Assembly (NCBI GenBank): GCA_964035575.1
Contig: OZ037836.1
Coordinates: forward strand, 1 to 64,000
From: Rhynchopus sp. YZ270_cl-10
Taxonomy: Eukaryota
Direction: 5' to 3'
DNA: 64,000 nucleotides
The position numbers and the translations under genes are program-made. Shown in pieces: positions 1-64,000 of this stretch. A model generated the notes under the pieces. The model was not told the DNA's origin, did no database searches, and saw only the letters and a program-made list of their open reading frames with translations. The first letter of the stretch is position 1, and every line of letters begins with the position of its first letter.

Positions 1-3000
1 TGCGGGTTTGCGGGTTTGCGGGTTTGCGGGTTTGCGGGTTTGCGGGTTTGCGGGTTTGCGGGGTTTGCGGGGTTTGCGGTTTGCGGGTTTGCGGGTTTGC
101 GGGTTTGCGGGTTTGCGGGTTTTGCGGGTTTGCGGGTTTGCGGGTTTGCGGGTTTGCGGGTTTGCGGGTTTGCGGGTTTGCGGGTTTGCGGGTTTGCGGG
201 TTTGCGGGTTTGCGGGTTTGCGGGTTTGCGGGTTTGCGGGTTTGCGGGTTTGCGGGTTTGCGGGTTTGCGGGTTTGCGGGTTTGCGGGTTTGCGGTTTGC
301 GGGTTTGCGGGTTTGCGGGTTTGCGGGTTTGCGGGTTTGCGGGTTTGGGTTTGCGGGTTTGCGGGTTTGCGGGTTTGCGGGTTTGCGGGTTTGCGGGTTT
401 GCGGGTTTGCGGGTTTGCGGGTTTGCGGGTTTGCGGGTTTGCGGGTTTGCGGGTTTGCGGGTTTGCGGGTTTGCGGGTTTGCGGGTTTGCGGGTTTGCGG
501 GTTTGCGGGTTTGCGGGTTTGCGGGTTTGCGGGTTTGCGGGTTTGCGGGTTTGCGGGTTTGCGGGTTTGCGGGTTTGCGGGTTTGCGGGTTTGCGGGTTT
601 GCGGGTTTGCGGGTTTGCGGTTTGCGGGTTTGCGGGTTTGCGGGTTTGCGGGTTTGCGGGTTTGCGGGTTTGCGGGTTTGCGGGTTTGCGGGTTTGCGGG
701 TTTGCGGGTTTGCGGGTTTGCGGGTTTGCGGGTTTGCGGGTTTGCGGGTTTGCGGGTTTGCGGGTTTGCGGGTTTGCGGGTTTGCGGGTTTGCGGGTTTG
801 CGGGTTTGCGGGTTTGCGGGTTTGCGGGTTTGCGGGTTTGCGGGTTTGCGGGTTTGCGGGTTTGCGGGTTTGCGGGTTTGCGGGTTTGCGGGTTTGCGGG
901 TTTGCGGGTTTGCGGGTTTGCGGGTTTGCGGGTTTGCGGGTTTGCGGGTTTGCGGGTTTGCGGGTTTGCGGGTTTGCGGGTTTGCGGGTTTGCGGGTTTG
1001 CGGGTTGCGGGTTTGCGGGTTTGCGGGTTTGCGGGTTTGCGGGTTTGCGGGTTTGCGGGTTTGCGGGTTTGCGGGTTTGCGGGTTTGCGGGTTTGCGGGT
1101 TTGCGGGTTTGCGGGTTTGCGGGTTTGCGGGTTTGCGGGTTTGCGGGTTTGCGGGTTTGCGGGTTTGCGGGTTTGCGGGTTTGCGGGTTTGCGGGTTTGC
1201 GGGTTTGCGGTTTGCGGTTTGCGGGTTTGCGGGTTTGCGGGTTTGCGGGTTTGCGGGTTTGCGGGTTTGCGGGTTTGCGGGTTTGCGGGTTTGCGGGTTT
1301 GCGGGTTTGCGGGTTTGCGGGTTTGCGGGTTTGCGGGTTTGCGGGTTTGCGGGTTTGCGGGTTTGCGGGTTTGCGGGTTTGCGGGTTTGCGGGTTTGCGG
1401 GTTTGCGGGTTTGCGGGTTTGCGGGTTTGCGGGTTTGCGGGTTTGCGGGTTTGCGGGTTTGCGGGTTTGCGGGTTTGCGGGTTTGCGGGTTTGCGGGTTT
1501 GCGGGTTTGCGGGTTTGCGGGTTTGCGGGTTTGCGGGTTTGCGGGTTTGCGGGTTTGCGGGTTTGCGGGTTTGCGGGTTTGCGGGTTTGCGGGTTTGCGG
1601 GTTTGCGGGTTTGCGGGTTTGCGGGTTTGCGGGTTTGCGGGTTTGCGGGTTTGCGGGTTTGCGGGTTTGCGGGTTTGCGGGTTTGCGGGTTTGCGGGTTT
1701 GCGGGTTTGCGGGTTTGCGGGTTTGCGGGTTTGCGGGTTTGCGGGTTTGCGGGTTTGCGGGTTTGCGGGTTTGCGGGTTTGCGGGTTTGCGGGTTTGCGG
1801 GTTTGCGGGTTTGCGGGTTTGCGGGTTTGCGGGTTTGCGGGTTTGCGGGTTTGCGGGTTTGCGGGTTTGCGGGTTTGCGGGTTTGCGGGTTTGCGGGTTT
1901 GCGGGTTTGCGGGTTTGCGGGTTTGCGGGTTTGCGGGTTTGCGGGTTTGCGGGTTTGCGGGTTTGCGGGTTTGCGGGTTTGCGGGTTTGCGGGTTTGCGG
2001 GTTTGCGGGTTTGCGGGTTTGCGGGTTTGCGGGTTTGCGGGTTTGCGGGTTTGCGGGTTTGCGGGTTTGCGGGTTTGCGGGTTTGCGGGTTTGCGGGTTT
2101 GCGGGTTTGCGGGTTTGCGGGTTTGCGGGTTTGCGGGTTTGCGGGTTTGCGGGTTTGCGGGTTTGCGGGTTTGCGGGTTTGCGGGTTTGCGGGTTTGCGG
2201 GTTTGCGGGTTTGCGGGTTTGCGGGTTTGCGGGTTTGCGGGTTTGCGGGTTTGCGGGTTTGCGGGTTTGCGGGTTTGCGGGTTTGCGGGTTTGCGGGTTT
2301 GCGGGTTTGCGGGTTTGCGGGTTTGCGGGTTTGCGGGTTTGCGGGTTTGCGGGTTTGCGGGTTTGCGGGTTTGCGGGTTTGCGGGTTTGCGGGTTTGCGG
2401 GTTTGCGGGTTTGCGGGTTTGCGGGTTTGCGGGTTTGCGGGTTTGCGGGTTTGCGGGTTTGCGGGTTTGCGGGTTTGCGGGTTTGCGGGTTTGCGGGTTT
2501 GCGGGTTTGCGGGTTTGCGGGTTTGCGGGTTTGCGGGTTTGCGGGTTTGCGGGTTTGCGGGTTTGCGGGTTTGCGGGTTTGCGGGTTTGCGGGTTTGCGG
2601 GTTTGCGGGTTTGCGGGTTTGCGGGTTTGCGGGTTTGCGGGTTTGCGGGTTTGCGGGTTTGCGGGTTTGCGGGTTTGCGGGTTTGCGGGTTTGCGGGTTT
2701 GCGGGTTTGCGGGTTTGCGGGTTTGCGGGTTTGCGGGTTTGCGGGTTTGCGGGTTTGCGGGTTTGCGGGTTTGCGGGTTTGCGGGTTTGCGGGTTTGCGG
2801 GTTTGCGGGTTTGCGGGTTTGCGGGTTTGCGGGTTTGCGGGTTTGCGGGTTTGCGGGTTTGCGGGTTTGCGGGTTTGCGGGTTTGCGGGTTTGCGGGTTT
2901 GCGGGTTTGCGGGTTTGCGGGTTTGCGGGTTTGCGGGTTTGCGGGTTTGCGGGTTTGCGGGTTTGCGGGTTTGCGGGTTTGCGGGTTTGCGGGTTTGCGG

Positions 3001-4810
3001 GTTTGCGGGTTTGCGGGTTTGCGGGTTTGCGGGTTTGCGGGTTTGCGGGTTTGCGGGTTTGCGGGTTTGCGGGTTTGCGGGTTTGCGGGTTTGCGGGTTT
3101 GCGGGTTTGCGGGTTTGCGGGTTTGCGGGTTTGCGGGTTTGCGGGTTTGCGGGTTTGCGGGTTTGCGGGTTTGCGGGTTTGCGGGTTTGCGGGTTTGCGG
3201 GTTTGCGGGTTTGCGGGTTTGCGGGTTTGCGGGTTTGCGGGTTTGCGGGTTTGCGGGTTTGCGGGTTTGCGGGTTTGCGGGTTTGCGGGTTTACGGGTTT
3301 GCGGGTTTGCGGGTTTGCGGGTTTACGGGTTTGCGGGTTTGCGGGTTTGCGGGTTTGCGGGTTTGCGGGTTTGCGGGTTTGCGGGTTTGCGGGTTTGCGG
3401 GTTTGCGGGTTTGCGGGTTTGCGGGTTTGCGGGTTTGCGGGTTTGCGGGTTTGCGGGTTTGCGGGTTTGCGGGTTTGCGGGTTTGCGGGTTTGCGGGTTT
3501 GCGGGTTTGCGGGTTTGCGGGTTTGCGGGGTTTGCGGGTTTGCGGGTTTGCGGGTTTGCGGGTTTGCGGGTTTGCGGGTTTGCGGGTTTGCGGGTTTGCG
3601 GGTTTGCGGGTTTGCGGGTTTGCGGGTTTGCGGGTTTGCGGGTTTGCGGGTTTGCGGGTTTGCGGGTTTGCGGGTTTGCGGGTTTGCGGGTTTGCGGGTT
3701 TGCGGGTTTGCGGGTTTGCGGGTTTGCGGGTTTGCGGGTTTGCGGGTTTGCGGGTTTGCGGGTTTGCGGGTTTGCGGGTTTGCGGGTTTGCGGGTTTGCG
3801 GGTTTGCGGGTTTGCGGGTTTGCGGGTTTGCGGGTTTGCGGGTTTGCGGGTTTGCGGGTTTGCGGGTTTGCGGGTTTGCGGGTTTGCGGGTTTGCGGGTT
3901 TGCGGGTTTGCGGGTTTGCGGGTTTGCGGGTTTGCGGGTTTGCGGGTTTGCGGGTTTGCGGGTTTGCGGGTTTGCGGGTTTGCGGGTTTGCGGGTTTGCG
4001 GGTTTGCGGGTTTGCGGGTTTGCGGGTTTGCGGGTTTGCGGGTTTGCGGGTTTGCGGGTTTGCGGGTTTGCGGGTTTGCGGGTTTGCGGGTTTGCGGGTT
4101 TGCGGGTTTGCGGGTTTGCGGGTTTGCGGGTTTGCGGGTTTGCGGGTTTGCGGGTTTGCGGGTTTGCGGGTTTGCGGGTTTGCGGGTTTGCGGGTTTGCG
4201 GGTTTGCGGGTTTGCGGGTTTGCGGGTTTGCGGGTTTGCGGGTTTGCGGGTTTGCGGGTTTGCGGGTTTGCGGGTTTGCGGGTTTGCGGGTTTGCGGGTT
4301 TGCGGGTTTGCGGGTTTGCGGGTTTGCGGGTTTGCGGGTTTGCGGGTTTGCGGGTTTGCGGGTTTGCGGGTTTGCGGGTTTGCGGGTTTGCGGGTTTGCG
4401 GGTTTGCGGGTTTGCGGGTTTGCGGGTTTGCGGGTTTGCGGGTTTGCGGGTTTGCGGGTTTGCGGGTTTGCGGGTTTGCGGGTTTGCGGGTTTACGGGTT
4501 TGCGGGTTTGCGGGTTTGCGGGTTTGCGGGTTTGCGGGTTTGCGGGTTTGCGGGTTTGCGGGTTTGCGGGTTTGCGGGTTTGCGGGTTTGCGGGTTTACG
4601 GGTTTGCGGGTTTGCGGGTTTGCGGGTTTGCGGGTTTGCGGGTTTGCGGGTTTGCGGGTTTACGGGTTTGCGGGTTTGCGGGTTTGCGGGTTTGCAGGTT
4701 TGCGGGTTTGCGGGTTTGCGGGTTTACGGGTTTGCGGGTTTGCGGGTTTGCGGGTTTGCGGGTTTGCGGGTTTGCGGGTTTGCGGGTTTGCGGGTTTGCG
4801 GGTTTGCGGG
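1..4810 (+). repeat. Telomere-like octamer tract (GGGTTTGC)n, ~600 units, G-rich strand on +
   Basis: Near-perfect 8-bp period. Small indels are mostly in the first 1.2 kb. TTTACGGG variants at 3293, 3325, 4494, 4598, 4662 and 4726; TTTGCAGG at 4696. The repeat is certain, telomeric function is inferred. Confidence 0.97.
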
Positions 4811-5133
4811 CCATACCGTCTACCGGGGCAACCATATTTTTGAAAACTCGGCCTTGCATAGGGCCCAGTATGTCCCACAGGGTATATTGCCCCAGTATCA
4901 GGTCCCCGCACAAGCCAAACCAATATTTTAAAATTGATTTTTTTGAAAAAAATATTTTTCAAAAAAAATCGTGATTTTTGGGATTTTGGTGATTTTTACA
5001 GTTTTGCACACCCTGAAAATCGGTTTTTTCGGCTCCGCAGGTGAAATATCGACATAATTTAGGTATGTTATGTGCATAATATACCCATTAGAGCCCATTC
5101 AAGTCACATTCCGACCATTTTTCCTGAAAAGGA

Positions 5134-5365
5134 GCTCCAGTCTCAGTGTCTTGCTGAGATCCCGCCTTAATTCCCGCTACACAATTTCACAGCTCCAGTC
5201 TGAGCGTCTCGCTGAGATCCCGCCTTAATTCCCGCTACACAATTTCACGGCTCCAGTCTGAGCGTCTCGCTGAGATCCCGCCTTAATTCCCGCTACACAA
5301 TTTCACGGCTCCAGTCTGAGCGTCTCGCTGAGATCCCGCCTTAATTCCCGCTACACAACTTCACA
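5134..5365 (+). repeat. 58-bp minisatellite x4 inside each 1851-bp unit (x5 in units 6 and 16)
   Basis: GCTCCAGTCTGAGCGTCTCGCTGAGATCCCGCCTTAATTCCCGCTACACAATTTCACG repeated head-to-tail without spacers, followed by a degenerate copy. Confidence 0.95.
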
Positions 5366-5693
5366 GTGTCTAGCTGACACCCAGCCTGAGTACCCTCTAC
5401 AAAGGTCTGAAGACCACAAAAAACACCCTATTTTTGACCCTGAAAACATGATTTTAGCAAATAGGGCAACTAGTTTGGTGATGCAGCGACCGACTCATGG
5501 GCCCAGTATGTCCAACAGGGCCATATGTTTGGTAAATTGTACCGGGGGCAAGGGGATGTACAAAAAAAAAGTGGATTTTTTACCTTACCAGTAAAAAAAT
5601 GGCCAAAAATAGGCCAAAAATGGCCATTTTTCGGCCATGTGACCCCCACAGCAACCCTATATAGACCCCTAAAAACCTAATACTTTTTTCCCA

Positions 5694-5781
5694 GCGATGT
5701 GTCCTGGGGGCCCTTCGGGCCCCCAGGACACATTGCAACCCCGTTTTTTCAAAAAGTTGGCCCTACGGGCCAACTTTTTGA
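5694..5781. other. Two adjacent long perfect hairpins in each 1851-bp unit
   Basis: ATGTGTCCTGGGGGCCC-ttc-GGGCCCCCAGGACACAT (17-bp perfect stem, 5697-5733) and TCAAAAAGTTGGCCC-tac-GGGCCAACTTTTTGA (15-bp stem, 5749-5781). Confidence 0.9.
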
Positions 5782-8700
5782 GGTGGCCTGTAGGGTGACC
5801 CCTTCAAAAAGCTGGAACCCGGATTTTGGGGTCAGGGGTCCGTTTATGCACTTTTATGTATAAAAAAATGTCTGGGGCGAGAAAATGCAAATTTTTGCCT
5901 GCAAACACACTGCATACTACTACAGGACCATATTCCATCTTATCAGGAAAAATTTCGGAGGTGTTAGTCATAAAAACAATTTAAAATTTTTTGAAAAAAC
6001 ATGAGATCTGGATAAAAGTTTTGACTGTACCTGTGGAAGGTGGGATTTTGCCTGTGTTTTGACTTTTTTTTTCAGTAAATAAACTTCTACTCATCTCCGG
6101 AGGCCGTCCGAGGTCGCAATTAACTCATTTTGACAATTTAGGGCCATATACCGCCCGTTTTTTCAAAAAGTTGAAAATTTTGGCCCCCAGGATTGGGTAC
6201 AGCGTGTACTGAACCCAGATTTTCGAAAAATCTCAACTTTTGAAATTGGTCACTTATGGCAGCATGTATCTGACACCCAATTTTGACTTTTCCCGTGAAT
6301 CCATTTTGGTGCATATACACTATCTGGCACCCCTGAGTCCATTGCGGGGTCGTTTTTCCAAAACGTCGACCGGACTAATACCTAATATGACCCTGGGTAT
6401 AGCGTACCGTCTCAGAAACACCCCAAAATCAGTGTTTTTGAAGGGTTGTCACAGCTAAAATCGATGAAAAAATGTCAAAATCACTTTCCCGTGACCCAAT
6501 AGCGTGAAATATGGCCCATGTGGGCCCCCAGGACCTATAACACCCCCAATCGGTCGAAACCATGCATATTTTACACCCCCAGATACATGTGCCCATGGGG
6601 TGCCAGACCCCAAAATCATGATTTTTTCATGATTTTTGGCCGGATGCACTGACCAGCAGGGCCATACCGTCTACCGGGGCAACCATATTTTTGAAAACTC
6701 GGCCTTGCATAGGGCCCAGTATGTCCCACAGGGTATATTGCCCCAGTATCAGGTCCCCGCACAAGCCAAACCAATATTTTAAAATTGATTTTTTTGAAAA
6801 AAATATTTTTCAAAAAAAATCGTGATTTTTGGGATTTTGGTGATTTTTACAGTTTTGCACACCCTGAAAATCGGTTTTTTCGGCTCCGCAGGTGAAATAT
6901 CGACATAATTTAGGTATGTTATGTGCATAATATACCCATTAGAGCCCATTCAAGTCACATTCCGACCATTTTTCCTGAAAAGGAGCTCCAGTCTCAGTGT
7001 CTTGCTGAGATCCCGCCTTAATTCCCGCTACACAATTTCACAGCTCCAGTCTGAGCGTCTCGCTGAGATCCCGCCTTAATTCCCGCTACACAATTTCACG
7101 GCTCCAGTCTGAGCGTCTCGCTGAGATCCCGCCTTAATTCCCGCTACACAATTTCACGGCTCCAGTCTGAGCGTCTCGCTGAGATCCCGCCTTAATTCCC
7201 GCTACACAACTTCACAGTGTCTAGCTGACACCCAGCCTGAGTACCCTCTACAAAGGTCTGAAGACCACAAAAAACACCCTATTTTTGACCCTGAAAACAT
7301 GATTTTAGCAAATAGGGCAACTAGTTTGGTGATGCAGCGACCGACTCATGGGCCCAGTATGTCCAACAGGGCCATATGTTTGGTAAATTGTACCGGGGGC
7401 AAGGGGATGTACAAAAAAAAAGTGGATTTTTTACCTTACCAGTAAAAAAATGGCCAAAAATAGGCCAAAAATGGCCATTTTTCGGCCATGTGACCCCCAC
7501 AGCAACCCTATATAGACCCCTAAAAACCTAATACTTTTTTCCCAGCGATGTGTCCTGGGGGCCCTTCGGGCCCCCAGGACACATTGCAACCCCGTTTTTT
7601 CAAAAAGTTGGCCCTACGGGCCAACTTTTTGAGGTGGCCTGTAGGGTGACCCCTTCAAAAAGCTGGAACCCGGATTTTGGGGTCAGGGGTCCGTTTATGC
7701 ACTTTTATGTATAAAAAAATGTCTGGGGCGAGAAAATGCAAATTTTTGCCTGCAAACACACTGCATACTACTACAGGACCATATTCCATCTTATCAGGAA
7801 AAATTTCGGAGGTGTTAGTCATAAAAACAATTTAAAATTTTTTGAAAAAACATGAGATCTGGATAAAAGTTTTGACTGTACCTGTGGAAGGTGGGATTTT
7901 GCCTGTGTTTTGACTTTTTTTTTCAGTAAATAAACTTCTACTCATCTCCGGAGGCCGTCCGAGGTCGCAATTAACTCATTTTGACAATTTAGGGCCATAT
8001 ACCGCCCGTTTTTTCAAAAAGTTGAAAATTTTGGCCCCCAGGATTGGGTACAGCGTGTACTGAACCCAGATTTTCGAAAAATCTCAACTTTTGAAATTGG
8101 TCACTTATGGCAGCATGTATCTGACACCCAATTTTGACTTTTCCCGTGAATCCATTTTGGTGCATATACACTATCTGGCACCCCTGAGTCCATTGCGGGG
8201 TCGTTTTTCCAAAACGTCGACCGGACTAATACCTAATATGACCCTGGGTATAGCGTACCGTCTCAGAAACACCCCAAAATCAGTGTTTTTGAAGGGTTGT
8301 CACAGCTAAAATCGATGAAAAAATGTCAAAATCACTTTCCCGTGACCCAATAGCGTGAAATATGGCCCATGTGGGCCCCCAGGACCTATAACACCCCCAA
8401 TCGGTCGAAACCATGCATATTTTACACCCCCAGATACATGTGCCCATGGGGTGCCAGACCCCAAAATCATGATTTTTTCATGATTTTTGGCCGGATGCAC
8501 TGACCAGCAGGGCCATACCGTCTACCGGGGCAACCATATTTTTGAAAACTCGGCCTTGCATAGGGCCCAGTATGTCCCACAGGGTATATTGCCCCAGTAT
8601 CAGGTCCCCGCACAAGCCAAACCAATATTTTAAAATTGATTTTTTTGAAAAAAATATTTTTCAAAAAAAATCGTGATTTTTGGGATTTTGGTGATTTTTA

Positions 8701-11700
8701 CAGTTTTGCACACCCTGAAAATCGGTTTTTTCGGCTCCGCAGGTGAAATATCGACATAATTTAGGTATGTTATGTGCATAATATACCCATTAGAGCCCAT
8801 TCAAGTCACATTCCGACCATTTTTCCTGAAAAGGAGCTCCAGTCTCAGTGTCTTGCTGAGATCCCGCCTTAATTCCCGCTACACAATTTCACAGCTCCAG
8901 TCTGAGCGTCTCGCTGAGATCCCGCCTTAATTCCCGCTACACAATTTCACGGCTCCAGTCTGAGCGTCTCGCTGAGATCCCGCCTTAATTCCCGCTACAC
9001 AATTTCACGGCTCCAGTCTGAGCGTCTCGCTGAGATCCCGCCTTAATTCCCGCTACACAACTTCACAGTGTCTAGCTGACACCCAGCCTGAGTACCCTCT
9101 ACAAAGGTCTGAAGACCACAAAAAACACCCTATTTTTGACCCTGAAAACATGATTTTAGCAAATAGGGCAACTAGTTTGGTGATGCAGCGACCGACTCAT
9201 GGGCCCAGTATGTCCAACAGGGCCATATGTTTGGTAAATTGTACCGGGGGCAAGGGGATGTACAAAAAAAAAGTGGATTTTTTACCTTAAAAAAATGGCC
9301 AAAAATAGGCCAAAAATGGCCATTTTTCGGCCATGTGACCCCCACAGCAACCCTATATAGACCCCTAAAAACCTAATACTTTTTTCCCAGCGATGTGTCC
9401 TGGGGGCCCTTCGGGCCCCCAGGACACATTGCAACCCCGTTTTTTCAAAAAGTTGGCCCTACGGGCCAACTTTTTGAGGTGGCCTGTAGGGTGACCCCTT
9501 CAAAAAGCTGGAACCCGGATTTTGGGGTCAGGGGTCCGTTTATGCACTTTTATGTATAAAAAAATGTCTGGGGCGAGAAAATGCAAATTTTTGCCTGCAA
9601 ACACACTGCATACTACTACAGGACCATATTCCATCTTATCAGGAAAAATTTCGGAGGTGTTAGTCATAAAAACAATTTAAAATTTTTTGAAAAAACATGA
9701 GATCTGGATAAAAGTTTTGACTGTACCTGTGGAAGGTGGGATTTTGCCTGTGTTTTGACTTTTTTTTCAGTAAATAAACTTCTACTCATCTCCGGAGGCC
9801 GTCCGAGGTCGCAATTAACTCATTTTGACAATTTAGGGCCATATACCGCCCGTTTTTTCAAAAAGTTGAAAATTTTGGCCCCCAGGATTGGGTACAGCGT
9901 GTACTGAACCCAGATTTTCGAAAAATCTCAACTTTTGAAATTGGTCACTTATGGCAGCATGTATCTGACACCCAATTTTGACTTTTCCCGTGAATCCATT
10001 TTGGTGCATATACACTATCTGGCACCCCTGAGTCCATTGCGGGGTCGTTTTTCCAAAACGTCGACCGGACTAATACCTAATATGACCCTGGGTATAGCGT
10101 ACCGTCTCAGAAACACCCCAAAATCAGTGTTTTTGAAGGGTTGTCACAGCTAAAATCGATGAAAAAATGTCAAAATCACTTTCCCGTGACCCAATAGCGT
10201 GAAATATGGCCCATGTGGGCCCCCAGGACCTATAACACCCCCAATCGGTCGAAACCATGCATATTTTACACCCCCAGATACATGTGCCCATGGGGTGCCA
10301 GACCCCAAAATCATGATTTTTTCATGATTTTTGGCCGGATGCACTGACCAGCAGGGCCATACCGTCTACCGGGGCAACCATATTTTTGAAAACTCGGCCT
10401 TGCATAGGGCCCAGTATGTCCCACAGGGTATATTGCCCCAGTATCAGGTCCCCGCACAAGCCAAACCAATATTTTAAAATTGATTTTTTTGAAAAAAATA
10501 TTTTTCAAAAAAAATCGTGATTTTTGGGATTTTGGTGATTTTTACAGTTTTGCACACCCTGAAAATCGGTTTTTTCGGCTCCGCAGGTGAAATATCGACA
10601 TAATTTAGGTATGTTATGTGCATAATATACCCATTAGAGCCCATTCAAGTCACATTCCGACCATTTTTCCTGAAAAGGAGCTCCAGTCTCAGTGTCTTGC
10701 TGAGATCCCGCCTTAATTCCCGCTACACAATTTCACAGCTCCAGTCTGAGCGTCTCGCTGAGATCCCGCCTTAATTCCCGCTACACAATTTCACGGCTCC
10801 AGTCTGAGCGTCTCGCTGAGATCCCGCCTTAATTCCCGCTACACAATTTCACGGCTCCAGTCTGAGCGTCTCGCTGAGATCCCGCCTTAATTCCCGCTAC
10901 ACAACTTCACAGTGTCTAGCTGACACCCAGCCTGAGTACCCTCTACAAAGGTCTGAAGACCACAAAAAACACCCTATTTTTGACCCTGAAAACATGATTT
11001 TAGCAAATAGGGCAACTAGTTTGGTGATGCAGCGACCGACTCATGGGCCCAGTATGTCCAACAGGGCCATATGTTTGGTAAATTGTACCGGGGGCAAGGG
11101 GATGTACAAAAAAAAAGTGGATTTTTTACCTTACCAGTAAAAAAATGGCCAAAAATAGGCCAAAAATGGCCATTTTTCGGCCATGTGACCCCCACAGCAA
11201 CCCTATATAGACCCCTAAAAACCTAATACTTTTTTCCCAGCGATGTGTCCTGGGGGCCCTTCGGGCCCCCAGGACACATTGCAACCCCGTTTTTTCAAAA
11301 AGTTGGCCCTACGGGCCAACTTTTTGAGGTGGCCTGTAGGGTGACCCCTTCAAAAAGCTGGAACCCGGATTTTGGGGTCAGGGGTCCGTTTATGCACTTT
11401 TATGTATAAAAAAATGTCTGGGGCGAGAAAATGCAAATTTTTGCCTGCAAACACACTGCATACTACTACAGGACCATATTCCATCTTATCAGGAAAAATT
11501 TCGGAGGTGTTAGTCATAAAAACAATTTAAAATTTTTTGAAAAAACATGAGATCTGGATAAAAGTTTTGACTGTACCTGTGGAAGGTGGGATTTTGCCTG
11601 TGTTTTGACTTTTTTTTTCAGTAAATAAACTTCTACTCATCTCCGGAGGCCGTCCGAGGTCGCAATTAACTCATTTTGACAATTTAGGGCCATATACCGC

Positions 11701-13388
11701 CCGTTTTTTCAAAAAGTTGAAAATTTTGGCCCCCAGGATTGGGTACAGCGTGTACTGAACCCAGATTTTCGAAAAATCTCAACTTTTGAAATTGGTCACT
11801 TATGGCAGCATGTATCTGACACCCAATTTTGACTTTTCCCGTGAATCCATTTTGGTGCATATACACTATCTGGCACCCCTGAGTCCATTGCGGGGTCGTT
11901 TTTCCAAAACGTCGACCGGACTAATACCTAATATGACCCTGGGTATAGCGTACCGTCTCAGAAACACCCCAAAATCAGTGTTTTTGAAGGGTTGTCACAG
12001 CTAAAATCGATGAAAAAATGTCAAAATCACTTTCCCGTGACCCAATAGCGTGAAATATGGCCCATGTGGGCCCCCAGGACCTATAACACCCCCAATCGGT
12101 CGAAACCATGCATATTTTACACCCCCAGATACATGTGCCCATGGGGTGCCAGACCCCAAAATCATGATTTTTTCATGATTTTTGGCCGGATGCACTGACC
12201 AGCAGGGCCATACCGTCTACCGGGGCAACCATATTTTTGAAAACTCGGCCTTGCATAGGGCCCAGTATGTCCCACAGGGTATATTGCCCCAGTATCAGGT
12301 CCCCGCACAAGCCAAACCAATATTTTAAAATTGATTTTTTTGAAAAAAATATTTTTCAAAAAAAATCGTGATTTTTGGGATTTTGGTGATTTTTACAGTT
12401 TTGCACACCCTGAAAATCGGTTTTTTCGGCTCCGCAGGTGAAATATCGACATAATTTAGGTATGTTATGTGCATAATATACCCATTAGAGCCCATTCAAG
12501 TCACATTCCGACCATTTTTCCTGAAAAGGAGCTCCAGTCTCAGTGTCTTGCTGAGATCCCGCCTTAATTCCCGCTACACAATTTCACAGCTCCAGTCTGA
12601 GCGTCTCGCTGAGATCCCGCCTTAATTCCCGCTACACAATTTCACGGCTCCAGTCTGAGCGTCTCGCTGAGATCCCGCCTTAATTCCCGCTACACAATTT
12701 CACGGCTCCAGTCTGAGCGTCTCGCTGAGATCCCGCCTTAATTCCCGCTACACAACTTCACAGTGTCTAGCTGACACCCAGCCTGAGTACCCTCTACAAA
12801 GGTCTGAAGACCACAAAAAACACCCTATTTTTGACCCTGAAAACATGATTTTAGCAAATAGGGCAACTAGTTTGGTGATGCAGCGACCGACTCATGGGCC
12901 CAGTATGTCCAACAGGGCCATATGTTTGGTAAATTGTACCGGGGGCAAGGGGATGTACAAAAAAAAAGTGGATTTTTTACCTTACCAGTAAAAAAATGGC
13001 CAAAAATAGGCCAAAAATGGCCATTTTTCGGCCATGTGACCCCCACAGCAACCCTATATAGACCCCTAAAAACCTAATACTTTTTTCCCAGCGATGTGTC
13101 CTGGGGGCCCTTCGGGCCCCCAGGACACATTGCAACCCCGTTTTTTCAAAAAGTTGGCCCTACGGGCCAACTTTTTGAGGTGGCCTGTAGGGTGACCCCT
13201 TCAAAAAGCTGGAACCCGGATTTTGGGGTCAGGGGTCCGTTTATGCACTTTTATGTATAAAAAAATGTCTGGGGCGAGAAAATGCAAATTTTTGCCTGCA
13301 AACACACTGCATACTACTACAGGACCATATTCCATCTTATCAGGAAAAATTTCGGAGGTGTTAGTCATAAAAACAATTTAAAATTTTT

Positions 13389-13458
13389 GGGGAATAGTCA
13401 GTTATGCCCTACCCTTTTTTTGAAATGGTCAGAGATACCCGAAAATAAGTTCAGATAT
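13389..13458 (+). repeat. MULE left terminal inverted repeat (70 bp)
   Basis: Reverse complement of 19988-20057 with a single G/A difference at TIR position 18. Confidence 0.95.
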
Positions 13459-13655
13459 TGGTCAGAGATACCCGAAAATAAGTTCAGATATTGGTCAGAG
13501 ATGCCCCATTTTCAAAAATAGGGCATAACTGACCAATATCTGAACTTATTTTCGGGTATTTCGGGTATCTCTGACTATTTCTCAACTTATTTTCGGGCAT
13601 GTCTGACCATATCGCCAACTTTTTTCGGGTACCCCAAAAAAGTTGGTTTTCGGGT

Positions 13656-13831
13656 ATACCCAGATACCCAGATACCCAGATACCCAGATACCCAGATACC
13701 CAGATACCCAGATACCCAGATACCCAGATACCCAGATACCCAGATACCCAGATACCCAGATACCCAGATACCCAGATACCCAGATACCCAGATACCCAGA
13801 TACCCAGATACCCAGATACCCAGATACCCAG
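13656..13831 (+). repeat. (ATACCCAG)22 octamer microsatellite in the MULE subterminal region
   Basis: Perfect 8-bp period; the minus strand reads (TATCTGGG)n. Confidence 0.95.
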
Positions 13832-15967
13832 GTCCAGGTACCCAGGAACAGGAAAAAAGTCGTGAAAAAGCAACCACAGCTCCACATGACAAACACAAAA
13901 GTGTCAGTCACGTGGGGCATTCATGCACTGAGGAGATAATGTTCCAACAATTTACAAGAAAGATTACTTAACCTACTGCTGGAAATTGCCAGGTCGTAGT
14001 AACACACAAAGTGTGCCTCCGTTCGGGAAGACCGGATATTCTAGAGACCAAAAAGGACTCAAGAATATCTTCCGGTAGTCAAGGTAGAACCGAGTGAACG
14101 GCCCAAGACCCCCGTGGAGAAGTTAAATGTTGTAATGCTATCAGGTAGAAACTGCGACCACTGTCTTACCCTCCTCAATGCATGGTGGTTGATGTCTTCC
14201 ACAACAAATTTCCTGTACCCAGGTACCCAGGTTCCCAGACCCACGCAGTACCACGTCGCAGTACTACGCAAAATTTACCACCAGACCCTGTCTTCGTGCA
14301 CCTGAAGTACAACGCCGCAGACAGGCCAAACATGCGTTGGACTCAGAGGAATGCCCGCTGTGCAGGTATCATGAGAACCAACTCCCAGCAACAAGGGGCG
14401 CCTTTTGGCGGGCGTTGTTGAGGGTGTTTGGGGTGCAAAGTTTTCCACAATTTTGATGCGCGGGTACAGAAGTGTTATCTTGTTCTTTCATCTCTAAGAA
14501 ATGTAAATGTCAATCGCGTTTAACTACCACTAGGGCTTGTTTAGTGAACCCACGAGGGGTCGAAGGGGGTTGGTTATCCCATATCTATCAAAGGTTGTGT
14601 CGACCAGGCGAATCCACTATGTTACGCTGTATGATGATAAATCCGAAGAAATAACAGTGCATAGCAACTGCAGGAAGTTTGTTAAAAAGAGTGCCTCACG
14701 CTACACAAACCACCACCCGCGATTGACTTAGATGTTATAACAAAGAGAATTCAGAACAAAACAACACCCTGCCCCATACACACTAAATTGTCATGCTTCA
14801 AGAACATGCCTGGGCCAAAATTACTGTGACAAAAAGGCAACAAGACCCACAAGGAGTGTGAATTGTGCACTGGTTTTCTGGGGGAACAAGCAATATTTTC
14901 TCGTGTCTAGTCCTCCGCAAGCAGAGGACAGACTTTCCGGAAGGTTTCCAAAGTCGAATTTCTTGCACTAGCTATGCTCCCTGGGTTAATGGCTATAGCA
15001 GTGACTGACAGAGTGTTCCCACCCCCCTTTCCACCCCATATGTTCGCTCGTTCTGCACAGTTGGTTCTCGATGTTGCACTCATTGCGATACCTGTTTAAA
15101 AGTGAATTTGTGAGTGGTGGGGAAATTAAAGAAGGTAACTTCTGAAAAAAATAAGTTGGCCTGAGGGTGTAAAGAGACTTTTGGAGGGAATACGAGTTGA
15201 CAGCTTTCAGGGCCGAGCAGCATATCTAATATATTATGCACAAAATGACCCCTTATCGGATTCGTCCTAGGGTAAGACACCATGAGGTGGAGGGACACAC
15301 AATGAGGCAGGACAAGATAAAGATAGACGTGCAAGGGATGGCGTAGGAGTAGACGGCCTTGACGCAGGAACGAAGAGGTCCAGCATCCAGTGTACTGTAC
15401 AGCAGTACACATACATATGCACAATCAAACGAGAAGGGCATAAAAGATACATAAAAGATACATAAAAGATAGCCAAAATGGAGGCGCTTCTGCTTAACGG
15501 TACACTGCTAGAGCAGCAAAAAAATACGGACGTCAAAGCGAAAAAAACAACAACAAAGATGGAAAGGGATGCGAAACAGAAGGTTTAAATACGTGTTTTT
15601 ATTTTTTTTTATTGATAAATTGATGACGTGTAGACAACTCCGAACGAAAATAAATTGATTGGAAGGGGGGTAGGGTTGAGTCATACCTAAACAGCAAACC
15701 CATCAGTCAGTAGCTTCTAATCAGCGAAAATGGGTACTACGAAATTGGGTATTAGAAAAACCGAAAAAAAACAGAGGGGGCCTCAGGGGAGGGGTCTCTC
15801 GTTTTTTTTAGCCTGGTCGGGGTCATGTCTCTCTCTGATAGCGTTCTTTTTTCATTCAGCATGTTTTGATTGGGAGTGGGTTGTGCAAGCGAAGCAAGGC
15901 TCTGGGGTATTGGAAAAGAAAAAAAAAGAAAAGTTTGGTAATGGTTTTTGCTGTTGTTTCAAATCAT

Positions 15968-18900
15968 TCAAATCATAGTATTCGCTTTCGCACGGATTCT
16001 GTCAGCAATGTCTGTTTTTTTCCCCCCTTGCCCCAGTTTTCTTTGTCTGGCTTCAGCTTTCAATAGCTTCGCCGACAATGCTACGAGCTTTGTCACTCGG
16101 AAGGGTTGATACACCCGGACACGCTCTTCAGGGTTTCCAGGGTTTTCTACAAAACAGATTTCCAAAACATCTGCCTCACTTTCAAACTCTTGTTCAAGAT
16201 TATCAGTATCTTTGACAATATATTTGCCATTCTCTGTCCGAAGCGCAACAATCCAATGTGTGTTGTCTCCATCTTGTGGAGGACCAAATAAAATAGTCTC
16301 CTCATCTGGACAAGGGACCAACCCCCAGTGAGTAACCCTAAGGCCCTTACTCAAACACAAATTTGCAATGGCGTTAAAAGTAAAATATCCCCCATCCATC
16401 ACATTTTCGTGAGTGGCAGAAACGACCCTCGACAACGCATTGCTCAACATGCTCTGGGCATGTATCGCCAGCGAGTAGGGGATACGCTCTTCATCATAGT
16501 GCGTGAACAACCAGTTGCAGGCCGCCCACGCACATTCCCCCTCCACCCTCCCTTCCCCAGAAATAAGATGCTTGCTCACTGGGATCCGAATGTCCGGGTC
16601 TCCAGACAACTGAGCGTGTTCCTCGTCCCCCGCACTTTCATTTTCTACCCCCTTTGTTTTGTTTTCTTTTTTCCCCCCTCCGTTTTTTTTTTTTTGTTCC
16701 TCTAGCCACCACCCGGGGATCACGTTGTTGCAAATACGCTTTCCCCGGTACGTGGCAGCGTGCCCCCTCAGGCCGCACCGCGAACACTGCTTCTCGCGTT
16801 CGCCAACACACAGAATTTTCCTTTTTTTTTTGGGGGCTCCGCGGGGGTTCGCATCGTTCAGCATAGGCTGAAGACCCGTGTCCGGGAGGTCAATGAGGTC
16901 CTCGGGGACGGTCGCTGATTCAACAATCAGGTACAGGTTCCTCAGGGACTCCATTTTTAAAAATGGAGCTACACACGACATGGGGTCGTGTGTAGTGTTG
17001 CGGTCGGGTCTGTTCTCATTTGCGGCGCACAGCAAATGCGAGCATGGGAGGCCCTCGAGAGATGGGCGTCGGCACGTGCATGTGTTCTCCGCCGTGTTCA
17101 CTGTGAAAGGAGCGCCACCATCCTCCATCACCTCCACCACGTCCTCCACTTGCGTGGGGGTACATACCAGCCTTCGTGACTTCTCGATGGAATTCTCAAG
17201 GAGAGTGCGGTGAGCAGGGTCGGTCAGTCGCTCAAGTCCAGTAGCTGGGGGTACGTCCTATTTGTGTTTTGTTTTTGTTTTGTTTTTGTTCAGGAAAAAA
17301 TGTTGGAGTAATACCTGCAGTTCGGCACTCCTCGTGGCGAACCACTCCATGGTGATTCTGCGCCATGCCACGTGGAGTGATATCACTCCCTTGCTGCGTG
17401 CCTCCAGGAGAGCCGCATTCATGCATTCACTAGCATTTTGCGTGTACTCTCCGCACCTGTAGCCAACAATGTGGCAGTCCGCCCATCGGTCCTTCACTGA
17501 CCGCAGGGCTTGCACCAACCTAGGGTGCCTACGCTCCACGTCCTGCAGCGCCGCCTCCAGCCCCTCGGCGGTCTTCTCCTTCGCCAGCCGAAACACCTCA
17601 CCCGAGACCGCTGACCGCTTCCCCGCCGCCGCAGCTCCCCCGCTCAGGTTGCCGGCAAGGTGCTTGACACAAGCAGCCGAGCAAGCATCCGGGAACGCAC
17701 TGTCGAGTTCGACACCAAGACCTAATAATGGTGTATGCGTGTGTGGAGAGTATAAGAAGAGAGGGGTATACCTTTTAACCTATCAGATATGATAAGCTCA
17801 CCGTCTACTCTGCCAAACGCTGCCACAAAGTGCTGAGAAAAATATCTCCAGCAGCTTGTGTCCTCTTGCTTACAAAATGTAATTGCAAGTGGAACGACTC
17901 TGCGCTGCGCGTCTTTCGTCACTGCAATGAGCAGTGTACCCACAATGGGTCCTGTGAGGTGACATCCATCGAGAAAGATCACGGGAAGACAGAAAGGAAA
18001 AGCCCGAATGGCCTGTGGCAAGGCAACAAACGAGCGAAGGAAGTGCTCCACTGGGGCCTGTCCTTCGGGGGCGCGGTTCTCCTTCTCCAAGTGCGTGAAC
18101 GCACCTTCGTTGGCCGCCGCCAGACGGAGGAGGTACTCGGGGAATTGCCCGAATTCCTTCACCATGTCCCCCGAGACCACCTCTTCTGCCTTCCGCTTCA
18201 TCCGCTGTGCCGTGCTCTGAGACACGGCCACACCACTCTCCCTCCGAAGAGAGGACTTGGCGTTCACAGCGGACTTAGCCCCCGCCAGAGTGGACGGTTT
18301 CTCGGCAGCAAGGAAGGCACTTATGCCGTGCTGCGTGGAGGCGGTGGTGGAGGTGCAAGTGTGCTTGCCGACTTTGTTAACTCTCACACCCCCCTCTGAT
18401 CCCAGCTTGGGCCCCGCGGTCACCTTCCACTGACAAGTAACTTCCGCACAGATCCACGTAGCGCGACCACCCTCACGGCGCTTCACTGTGAAGGTCCACC
18501 CCCTCTCCAAGCCGTGCCGCCGCATGGCATCCCTGACAGCGTCGAGCGAGTCATGCTCAGACCCGACTGCGTACGCTGCTGCCAGAGGGCAGGGAGCGGT
18601 CGTGGCTGCTGCTGCTGTTGATGCTGCTGCTGGCTGAGGCTGAGGTGGCAGTGAAGTTGCTGGCGGCAGTGAAGGAGGTGGGGGCAGTGAAGTTGCCGGT
18701 GGCAGTGAAGATGTTGTCGGCAGTGAAGATGTTGGTGGCAGTGAAGATGTTGGTGGCAGTGAAGTTGCTGGTGGGGGCGGTGGGGCTGACGTGTTACACA
18801 TGTCCTGAGGGGCTGAGTGCGTGAAGGGCGGCTGGGGGACTGGCTGCATGAAGTGGGAGTGGGGGTAGGGGGCTGGAGAGTGAGGTTGGAAGAACGAGTA

Positions 18901-19020
18901 TCTGTACGATACCGCTACTCCTGCCAACAACTCCGCCCTGAGCGACTGGAATTCCGCGTCGCTCAGATTACCCGAGCGATGATGGGCCACAAGCTCACTA
19001 AGTCTATCTAAGCTGGACAT
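15968..19020 (-). CDS. MULE (MuDR-like) transposase, 3 exons (19020-17772, 17721-17315, 17257-15968), 981 aa; SHOCT-like / Pro-rich / MuDR DBD / DDE / SWIM / Zn-knuckle / Josephin-like / SAP-like
   Basis: GT-AG introns 17771-17722 (50 nt) and 17314-17258 (57 nt) join three ORFs in frame. Motifs: DBD WICAEVTCQWKV...KHTC; DDE residues in FLDGCHL, ISDRLKG and TQNASE; CxxH in CVKH; SWIM CTC...GLPCSH; knuckle CSRCGLRGH. Additional in-frame introns cannot be excluded. Confidence 0.88.
18650..18775 (-). repeat. 18-bp coding minisatellite giving (SLPP[A/T][T/S]) repeats in the transposase linker
   Basis: About six to seven copies of the GGCAGTGAAG core at 18-bp spacing, in frame in exon 1. Confidence 0.8.
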
Positions 19021-19453
19021 ATTTTTTTTACTCGGGGATCTCCCTTATTTTTTTTTCTTCTGTGCGGAGGCATGGATGGGGCGGGAGGGGGCTGGCCTCT
19101 GGCTAAGGGCAAAAATTGGCCTTGGGAGCGGGGTGGGGGTCTTTGCGGGTCTTGTACGAAGTCTTGAGGGGGAGTGCAATGAGGTAGAACCGACACATTT
19201 TAATAGTGTAATCGCGCAGCAGAACCGAAACACGCACGTCATGCAATACAGCAGAAACATATTTGATGGTGCAATCCGCGCAGCAAAAGCCCGCAGGGCC
19301 AAAAAAAAGGGGGGGAGTGTCTTGGTACCCGAATTTCTAGTACCATTTAGGATAATACCCAGGGCATAATACATTATCCTAAATTATTTTTGTACTTTTG
19401 TTTTTCTGACTTTTTTTCATTTCAATATCTGTAACCTCTACACGCTTTTACAG

Positions 19454-19603
19454 CAGGTTTGAGGTGATACTTCCGGCCGGAGGGCTGAGGAAGGGCATTC
19501 TTTTTTTCTCTGTGTGTTTGTTTTTTTGTTAGGTTTGAGGTGATACTTCCGGAGGGCTGAGGAAGGGCATTCTTTTTTTTCTCTGTGTGTTTGTTTTTTT
19601 GTT
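19454..19603 (+). repeat. ~76-bp tandem duplication upstream of the transposase gene
   Basis: AGGTTTGAGGTGATACTTCCG...GAGGGCTGAGGAAGGGCATTC(T)nCTCTGTGTGTTTG(T)nGTT occurs twice. Confidence 0.8.
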
Positions 19604-19987
19604 GTAGACTTTTCGGTATTGTGCGCCCCATTATACTCCCCCAAGATTGCCTCACGCTACACAAACCACCACCCACGACTCAAAAACGCGTTTTAGACCC
19701 CTAGAAAGGCCCAAAACCGCTCAATTCTTGCTGGAATTGAAAAATTGGGCACTTTTAGGGTATGACCAAAAAAAATTTCGAGAGTTCAGTTAGCACAGAG
19801 GCGCACCTTAGAAGGGCAAAAAATAGTGGATTTGGGGTACCCACTTTTTTGGGGTACCCAAAAAAGTGGGTACCCCAAATAAGTTCAGAGATGCCCGAAA
19901 AAAGTTCAGATATACCCGAAAATAAGTTCAAATACCCGAAAATAAGTTCAGATATAGTCGGTTATGCCCTATTTCTGGTTTTCGGGT

Positions 19988-20057
19988 ATATCTGAACTTA
20001 TTTTCGGGTATCTCTGACCATTTCAAAAAAAGGGTAGGGTATAACTGACTATTCCCC
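19988..20057 (-). repeat. MULE right terminal inverted repeat (70 bp)
   Basis: Ends ...ATAACTGACTATTCCCC and is followed by the TSD. Confidence 0.95.
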
Positions 20058-23000
20058 AAAATTTTTTGAAAAAACATGAGATCTGGATAAAAGTTTTGAC
20101 TGTACCTGTGGAAGGTGGGATTTTGCCTGTGTTTTGACTTTTTTTTTCAGTAAATAAACTTCTACTCATCTCCGGAGGCCGTCCGAGGTCGCAATTAACT
20201 CATTTTGACAATTTAGGGCCATATACCGCCCGTTTTTTCAAAAAGTTGAAAATTTTGGCCCCCAGGATTGGGTACAGCGTGTACTGAACCCAGATTTTCG
20301 AAAAATCTCAACTTTTGAAATTGGTCACTTATGGCAGCATGTATCTGACACCCAATTTTGACTTTTCCCGTGAATCCATTTTGGTGCATATACACTATCT
20401 GGCACCCCTGAGTCCATTGCGGGGTCGTTTTTCCAAAACGTCGACCGGACTAATACCTAATATGACCCTGGGTATAGCGTACCGTCTCAGAAACACCCCA
20501 AAATCAGTGTTTTTGAAGGGTTGTCACAGCTAAAATCGATGAAAAAATGTCAAAATCACTTTCCCGTGACCCAATAGCGTGAAATATGGCCCATGTGGGC
20601 CCCCAGGACCTATAACACCCCCAATCGGTCGAAACCATGCATATTTTACACCCCCAGATACATGTGCCCATGGGGTGCCAGACCCCAAAATCATGATTTT
20701 TTCATGATTTTTGGCCGGATGCACTGACCAGCAGGGCCATACCGTCTACCGGGGCAACCATATTTTTGAAAACTCGGCCTTGCATAGGGCCCAGTATGTC
20801 CCACAGGGTATATTGCCCCAGTATCAGGTCCCCGCACAAGCCAAACCAATATTTTAAAATTGATTTTTTTGAAAAAAATATTTTTCAAAAAAAATCGTGA
20901 TTTTTGGGATTTTGGTGATTTTTACAGTTTTGCACACCCTGAAAATCGGTTTTTTCGGCTCCGCAGGTGAAATATCGACATAATTTAGGTATGTTATGTG
21001 CATAATATACCCATTAGAGCCCATTCAAGTCACATTCCGACCATTTTTCCTGAAAAGGAGCTCCAGTCTCAGTGTCTTGCTGAGATCCCGCCTTAATTCC
21101 CGCTACACAATTTCACAGCTCCAGTCTGAGCGTCTCGCTGAGATCCCGCCTTAATTCCCGCTACACAATTTCACGGCTCCAGTCTGAGCGTCTCGCTGAG
21201 ATCCCGCCTTAATTCCCGCTACACAATTTCACGGCTCCAGTCTGAGCGTCTCGCTGAGATCCCGCCTTAATTCCCGCTACACAATTTCACGGCTCCAGTC
21301 TGAGCGTCTCGCTGAGATCCCGCCTTAATTCCCGCTACACAACTTCACAGTGTCTAGCTGACACCCAGCCTGAGTACCCTCTACAAAGGTCTGAAGACCA
21401 CAAAAAACACCCTATTTTTGACCCTGAAAACATGATTTTAGCAAATAGGGCAACTAGTTTGGTGATGCAGCGACCGACTCATGGGCCCAGTATGTCCAAC
21501 AGGGCCATATGTTTGGTAAATTGTACCGGGGGCAAGGGGATGTACAAAAAAAAAGTGGATTTTTTACCTTAAAAAAATGGCCAAAAATAGGCCAAAAATG
21601 GCCATTTTTCGGCCATGTGACCCCCACAGCAACCCTATATAGACCCCTAAAAACCTAATACTTTTTTCCCAGCGATGTGTCCTGGGGGCCCTTCGGGCCC
21701 CCAGGACACATTGCAACCCCGTTTTTTCAAAAAGTTGGCCCTACGGGCCAACTTTTTGAGGTGGCCTGTAGGGTGACCCCTTCAAAAAGCTGGAACCCGG
21801 ATTTTGGGGTCAGGGGTCCGTTTATGCACTTTTATGTATAAAAAAATGTCTGGGGCGAGAAAATGCAAATTTTTGCCTGCAAACACACTGCATACTACTA
21901 CAGGACCATATTCCATCTTATCAGGAAAAATTTCGGAGGTGTTAGTCATAAAAACAATTTAAAATTTTTTGAAAAAACATGAGATCTGGATAAAAGTTTT
22001 GACTGTACCTGTGGAAGGTGGGATTTTGCCTGTGTTTTGACTTTTTTTTCAGTAAATAAACTTCTACTCATCTCCGGAGGCCGTCCGAGGTCGCAATTAA
22101 CTCATTTTGACAATTTAGGGCCATATACCGCCCGTTTTTTCAAAAAGTTGAAAATTTTGGCCCCCAGGATTGGGTACAGCGTGTACTGAACCCAGATTTT
22201 CGAAAAATCTCAACTTTTGAAATTGGTCACTTATGGCAGCATGTATCTGACACCCAATTTTGACTTTTCCCGTGAATCCATTTTGGTGCATATACACTAT
22301 CTGGCACCCCTGAGTCCATTGCGGGGTCGTTTTTCCAAAACGTCGACCGGACTAATACCTAATATGACCCTGGGTATAGCGTACCGTCTCAGAAACACCC
22401 CAAAATCAGTGTTTTTGAAGGGTTGTCACAGCTAAAATCGATGAAAAAATGTCAAAATCACTTTCCCGTGACCCAATAGCGTGAAATATGGCCCATGTGG
22501 GCCCCCAGGACCTATAACACCCCCAATCGGTCGAAACCATGCATATTTTACACCCCCAGATACATGTGCCCATGGGGTGCCAGACCCCAAAATCATGATT
22601 TTTTCATGATTTTTGGCCGGATGCACTGACCAGCAGGGCCATACCGTCTACCGGGGCAACCATATTTTTGAAAACTCGGCCTTGCATAGGGCCCAGTATG
22701 TCCCACAGGGTATATTGCCCCAGTATCAGGTCCCCGCACAAGCCAAACCAATATTTTAAAATTGATTTTTTTGAAAAAAATATTTTTCAAAAAAAATCGT
22801 GATTTTTGGGATTTTGGTGATTTTTACAGTTTTGCACACCCTGAAAATCGGTTTTTTCGGCTCCGCAGGTGAAATATCGACATAATTTAGGTATGTTATG
22901 TGCATAATATACCCATTAGAGCCCATTCAAGTCACATTCCGACCATTTTTCCTGAAAAGGAGCTCCAGTCTCAGTGTCTTGCTGAGATCCCGCCTTAATT

Positions 23001-26000
23001 CCCGCTACACAATTTCACAGCTCCAGTCTGAGCGTCTCGCTGAGATCCCGCCTTAATTCCCGCTACACAATTTCACGGCTCCAGTCTGAGCGTCTCGCTG
23101 AGATCCCGCCTTAATTCCCGCTACACAATTTCACGGCTCCAGTCTGAGCGTCTCGCTGAGATCCCGCCTTAATTCCCGCTACACAACTTCACAGTGTCTA
23201 GCTGACACCCAGCCTGAGTACCCTCTACAAAGGTCTGAAGACCACAAAAAACACCCTATTTTTGACCCTGAAAACATGATTTTAGCAAATAGGGCAACTA
23301 GTTTGGTGATGCAGCGACCGACTCATGGGCCCAGTATGTCCAACAGGGCCATATGTTTGGTAAATTGTACCGGGGGCAAGGGGATGTACAAAAAAAAAGT
23401 GGATTTTTTACCTTACCAGTAAAAAAATGGCCAAAAATAGGCCAAAAATGGCCATTTTTCGGCCATGTGACCCCCACAGCAACCCTATATAGACCCCTAA
23501 AAACCTAATACTTTTTTCCCAGCGATGTGTCCTGGGGGCCCTTCGGGCCCCCAGGACACATTGCAACCCCGTTTTTTCAAAAAGTTGGCCCTACGGGCCA
23601 ACTTTTTGAGGTGGCCTGTAGGGTGACCCCTTCAAAAAGCTGGAACCCGGATTTTGGGGTCAGGGGTCCGTTTATGCACTTTTATGTATAAAAAAATGTC
23701 TGGGGCGAGAAAATGCAAATTTTTGCCTGCAAACACACTGCATACTACTACAGGACCATATTCCATCTTATCAGGAAAAATTTCGGAGGTGTTAGTCATA
23801 AAAACAATTTAAAATTTTTTGAAAAAACATGAGATCTGGATAAAAGTTTTGACTGTACCTGTGGAAGGTGGGATTTTGCCTGTGTTTTGACTTTTTTTTT
23901 CAGTAAATAAACTTCTACTCATCTCCGGAGGCCGTCCGAGGTCGCAATTAACTCATTTTGACAATTTAGGGCCATATACCGCCCGTTTTTTCAAAAAGTT
24001 GAAAATTTTGGCCCCCAGGATTGGGTACAGCGTGTACTGAACCCAGATTTTCGAAAAATCTCAACTTTTGAAATTGGTCACTTATGGCAGCATGTATCTG
24101 ACACCCAATTTTGACTTTTCCCGTGAATCCATTTTGGTGCATATACACTATCTGGCACCCCTGAGTCCATTGCGGGGTCGTTTTTCCAAAACGTCGACCG
24201 GACTAATACCTAATATGACCCTGGGTATAGCGTACCGTCTCAGAAACACCCCAAAATCAGTGTTTTTGAAGGGTTGTCACAGCTAAAATCGATGAAAAAA
24301 TGTCAAAATCACTTTCCCGTGACCCAATAGCGTGAAATATGGCCCATGTGGGCCCCCAGGACCTATAACACCCCCAATCGGTCGAAACCATGCATATTTT
24401 ACACCCCCAGATACATGTGCCCATGGGGTGCCAGACCCCAAAATCATGATTTTTTCATGATTTTTGGCCGGATGCACTGACCAGCAGGGCCATACCGTCT
24501 ACCGGGGCAACCATATTTTTGAAAACTCGGCCTTGCATAGGGCCCAGTATGTCCCACAGGGTATATTGCCCCAGTATCAGGTCCCCGCACAAGCCAAACC
24601 AATATTTTAAAATTGATTTTTTTGAAAAAAATATTTTTCAAAAAAAATCGTGATTTTTGGGATTTTGGTGATTTTTACAGTTTTGCACACCCTGAAAATC
24701 GGTTTTTTCGGCTCCGCAGGTGAAATATCGACATAATTTAGGTATGTTATGTGCATAATATACCCATTAGAGCCCATTCAAGTCACATTCCGACCATTTT
24801 TCCTGAAAAGGAGCTCCAGTCTCAGTGTCTTGCTGAGATCCCGCCTTAATTCCCGCTACACAATTTCACAGCTCCAGTCTGAGCGTCTCGCTGAGATCCC
24901 GCCTTAATTCCCGCTACACAATTTCACGGCTCCAGTCTGAGCGTCTCGCTGAGATCCCGCCTTAATTCCCGCTACACAATTTCACGGCTCCAGTCTGAGC
25001 GTCTCGCTGAGATCCCGCCTTAATTCCCGCTACACAACTTCACAGTGTCTAGCTGACACCCAGCCTGAGTACCCTCTACAAAGGTCTGAAGACCACAAAA
25101 AACACCCTATTTTTGACCCTGAAAACATGATTTTAGCAAATAGGGCAACTAGTTTGGTGATGCAGCGACCGACTCATGGGCCCAGTATGTCCAACAGGGC
25201 CATATGTTTGGTAAATTGTACCGGGGGCAAGGGGATGTACAAAAAAAAAGTGGATTTTTTACCTTACCAGTAAAAAAATGGCCAAAAATAGGCCAAAAAT
25301 GGCCATTTTTCGGCCATGTGACCCCCACAGCAACCCTATATAGACCCCTAAAAACCTAATACTTTTTTCCCAGCGATGTGTCCTGGGGGCCCTTCGGGCC
25401 CCCAGGACACATTGCAACCCCGTTTTTTCAAAAAGTTGGCCCTACGGGCCAACTTTTTGAGGTGGCCTGTAGGGTGACCCCTTCAAAAAGCTGGAACCCG
25501 GATTTTGGGGTCAGGGGTCCGTTTATGCACTTTTATGTATAAAAAAATGTCTGGGGCGAGAAAATGCAAATTTTTGCCTGCAAACACACTGCATACTACT
25601 ACAGGACCATATTCCATCTTATCAGGAAAAATTTCGGAGGTGTTAGTCATAAAAACAATTTAAAATTTTTTGAAAAAACATGAGATCTGGATAAAAGTTT
25701 TGACTGTACCTGTGGAAGGTGGGATTTTGCCTGTGTTTTGACTTTTTTTTTCAGTAAATAAACTTCTACTCATCTCCGGAGGCCGTCCGAGGTCGCAATT
25801 AACTCATTTTGACAATTTAGGGCCATATACCGCCCGTTTTTTCAAAAAGTTGAAAATTTTGGCCCCCAGGATTGGGTACAGCGTGTACTGAACCCAGATT
25901 TTCGAAAAATCTCAACTTTTGAAATTGGTCACTTATGGCAGCATGTATCTGACACCCAATTTTGACTTTTCCCGTGAATCCATTTTGGTGCATATACACT

Positions 26001-29000
26001 ATCTGGCACCCCTGAGTCCATTGCGGGGTCGTTTTTCCAAAACGTCGACCGGACTAATACCTAATATGACCCTGGGTATAGCGTACCGTCTCAGAAACAC
26101 CCCAAAATCAGTGTTTTTGAAGGGTTGTCACAGCTAAAATCGATGAAAAAATGTCAAAATCACTTTCCCGTGACCCAATAGCGTGAAATATGGCCCATGT
26201 GGGCCCCCAGGACCTATAACACCCCCAATCGGTCGAAACCATGCATATTTTACACCCCCAGATACATGTGCCCATGGGGTGCCAGACCCCAAAATCATGA
26301 TTTTTTCATGATTTTTGGCCGGATGCACTGACCAGCAGGGCCATACCGTCTACCGGGGCAACCATATTTTTGAAAACTCGGCCTTGCATAGGGCCCAGTA
26401 TGTCCCACAGGGTATATTGCCCCAGTATCAGGTCCCCGCACAAGCCAAACCAATATTTTAAAATTGATTTTTTTGAAAAAAATATTTTTCAAAAAAAATC
26501 GTGATTTTTGGGATTTTGGTGATTTTTACAGTTTTGCACACCCTGAAAATCGGTTTTTTCGGCTCCGCAGGTGAAATATCGACATAATTTAGGTATGTTA
26601 TGTGCATAATATACCCATTAGAGCCCATTCAAGTCACATTCCGACCATTTTTCCTGAAAAGGAGCTCCAGTCTCAGTGTCTTGCTGAGATCCCGCCTTAA
26701 TTCCCGCTACACAATTTCACAGCTCCAGTCTGAGCGTCTCGCTGAGATCCCGCCTTAATTCCCGCTACACAATTTCACGGCTCCAGTCTGAGCGTCTCGC
26801 TGAGATCCCGCCTTAATTCCCGCTACACAATTTCACGGCTCCAGTCTGAGCGTCTCGCTGAGATCCCGCCTTAATTCCCGCTACACAACTTCACAGTGTC
26901 TAGCTGACACCCAGCCTGAGTACCCTCTACAAAGGTCTGAAGACCACAAAAAACACCCTATTTTTGACCCTGAAAACATGATTTTAGCAAATAGGGCAAC
27001 TAGTTTGGTGATGCAGCGACCGACTCATGGGCCCAGTATGTCCAACAGGGCCATATGTTTGGTAAATTGTACCGGGGGCAAGGGGATGTACAAAAAAAAA
27101 GTGGATTTTTTACCTTACCAGTAAAAAAATGGCCAAAAATAGGCCAAAAATGGCCATTTTTCGGCCATGTGACCCCCACAGCAACCCTATATAGACCCCT
27201 AAAAACCTAATACTTTTTTCCCAGCGATGTGTCCTGGGGGCCCTTCGGGCCCCCAGGACACATTGCAACCCCGTTTTTTCAAAAAGTTGGCCCTACGGGC
27301 CAACTTTTTGAGGTGGCCTGTAGGGTGACCCCTTCAAAAAGCTGGAACCCGGATTTTGGGGTCAGGGGTCCGTTTATGCACTTTTATGTATAAAAAAATG
27401 TCTGGGGCGAGAAAATGCAAATTTTTGCCTGCAAACACACTGCATACTACTACAGGACCATATTCCATCTTATCAGGAAAAATTTCGGAGGTGTTAGTCA
27501 TAAAAACAATTTAAAATTTTTTGAAAAAACATGAGATCTGGATAAAAGTTTTGACTGTACCTGTGGAAGGTGGGATTTTGCCTGTGTTTTGACTTTTTTT
27601 TTCAGTAAATAAACTTCTACTCATCTCCGGAGGCCGTCCGAGGTCGCAATTAACTCATTTTGACAATTTAGGGCCATATACCGCCCGTTTTTTCAAAAAG
27701 TTGAATATTTTGGCCCCCAGGATTGGGTACAGCGTGTACTGAACCCAGATTTTCGAAAAATCTCAACTTTTGAAATTGGTCACTTATGGCAGCATGTATC
27801 TGACACCCAATTTTGACTTTTCCCGTGAATCCATTTTGGTGCATATACACTATCTGGCACCCCTGAGTCCATTGCGGGGTCGTTTTTCCAAAACGTCGAC
27901 CGGACTAATACCTAATATGACCCTGGGTATAGCGTACCGTCTCAGAAACACCCCAAAATCAGTGTTTTTGAAGGGTTGTCACAGCTAAAATCGATGAAAA
28001 AATGTCAAAATCACTTTCCCGTGACCCAATAGCGTGAAATATGGCCCATGTGGGCCCCCAGGACCTATAACACCCCCAATCGGTCGAAACCATGCATATT
28101 TTACACCCCCAGATACATGTGCCCATGGGGTGCCAGACCCCAAAATCATGATTTTTTCATGATTTTTGGCCGGATGCACTGACCAGCAGGGCCATACCGT
28201 CTACCGGGGCAACCATATTTTTGAAAACTCGGCCTTGCATAGGGCCCAGTATGTCCCACAGGGTATATTGCCCCAGTATCAGGTCCCCGCACAAGCCAAA
28301 CCAATATTTTAAAATTGATTTTTTTGAAAAAAATATTTTTCAAAAAAAATCGTGATTTTTGGGATTTTGGTGATTTTTACAGTTTTGCACACCCTGAAAA
28401 TCGGTTTTTTCGGCTCCGCAGGTGAAATATCGACATAATTTAGGTATGTTATGTGCATAATATACCCATTAGAGCCCATTCAAGTCACATTCCGACCATT
28501 TTTCCTGAAAAGGAGCTCCAGTCTCAGTGTCTTGCTGAGATCCCGCCTTAATTCCCGCTACACAATTTCACAGCTCCAGTCTGAGCGTCTCGCTGAGATC
28601 CCGCCTTAATTCCCGCTACACAATTTCACGGCTCCAGTCTGAGCGTCTCGCTGAGATCCCGCCTTAATTCCCGCTACACAATTTCACGGCTCCAGTCTGA
28701 GCGTCTCGCTGAGATCCCGCCTTAATTCCCGCTACACAACTTCACAGTGTCTAGCTGACACCCAGCCTGAGTACCCTCTACAAAGGTCTGAAGACCACAA
28801 AAAACACCCTATTTTTGACCCTGAAAACATGATTTTAGCAAATAGGGCAACTAGTTTGGTGATGCAGCGACCGACTCATGGGCCCAGTATGTCCAACAGG
28901 GCCATATGTTTGGTAAATTGTACCGGGGGCAAGGGGATGTACAAAAAAAAAGTGGATTTTTTACCTTACCAGTAAAAAAATGGCCAAAAATAGGCCAAAA

Positions 29001-32000
29001 ATGGCCATTTTTCGGCCATGTGACCCCCACAGCAACCCTATATAGACCCCTAAAAACCTAATACTTTTTTCCCAGCGATGTGTCCTGGGGGCCCTTCGGG
29101 CCCCCAGGACACATTGCAACCCCGTTTTTTCAAAAAGTTGGCCCTACGGGCCAACTTTTTGAGGTGGCCTGTAGGGTGACCCCTTCAAAAAGCTGGAACC
29201 CGGATTTTGGGGTCAGGGGTCCGTTTATGCACTTTTATGTATAAAAAAATGTCTGGGGCGAGAAAATGCAAATTTTTGCCTGCAAACACACTGCATACTA
29301 CTACAGGACCATATTCCATCTTATCAGGAAAAATTTCGGAGGTGTTAGTCATAAAAACAATTTAAAATTTTTTGAAAAAACATGAGATCTGGATAAAAGT
29401 TTTGACTGTACCTGTGGAAGGTGGGATTTTGCCTGTGTTTTGACTTTTTTTTTCAGTAAATAAACTTCTACTCATCTCCGGAGGCCGTCCGAGGTCGCAA
29501 TTAACTCATTTTGACAATTTAGGGCCATATACCGCCCGTTTTTTCAAAAAGTTGAAAATTTTGGCCCCCAGGATTGGGTACAGCGTGTACTGAACCCAGA
29601 TTTTCGAAAAATCTCAACTTTTGAAATTGGTCACTTATGGCAGCATGTATCTGACACCCAATTTTGACTTTTCCCGTGAATCCATTTTGGTGCATATACA
29701 CTATCTGGCACCCCTGAGTCCATTGCGGGGTCGTTTTTCCAAAACGTCGACCGGACTAATACCTAATATGACCCTGGGTATAGCGTACCGTCTCAGAAAC
29801 ACCCCAAAATCAGTGTTTTTGAAGGGTTGTCACAGCTAAAATCGATGAAAAAATGTCAAAATCACTTTCCCGTGACCCAATAGCGTGAAATATGGCCCAT
29901 GTGGGCCCCCAGGACCTATAACACCCCCAATCGGTCGAAACCATGCATATTTTACACCCCCAGATACATGTGCCCATGGGGTGCCAGACCCCAAAATCAT
30001 GATTTTTTCATGATTTTTGGCCGGATGCACTGACCAGCAGGGCCATACCGTCTACCGGGGCAACCATATTTTTGAAAACTCGGCCTTGCATAGGGCCCAG
30101 TATGTCCCACAGGGTATATTGCCCCAGTATCAGGTCCCCGCACAAGCCAAACCAATATTTTAAAATTGATTTTTTTGAAAAAAATATTTTTCAAAAAAAA
30201 TCGTGATTTTTGGGATTTTGGTGATTTTTACAGTTTTGCACACCCTGAAAATCGGTTTTTTCGGCTCCGCAGGTGAAATATCGACATAATTTAGGTATGT
30301 TATGTGCATAATATACCCATTAGAGCCCATTCAAGTCACATTCCGACCATTTTTCCTGAAAAGGAGCTCCAGTCTCAGTGTCTTGCTGAGATCCCGCCTT
30401 AATTCCCGCTACACAATTTCACAGCTCCAGTCTGAGCGTCTCGCTGAGATCCCGCCTTAATTCCCGCTACACAATTTCACGGCTCCAGTCTGAGCGTCTC
30501 GCTGAGATCCCGCCTTAATTCCCGCTACACAATTTCACGGCTCCAGTCTGAGCGTCTCGCTGAGATCCCGCCTTAATTCCCGCTACACAACTTCACAGTG
30601 TCTAGCTGACACCCAGCCTGAGTACCCTCTACAAAGGTCTGAAGACCACAAAAAACACCCTATTTTTGACCCTGAAAACATGATTTTAGCAAATAGGGCA
30701 ACTAGTTTGGTGATGCAGCGACCGACTCATGGGCCCAGTATGTCCAACAGGGCCATATGTTTGGTAAATTGTACCGGGGGCAAGGGGATGTACAAAAAAA
30801 AAGTGGATTTTTTACCTTACCAGTAAAAAAATGGCCAAAAATAGGCCAAAAATGGCCATTTTTCGGCCATGTGACCCCCACAGCAACCCTATATAGACCC
30901 CTAAAAACCTAATACTTTTTTCCCAGCGATGTGTCCTGGGGGCCCTTCGGGCCCCCAGGACACATTGCAACCCCGTTTTTTCAAAAAGTTGGCCCTACGG
31001 GCCAACTTTTTGAGGTGGCCTGTAGGGTGACCCCTTCAAAAAGCTGGAACCCGGATTTTGGGGTCAGGGGTCCGTTTATGCACTTTTATGTATAAAAAAA
31101 TGTCTGGGGCGAGAAAATGCAAATTTTTGCCTGCAAACACACTGCATACTACTACAGGACCATATTCCATCTTATCAGGAAAAATTTCGGAGGTGTTAGT
31201 CATAAAAACAATTTAAAATTTTTTGAAAAAACATGAGATCTGGATAAAAGTTTTGACTGTACCTGTGGAAGGTGGGATTTTGCCTGTGTTTTGACTTTTT
31301 TTTTCAGTAAATAAACTTCTACTCATCTCCGGAGGCCGTCCGAGGTCGCAATTAACTCATTTTGACAATTTAGGGCCATATACCGCCCGTTTTTTCAAAA
31401 AGTTGAAAATTTTGGCCCCCAGGATTGGGTACAGCGTGTACTGAACCCAGATTTTCGAAAAATCTCAACTTTTGAAATTGGTCACTTATGGCAGCATGTA
31501 TCTGACACCCAATTTTGACTTTTCCCGTGAATCCATTTTGGTGCATATACACTATCTGGCACCCCTGAGTCCATTGCGGGGTCGTTTTTCCAAAACGTCG
31601 ACCGGACTAATACCTAATATGACCCTGGGTATAGCGTACCGTCTCAGAAACACCCCAAAATCAGTGTTTTTGAAGGGTTGTCACAGCTAAAATCGATGAA
31701 AAAATGTCAAAATCACTTTCCCGTGACCCAATAGCGTGAAATATGGCCCATGTGGGCCCCCAGGACCTATAACACCCCCAATCGGTCGAAACCATGCATA
31801 TTTTACACCCCCAGATACATGTGCCCATGGGGTGCCAGACCCCAAAATCATGATTTTTTCATGATTTTTGGCCGGATGCACTGACCAGCAGGGCCATACC
31901 GTCTACCGGGGCAACCATATTTTTGAAAACTCGGCCTTGCATAGGGCCCAGTATGTCCCACAGGGTATATTGCCCCAGTATCAGGTCCCCGCACAAGCCA

Positions 32001-35000
32001 AACCAATATTTTAAAATTGATTTTTTTGAAAAAAATATTTTTCAAAAAAAATCGTGATTTTTGGGATTTTGGTGATTTTTACAGTTTTGCACACCCTGAA
32101 AATCGGTTTTTTCGGCTCCGCAGGTGAAATATCGACATAATTTAGGTATGTTATGTGCATAATATACCCATTAGAGCCCATTCAAGTCACATTCCGACCA
32201 TTTTTCCTGAAAAGGAGCTCCAGTCTCAGTGTCTTGCTGAGATCCCGCCTTAATTCCCGCTACACAATTTCACAGCTCCAGTCTGAGCGTCTCGCTGAGA
32301 TCCCGCCTTAATTCCCGCTACACAATTTCACGGCTCCAGTCTGAGCGTCTCGCTGAGATCCCGCCTTAATTCCCGCTACACAATTTCACGGCTCCAGTCT
32401 GAGCGTCTCGCTGAGATCCCGCCTTAATTCCCGCTACACAACTTCACAGTGTCTAGCTGACACCCAGCCTGAGTACCCTCTACAAAGGTCTGAAGACCAC
32501 AAAAAACACCCTATTTTTGACCCTGAAAACATGATTTTAGCAAATAGGGCAACTAGTTTGGTGATGCAGCGACCGACTCATGGGCCCAGTATGTCCAACA
32601 GGGCCATATGTTTGGTAAATTGTACCGGGGGCAAGGGGATGTACAAAAAAAAAGTGGATTTTTTACCTTACCAGTAAAAAAATGGCCAAAAATAGGCCAA
32701 AAATGGCCATTTTTCGGCCATGTGACCCCCACAGCAACCCTATATAGACCCCTAAAAACCTAATACTTTTTTCCCAGCGATGTGTCCTGGGGGCCCTTCG
32801 GGCCCCCAGGACACATTGCAACCCCGTTTTTTCAAAAAGTTGGCCCTACGGGCCAACTTTTTGAGGTGGCCTGTAGGGTGACCCCTTCAAAAAGCTGGAA
32901 CCCGGATTTTGGGGTCAGGGGTCCGTTTATGCACTTTTATGTATAAAAAAATGTCTGGGGCGAGAAAATGCAAATTTTTGCCTGCAAACACACTGCATAC
33001 TACTACAGGACCATATTCCATCTTATCAGGAAAAATTTCGGAGGTGTTAGTCATAAAAACAATTTAAAATTTTTTGAAAAAACATGAGATCTGGATAAAA
33101 GTTTTGACTGTACCTGTGGAAGGTGGGATTTTGCCTGTGTTTTGACTTTTTTTTTCAGTAAATAAACTTCTACTCATCTCCGGAGGCCGTCCGAGGTCGC
33201 AATTAACTCATTTTGACAATTTAGGGCCATATACCGCCCGTTTTTTCAAAAAGTTGAAAATTTTGGCCCCCAGGATTGGGTACAGCGTGTACTGAACCCA
33301 GATTTTCGAAAAATCTCAACTTTTGAAATTGGTCACTTATGGCAGCATGTATCTGACACCCAATTTTGACTTTTCCCGTGAATCCATTTTGGTGCATATA
33401 CACTATCTGGCACCCCTGAGTCCATTGCGGGGTCGTTTTTCCAAAACGTCGACCGGACTAATACCTAATATGACCCTGGGTATAGCGTACCGTCTCAGAA
33501 ACACCCCAAAATCAGTGTTTTTGAAGGGTTGTCACAGCTAAAATCGATGAAAAAATGTCAAAATCACTTTCCCGTGACCCAATAGCGTGAAATATGGCCC
33601 ATGTGGGCCCCCAGGACCTATAACACCCCCAATCGGTCGAAACCATGCATATTTTACACCCCCAGATACATGTGCCCATGGGGTGCCAGACCCCAAAATC
33701 ATGATTTTTTCATGATTTTTGGCCGGATGCACTGACCAGCAGGGCCATACCGTCTACCGGGGCAACCATATTTTTGAAAACTCGGCCTTGCATAGGGCCC
33801 AGTATGTCCCACAGGGTATATTGCCCCAGTATCAGGTCCCCGCACAAGCCAAACCAATATTTTAAAATTGATTTTTTTGAAAAAAATATTTTTCAAAAAA
33901 AATCGTGATTTTTGGGATTTTGGTGATTTTTACAGTTTTGCACACCCTGAAAATCGGTTTTTTCGGCTCCGCAGGTGAAATATCGACATAATTTAGGTAT
34001 GTTATGTGCATAATATACCCATTAGAGCCCATTCAAGTCACATTCCGACCATTTTTCCTGAAAAGGAGCTCCAGTCTCAGTGTCTTGCTGAGATCCCGCC
34101 TTAATTCCCGCTACACAATTTCACAGCTCCAGTCTGAGCGTCTCGCTGAGATCCCGCCTTAATTCCCGCTACACAATTTCACGGCTCCAGTCTGAGCGTC
34201 TCGCTGAGATCCCGCCTTAATTCCCGCTACACAATTTCACGGCTCCAGTCTGAGCGTCTCGCTGAGATCCCGCCTTAATTCCCGCTACACAACTTCACAG
34301 TGTCTAGCTGACACCCAGCCTGAGTACCCTCTACAAAGGTCTGAAGACCACAAAAAACACCCTATTTTTGACCCTGAAAACATGATTTTAGCAAATAGGG
34401 CAACTAGTTTGGTGATGCAGCGACCGACTCATGGGCCCAGTATGTCCAACAGGGCCATATGTTTGGTAAATTGTACCGGGGGCAAGGGGATGTACAAAAA
34501 AAAAGTGGATTTTTTACCTTACCAGTAAAAAAATGGCCAAAAATAGGCCAAAAATGGCCATTTTTCGGCCATGTGACCCCCACAGCAACCCTATATAGAC
34601 CCCTAAAAACCTAATACTTTTTTCCCAGCGATGTGTCCTGGGGGCCCTTCGGGCCCCCAGGACACATTGCAACCCCGTTTTTTCAAAAAGTTGGCCCTAC
34701 GGGCCAACTTTTTGAGGTGGCCTGTAGGGTGACCCCTTCAAAAAGCTGGAACCCGGATTTTGGGGTCAGGGGTCCGTTTATGCACTTTTATGTATAAAAA
34801 AATGTCTGGGGCGAGAAAATGCAAATTTTTGCCTGCAAACACACTGCATACTACTACAGGACCATATTCCATCTTATCAGGAAAAATTTCGGAGGTGTTA
34901 GTCATAAAAACAATTTAAAATTTTTTGAAAAAACATGAGATCTGGATAAAAGTTTTGACTGTACCTGTGGAAGGTGGGATTTTGCCTGTGTTTTGACTTT

Positions 35001-38000
35001 TTTTTTCAGTAAATAAACTTCTACTCATCTCCGGAGGCCGTCCGAGGTCGCAATTAACTCATTTTGACAATTTAGGGCCATATACCGCCCGTTTTTTCAA
35101 AAAGTTGAAAATTTTGGCCCCCAGGATTGGGTACAGCGTGTACTGAACCCAGATTTTCGAAAAATCTCAACTTTTGAAATTGGTCACTTATGGCAGCATG
35201 TATCTGACACCCAATTTTGACTTTTCCCGTGAATCCATTTTGGTGCATATACACTATCTGGCACCCCTGAGTCCATTGCGGGGTCGTTTTTCCAAAACGT
35301 CGACCGGACTAATACCTAATATGACCCTGGGTATAGCGTACCGTCTCAGAAACACCCCAAAATCAGTGTTTTTGAAGGGTTGTCACAGCTAAAATCGATG
35401 AAAAAATGTCAAAATCACTTTCCCGTGACCCAATAGCGTGAAATATGGCCCATGTGGGCCCCCAGGACCTATAACACCCCCAATCGGTCGAAACCATGCA
35501 TATTTTACACCCCCAGATACATGTGCCCATGGGGTGCCAGACCCCAAAATCATGATTTTTTCATGATTTTTGGCCGGATGCACTGACCAGCAGGGCCATA
35601 CCGTCTACCGGGGCAACCATATTTTTGAAAACTCGGCCTTGCATAGGGCCCAGTATGTCCCACAGGGTATATTGCCCCAGTATCAGGTCCCCGCACAAGC
35701 CAAACCAATATTTTAAAATTGATTTTTTTGAAAAAAATATTTTTCAAAAAAAATCGTGATTTTTGGGATTTTGGTGATTTTTACAGTTTTGCACACCCTG
35801 AAAATCGGTTTTTTCGGCTCCGCAGGTGAAATATCGACATAATTTAGGTATGTTATGTGCATAATATACCCATTAGAGCCCATTCAAGTCACATTCCGAC
35901 CATTTTTCCTGAAAAGGAGCTCCAGTCTCAGTGTCTTGCTGAGATCCCGCCTTAATTCCCGCTACACAATTTCACAGCTCCAGTCTGAGCGTCTCGCTGA
36001 GATCCCGCCTTAATTCCCGCTACACAATTTCACGGCTCCAGTCTGAGCGTCTCGCTGAGATCCCGCCTTAATTCCCGCTACACAATTTCACGGCTCCAGT
36101 CTGAGCGTCTCGCTGAGATCCCGCCTTAATTCCCGCTACACAACTTCACAGTGTCTAGCTGACACCCAGCCTGAGTACCCTCTACAAAGGTCTGAAGACC
36201 ACAAAAAACACCCTATTTTTGACCCTGAAAACATGATTTTAGCAAATAGGGCAACTAGTTTGGTGATGCAGCGACCGACTCATGGGCCCAGTATGTCCAA
36301 CAGGGCCATATGTTTGGTAAATTGTACCGGGGGCAAGGGGATGTACAAAAAAAAAGTGGATTTTTTACCTTACCAGTAAAAAAATGGCCAAAAATAGGCC
36401 AAAAATGGCCATTTTTCGGCCATGTGACCCCCACAGCAACCCTATATAGACCCCTAAAAACCTAATACTTTTTTCCCAGCGATGTGTCCTGGGGGCCCTT
36501 CGGGCCCCCAGGACACATTGCAACCCCGTTTTTTCAAAAAGTTGGCCCTACGGGCCAACTTTTTGAGGTGGCCTGTAGGGTGACCCCTTCAAAAAGCTGG
36601 AACCCGGATTTTGGGGTCAGGGGTCCGTTTATGCACTTTTATGTATAAAAAAATGTCTGGGGCGAGAAAATGCAAATTTTTGCCTGCAAACACACTGCAT
36701 ACTACTACAGGACCATATTCCATCTTATCAGGAAAAATTTCGGAGGTGTTAGTCATAAAAACAATTTAAAATTTTTTGAAAAAACATGAGATCTGGATAA
36801 AAGTTTTGACTGTACCTGTGGAAGGTGGGATTTTGCCTGTGTTTTGACTTTTTTTTTCAGTAAATAAACTTCTACTCATCTCCGGAGGCCGTCCGAGGTC
36901 GCAATTAACTCATTTTGACAATTTAGGGCCATATACCGCCCGTTTTTTCAAAAAGTTGAAAATTTTGGCCCCCAGGATTGGGTACAGCGTGTACTGAACC
37001 CAGATTTTCGAAAAATCTCAACTTTTGAAATTGGTCACTTATGGCAGCATGTATCTGACACCCAATTTTGACTTTTCCCGTGAATCCATTTTGGTGCATA
37101 TACACTATCTGGCACCCCTGAGTCCATTGCGGGGTCGTTTTTCCAAAACGTCGACCGGACTAATACCTAATATGACCCTGGGTATAGCGTACCGTCTCAG
37201 AAACACCCCAAAATCAGTGTTTTTGAAGGGTTGTCACAGCTAAAATCGATGAAAAAATGTCAAAATCACTTTCCCGTGACCCAATAGCGTGAAATATGGC
37301 CCATGTGGGCCCCCAGGACCTATAACACCCCCAATCGGTCGAAACCATGCATATTTTACACCCCCAGATACATGTGCCCATGGGGTGCCAGACCCCAAAA
37401 TCATGATTTTTTCATGATTTTTGGCCGGATGCACTGACCAGCAGGGCCATACCGTCTACCGGGGCAACCATATTTTTGAAAACTCGGCCTTGCATAGGGC
37501 CCAGTATGTCCCACAGGGTATATTGCCCCAGTATCAGGTCCCCGCACAAGCCAAACCAATATTTTAAAATTGATTTTTTTGAAAAAAATATTTTTCAAAA
37601 AAAATCGTGATTTTTGGGATTTTGGTGATTTTTACAGTTTTGCACACCCTGAAAATCGGTTTTTTCGGCTCCGCAGGTGAAATATCGACATAATTTAGGT
37701 ATGTTATGTGCATAATATACCCATTAGAGCCCATTCAAGTCACATTCCGACCATTTTTCCTGAAAAGGAGCTCCAGTCTCAGTGTCTTGCTGAGATCCCG
37801 CCTTAATTCCCGCTACACAATTTCACAGCTCCAGTCTGAGCGTCTCGCTGAGATCCCGCCTTAATTCCCGCTACACAATTTCACGGCTCCAGTCTGAGCG
37901 TCTCGCTGAGATCCCGCCTTAATTCCCGCTACACAATTTCACGGCTCCAGTCTGAGCGTCTCGCTGAGATCCCGCCTTAATTCCCGCTACACAACTTCAC

Positions 38001-41000
38001 AGTGTCTAGCTGACACCCAGCCTGAGTACCCTCTACAAAGGTCTGAAGACCACAAAAAACACCCTATTTTTGACCCTGAAAACATGATTTTAGCAAATAG
38101 GGCAACTAGTTTGGTGATGCAGCGACCGACTCATGGGCCCAGTATGTCCAACAGGGCCATATGTTTGGTAAATTGTACCGGGGGCAAGGGGATGTACAAA
38201 AAAAAAGTGGATTTTTTACCTTACCAGTAAAAAAATGGCCAAAAATAGGCCAAAAATGGCCATTTTTCGGCCATGTGACCCCCACAGCAACCCTATATAG
38301 ACCCCTAAAAACCTAATACTTTTTTCCCAGCGATGTGTCCTGGGGGCCCTTCGGGCCCCCAGGACACATTGCAACCCCGTTTTTTCAAAAAGTTGGCCCT
38401 ACGGGCCAACTTTTTGAGGTGGCCTGTAGGGTGACCCCTTCAAAAAGCTGGAACCCGGATTTTGGGGTCAGGGGTCCGTTTATGCACTTTTATGTATAAA
38501 AAAATGTCTGGGGCGAGAAAATGCAAATTTTTGCCTGCAAACACACTGCATACTACTACAGGACCATATTCCATCTTATCAGGAAAAATTTCGGAGGTGT
38601 TAGTCATAAAAACAATTTAAAATTTTTTGAAAAAACATGAGATCTGGATAAAAGTTTTGACTGTACCTGTGGAAGGTGGGATTTTGCCTGTGTTTTGACT
38701 TTTTTTTTCAGTAAATAAACTTCTACTCATCTCCGGAGGCCGTCCGAGGTCGCAATTAACTCATTTTGACAATTTAGGGCCATATACCGCCCGTTTTTTC
38801 AAAAAGTTGAAAATTTTGGCCCCCAGGATTGGGTACAGCGTGTACTGAACCCAGATTTTCGAAAAATCTCAACTTTTGAAATTGGTCACTTATGGCAGCA
38901 TGTATCTGACACCCAATTTTGACTTTTCCCGTGAATCCATTTTGGTGCATATACACTATCTGGCACCCCTGAGTCCATTGCGGGGTCGTTTTTCCAAAAC
39001 GTCGACCGGACTAATACCTAATATGACCCTGGGTATAGCGTACCGTCTCAGAAACACCCCAAAATCAGTGTTTTTGAAGGGTTGTCACAGCTAAAATCGA
39101 TGAAAAAATGTCAAAATCACTTTCCCGTGACCCAATAGCGTGAAATATGGCCCATGTGGGCCCCCAGGACCTATAACACCCCCAATCGGTCGAAACCATG
39201 CATATTTTACACCCCCAGATACATGTGCCCATGGGGTGCCAGACCCCAAAATCATGATTTTTTCATGATTTTTGGCCGGATGCACTGACCAGCAGGGCCA
39301 TACCGTCTACCGGGGCAACCATATTTTTGAAAACTCGGCCTTGCATAGGGCCCAGTATGTCCCACAGGGTATATTGCCCCAGTATCAGGTCCCCGCACAA
39401 GCCAAACCAATATTTTAAAATTGATTTTTTTGAAAAAAATATTTTTCAAAAAAAATCGTGATTTTTGGGATTTTGGTGATTTTTACAGTTTTGCACACCC
39501 TGAAAATCGGTTTTTTCGGCTCCGCAGGTGAAATATCGACATAATTTAGGTATGTTATGTGCATAATATACCCATTAGAGCCCATTCAAGTCACATTCCG
39601 ACCATTTTTCCTGAAAAGGAGCTCCAGTCTCAGTGTCTTGCTGAGATCCCGCCTTAATTCCCGCTACACAATTTCACAGCTCCAGTCTGAGCGTCTCGCT
39701 GAGATCCCGCCTTAATTCCCGCTACACAATTTCACGGCTCCAGTCTGAGCGTCTCGCTGAGATCCCGCCTTAATTCCCGCTACACAATTTCACGGCTCCA
39801 GTCTGAGCGTCTCGCTGAGATCCCGCCTTAATTCCCGCTACACAATTTCACGGCTCCAGTCTGAGCGTCTCGCTGAGATCCCGCCTTAATTCCCGCTACA
39901 CAACTTCACAGTGTCTAGCTGACACCCAGCCTGAGTACCCTCTACAAAGGTCTGAAGACCACAAAAAACACCCTATTTTTGACCCTGAAAACATGATTTT
40001 AGCAAATAGGGCAACTAGTTTGGTGATGCAGCGACCGACTCATGGGCCCAGTATGTCCAACAGGGCCATATGTTTGGTAAATTGTACCGGGGGCAAGGGG
40101 ATGTACAAAAAAAAAGTGGATTTTTTACCTTACCAGTAAAAAAATGGCCAAAAATAGGCCAAAAATGGCCATTTTTCGGCCATGTGACCCCCACAGCAAC
40201 CCTATATAGACCCCTAAAAACCTAATACTTTTTTCCCAGCGATGTGTCCTGGGGGCCCTTCGGGCCCCCAGGACACATTGCAACCCCGTTTTTTCAAAAA
40301 GTTGGCCCTACGGGCCAACTTTTTGAGGTGGCCTGTAGGGTGACCCCTTCAAAAAGCTGGAACCCGGATTTTGGGGTCAGGGGTCCGTTTATGCACTTTT
40401 ATGTATAAAAAAATGTCTGGGGCGAGAAAATGCAAATTTTTGCCTGCAAACACACTGCATACTACTACAGGACCATATTCCATCTTATCAGGAAAAATTT
40501 CGGAGGTGTTAGTCATAAAAACAATTTAAAATTTTTTGAAAAAACATGAGATCTGGATAAAAGTTTTGACTGTACCTGTGGAAGGTGGGATTTTGCCTGT
40601 GTTTTGACTTTTTTTTTCAGTAAATAAACTTCTACTCATCTCCGGAGGCCGTCCGAGGTCGCAATTAACTCATTTTGACAATTTAGGGCCATATACCGCC
40701 CGTTTTTTCAAAAAGTTGAAAATTTTGGCCCCCAGGATTGGGTACAGCGTGTACTGAACCCAGATTTTCGAAAAATCTCAACTTTTGAAATTGGTCACTT
40801 ATGGCAGCATGTATCTGACACCCAATTTTGACTTTTCCCGTGAATCCATTTTGGTGCATATACACTATCTGGCACCCCTGAGTCCATTGCGGGGTCGTTT
40901 TTCCAAAACGTCGACCGGACTAATACCTAATATGACCCTGGGTATAGCGTACCGTCTCAGAAACACCCCAAAATCAGTGTTTTTGAAGGGTTGTCACAGC

Positions 41001-44000
41001 TAAAATCGATGAAAAAATGTCAAAATCACTTTCCCGTGACCCAATAGCGTGAAATATGGCCCATGTGGGCCCCCAGGACCTATAACACCCCCAATCGGTC
41101 GAAACCATGCATATTTTACACCCCCAGATACATGTGCCCATGGGGTGCCAGACCCCAAAATCATGATTTTTTCATGATTTTTGGCCGGATGCACTGACCA
41201 GCAGGGCCATACCGTCTACCGGGGCAACCATATTTTTGAAAACTCGGCCTTGCATAGGGCCCAGTATGTCCCACAGGGTATATTGCCCCAGTATCAGGTC
41301 CCCGCACAAGCCAAACCAATATTTTAAAATTGATTTTTTTGAAAAAAATATTTTTCAAAAAAAATCGTGATTTTTGGGATTTTGGTGATTTTTACAGTTT
41401 TGCACACCCTGAAAATCGGTTTTTTCGGCTCCGCAGGTGAAATATCGACATAATTTAGGTATGTTATGTGCATAATATACCCATTAGAGCCCATTCAAGT
41501 CACATTCCGACCATTTTTCCTGAAAAGGAGCTCCAGTCTCAGTGTCTTGCTGAGATCCCGCCTTAATTCCCGCTACACAATTTCACAGCTCCAGTCTGAG
41601 CGTCTCGCTGAGATCCCGCCTTAATTCCCGCTACACAATTTCACGGCTCCAGTCTGAGCGTCTCGCTGAGATCCCGCCTTAATTCCCGCTACACAATTTC
41701 ACGGCTCCAGTCTGAGCGTCTCGCTGAGATCCCGCCTTAATTCCCGCTACACAACTTCACAGTGTCTAGCTGACACCCAGCCTGAGTACCCTCTACAAAG
41801 GTCTGAAGACCACAAAAAACACCCTATTTTTGACCCTGAAAACATGATTTTAGCAAATAGGGCAACTAGTTTGGTGATGCAGCGACCGACTCATGGGCCC
41901 AGTATGTCCAACAGGGCCATATGTTTGGTAAATTGTACCGGGGGCAAGGGGATGTACAAAAAAAAAGTGGATTTTTTACCTTACCAGTAAAAAAATGGCC
42001 AAAAATAGGCCAAAAATGGCCATTTTTCGGCCATGTGACCCCCACAGCAACCCTATATAGACCCCTAAAAACCTAATACTTTTTTCCCAGCGATGTGTCC
42101 TGGGGGCCCTTCGGGCCCCCAGGACACATTGCAACCCCGTTTTTTCAAAAAGTTGGCCCTACGGGCCAACTTTTTGAGGTGGCCTGTAGGGTGACCCCTT
42201 CAAAAAGCTGGAACCCGGATTTTGGGGTCAGGGGTCCGTTTATGCACTTTTATGTATAAAAAAATGTCTGGGGCGAGAAAATGCAAATTTTTGCCTGCAA
42301 ACACACTGCATACTACTACAGGACCATATTCCATCTTATCAGGAAAAATTTCGGAGGTGTTAGTCATAAAAACAATTTAAAATTTTTTGAAAAAACATGA
42401 GATCTGGATAAAAGTTTTGACTGTACCTGTGGAAGGTGGGATTTTGCCTGTGTTTTGACTTTTTTTTTCAGTAAATAAACTTCTACTCATCTCCGGAGGC
42501 CGTCCGAGGTCGCAATTAACTCATTTTGACAATTTAGGGCCATATACCGCCCGTTTTTTCAAAAAGTTGAAAATTTTGGCCCCCAGGATTGGGTACAGCG
42601 TGTACTGAACCCAGATTTTCGAAAAATCTCAACTTTTGAAATTGGTCACTTATGGCAGCATGTATCTGACACCCAATTTTGACTTTTCCCGTGAATCCAT
42701 TTTGGTGCATATACACTATCTGGCACCCCTGAGTCCATTGCGGGGTCGTTTTTCCAAAACGTCGACCGGACTAATACCTAATATGACCCTGGGTATAGCG
42801 TACCGTCTCAGAAACACCCCAAAATCAGTGTTTTTGAAGGGTTGTCACAGCTAAAATCGATGAAAAAATGTCAAAATCACTTTCCCGTGACCCAATAGCG
42901 TGAAATATGGCCCATGTGGGCCCCCAGGACCTATAACACCCCCAATCGGTCGAAACCATGCATATTTTACACCCCCAGATACATGTGCCCATGGGGTGCC
43001 AGACCCCAAAATCATGATTTTTTCATGATTTTTGGCCGGATGCACTGACCAGCAGGGCCATACCGTCTACCGGGGCAACCATATTTTTGAAAACTCGGCC
43101 TTGCATAGGGCCCAGTATGTCCCACAGGGTATATTGCCCCAGTATCAGGTCCCCGCACAAGCCAAACCAATATTTTAAAATTGATTTTTTTGAAAAAAAT
43201 ATTTTTCAAAAAAAATCGTGATTTTTGGGATTTTGGTGATTTTTACAGTTTTGCACACCCTGAAAATCGGTTTTTTCGGCTCCGCAGGTGAAATATCGAC
43301 ATAATTTAGGTATGTTATGTGCATAATATACCCATTAGAGCCCATTCAAGTCACATTCCGACCATTTTTCCTGAAAAGGAGCTCCAGTCTCAGTGTCTTG
43401 CTGAGATCCCGCCTTAATTCCCGCTACACAATTTCACAGCTCCAGTCTGAGCGTCTCGCTGAGATCCCGCCTTAATTCCCGCTACACAATTTCACGGCTC
43501 CAGTCTGAGCGTCTCGCTGAGATCCCGCCTTAATTCCCGCTACACAATTTCACGGCTCCAGTCTGAGCGTCTCGCTGAGATCCCGCCTTAATTCCCGCTA
43601 CACAACTTCACAGTGTCTAGCTGACACCCAGCCTGAGTACCCTCTACAAAGGTCTGAAGACCACAAAAAACACCCTATTTTTGACCCTGAAAACATGATT
43701 TTAGCAAATAGGGCAACTAGTTTGGTGATGCAGCGACCGACTCATGGGCCCAGTATGTCCAACAGGGCCATATGTTTGGTAAATTGTACCGGGGGCAAGG
43801 GGATGTACAAAAAAAAAGTGGATTTTTTACCTTACCAGTAAAAAAATGGCCAAAAATAGGCCAAAAATGGCCATTTTTCGGCCATGTGACCCCCACAGCA
43901 ACCCTATATAGACCCCTAAAAACCTAATACTTTTTTCCCAGCGATGTGTCCTGGGGGCCCTTCGGGCCCCCAGGACACATTGCAACCCCGTTTTTTCAAA

Positions 44001-47000
44001 AAGTTGGCCCTACGGGCCAACTTTTTGAGGTGGCCTGTAGGGTGACCCCTTCAAAAAGCTGGAACCCGGATTTTGGGGTCAGGGGTCCGTTTATGCACTT
44101 TTATGTATAAAAAAATGTCTGGGGCGAGAAAATGCAAATTTTTGCCTGCAAACACACTGCATACTACTACAGGACCATATTCCATCTTATCAGGAAAAAT
44201 TTCGGAGGTGTTAGTCATAAAAACAATTTAAAATTTTTTGAAAAAACATGAGATCTGGATAAAAGTTTTGACTGTACCTGTGGAAGGTGGGATTTTGCCT
44301 GTGTTTTGACTTTTTTTTTCAGTAAATAAACTTCTACTCATCTCCGGAGGCCGTCCGAGGTCGCAATTAACTCATTTTGACAATTTAGGGCCATATACCG
44401 CCCGTTTTTTCAAAAAGTTGAAAATTTTGGCCCCCAGGATTGGGTACAGCGTGTACTGAACCCAGATTTTCGAAAAATCTCAACTTTTGAAATTGGTCAC
44501 TTATGGCAGCATGTATCTGACACCCAATTTTGACTTTTCCCGTGAATCCATTTTGGTGCATATACACTATCTGGCACCCCTGAGTCCATTGCGGGGTCGT
44601 TTTTCCAAAACGTCGACCGGACTAATACCTAATATGACCCTGGGTATAGCGTACCGTCTCAGAAACACCCCAAAATCAGTGTTTTTGAAGGGTTGTCACA
44701 GCTAAAATCGATGAAAAAATGTCAAAATCACTTTCCCGTGACCCAATAGCGTGAAATATGGCCCATGTGGGCCCCCAGGACCTATAACACCCCCAATCGG
44801 TCGAAACCATGCATATTTTACACCCCCAGATACATGTGCCCATGGGGTGCCAGACCCCAAAATCATGATTTTTTCATGATTTTTGGCCGGATGCACTGAC
44901 CAGCAGGGCCATACCGTCTACCGGGGCAACCATATTTTTGAAAACTCGGCCTTGCATAGGGCCCAGTATGTCCCACAGGGTATATTGCCCCAGTATCAGG
45001 TCCCCGCACAAGCCAAACCAATATTTTAAAATTGATTTTTTTGAAAAAAATATTTTTCAAAAAAAATCGTGATTTTTGGGATTTTGGTGATTTTTACAGT
45101 TTTGCACACCCTGAAAATCGGTTTTTTCGGCTCCGCAGGTGAAATATCGACATAATTTAGGTATGTTATGTGCATAATATACCCATTAGAGCCCATTCAA
45201 GTCACATTCCGACCATTTTTCCTGAAAAGGAGCTCCAGTCTCAGTGTCTTGCTGAGATCCCGCCTTAATTCCCGCTACACAATTTCACAGCTCCAGTCTG
45301 AGCGTCTCGCTGAGATCCCGCCTTAATTCCCGCTACACAATTTCACGGCTCCAGTCTGAGCGTCTCGCTGAGATCCCGCCTTAATTCCCGCTACACAATT
45401 TCACGGCTCCAGTCTGAGCGTCTCGCTGAGATCCCGCCTTAATTCCCGCTACACAACTTCACAGTGTCTAGCTGACACCCAGCCTGAGTACCCTCTACAA
45501 AGGTCTGAAGACCACAAAAAACACCCTATTTTTGACCCTGAAAACATGATTTTAGCAAATAGGGCAACTAGTTTGGTGATGCAGCGACCGACTCATGGGC
45601 CCAGTATGTCCAACAGGGCCATATGTTTGGTAAATTGTACCGGGGGCAAGGGGATGTACAAAAAAAAAGTGGATTTTTTACCTTACCAGTAAAAAAATGG
45701 CCAAAAATAGGCCAAAAATGGCCATTTTTCGGCCATGTGACCCCCACAGCAACCCTATATAGACCCCTAAAAACCTAATACTTTTTTCCCAGCGATGTGT
45801 CCTGGGGGCCCTTCGGGCCCCCAGGACACATTGCAACCCCGTTTTTTCAAAAAGTTGGCCCTACGGGCCAACTTTTTGAGGTGGCCTGTAGGGTGACCCC
45901 TTCAAAAAGCTGGAACCCGGATTTTGGGGTCAGGGGTCCGTTTATGCACTTTTATGTATAAAAAAATGTCTGGGGCGAGAAAATGCAAATTTTTGCCTGC
46001 AAACACACTGCATACTACTACAGGACCATATTCCATCTTATCAGGAAAAATTTCGGAGGTGTTAGTCATAAAAACAATTTAAAATTTTTTGAAAAAACAT
46101 GAGATCTGGATAAAAGTTTTGACTGTACCTGTGGAAGGTGGGATTTTGCCTGTGTTTTGACTTTTTTTTTCAGTAAATAAACTTCTACTCATCTCCGGAG
46201 GCCGTCCGAGGTCGCAATTAACTCATTTTGACAATTTAGGGCCATATACCGCCCGTTTTTTCAAAAAGTTGAATATTTTGGCCCCCAGGATTGGGTACAG
46301 CGTGTACTGAACCCAGATTTTCGAAAAATCTCAACTTTTGAAATTGGTCACTTATGGCAGCATGTATCTGACACCCAATTTTGACTTTTCCCGTGAATCC
46401 ATTTTGGTGCATATACACTATCTGGCACCCCTGAGTCCATTGCGGGGTCGTTTTTCCAAAACGTCGACCGGACTAATACCTAATATGACCCTGGGTATAG
46501 CGTACCGTCTCAGAAACACCCCAAAATCAGTGTTTTTGAAGGGTTGTCACAGCTAAAATCGATGAAAAAATGTCAAAATCACTTTCCCGTGACCCAATAG
46601 CGTGAAATATGGCCCATGTGGGCCCCCAGGACCTATAACACCCCCAATCGGTCGAAACCATGCATATTTTACACCCCCAGATACATGTGCCCATGGGGTG
46701 CCAGACCCCAAAATCATGATTTTTTCATGATTTTTGGCCGGATGCACTGACCAGCAGGGCCATACCGTCTACCGGGGCAACCATATTTTTGAAAACTCGG
46801 CCTTGCATAGGGCCCAGTATGTCCCACAGGGTATATTGCCCCAGTATCAGGTCCCCGCACAAGCCAAACCAATATTTTAAAATTGATTTTTTTGAAAAAA
46901 ATATTTTTCAAAAAAAATCGTGATTTTTGGGATTTTGGTGATTTTTACAGTTTTGCACACCCTGAAAATCGGTTTTTTCGGCTCCGCAGGTGAAATATCG

Positions 47001-50000
47001 ACATAATTTAGGTATGTTATGTGCATAATATACCCATTAGAGCCCATTCAAGTCACATTCCGACCATTTTTCCTGAAAAGGAGCTCCAGTCTCAGTGTCT
47101 TGCTGAGATCCCGCCTTAATTCCCGCTACACAATTTCACAGCTCCAGTCTGAGCGTCTCGCTGAGATCCCGCCTTAATTCCCGCTACACAATTTCACGGC
47201 TCCAGTCTGAGCGTCTCGCTGAGATCCCGCCTTAATTCCCGCTACACAATTTCACGGCTCCAGTCTGAGCGTCTCGCTGAGATCCCGCCTTAATTCCCGC
47301 TACACAACTTCACAGTGTCTAGCTGACACCCAGCCTGAGTACCCTCTACAAAGGTCTGAAGACCACAAAAAACACCCTATTTTTGACCCTGAAAACATGA
47401 TTTTAGCAAATAGGGCAACTAGTTTGGTGATGCAGCGACCGACTCATGGGCCCAGTATGTCCAACAGGGCCATATGTTTGGTAAATTGTACCGGGGGCAA
47501 GGGGATGTACAAAAAAAAAGTGGATTTTTTACCTTACCAGTAAAAAAATGGCCAAAAATAGGCCAAAAATGGCCATTTTTCGGCCATGTGACCCCCACAG
47601 CAACCCTATATAGACCCCTAAAAACCTAATACTTTTTTCCCAGCGATGTGTCCTGGGGGCCCTTCGGGCCCCCAGGACACATTGCAACCCCGTTTTTTCA
47701 AAAAGTTGGCCCTACGGGCCAACTTTTTGAGGTGGCCTGTAGGGTGACCCCTTCAAAAAGCTGGAACCCGGATTTTGGGGTCAGGGGTCCGTTTATGCAC
47801 TTTTATGTATAAAAAAATGTCTGGGGCGAGAAAATGCAAATTTTTGCCTGCAAACACACTGCATACTACTACAGGACCATATTCCATCTTATCAGGAAAA
47901 ATTTCGGAGGTGTTAGTCATAAAAACAATTTAAAATTTTTTGAAAAAACATGAGATCTGGATAAAAGTTTTGACTGTACCTGTGGAAGGTGGGATTTTGC
48001 CTGTGTTTTGACTTTTTTTTTCAGTAAATAAACTTCTACTCATCTCCGGAGGCCGTCCGAGGTCGCAATTAACTCATTTTGACAATTTAGGGCCATATAC
48101 CGCCCGTTTTTTCAAAAAGTTGAAAATTTTGGCCCCCAGGATTGGGTACAGCGTGTACTGAACCCAGATTTTCGAAAAATCTCAACTTTTGAAATTGGTC
48201 ACTTATGGCAGCATGTATCTGACACCCAATTTTGACTTTTCCCGTGAATCCATTTTGGTGCATATACACTATCTGGCACCCCTGAGTCCATTGCGGGGTC
48301 GTTTTTCCAAAACGTCGACCGGACTAATACCTAATATGACCCTGGGTATAGCGTACCGTCTCAGAAACACCCCAAAATCAGTGTTTTTGAAGGGTTGTCA
48401 CAGCTAAAATCGATGAAAAAATGTCAAAATCACTTTCCCGTGACCCAATAGCGTGAAATATGGCCCATGTGGGCCCCCAGGACCTATAACACCCCCAATC
48501 GGTCGAAACCATGCATATTTTACACCCCCAGATACATGTGCCCATGGGGTGCCAGACCCCAAAATCATGATTTTTTCATGATTTTTGGCCGGATGCACTG
48601 ACCAGCAGGGCCATACCGTCTACCGGGGCAACCATATTTTTGAAAACTCGGCCTTGCATAGGGCCCAGTATGTCCCACAGGGTATATTGCCCCAGTATCA
48701 GGTCCCCGCACAAGCCAAACCAATATTTTAAAATTGATTTTTTTGAAAAAAATATTTTTCAAAAAAAATCGTGATTTTTGGGATTTTGGTGATTTTTACA
48801 GTTTTGCACACCCTGAAAATCGGTTTTTTCGGCTCCGCAGGTGAAATATCGACATAATTTAGGTATGTTATGTGCATAATATACCCATTAGAGCCCATTC
48901 AAGTCACATTCCGACCATTTTTCCTGAAAAGGAGCTCCAGTCTCAGTGTCTTGCTGAGATCCCGCCTTAATTCCCGCTACACAATTTCACAGCTCCAGTC
49001 TGAGCGTCTCGCTGAGATCCCGCCTTAATTCCCGCTACACAATTTCACGGCTCCAGTCTGAGCGTCTCGCTGAGATCCCGCCTTAATTCCCGCTACACAA
49101 TTTCACGGCTCCAGTCTGAGCGTCTCGCTGAGATCCCGCCTTAATTCCCGCTACACAACTTCACAGTGTCTAGCTGACACCCAGCCTGAGTACCCTCTAC
49201 AAAGGTCTGAAGACCACAAAAAACACCCTATTTTTGACCCTGAAAACATGATTTTAGCAAATAGGGCAACTAGTTTGGTGATGCAGCGACCGACTCATGG
49301 GCCCAGTATGTCCAACAGGGCCATATGTTTGGTAAATTGTACCGGGGGCAAGGGGATGTACAAAAAAAAAGTGGATTTTTTACCTTACCAGTAAAAAAAT
49401 GGCCAAAAATAGGCCAAAAATGGCCATTTTTCGGCCATGTGACCCCCACAGCAACCCTATATAGACCCCTAAAAACCTAATACTTTTTTCCCAGCGATGT
49501 GTCCTGGGGGCCCTTCGGGCCCCCAGGACACATTGCAACCCCGTTTTTTCAAAAAGTTGGCCCTACGGGCCAACTTTTTGAGGTGGCCTGTAGGGTGACC
49601 CCTTCAAAAAGCTGGAACCCGGATTTTGGGGTCAGGGGTCCGTTTATGCACTTTTATGTATAAAAAAATGTCTGGGGCGAGAAAATGCAAATTTTTGCCT
49701 GCAAACACACTGCATACTACTACAGGACCATATTCCATCTTATCAGGAAAAATTTCGGAGGTGTTAGTCATAAAAACAATTTAAAATTTTTTGAAAAAAC
49801 ATGAGATCTGGATAAAAGTTTTGACTGTACCTGTGGAAGGTGGGATTTTGCCTGTGTTTTGACTTTTTTTTTCAGTAAATAAACTTCTACTCATCTCCGG
49901 AGGCCGTCCGAGGTCGCAATTAACTCATTTTGACAATTTAGGGCCATATACCGCCCGTTTTTTCAAAAAGTTGAAAATTTTGGCCCCCAGGATTGGGTAC

Positions 50001-51145
50001 AGCGTGTACTGAACCCAGATTTTCGAAAAATCTCAACTTTTGAAATTGGTCACTTATGGCAGCATGTATCTGACACCCAATTTTGACTTTTCCCGTGAAT
50101 CCATTTTGGTGCATATACACTATCTGGCACCCCTGAGTCCATTGCGGGGTCGTTTTTCCAAAACGTCGACCGGACTAATACCTAATATGACCCTGGGTAT
50201 AGCGTACCGTCTCAGAAACACCCCAAAATCAGTGTTTTTGAAGGGTTGTCACAGCTAAAATCGATGAAAAAATGTCAAAATCACTTTCCCGTGACCCAAT
50301 AGCGTGAAATATGGCCCATGTGGGCCCCCAGGACCTATAACACCCCCAATCGGTCGAAACCATGCATATTTTACACCCCCAGATACATGTGCCCATGGGG
50401 TGCCAGACCCCAAAATCATGATTTTTTCATGATTTTTGGCCGGATGCACTGACCAGCAGGGCCATACCGTCTACCGGGGCAACCATATTTTTGAAAACTC
50501 GGCCTTGCATAGGGCCCAGTATGTCCCACAGGGTATATTGCCCCAGTATCAGGTCCCCGCACAAGCCAAACCAATATTTTAAAATTGATTTTTTTGAAAA
50601 AAATATTTTTCAAAAAAAATCGTGATTTTTGGGATTTTGGTGATTTTTACAGTTTTGCACACCCTGAAAATCGGTTTTTTCGGCTCCGCAGGTGAAATAT
50701 CGACATAATTTAGGTATGTTATGTGCATAATATACCCATTAGAGCCCATTCAAGTCACATTCCGACCATTTTTCCTGAAAAGGAGCTCCAGTCTCAGTGT
50801 CTTGCTGAGATCCCGCCTTAATTCCCGCTACACAATTTCACAGCTCCAGTCTGAGCGTCTCGCTGAGATCCCGCCTTAATTCCCGCTACACAATTTCACG
50901 GCTCCAGTCTGAGCGTCTCGCTGAGATCCCGCCTTAATTCCCGCTACACAATTTCACGGCTCCAGTCTGAGCGTCTCGCTGAGATCCCGCCTTAATTCCC
51001 GCTACACAACTTCACAGTGTCTAGCTGACACCCAGCCTGAGTACCCTCTACAAAGGTCTGAAGACCACAAAAAACACCCTATTTTTGACCCTGAAAACAT
51101 GATTTTAGCAAATAGGGCAACTAGTTTGGTGATGCAGCGACCGAC

Positions 51146-54100
51146 TCATGGGCCCAGTATGTCCACAAACCCGCAAACCCGCAAACCCGCAAACCCGCAA
51201 ACCCGCATTTCACCCTCATCATACCTCTCTGTGTTTAAGACAAACTCTGTGCTCTGCCCTGTAGTACCTTCAGGAGGAGTGGGGAGCCCAAGATCTTCCA
51301 TTGAAGTCTTAACGTTCGCTTCCTTAAGGAGCCGTTGCATGTCTAGCAAAGCTTTACGCTTCTCTTTAGGGTAGATGTGGTTGCTTGGTACTGCTTCCTC
51401 CCGTTCCTGCCTTTTTACTCTGTCCAAAGGTGGCGCACACAGCTCAAACTCATACTCTGCCCACGCCTTTGCAACGTCTTCTGCAGTGGTCATGTAGTTT
51501 ATTATTATCATTGCAAACGTAAAACGGATGGCACGTGAGGACAGTGTTGTATTGATGCACTCTTTCAGGGCGTTACGCAAGATTGCCCCATCATGGATAA
51601 GCCCCATTTCTGCTGCAGCTGCATAAAATGTAGGATGAACAACGGAGCCTATGGTTCTCAGCTCTTCAAAGCTGCATGATCCACGCTTGCACAGAAGAAG
51701 TAGACGGAGACAGTGCAACTCCTTATCCTTTACAGGGGCCCAGTACATCCTGCCGATTGAGAGGCCTTCTCCTTCATTTCTTTTTGAGTGAGGGCCAGGT
51801 TTATAGCAGCCTTCTTCCTCGCACCACCCATATCCCGGTCTCAGCTGCCATTCCTTCTTTTCTCTGGGGTAAGAAAAGAATTCTGGGACATCATTGTAAA
51901 GTAGTTTGTCAAAGCCTTTGTAGGCTTCATGTGCTGGAATGCCTTCACGATGCTTCTTGCATCTTTCATTTGCTTCGAAAAAGGCAAGGAGTGTACTTTT
52001 GGATTTTGCAGCCGCATCCCTTCTCCTTGAGTCATCACCATAATTCTTTAAAGGAAAGTACACCCTCTGCTCATCTTCGAGGTGGATGTGGAGTCTCTGC
52101 ACTCCTGGGTAAATCCGCACCATCTTTGTTCCGAGTAGGTACCCACAAGCATCAGCCGCAGTCAAACAATGTGCCTTCAGAAACCTCATAATGCTCCCAG
52201 TGGTCGTGGTCGTTGTTGTGGTTTTTGCTTCTGATGGCCCTCCTTTATGCTTTGTATCTTCCTTTATCACACCATCTACCTCATTCTCCCCCTTGAATAA
52301 GTATTTGAACAAATATTTAGCAGCAAGAATCCCGCGCACTGCCTCAATGTTGATGTGGCACTGGTACTTGAGGAGAAGATACGCATTGTAGGGAACCACC
52401 CACCTGTTGTTCCTCTGGTTTGGGTGAGTAGTTTCCCCTGGGTGTTTTTCTTTCCATTTCTTCACAACGTCTGGATCCACATAAGACAGTATCCCATGAT
52501 CCCTTCTTATGACAAAGGCGTAGCCATCATTGCCAGAGGTGGTGAAATCTCTGAAGTCCTTGGGGAAGTTGGACTTGCAATATTTGCACTTTCCATCCTT
52601 TCCCTTCTGTAGACAGGGAGAGCCTCTATTTTTAAGGCAGTCATTGTGCATGAGGTACTCGCTTACAGCTTTGTAGAGGTTAGGATGTGTTTCTGGGTCC
52701 GGGAGCTCAGCATGCACGATGTGGTCGATGTTGAACGGGTCCTTAGGTGACGTTTTATTGTTGTTCCAAAGGATTGCGTGGCAGTGAGGGAGCCCTCTCT
52801 TCTGGTACTCGGTCACCATCACCATTGCAATATTTTGTCCAAGAACATTCTTTTTGCGTATGTCGTCCACAAGTTCCTTGACTTTTAAGTCGAACACACG
52901 GTGAACAAGCTCCGGACGGTCGAGGGCCGTTTCTCCTTCGAGAAGATTGGATTGTATCTCCTCCCACATCGGGTTGCATGTCATTGTGAGAAAGAAATCA
53001 GCTTTCCCATACTTTGCGTATATTGCAAGTGTGTCGTTGAGTAATTGTGCCCTCGCAGCTACTCCTCTCTCAAATGAAGAAGGCATAGAGATTTCGTTTG
53101 TCGGTGGAATCTGTTTCCCAGAGGTGATGTCTTTCTTGGAGGCGTAGCCCATTCCCCTTCCAACAATATGGTATTTCAGTCGCTGATACATGCCACGCAT
53201 CGCCATGTCGATGAAGAACTGCTGTGTCAGCGTTCCATGCATGAGCAGGGGGTTGTAGGACAACGGGTCTTTGCTGCTGTTCGGACGGTGGTGCATGAGA
53301 TATGTTGCGTACTGCTTTGCTGAGATGAATGTTGAAGATGGTGTCGTTTCAGCTAGGTTAGTAGCGTTGCGAAGAACCTCATGCATTGAGTCCACAGCTC
53401 TGTCTTCTTCTGCACAACGTTCCCATCCACCATTCCACTCTTCAGGGTCTACCTGCATCGCATCATCCTTTTCACCGCTGTTGAGCGCTTCAGGGTTTGG
53501 TGCTGTTGGTTCAGGGTTGTTCGTGTTTTGGGCATCATCATCATCATCATCATCACTGTCAGATGCAGCTCCGCGGTTCACCACCCTGTGAGGCATCTTC
53601 AGGCGGAACCCATTATTCTCGGTGGGATTCAGATGGGCTAATGGATATGAAAGCAGTTCATAGAGTTGGTTAAAGTCATCAATGATGATTGGTGCGTTCC
53701 ACTTTGGATCCTTACCCCCATTTTCAGCACACGTAAACATTGGGTACACAGTAAATTTGCGCTCTGCAGGTGCGGCTTCATCGATGGTGTAGAACATCTT
53801 AACAGCACCCTTTGCCTCATCGGTTGTATATTCTGACCCTGTCTTGCTTGCCAGGACTTCATGGAAGTCAATCCTCATCTTCTTCAGCTCATCCTCGCGA
53901 CCCTTATACTGCTGTGAAATTGCTTTGAACTTTGCTGCAAATGCATTGTCTCCAAGAAGAAGATGACACTTCTCAGCAAGACCAAGAAGATTGTCAGGGA
54001 GGACCCCTCCAGTCATGCTTTTTTTATTGTCTGTGCTGCTGACGTTTGGATCAACAAACCAGGACTCTGTGAGAGCATCGTCATAAAAGCCATTGAATTT

Positions 54101-56071
54101 TTTTAATCCCCTACCTTCCAGAGCCACTGCTGAGAAGCCCTTTGGCACACGGCTGTCTCGGCGGATTTTGTTCTCTACCATCGCGAAGAATGCGTTCAGC
54201 TGAATTGAAACCCTTTTGTAGAATTTGTCCTGAAGAAGTTCAAGGTGGTCTTGGCTGATTATTTTGGGCATATCTGGCAGGGACACCTTTCCACCAGTGC
54301 AGCATATTTTTGATGACTCTCCACGAAACAGCAATGCCCCGCAATGCTTGCAGGGTTTGTCCATCTCTCCGCATGAGTGCTTCTTAATGCTGTCATCCAC
54401 CTCTTCGCGCAGTGCTGCCCCCAGGTGCCGGTAGGTGAATATTTTTTTGACTCCCTGTCTCTGCAGCTTTCTGTTTAGATCAGCTCTTTGTTCCTCAACA
54501 ATACTGCTCTGTTTTTCCATCTGAAACTCTGCTTCGTGAAACAGGGTCCCAGACATGTATTTTGCCTCTGACTGTACAACGTCAAAATCAGCTTTGGAAT
54601 GTTTCTCTATAAGCTCCCCCATGAGGTTCTGCTCTTTGATCATGAGCTCCTTGAGGTTTCTTATTTGCCGTGCACTCCATATAGACTTTGCTTCCTCCAC
54701 AGAAGCTGGGTCGAACACCATTTTTGACATTGGGTCCACGTTTCTCAGCGTAACAAAACTGGCCTCATGCTCAAGCAAAAAAATCCTAGCTTTAACCTCC
54801 TCAAGCTCATCAAGTTTGGTATACGTCTGCTGCCTTTTTGTTTCAAGTGACTTTAGCTTTCTGAGATCCCATTTTTTTTGCATGATGTCGACCACACAGT
54901 CGTTGAAGGTGTGAGATTTTGGTTTGTTGTCCTTAATCAAGGGAACATTTATGTGTGACCACAGCAGCACTTTTTGGAACCTTAGCAGATTATCCTGTGT
55001 GGCATAGTATGGCCTTGAAGAAGTCCTTAACGCCGAAATGCGAAATACTTCAGCTGAATGGAACAGCCAGGAAAATAACGGCGGTGTGTAATCGTTGAAG
55101 TCAAAGTACTGGGGAAGTTCTATGGCTGCCAAACACAAAACTGCTGCAACACTAGCAGACAGTGCAGGTGTTATAGCACTCACATTCTCCTTTTGTAACT
55201 CTCTCTCATCCTGTCCAAGCAAAATGTATGAAAGATAGTCCATTTTGCAATTGAGAGTTTTGAACCTCAGGCAGTATTGTGTGATGTGTTTCAGTAGAAT
55301 ATTTACCTCTGCAAACTGTGCATAGCAGTACGGACATGTTTTTTCGCAGGTTGCTGCATGTGATTTCATGTTTTTAACCTCGGTGAATTCTTCCCCACAG
55401 TGCTCACAGCAAAGTTTTCCTAAGCACGCATGATTTTCCTTCTGTGCCTGCAGAGGTGATGAAAAACTGCGCCTACAAAGAGTACAGGCAGGTTGACATT
55501 TTTTCAGATGCTCCGTCAATTTGTGAATACGTTTGTATGTAGCATCGCAATTAGGACATTTGAAACGGCCGTCTGAAGTCTTATCCAGTTTTTGCTTCTT
55601 GGGGGGTGGCACATCAGGAGTAGAAGGTGCTTCCTGAGGAGAAGGAGTAGAAGGTGCTTCCTGAAACCCACCTGTGCAGCCCTTCTGATGATTGTGCCTC
55701 TCAAGGAAATTAGAAAACGTAATTCTGCACTTTGGACACGTTTTTTTGCATTTTTTTGAGCCTTTTTTGTGTGCTTTGAGCTGTTTATCTACTGCAAAGC
55801 TGGCACCACAGTTTTCACAAATGAAAGGTTTCTGCTCCTGCGCACTTCTTGGTTCATCATCTCCCCTCTTCCGTTTTGTACTGCATTCTACTGTTGTAGG
55901 TTCATTGCGCTCATCTTCTGTTTTTTCCTTTTCTTCATCATCCTCTCCAGTCTGTTTTTGAAAAGCTTCTGTATCATCTTCTTCTGCCTCCTGTGTTGCT
56001 TCTTTTGTTGTCTTAGGCTTTTTGTCAGCACGCCCATCCGCAGACCCGCTCTCACTACGTTGCCTTTTCAT
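51146..56071 (-). pseudogene. Helitron RepHel ORF, open but 3'-truncated: zinc fingers and HUH Rep present, Pif1 helicase absent
   Basis: Six C2HC/C2H2-type fingers; Helitron motif CKHCGALLFRGE...CCTGG; Rep motifs FFLTMTCNP, EYQKRGLPHCH and YLFKYLFKG; pre-helicase segment LLDMQRLL...MEDLGLPTP. No Walker A follows; the frame runs through the octamer tract into the array. Likely ATG at 56071 (MKRQR), ORF open to 56158. Confidence 0.92.
51166..51207 (-). repeat. Five octamer repeats in inverted orientation, (GCAAACCC)5, at the array/Helitron junction
   Basis: gtcca|CAAACCCG...CAAACCCGCA|tttcaccc. The array unit normally continues gtccaACAGGG. Confidence 0.95.
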
Positions 56072-57300
56072 ATTATTTATGCCATGTGTTCCTATGCTAA
56101 TGTATGTGAAGAAAGAAGGAATCTGGGAAACAATGTGAATAGAAATATTAATTCTCATTAAACTCTCTTTCGTTTTGGGGAAGTGTTTCCCTCTTCAGCT
56201 TATGTTGTCTTTGTATTAGCCTTCTTATTAGTGTGCCCATCATCAGATCTTTCCTCGCTTTCGTTGTCTTTTCATTTTTTTTTTTGCAAAAAGTAAAGTA
56301 CCCAGACCACTGTTATGTTAGTTTTGAATAGTTGTGATAAATTGCTAGAAATTGTATTGTAGAAAATATAAAATGGTGGGTGGGAGAAAGTTTTGAGTTT
56401 TCAAGAAGGAAAATAAAAAAGTCTCACAACTAAGTTTTCAAAAAAAAATAATTAAAAAATGATCTTGAAAATTTTGACAAAAATTAAAACCAATCTGCAT
56501 GTGCATTAAAAAAAGGGGAACCCATATTTTTGCGCAGGAAGAAGTAATTTGCACATTCTCTGCGATAAGAAATACCCCCAAACGAAAAAAAAAAATTATT
56601 CTCTAATGATGTGCTTTATTGTGCTGGAAAAGAGCACCTTTGTGTTGAAATTCCCTTCCCCTCCAAGTACTAGAGCATTCGTGAGCATAACACGTCTTTG
56701 CTATTTTTTCGTCTTCTGCTGCTTCGCGCTTTCTCTTTCTGTCTAGCTCCTGTTGAGTTTGAGTTGTTGAAAGTGATACTTGAAAAGTTGATACATACCT
56801 TTTTCATGTCCTGACACAGAAGGAACACTTCGTTCAGCTGTTTCTTGAGATCTGAGACAGTCTGTTTCACCTCTTTCAGCTCTTCAGTCACTGAGGAAAA
56901 GCTTTCTGCAGAAACAGGAATTTCCAATGCTGCGGCCTGTTCTGACGGAAGCACAGAGTCCTTCTGAGTTTGCTCCTCTGTTTTAACGCCTTGCTCCTGT
57001 ACCTTCGTTAGTACTGTCTCCTTCTTCTGGGAGCACACTGGAATTGGTGGCAATTCCTCATTCTCATGAGGAGCTTGATCCTGCACATTGAACACCGCCA
57101 ACATGCTTGGTGCATCTTTCTTCTGCACAAAGGGCACTGGCTTCCGCTTAATCTTCATGGTGTTCATAGTTTTTTGAGAAATAGTTCACCTGTTTTTGGT
57201 GTGTGAGTACAAAAGTGCTATGAAAAGAGAAATGAGGGGTGAGCCAAGTTTAATTCATTTTTCTATTCAATTTTTTCGGCATTCACATTTGTAAAAATGC
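51208..57300 (-). mobile_element. Helitron fragment (5' part); termini not identified
   Basis: RepHel ORF plus a co-oriented small gene. The left boundary is the truncation; the right boundary is approximate. Confidence 0.65.
56603..57167 (-). CDS. Small coiled-coil plus C-terminal C2H2 zinc-finger protein, 2 exons (57167-56799, 56749-56603), 171 aa
   Basis: A 49-nt intron (AAG|GTATGT...AACAG|GAG) gives exon 2 ELDRKRKREAAEDEKIAKTCYAHECSSTWRGREFQHKGALFQHNKAHH*, with C-x4-C...F-x5-L-x2-H-x3-H. Exon 1 has the heptad stretch VTEELKEVKQTVSDLKKQLNEV. Confidence 0.72.
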
Positions 57301-57377
57301 AAAACCTTCAGACAATAAAAAATAAGTACTGTTCACAACCACACCAGCCTCCTACATTTTAGCGAGCTTTCTTCTTG

Positions 57378-57908
57378 TGCGGGTTTGCGGGTTTGCGGGT
57401 TTGCGGGTTTGCGGGTTTGCGGGTTTGCGGGTTTGCGGGTTTGCGGGTTTGCGGGTTTGCGGGTTTGCGGGTTTGCGGGTTTGCGGGTTTGCGGGTTTGC
57501 GGGTTTGCGGGTTTGCGGGTTTGCGGGTTTGCGGGTTTGCGGGTTTGCGGGTTTGCGGGTTTGCGGGTTTGCGGGTTTGCGGGTTTGCGGGTTTGCGGGT
57601 TTGCGGGTTTGCGGGTTTGCGGGTTTGCGGGTTTGCGGGTTTGCGGGTTTGCGGGTTTGCGGGTTTGCGGGTTTGCGGGTTTGCGGGTTTGCGGGTTTGC
57701 GGGTTTGCGGGTTTGCGGGTTTGCGGGTTTGCGGGTTTGCGGGTTTGCGGGTTTGCGGGTTTGCGGGTTTGCGGGTTTGCGGGTTTGCGGGTTTGCGGGT
57801 TTGCGGGTTTGCGGGTTTGCGGGTTTGCGGGTTTACGGGTTTGCGGGTTTACGGGTTTGCGGGTTTGCGGGTTTGCGGGTTTGCGGGTTTGCGGGTTTGC
57901 GGGTTTGC
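57378..57908 (+). repeat. Internal (GGGTTTGC)n tract, ~66 units
   Basis: Perfect octamers with TTTACGGG variants at 57835 and 57851. Confidence 0.97.
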
Positions 57909-58954
57909 ATCTAATATGTGATGGTCAAAAGTGCAAGATTCCTTCGTTAATGAACTTTTTGAGTACCAGTTATACCTGCGGGGTTCATTTTTTTTTAGGG
58001 GTTCATTTTTTTTTACACAAAAAACTATGTTAAGACGAAATCCTACCGATGTGCCTACATGGGGCGTCCCCCGTCAGTAGTGCGCCAGATGAGGGGCACG
58101 AAGCGAAATGCGGTGAAAGGTGCAGGCCTGTTTTGCAGCAGGTCTGGAGAGTTGTGGCAACTCGTCTGCTGAGCGTGTGAAGTATCAAGGCAGAGGTTCG
58201 CTGTTCAAGTAAAACCTACCCTGGTCATCCTCTGCCTGTCTTGGTTTCTGTCGTGATTGTTTGTGTTTGTGGGCGGGATCAGATGGGTGGAGGGTGTTTA
58301 CTTTGTGTTTAGCTCGGAGAAGTGGCTTACCCGCCCACTCTCTGTTATTTATTCAGTGTCATTTTTTCATTCATCCCCAAAGTTTGTAGACAGAGTCAAG
58401 ACCACCTTGGCCAAAAGGGTTTTTTCACCACACTTTTCTTTTGCTTCCATTCGTGGAAGCGTTTGCTTTTCTTCTGTTCCTGGCCTGACGTGTGTTCAAC
58501 AGGTGTGCTATTTTTACCAAGTGGAATCCATTTTTCTTTTTCCAGGGGAGGCACTAAAACAAACCATTCTGCAGACAACAAAGCAAAGGCAATGTGTTTC
58601 CCTTCCCTTCTTTTAAGTAAGGAGGATTAGGTCTTCTTTTTTTCCTTTTTTTGCCCCAGAAGTGTGACGCCTGTGTATTCAAATTGATCAAAAAGAATAA
58701 AAAACAAACACATAATGCAGTTTCTTGTTTTGTATAAAACTCTGTTGGCTCTACCGTACTCTTCGCCCGCCTTTTATACAAAACTTGAAACACCGACCAT
58801 TTTTGGTCATCATTTTTTCCTTTTCATTTTTCCATTTCCTTTTTCCTTTTCCATTTCCTGTTCATTTTATTGTCTTTATTGTCTTCTCCATTTCTTCCTT
58901 TTTCCTTTCTATTCTCATAAAAAACTAGTCCAAGTACAAAAAAGAGAAAAAAAA

Positions 58955-59015
58955 GGTTTGCGGGTTTGCGGGTTTGCGGGTTTGCGGGTTTGCGGGTTTG
59001 CGGGTTTACGGGTTT
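58955..59015 (+). repeat. Internal (GGGTTTGC)n tract, ~7.5 units
   Basis: Follows an A-rich run; variant at 59008; abuts the 571-bp tandem. Confidence 0.95.
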
Positions 59016-60208
59016 CTAATTATTACGGGTTTGCGGGGTCGTAAATGGGGAGTCTCCCAAGTGCCAAGTTTGCGTCGTCCGAGCAAGTCTGATGTGATTC
59101 TCCGGTAGACTGCTGCCGAGAAACGGGGTGATGTTTTGGGTTCAGTGTGGTTGACAAGTGTTTAATACCTAAAATGTGTGTGGCAGTTTTATACAGCCAG
59201 TAGGTATCCAGTTATTACGGGTTTGAGGGGTCGTAAACGGTCGCTTCCCAGGGTCACTTGGAATAGACAGACCTTGCATATCTGACATGATTCTCTGATA
59301 GAGTGGGGCCCAAAAACGACGTGGCGTACCGGGTGTGCCAGTCCTGGGCATCTGGCGATATTTAAAAATTGAAAATGGATATAAATACCCTATGCTACCG
59401 TGTACTATGTATAAAATAGCCGTGAAATTTCGCCACATTTAACCACAACTACTCAAAACATCAAATCTGTTGCTTTAATGGACTCAGAGAGCATTTTTAT
59501 AACCTGGACATGGGGGTCAGATTCCATGTTAGAGCACCTAAAATTTTGTCAAAAAGAAAATTTCCACTATTTGTGCCTCTCTGTATCTAATTATTACGGG
59601 TTTGCGGGGTCGTAAATGGGGAGTCTCCCAAGTGCCAAGTTTGCGTCGTCCGAGCAAGTCTGATGTGATTCTCCGGTAGACTGCTGCCGAGAAACGGGGT
59701 GATGTTTTGGGTTCAGTGTGGTTGACAAGTGTTTAATACCTAAAATGTGTGTGGCAGTTTTATACAGCCAGTAGGTATCCAGTTATTACGGGTTTGAGGG
59801 GTCGTAAACGGTCGCTTCCCAGGGTCACTTGGAATAGACAGACCTTGCATATCTGACATGATTCTCTGATAGAGTGGGGCCCAAAAACGACGTGGCGTAC
59901 CGGGTGTGCCAGTCCTGGGCATCTGGCGATATTTAAAAATTGAAAATGGATATAAATACCCTATGCTACCGTGTACTATGTATAAAATAGCCGTGAAATT
60001 TCGCCACATTTAACCACAACTACTCAAAACATCAAATCTGTTGCTTTAATGGACTCAGAGAGCATTTTTATAACCTGGACATGGGGGTCAGATTCCATGT
60101 TAGAGCACCTAAAATTTTGTCAAAAAGAAAATTTCCACTATTTGTGCCTCTCTGTATCTAATTATTACGGGTTTGCGGGGTCGTAAATGGGGAGTCTCCC
60201 AAGTGCCA
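59015..60208. repeat. 571-bp tandem repeat, ~2.1 copies
   Basis: TCTAATTATTACGGGTTTGCGGGG recurs at 59015, 59586 and 60157; identical ORFs at 59169 and 59740. Confidence 0.95.
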
Positions 60209-60320
60209 CCCACCCCGCGCAGCGGGGTGGGGGCGCGAGGGAGAGCGGAGCGAGCCTTTACGCGCAGCGTGAAGGCGAGCGGAGCACGGGGGGTCTGGGG
60301 GGGCAGTGCCCCCCCAGAAA
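60209..60320 (+). other. GC-rich hairpin cluster
   Basis: CCCACCCCGC-gca-GCGGGGTGGG; TTACGC-gca-GCGTGA; GC-gga-GC twice; TCTGGGGGGGC-agt-GCCCCCCCAGA. Confidence 0.8.
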
Positions 60321-60929
60321 AATTTTTGAAGTTTGGGAGTCCTGATTTGAGATTATTTTGTAGATTTACATGTGTTTTTGGGTGAGGGAATGCTCGAGAA
60401 AGAGAACACTTCATCAGTGCCGAGAAGGTGGAAGTGGTGGGAAATTGGTGGATAAAGGGCCTCCTCGAGATGGTAGATAGAGAGATGTGGGAGATATGTG
60501 CGGATCTTAGTGTCATAAGAGATGTGTCGAGCAAGAGAAACATATGGTAGAGGAACAATATGATATTACAATGGGGGATGCTCACCAGCATGTCACGTGC
60601 TTTTATGTTTAGTTACTGTGTTCGTGATATTCGTGTCGAGCAATGTACGCTCACAAGCACACACATATGTAAGATGCCGTCTATGTTTACATGCATGAGT
60701 AAGTGCACAAACATACATGAGTCATTGCCTTCAGAGATACAGGGATTCAAAACTGAAATATACGAATTATAAGTATGTCGGAGCTACATATCTTTAAAAC
60801 GACTTCATCCTGCCATGTATTCTAACATTCTAACATTCTTCCAAATATTATTTCCTGAACAAATTAGCTTCACACCCATACCTTTAAATATACTTCCGAG
60901 CTTTCTTCACAGCTGAATTATTTCAGCAG

Positions 60930-61996
60930 AATATCTCTCAAATACCAGCTGGGCACATTAAAGTGAGCTTGAAAAACTTTTTGAACATGCATCAGTATTT
61001 ACATGATTTTGGTGTTTTGTGTGGACCAGAAAACCACCATATTATTAGCACTGGTGTAACTTTTCGTGATTACTTCTCACATATGAGTGATATTGTGTCT
61101 CAGAGCCAAATAGCTTCACAAGCACAGAATCAGTCTGTTATGTGGCAGCAGTCAACATTAGCTGCAGAGCAAAATATCCTCAACAACACGAACCTGCTAT
61201 ATTTAGCAGAATTTTTTCTAATCAGTAGCTAAATGTGACTAAAGGCTGCTACACTTCAGGGAGCTTTATTGTAATCTAATACTATAAGTATCAGTCATTC
61301 CAACAGCAAATAATTCTCAGAAGAGCAACCTGCCTCTAACCCACACCATCCGGCGTCATTTTGCATGACATTCATTGCCCTTTCATGTTGACCATTCATA
61401 ATATTGAATGCAGTTTGTGCCAGCGTTTGCGGAATATTACATCTTATGAACACAGTTAAACACGTTCGTGGAGTAGCCATATGCCTCACAACCAAACCAT
61501 CCTGCCACATTTTAGCAAGCTTATTTCCGTAATCTTTTTGGGTTTGCGGCCACACCAGTCTATTGCAGTCAATATTCTCTGCGGAGCCAAATAGCCTCTC
61601 AACTACACAAACCTGCTGTTTTTAGCATTATTTATTCAAATCAGTTGTTATTAGCGCCCAAATCCTGCCATAAATAATCTGCAGACCAAAATACCTCTAA
61701 ACCATACCATCTTGCTACAGTTTATGACACGTTCCTATAAATTGCGGAATAATAATATATTACTCTGTACATAGTAATCACTCATGCCAGCAGTATTCAC
61801 GGCGGAGCAAAATGCCTCATACCCACCCCATCATGCCTCATGCATGCTTTTCAGTGGCATTCAGCTTTGCCATTAAATTTTAGGTTACATTACGTGTTTA
61901 CATATCATTACTCCTACCTTAATCGCATCAACACAAAATAGTGGTGTAGCCTCATAACCACACCAGCCGGCCACATATTAGCGAGCTTTCTTCTTG
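60930..61996 (+). repeat. Degenerate, irregular satellite-like region
   Basis: Recurrent diverged motifs GAGC(C/A)AAAT(A)GCCTC and ACC(A/C)(C/T)ACCA(T/G)CC...CACAT..TAGC. 61163-61230 resembles 61581-61650. Confidence 0.55.
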
Positions 61997-62214
61997 TGCG
62001 GGTTTGCGGGTTTGCGGGTTTGCGGGTTTGCGGGTTTGCGGGTTTGCGGGTTTGCGGGTTTACGGGTTTGCGGGTTTACGGGTTTGCGGGTTTGCGGGTT
62101 TGCGGGTTTCGGGTTTGCGGGTTTGCGGGTTTGCGGGTTTGCGGGTTTGCGGGTTTGCGGGTTTGCGGGTTTGCGGGTTTGCGGGTTTGCGGGTTTGCGG
62201 GTTTGCGGGTTTGC
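61997..62214 (+). repeat. Internal (GGGTTTGC)n tract, ~27 units
   Basis: Variants at 62062 and 62078; same immediate flanks as the 57378 tract. Confidence 0.97.
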
Positions 62215-63426
62215 ATCTAATATGTGATGGTCAAAAGTGCAAGATTCCTTCGTTAATGAACTTTTTGAGTACCAGTTATACCTGGGGAATATGCTCAGAT
62301 CACTCTTTTGACCATCTGGCGTTTACCACAAAAACACCACTTTTTACAGGCCACTTTACAGGCCAGTTCATGAAGGCACGAGTGAGGTTTTTTTGTACAC
62401 GTTACCGTGAGCGGGCGCGCGAAGCGCGCACGCGAACGCCCCGCGGGAAGCGAATAGCTGACCGCCTGCCCAGTGTGTGAGGTCCTTACAAAAAAAACCA
62501 CCTGTAAAAAAAGGTGAGGTCCTCATCACGTTTCCATGGAAGTGTCACACAAGAACGACAGGTTTTTTAGCCCGTCACCAAATCCTAAAAAACCTTAGTT
62601 TTTTAGTCTTTACTATAGAGATGTGCGCCACCCACACCACACACACTACACACCCACACACACACACACACACCCCCTCACCACCAGAGGGGATTTGACC
62701 AAAAAATCGATTTTTTTAAATAAATAGTTGCTCATCCAAAAGTGAATTTTTTGGGCTTAACGTGTTGTTTGGGGGTATTGAGGCCCAAAAAAAAAATTTA
62801 AGACAGTCCTGTTCAAAAAATGGACTGCCAAAAGTTTGGGCCTCAATACCCCCAAACAACACGTTAAGCCCAAAAAATTCACTTTTGGATGAGCAACTAT
62901 TTATTTAAAAAAATCGATTTTTTGGTCAAATCCCCTCTGGTGGTGAGGGGGTGTGTGTGTGTGTGTGTGGGTGTGTGTGTGTGTGGGTGTGTAGTGTGTG
63001 TGGTGTGGGTGGCGCACATCTCTATAGTAAAGACTAAAAAACTAAGGTTTTTTAGGATTTGGTGACGGGCTAAAAAACCTGTCGTTCTTGTGTGACACTT
63101 CCATGGAAACGTGATGAGGACCTCACCTTTTTTTACAGGTGGTTTTTTTTGTAAGGACCTCACACACTGGGCAGGCGGTCAGCTATTCGCTTCCCGCGGG
63201 GCGTTCGCGTGCGCGCTTCGCGCGCCCGCTCACGGTAACGTGTACAAAAAAACCTCACTCGTGCCTTCATGAACTGGCCTGTAAAGTGGCCTGTAAAAAG
63301 TGGTGTTTTTGTGGTAAACGCCAGATGGTCAAAAGAGTGATCTGAGCATATTCCCCAGGTATAACTGGTACTCAAAAAGTTCATTAACGAAGGAATCTTG
63401 CACTTTTGACCATCACATATTAGATG
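62214..63426. repeat. Large inverted repeat (fold-back): arms 62214-62789 and 62835-63426, 45-bp spacer
   Basis: Mirror-image ORFs (62295-62501 minus and 63139-63345 plus). The arms differ mainly in CA/GT microsatellite length. Confidence 0.93.
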
Positions 63427-64000
63427 TGTTTTTTCAGGTTTTTCAATGCACTTTCCTGTACTGGGAAGCATGCCACAAGTGTCATGTTTTACAAGGCAAA
63501 AATGACCAAAAAAGCTGATTTTTGGCCGAATGCCACATGTCATTTGGCAGTCCATTTTTTGAACAGGACTGTCTTAAATTTTTTTTTTGGGCCTCAATAC
63601 CCCCAAACAACACGTTAAGCCCAAAAAATTCACTTTTGGATGAGCAACTATTTATTTAAAAAAATCGATTTTTTGGTCAAATCCCCTCTGGTGGTGAGGG
63701 GGTGTGTGTGTGTGTGTGTGGGTGTGTGTGTGTGTGGGTGTGTAGTGTGTGTGGTGTGGGTGGCGCACATCTCTATAGTAAAGACTAAAAAACTAAGGTT
63801 TTTTAGGATTTATTTAAAAAAATCGATTTTTTGGTCAAATCCCCCTGGTGGTGAGGGTGTGTGTGTGTGTGTGTGTGTGGGTGTGTGTGGGTGTGCTGTG
63901 TGTGGGTGTGTAGTGTGTGTGGTGTGGGTGGCGCACATCTCTATAGTAAAGACTAAAAAACTAAGGTTTTTTAGGATTTTTTTTTGGGCCTCAATACCCC
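62835..64000 (+). repeat. ~751-bp unit with a GT microsatellite, followed by partial and rearranged copies running off the window
   Basis: GGGCCTCAATACCCC recurs at 62838, 63589 and ~63986; a ~160-bp sub-block is re-duplicated at ~63810-63980. Confidence 0.8.

Follow-up and report, generated by a model that had tools for sequence, protein, structure and literature searches.

The locus considered here raises the question of whether a DNA transposon can carry a Josephin-type cysteine protease as a part of its own transposase and, if so, what such a protease would be likely to cut. It is situated in a window of 64,000 nucleotides, by which we mean the whole stretch of DNA analysed. The original prediction was that a Mutator transposase is fused there to an ataxin-3-like Josephin domain.

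The element and its predicted transposase

A MULE/Mutator element is expected to lie between TIRs and to be flanked by a TSD of 8-11 bp, and this is what we observe at 13389-20057, where the element interrupts one unit of an 1851-bp tandem array. The exact empty site is present in 20 other units of this array. Thus, the ends, the identical TSD and the empty site indicate a recent, precise insertion of the Mutator type. At the left end, a looser TIR likeness (71%) extends to approximately position 13647. The features of the element and of the predicted gene are as follows.

13389..20057, no strand: complete Mutator-like element, 6669 bp, delimited by its ends, the TSD and the empty site
13380..13388, no strand: left TSD, 9 bp
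20058..20066, no strand: right TSD, 9 bp, identical to the left TSD
13389..13462, plus strand: left TIR, about 74 bp, one mismatch
19984..20057, minus strand: right TIR, about 74 bp
17772..19020, minus strand: predicted exon 1, Pro/Ser-rich N-terminus first
~18570-18415, minus strand: MuDR DNA-binding domain, in exon 1 (PF03108, E 5.5e-4, just below the cut-off)
Exon 1, minus strand: putative DDE residues Asp351 (17970) and Asp413 (17784), assigned by motif
17722..17771, minus strand: predicted intron 1, 50 nt, GT-AG, restoring the frame
17315..17721, minus strand: predicted exon 2, with CxxH (C434, H437)
Exon 2, minus strand: putative catalytic Glu515 (17428)
17258..17314, minus strand: predicted intron 2, 57 nt, GT-AG, including an in-frame stop
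15968..17257, minus strand: predicted exon 3, from SWIM to the stop, one open frame of 429 aa
17030..17098, minus strand: SWIM zinc finger (PF04434, E 8.7e-4, 19.2 bits against a cut-off of 19.6)
16730..16786, minus strand: zinc knuckle, C710 to C728, aligned with relatives P0004 and P0007
16148..16600, minus strand: predicted Josephin-fold cysteine-protease-like domain
15992..16063, minus strand: weak SAP-like DNA-binding end (PF02037, E 0.02-0.05)

The predicted protein of 981 aa is assembled from three minus-strand frames joined by two short GT-AG introns, has no internal stop, and comprises, in this order, the MuDR DNA-binding domain, the MULE core, the SWIM finger, the knuckle, a basic linker, the protease-like domain and the weak SAP-like end. 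Its assignment as a Mutator transposase is borne out both by the TIRs with the 9-bp TSD and by the MULE-type domains: we observe a DDE transposase with CxxH, SWIM and knuckle (PF10551, PF03108, PF04434), the core reaching E 4.8e-6 and 27.4 bits on PF10551 against a cut-off of 27.6; this score comes from exon 1 alone, where the model is incompletely represented. The closest long relative without the protease-like domain, P0007, itself scores above the Pfam MULE cut-off and matches the transposase at blastp E 2e-63.

The in-frame fusion held up as well. The three motifs that had been quoted from the region after SWIM and knuckle all lie in one minus-strand frame, 17257-15968, and the triad codons are situated exactly where they had been placed (Cys TGT 16534-16532, His CAT 16258-16256, Asp GAT 16210-16208), corresponding to C794, H886 and D902 in the spliced model. 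As SWIM, knuckle and domain share this single frame, the fusion of the domain to those parts is independent of splicing; both predicted intron junctions are also spanned by the alignments with P0004 and P0007. One more candidate intron, in frame at 16737-16645, was rejected, since it would delete a knuckle Cys that is kept in P0004 and P0007. In short-read contigs from runs X1 and X2, which may be the source sample, four overlapping pieces cover 15900-17255 with zero differences or gaps, hence the frame is not a long-read artefact. GC3 is 0.63-0.70 in the transposase core against 0.48 in the domain.

The domain family and its likeness to Josephins

A phmmer search of 1.84 billion representative proteins with exon 3 as the query yielded 55 matches, 9 of which have their best stretch in the domain, with a top E of 2e-22. 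Two of these, P0002 (777 aa) and P0004 (864 aa), unite MULE, SWIM and the domain in a single ORF, both scoring below the cut-off on Pfam MULE, and the other seven domain relatives are fragments of 72-247 aa without context. In one fragment, P0008, the end of the domain is followed by a clear SAP (E 2e-11). In P0004, residues 740-864 form an acidic stretch and histone-H1-like basic repeats after the domain, in place of SAP, and may be a different DNA tether in the same position. P0003, where Arg replaces the Cys and the sequence breaks off, is a decayed relative and was excluded from the family alignment, which consists of the window sequence and the remaining eight.

Pairwise identity across this alignment is 22-43%. 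Among the rows covering each column, the Cys is conserved in 7/7 and the His, the Trp and the Asp in 8/8 each, so that the proposed Cys-His-Asp triad is invariant in the homologues where it is covered. The Trp, W887 (16255), directly follows H886 and is in the place of the aromatic gatekeeper; the residues invariant in this family in particular are a Pro, Glu-Cys, Trp and Asp-Thr. The domain had been placed at 16145..16570; this location is right, but the start lies a little earlier, the conserved residues beginning at P778 (~16582).

The window protein and P0002 share 39% identity in the domain and only 20% in the core, whereas P0007, with 31% core identity, has no such domain, and hence the transposase core does not need it. 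Together with the drop in GC3, these values hint that MULE lineages acquired or exchanged the domain as a module, although the core tree lacks the strength to show this.

Searched as a single sequence, the domain has no match to Pfam Josephin (PF02099), nor do its nine relatives, and no NCBIfam family matches it. PDB sequences gave no match to the domain, even with the family profile, word-index protein searches with the domain, with exon 3 and with the DDE core had no result, and locus searches with the domain gave no match in genome, viral or metagenome contigs. For the control sets, 118 Josephin loci from metagenome contigs were reduced to 43 (full-length, below 80% identity, all matching PF02099), which were chosen on the N-terminal motif, so that invariance of this motif within the set is forced. 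From 120 C39 loci we retained 73, of which 43 are in the profile, and C39_2 and C70 sets were also built; none of 151 genomes yielded a DUF261 set.

On the Josephin HMM the domain scores 5.7 bits, exceeding 4999 of 5000 shuffles, and on the rival HMMs 6.1 bits (C39_2) and 4.2 bits (C39); true C39-like proteins reach 5.5 bits on the Josephin HMM. Single sequences scored by HMM do not tell Josephins from C39-like proteins, and the domain alone does not rise above a generic papain fold. When 31 giant-virus Josephins are added to the Josephin profile, the domain scores 8.8 bits and is exceeded by 2 of 100 non-Josephin controls. On the single sequence, hhalign discriminated better: the value for Josephin is 27.4 and extends over 105 columns, while the other families reach 15-22 over 19-26 columns. 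In the global mode Josephin scores 19.7; the highest control values are 8.0 for 100 non-Josephin papain domains and 10.8 for 72 shuffles.

It could be argued that the Josephin likeness is over-read, and that the domain is C39-like or an independent papain-fold family. ESM Atlas places it as a papain-type protease with C39, DUF261, C39_2 and C70 as neighbours, Josephin being absent among the 30 named matches, and this would suit such a reading, as would the lack of a Pfam match and, from the analyses below, Foldseek E-values above 0.001 and a long branch that sets the family apart from all sampled Josephins. The Cys-to-His spacing of 92 speaks against it, adjoining the range of the Josephin control set (93-127) and lying above that of C39 (68-83), and so do the profile and structural comparisons.

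By hhalign, the family profile matches the 43 Josephins with prob 95.3 (E 2e-8, 130 columns), against 6.1 for C39, 5.9 for C39_2 and 0.5 for C70, which are the only three rival families compared as profiles and give no whole-domain match; the match to giant-virus Josephins is weak (prob 29.6). The same contrast is seen without the window sequence (Josephin 94.2, others at most 14.3), and the best of 40 column shuffles of the family profile reaches prob 0.9. Over 1844 ORFs of the fetched loci, a set enriched for Josephins (157 present), 63 of the 65 matches to the family HMM are Josephins. The putative triad, invariant within the family, aligns in register with the Josephin Cys-His-Asn/Asp.

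The AlphaFold model built from nine family rows, with no Josephin input, has pLDDT 76 and pTM 0.76, with the Cys at a helix start and the His and Asp on adjacent strands; the single-sequence model has pLDDT 40, and structure searches with it were uninformative (BpJOS at rank 8, E 0.26). With the family model, Foldseek gives TM 0.52-0.57 for ataxin-3/ATXN3L and 0.53 for BpJOS, and among the matches listed the TM of a non-Josephin is never above 0.43; no match reaches E 0.001, and the first rank by E-value is a USP-like DUB with TM 0.37. Realignment of the top 999 Foldseek chains, which re-examines those chains and is not an independent search, places Josephins at ranks 1-9 (Z 9.5-7.5). The best structure is 3o65 (Z 9.5, rmsd 3.3, 132 aligned), and the first non-Josephins, VTD (Z 7.3) and then C39 (Z 7.1), follow the lowest Josephins by less than 1. 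In BFVD, no match is found at E 0.001, and a viral Josephin is at rank 4. A Josephin-type papain fold is predicted, as had been proposed, by the AlphaFold model and the structural matches, and given the profile and structural ranks an over-read likeness seems to us highly improbable.

Membership in the Josephin family proper is a different matter. Of the N-terminal signature His-Glu-x-Gln ... Cys-x-x-His-x-x-Asn-Asn, the window keeps only the Glu, the Cys and one Asn. The Gln five residues before the Cys, which is the oxyanion residue in ataxin-3, is absent in 7/7 rows covering the position, with mostly Arg instead. In trees that leave out three fragments and the bacterial Josephins, and where the C39 outgroup is attached by long branches, the family is situated on its own long branch and joins the ataxin-3 side with support 90 (unstarred). 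As the N-terminal signature including the Gln is missing and the scores are below the Pfam model, we class this as a Josephin-like sister family, and neither as a member of PF02099 nor as a recent capture of a typical ataxin-3. Thus, the fold part of the Josephin claim stands by prediction and family profile, while Pfam membership and the N-terminal signature do not.

The loss of the Gln from all rows covering it could also mean that this papain-fold domain has another chemistry (acyltransferase, deamidase) or is a non-catalytic ubiquitin-binding module, which we consider improbable. In the available text of PMC7391069, a CE-clan protein with the aromatic motif is an acetyltransferase, although this example belongs to another clan, and invariance of the full triad at 22-43% identity argues against a dead domain.

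Related systems and the proposed function

The predicted fold is like that of the eukaryotic Josephin DUBs (ataxin-3, ATXN3L, JOSD2; PF02099; MEROPS C86; 3o65, 1yzb, 6pgv). Common to both are the Cys-His-Asp/Asn order, the His-Trp, a Gly-x-Phe helix start and an Asn six residues after the Cys. However, identity is 11-22%, the domain scores below their Pfam model and, unlike them, it lacks the His-Glu-x-Gln start and the His at +3, has Trp for the second Asn, and is fused to a transposase. The bacterial Josephin-like DUBs/clippases have a divergent Josephin fold (BpJOS 9f5t, Z 8.6; PaJOS 9g7g, 8.2; PcJOS 9fn4, 7.6) and are likened to our domain by structure and spacing: the Cys-to-His spacing is 97 in BpJOS against 92 here, and the His-to-Asp spacing of 16 is the same as that given for bacterial Josephins in the available part of 10.1101/2024.07.24.604956. 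They are secreted effectors, unlike the transposase-fused domain; the available sections of PMC10643670 describe them as able to be slow or to miss mono-ubiquitin probes, and those of 10.1101/2024.07.24.604956 as able to clip ubiquitin.

That some MULEs carry Ulp1-like or OTU proteases, as had been stated, agrees with the accessible portions of PMC2836005 (Ulp1 in Mutator and Ginger1, OTU in Ginger1 and Helitrons) and with a table in those of PMC6446971, where a MuDR group has OTU. In the same portions of PMC2836005 the word Josephin has 0 occurrences, nor is it mentioned in the accessible text of PMC6431247. MULE/MuDR and Ginger1 transposases have a papain-type ubiquitin/SUMO protease-like domain at the C-terminus, as here, their class being Ulp1 or OTU, whereas ours is Josephin-like. 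Dualen non-LTR elements and Chlamys-1_cBra have a Josephin-like domain on a transposon protein, as in our case, but they are retroelements and not DDE DNA transposons, and are likened to the present family by description. Kojima and Fujiwara 2005 is reportedly the primary source for the Dualen domains. The part of PMC8557442 at hand describes Josephin-like domains for Dualen and a weak case for the Penelope-like element Chlamys-1_cBra, so that the claim of no known Josephin-transposase fusion survives for DNA transposases but not beyond them. No report of a MULE-Josephin fusion was found in the literature searched, a search outside which most subscription papers, Repbase reports and supplements fall, and a Josephin-like protease on a DNA transposase is apparently undescribed. 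A tested precedent for active transposon DUBs is given by the Helitron VTDs, which cut K48/K63/K11 chains (PMC9741609, available sections); VTD is a transposon-encoded papain-fold enzyme, as here, and the first non-Josephin structural match, but of a different DUB class and from a different transposon superfamily.

In our view, the predicted single protein of this intact Mutator-like transposon probably ends in a Josephin-fold protease, which likely cuts ubiquitin or a ubiquitin-like tag at Gly-Gly. C794, H886 and D902 would form the catalytic triad, and W887 is predicted to exclude residues other than glycine from the position preceding the scissile bond. That the cut would fall at a Gly-Gly end is suggested by the nearest structures and by the His-Trp motif, since His-aromatic marks Gly-Gly-cleaving enzymes in the part of PMC7391069 at hand; C39 enzymes also have His-aromatic, hence the motif is no proof of a ubiquitin substrate. 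The transposase and the SAP-like end would keep the protease at transposase-bound DNA, where it might strip degradation tags off the transposase, or repair or silencing tags off nearby chromatin. The domain takes the C-terminal slot used by Ulp1 or OTU in other Mutator and Ginger transposases.

Alternatively, an active Josephin-fold protease could have a non-ubiquitin substrate, processing its own transposase polyprotein or cutting a host restriction factor; we regard this as unlikely, though deserving some weight. Polyprotein processing is common among papain-fold enzymes, the basic linker contains a Gly run 49 residues upstream of the Cys, other residues stand in place of the Josephin N-terminal signature, and C39-type double-glycine peptidases are the nearest language-model neighbours; on the other hand, every one of the nearest solved folds is that of a ubiquitin-directed enzyme. 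Self-cleavage at a conserved Gly-Gly ahead of the domain found no support, as the three fused proteins have no such position in common (-49 and -9 in two of them, and none within 120 residues in the third), and self-processing is hence less likely.

On the favoured reading of a ubiquitin-directed protease, the range of proteases at the C-terminus of Mutator transposases grows by one class, and a small Josephin-like family is defined that has no annotation and is missed by Pfam. Transposons have repeatedly taken up ubiquitin/SUMO proteases that are unrelated to one another, which suggests that the host may oppose transposition through ubiquitin. The present copy is intact and was inserted recently, and its compact domain of 150 aa is readily assayed. 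A bolder version, which we hold to be quite improbable, is that the domain belongs to an undescribed branch of the Josephin clan that is carried by transposons, has a rebuilt oxyanion site (conserved His/Gln-12, Glu-1, Arg-5) and is exchanged as a module among distant Mutator lineages. In this version it would act as a DNA-tethered eukaryotic ubiquitin clippase, after which host chromatin marks could not be ubiquitinated again.

Relatives and surroundings of the element

Contigs that are 84-94% alike in patches (16035-16097, 16415-16492, 16742-16872, 17399-17585, 18034-18362) suggest that the same runs contain one or more diverged sister elements; the patches reach the protease helix and the SAP-like end, with none at 80% around the Cys and His. 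Unlike the gene, the non-coding ends of the element (13850-15100 and 19550-20057) match variant contigs in public runs by the thousand; these are likely to be non-autonomous relatives forming a large family. The element also contains a 36-bp direct repeat (14687-14722 and 19643-19678), 22 copies of an 8-bp unit at its left end (13656-13831), and, where the Pro/Ser/Thr-rich N-terminus is encoded, a repeat of 18 bp (18644-18774).

The array itself (4811-51165) is a homogeneous 1851-bp tandem repeat with 58-bp sub-repeats. One 8-bp telomere-like repeat occurs in both orientations at 1-4810, 51166-51205, 57378-57908 and 61997-62214: the window start (1-4810) has 602 G-rich copies, the far array end has about five C-rich copies, and the two further tracts are internal. 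A Helitron frame of 1682 aa (51146-56194, minus strand) comprises C2H2 fingers and a Rep part (PF14214, E 1e-34); its score on the Josephin HMM was taken as chance, the His being absent. This frame ends in the C-rich repeat, without the helicase part, and its end looks like a break healed by telomere addition.
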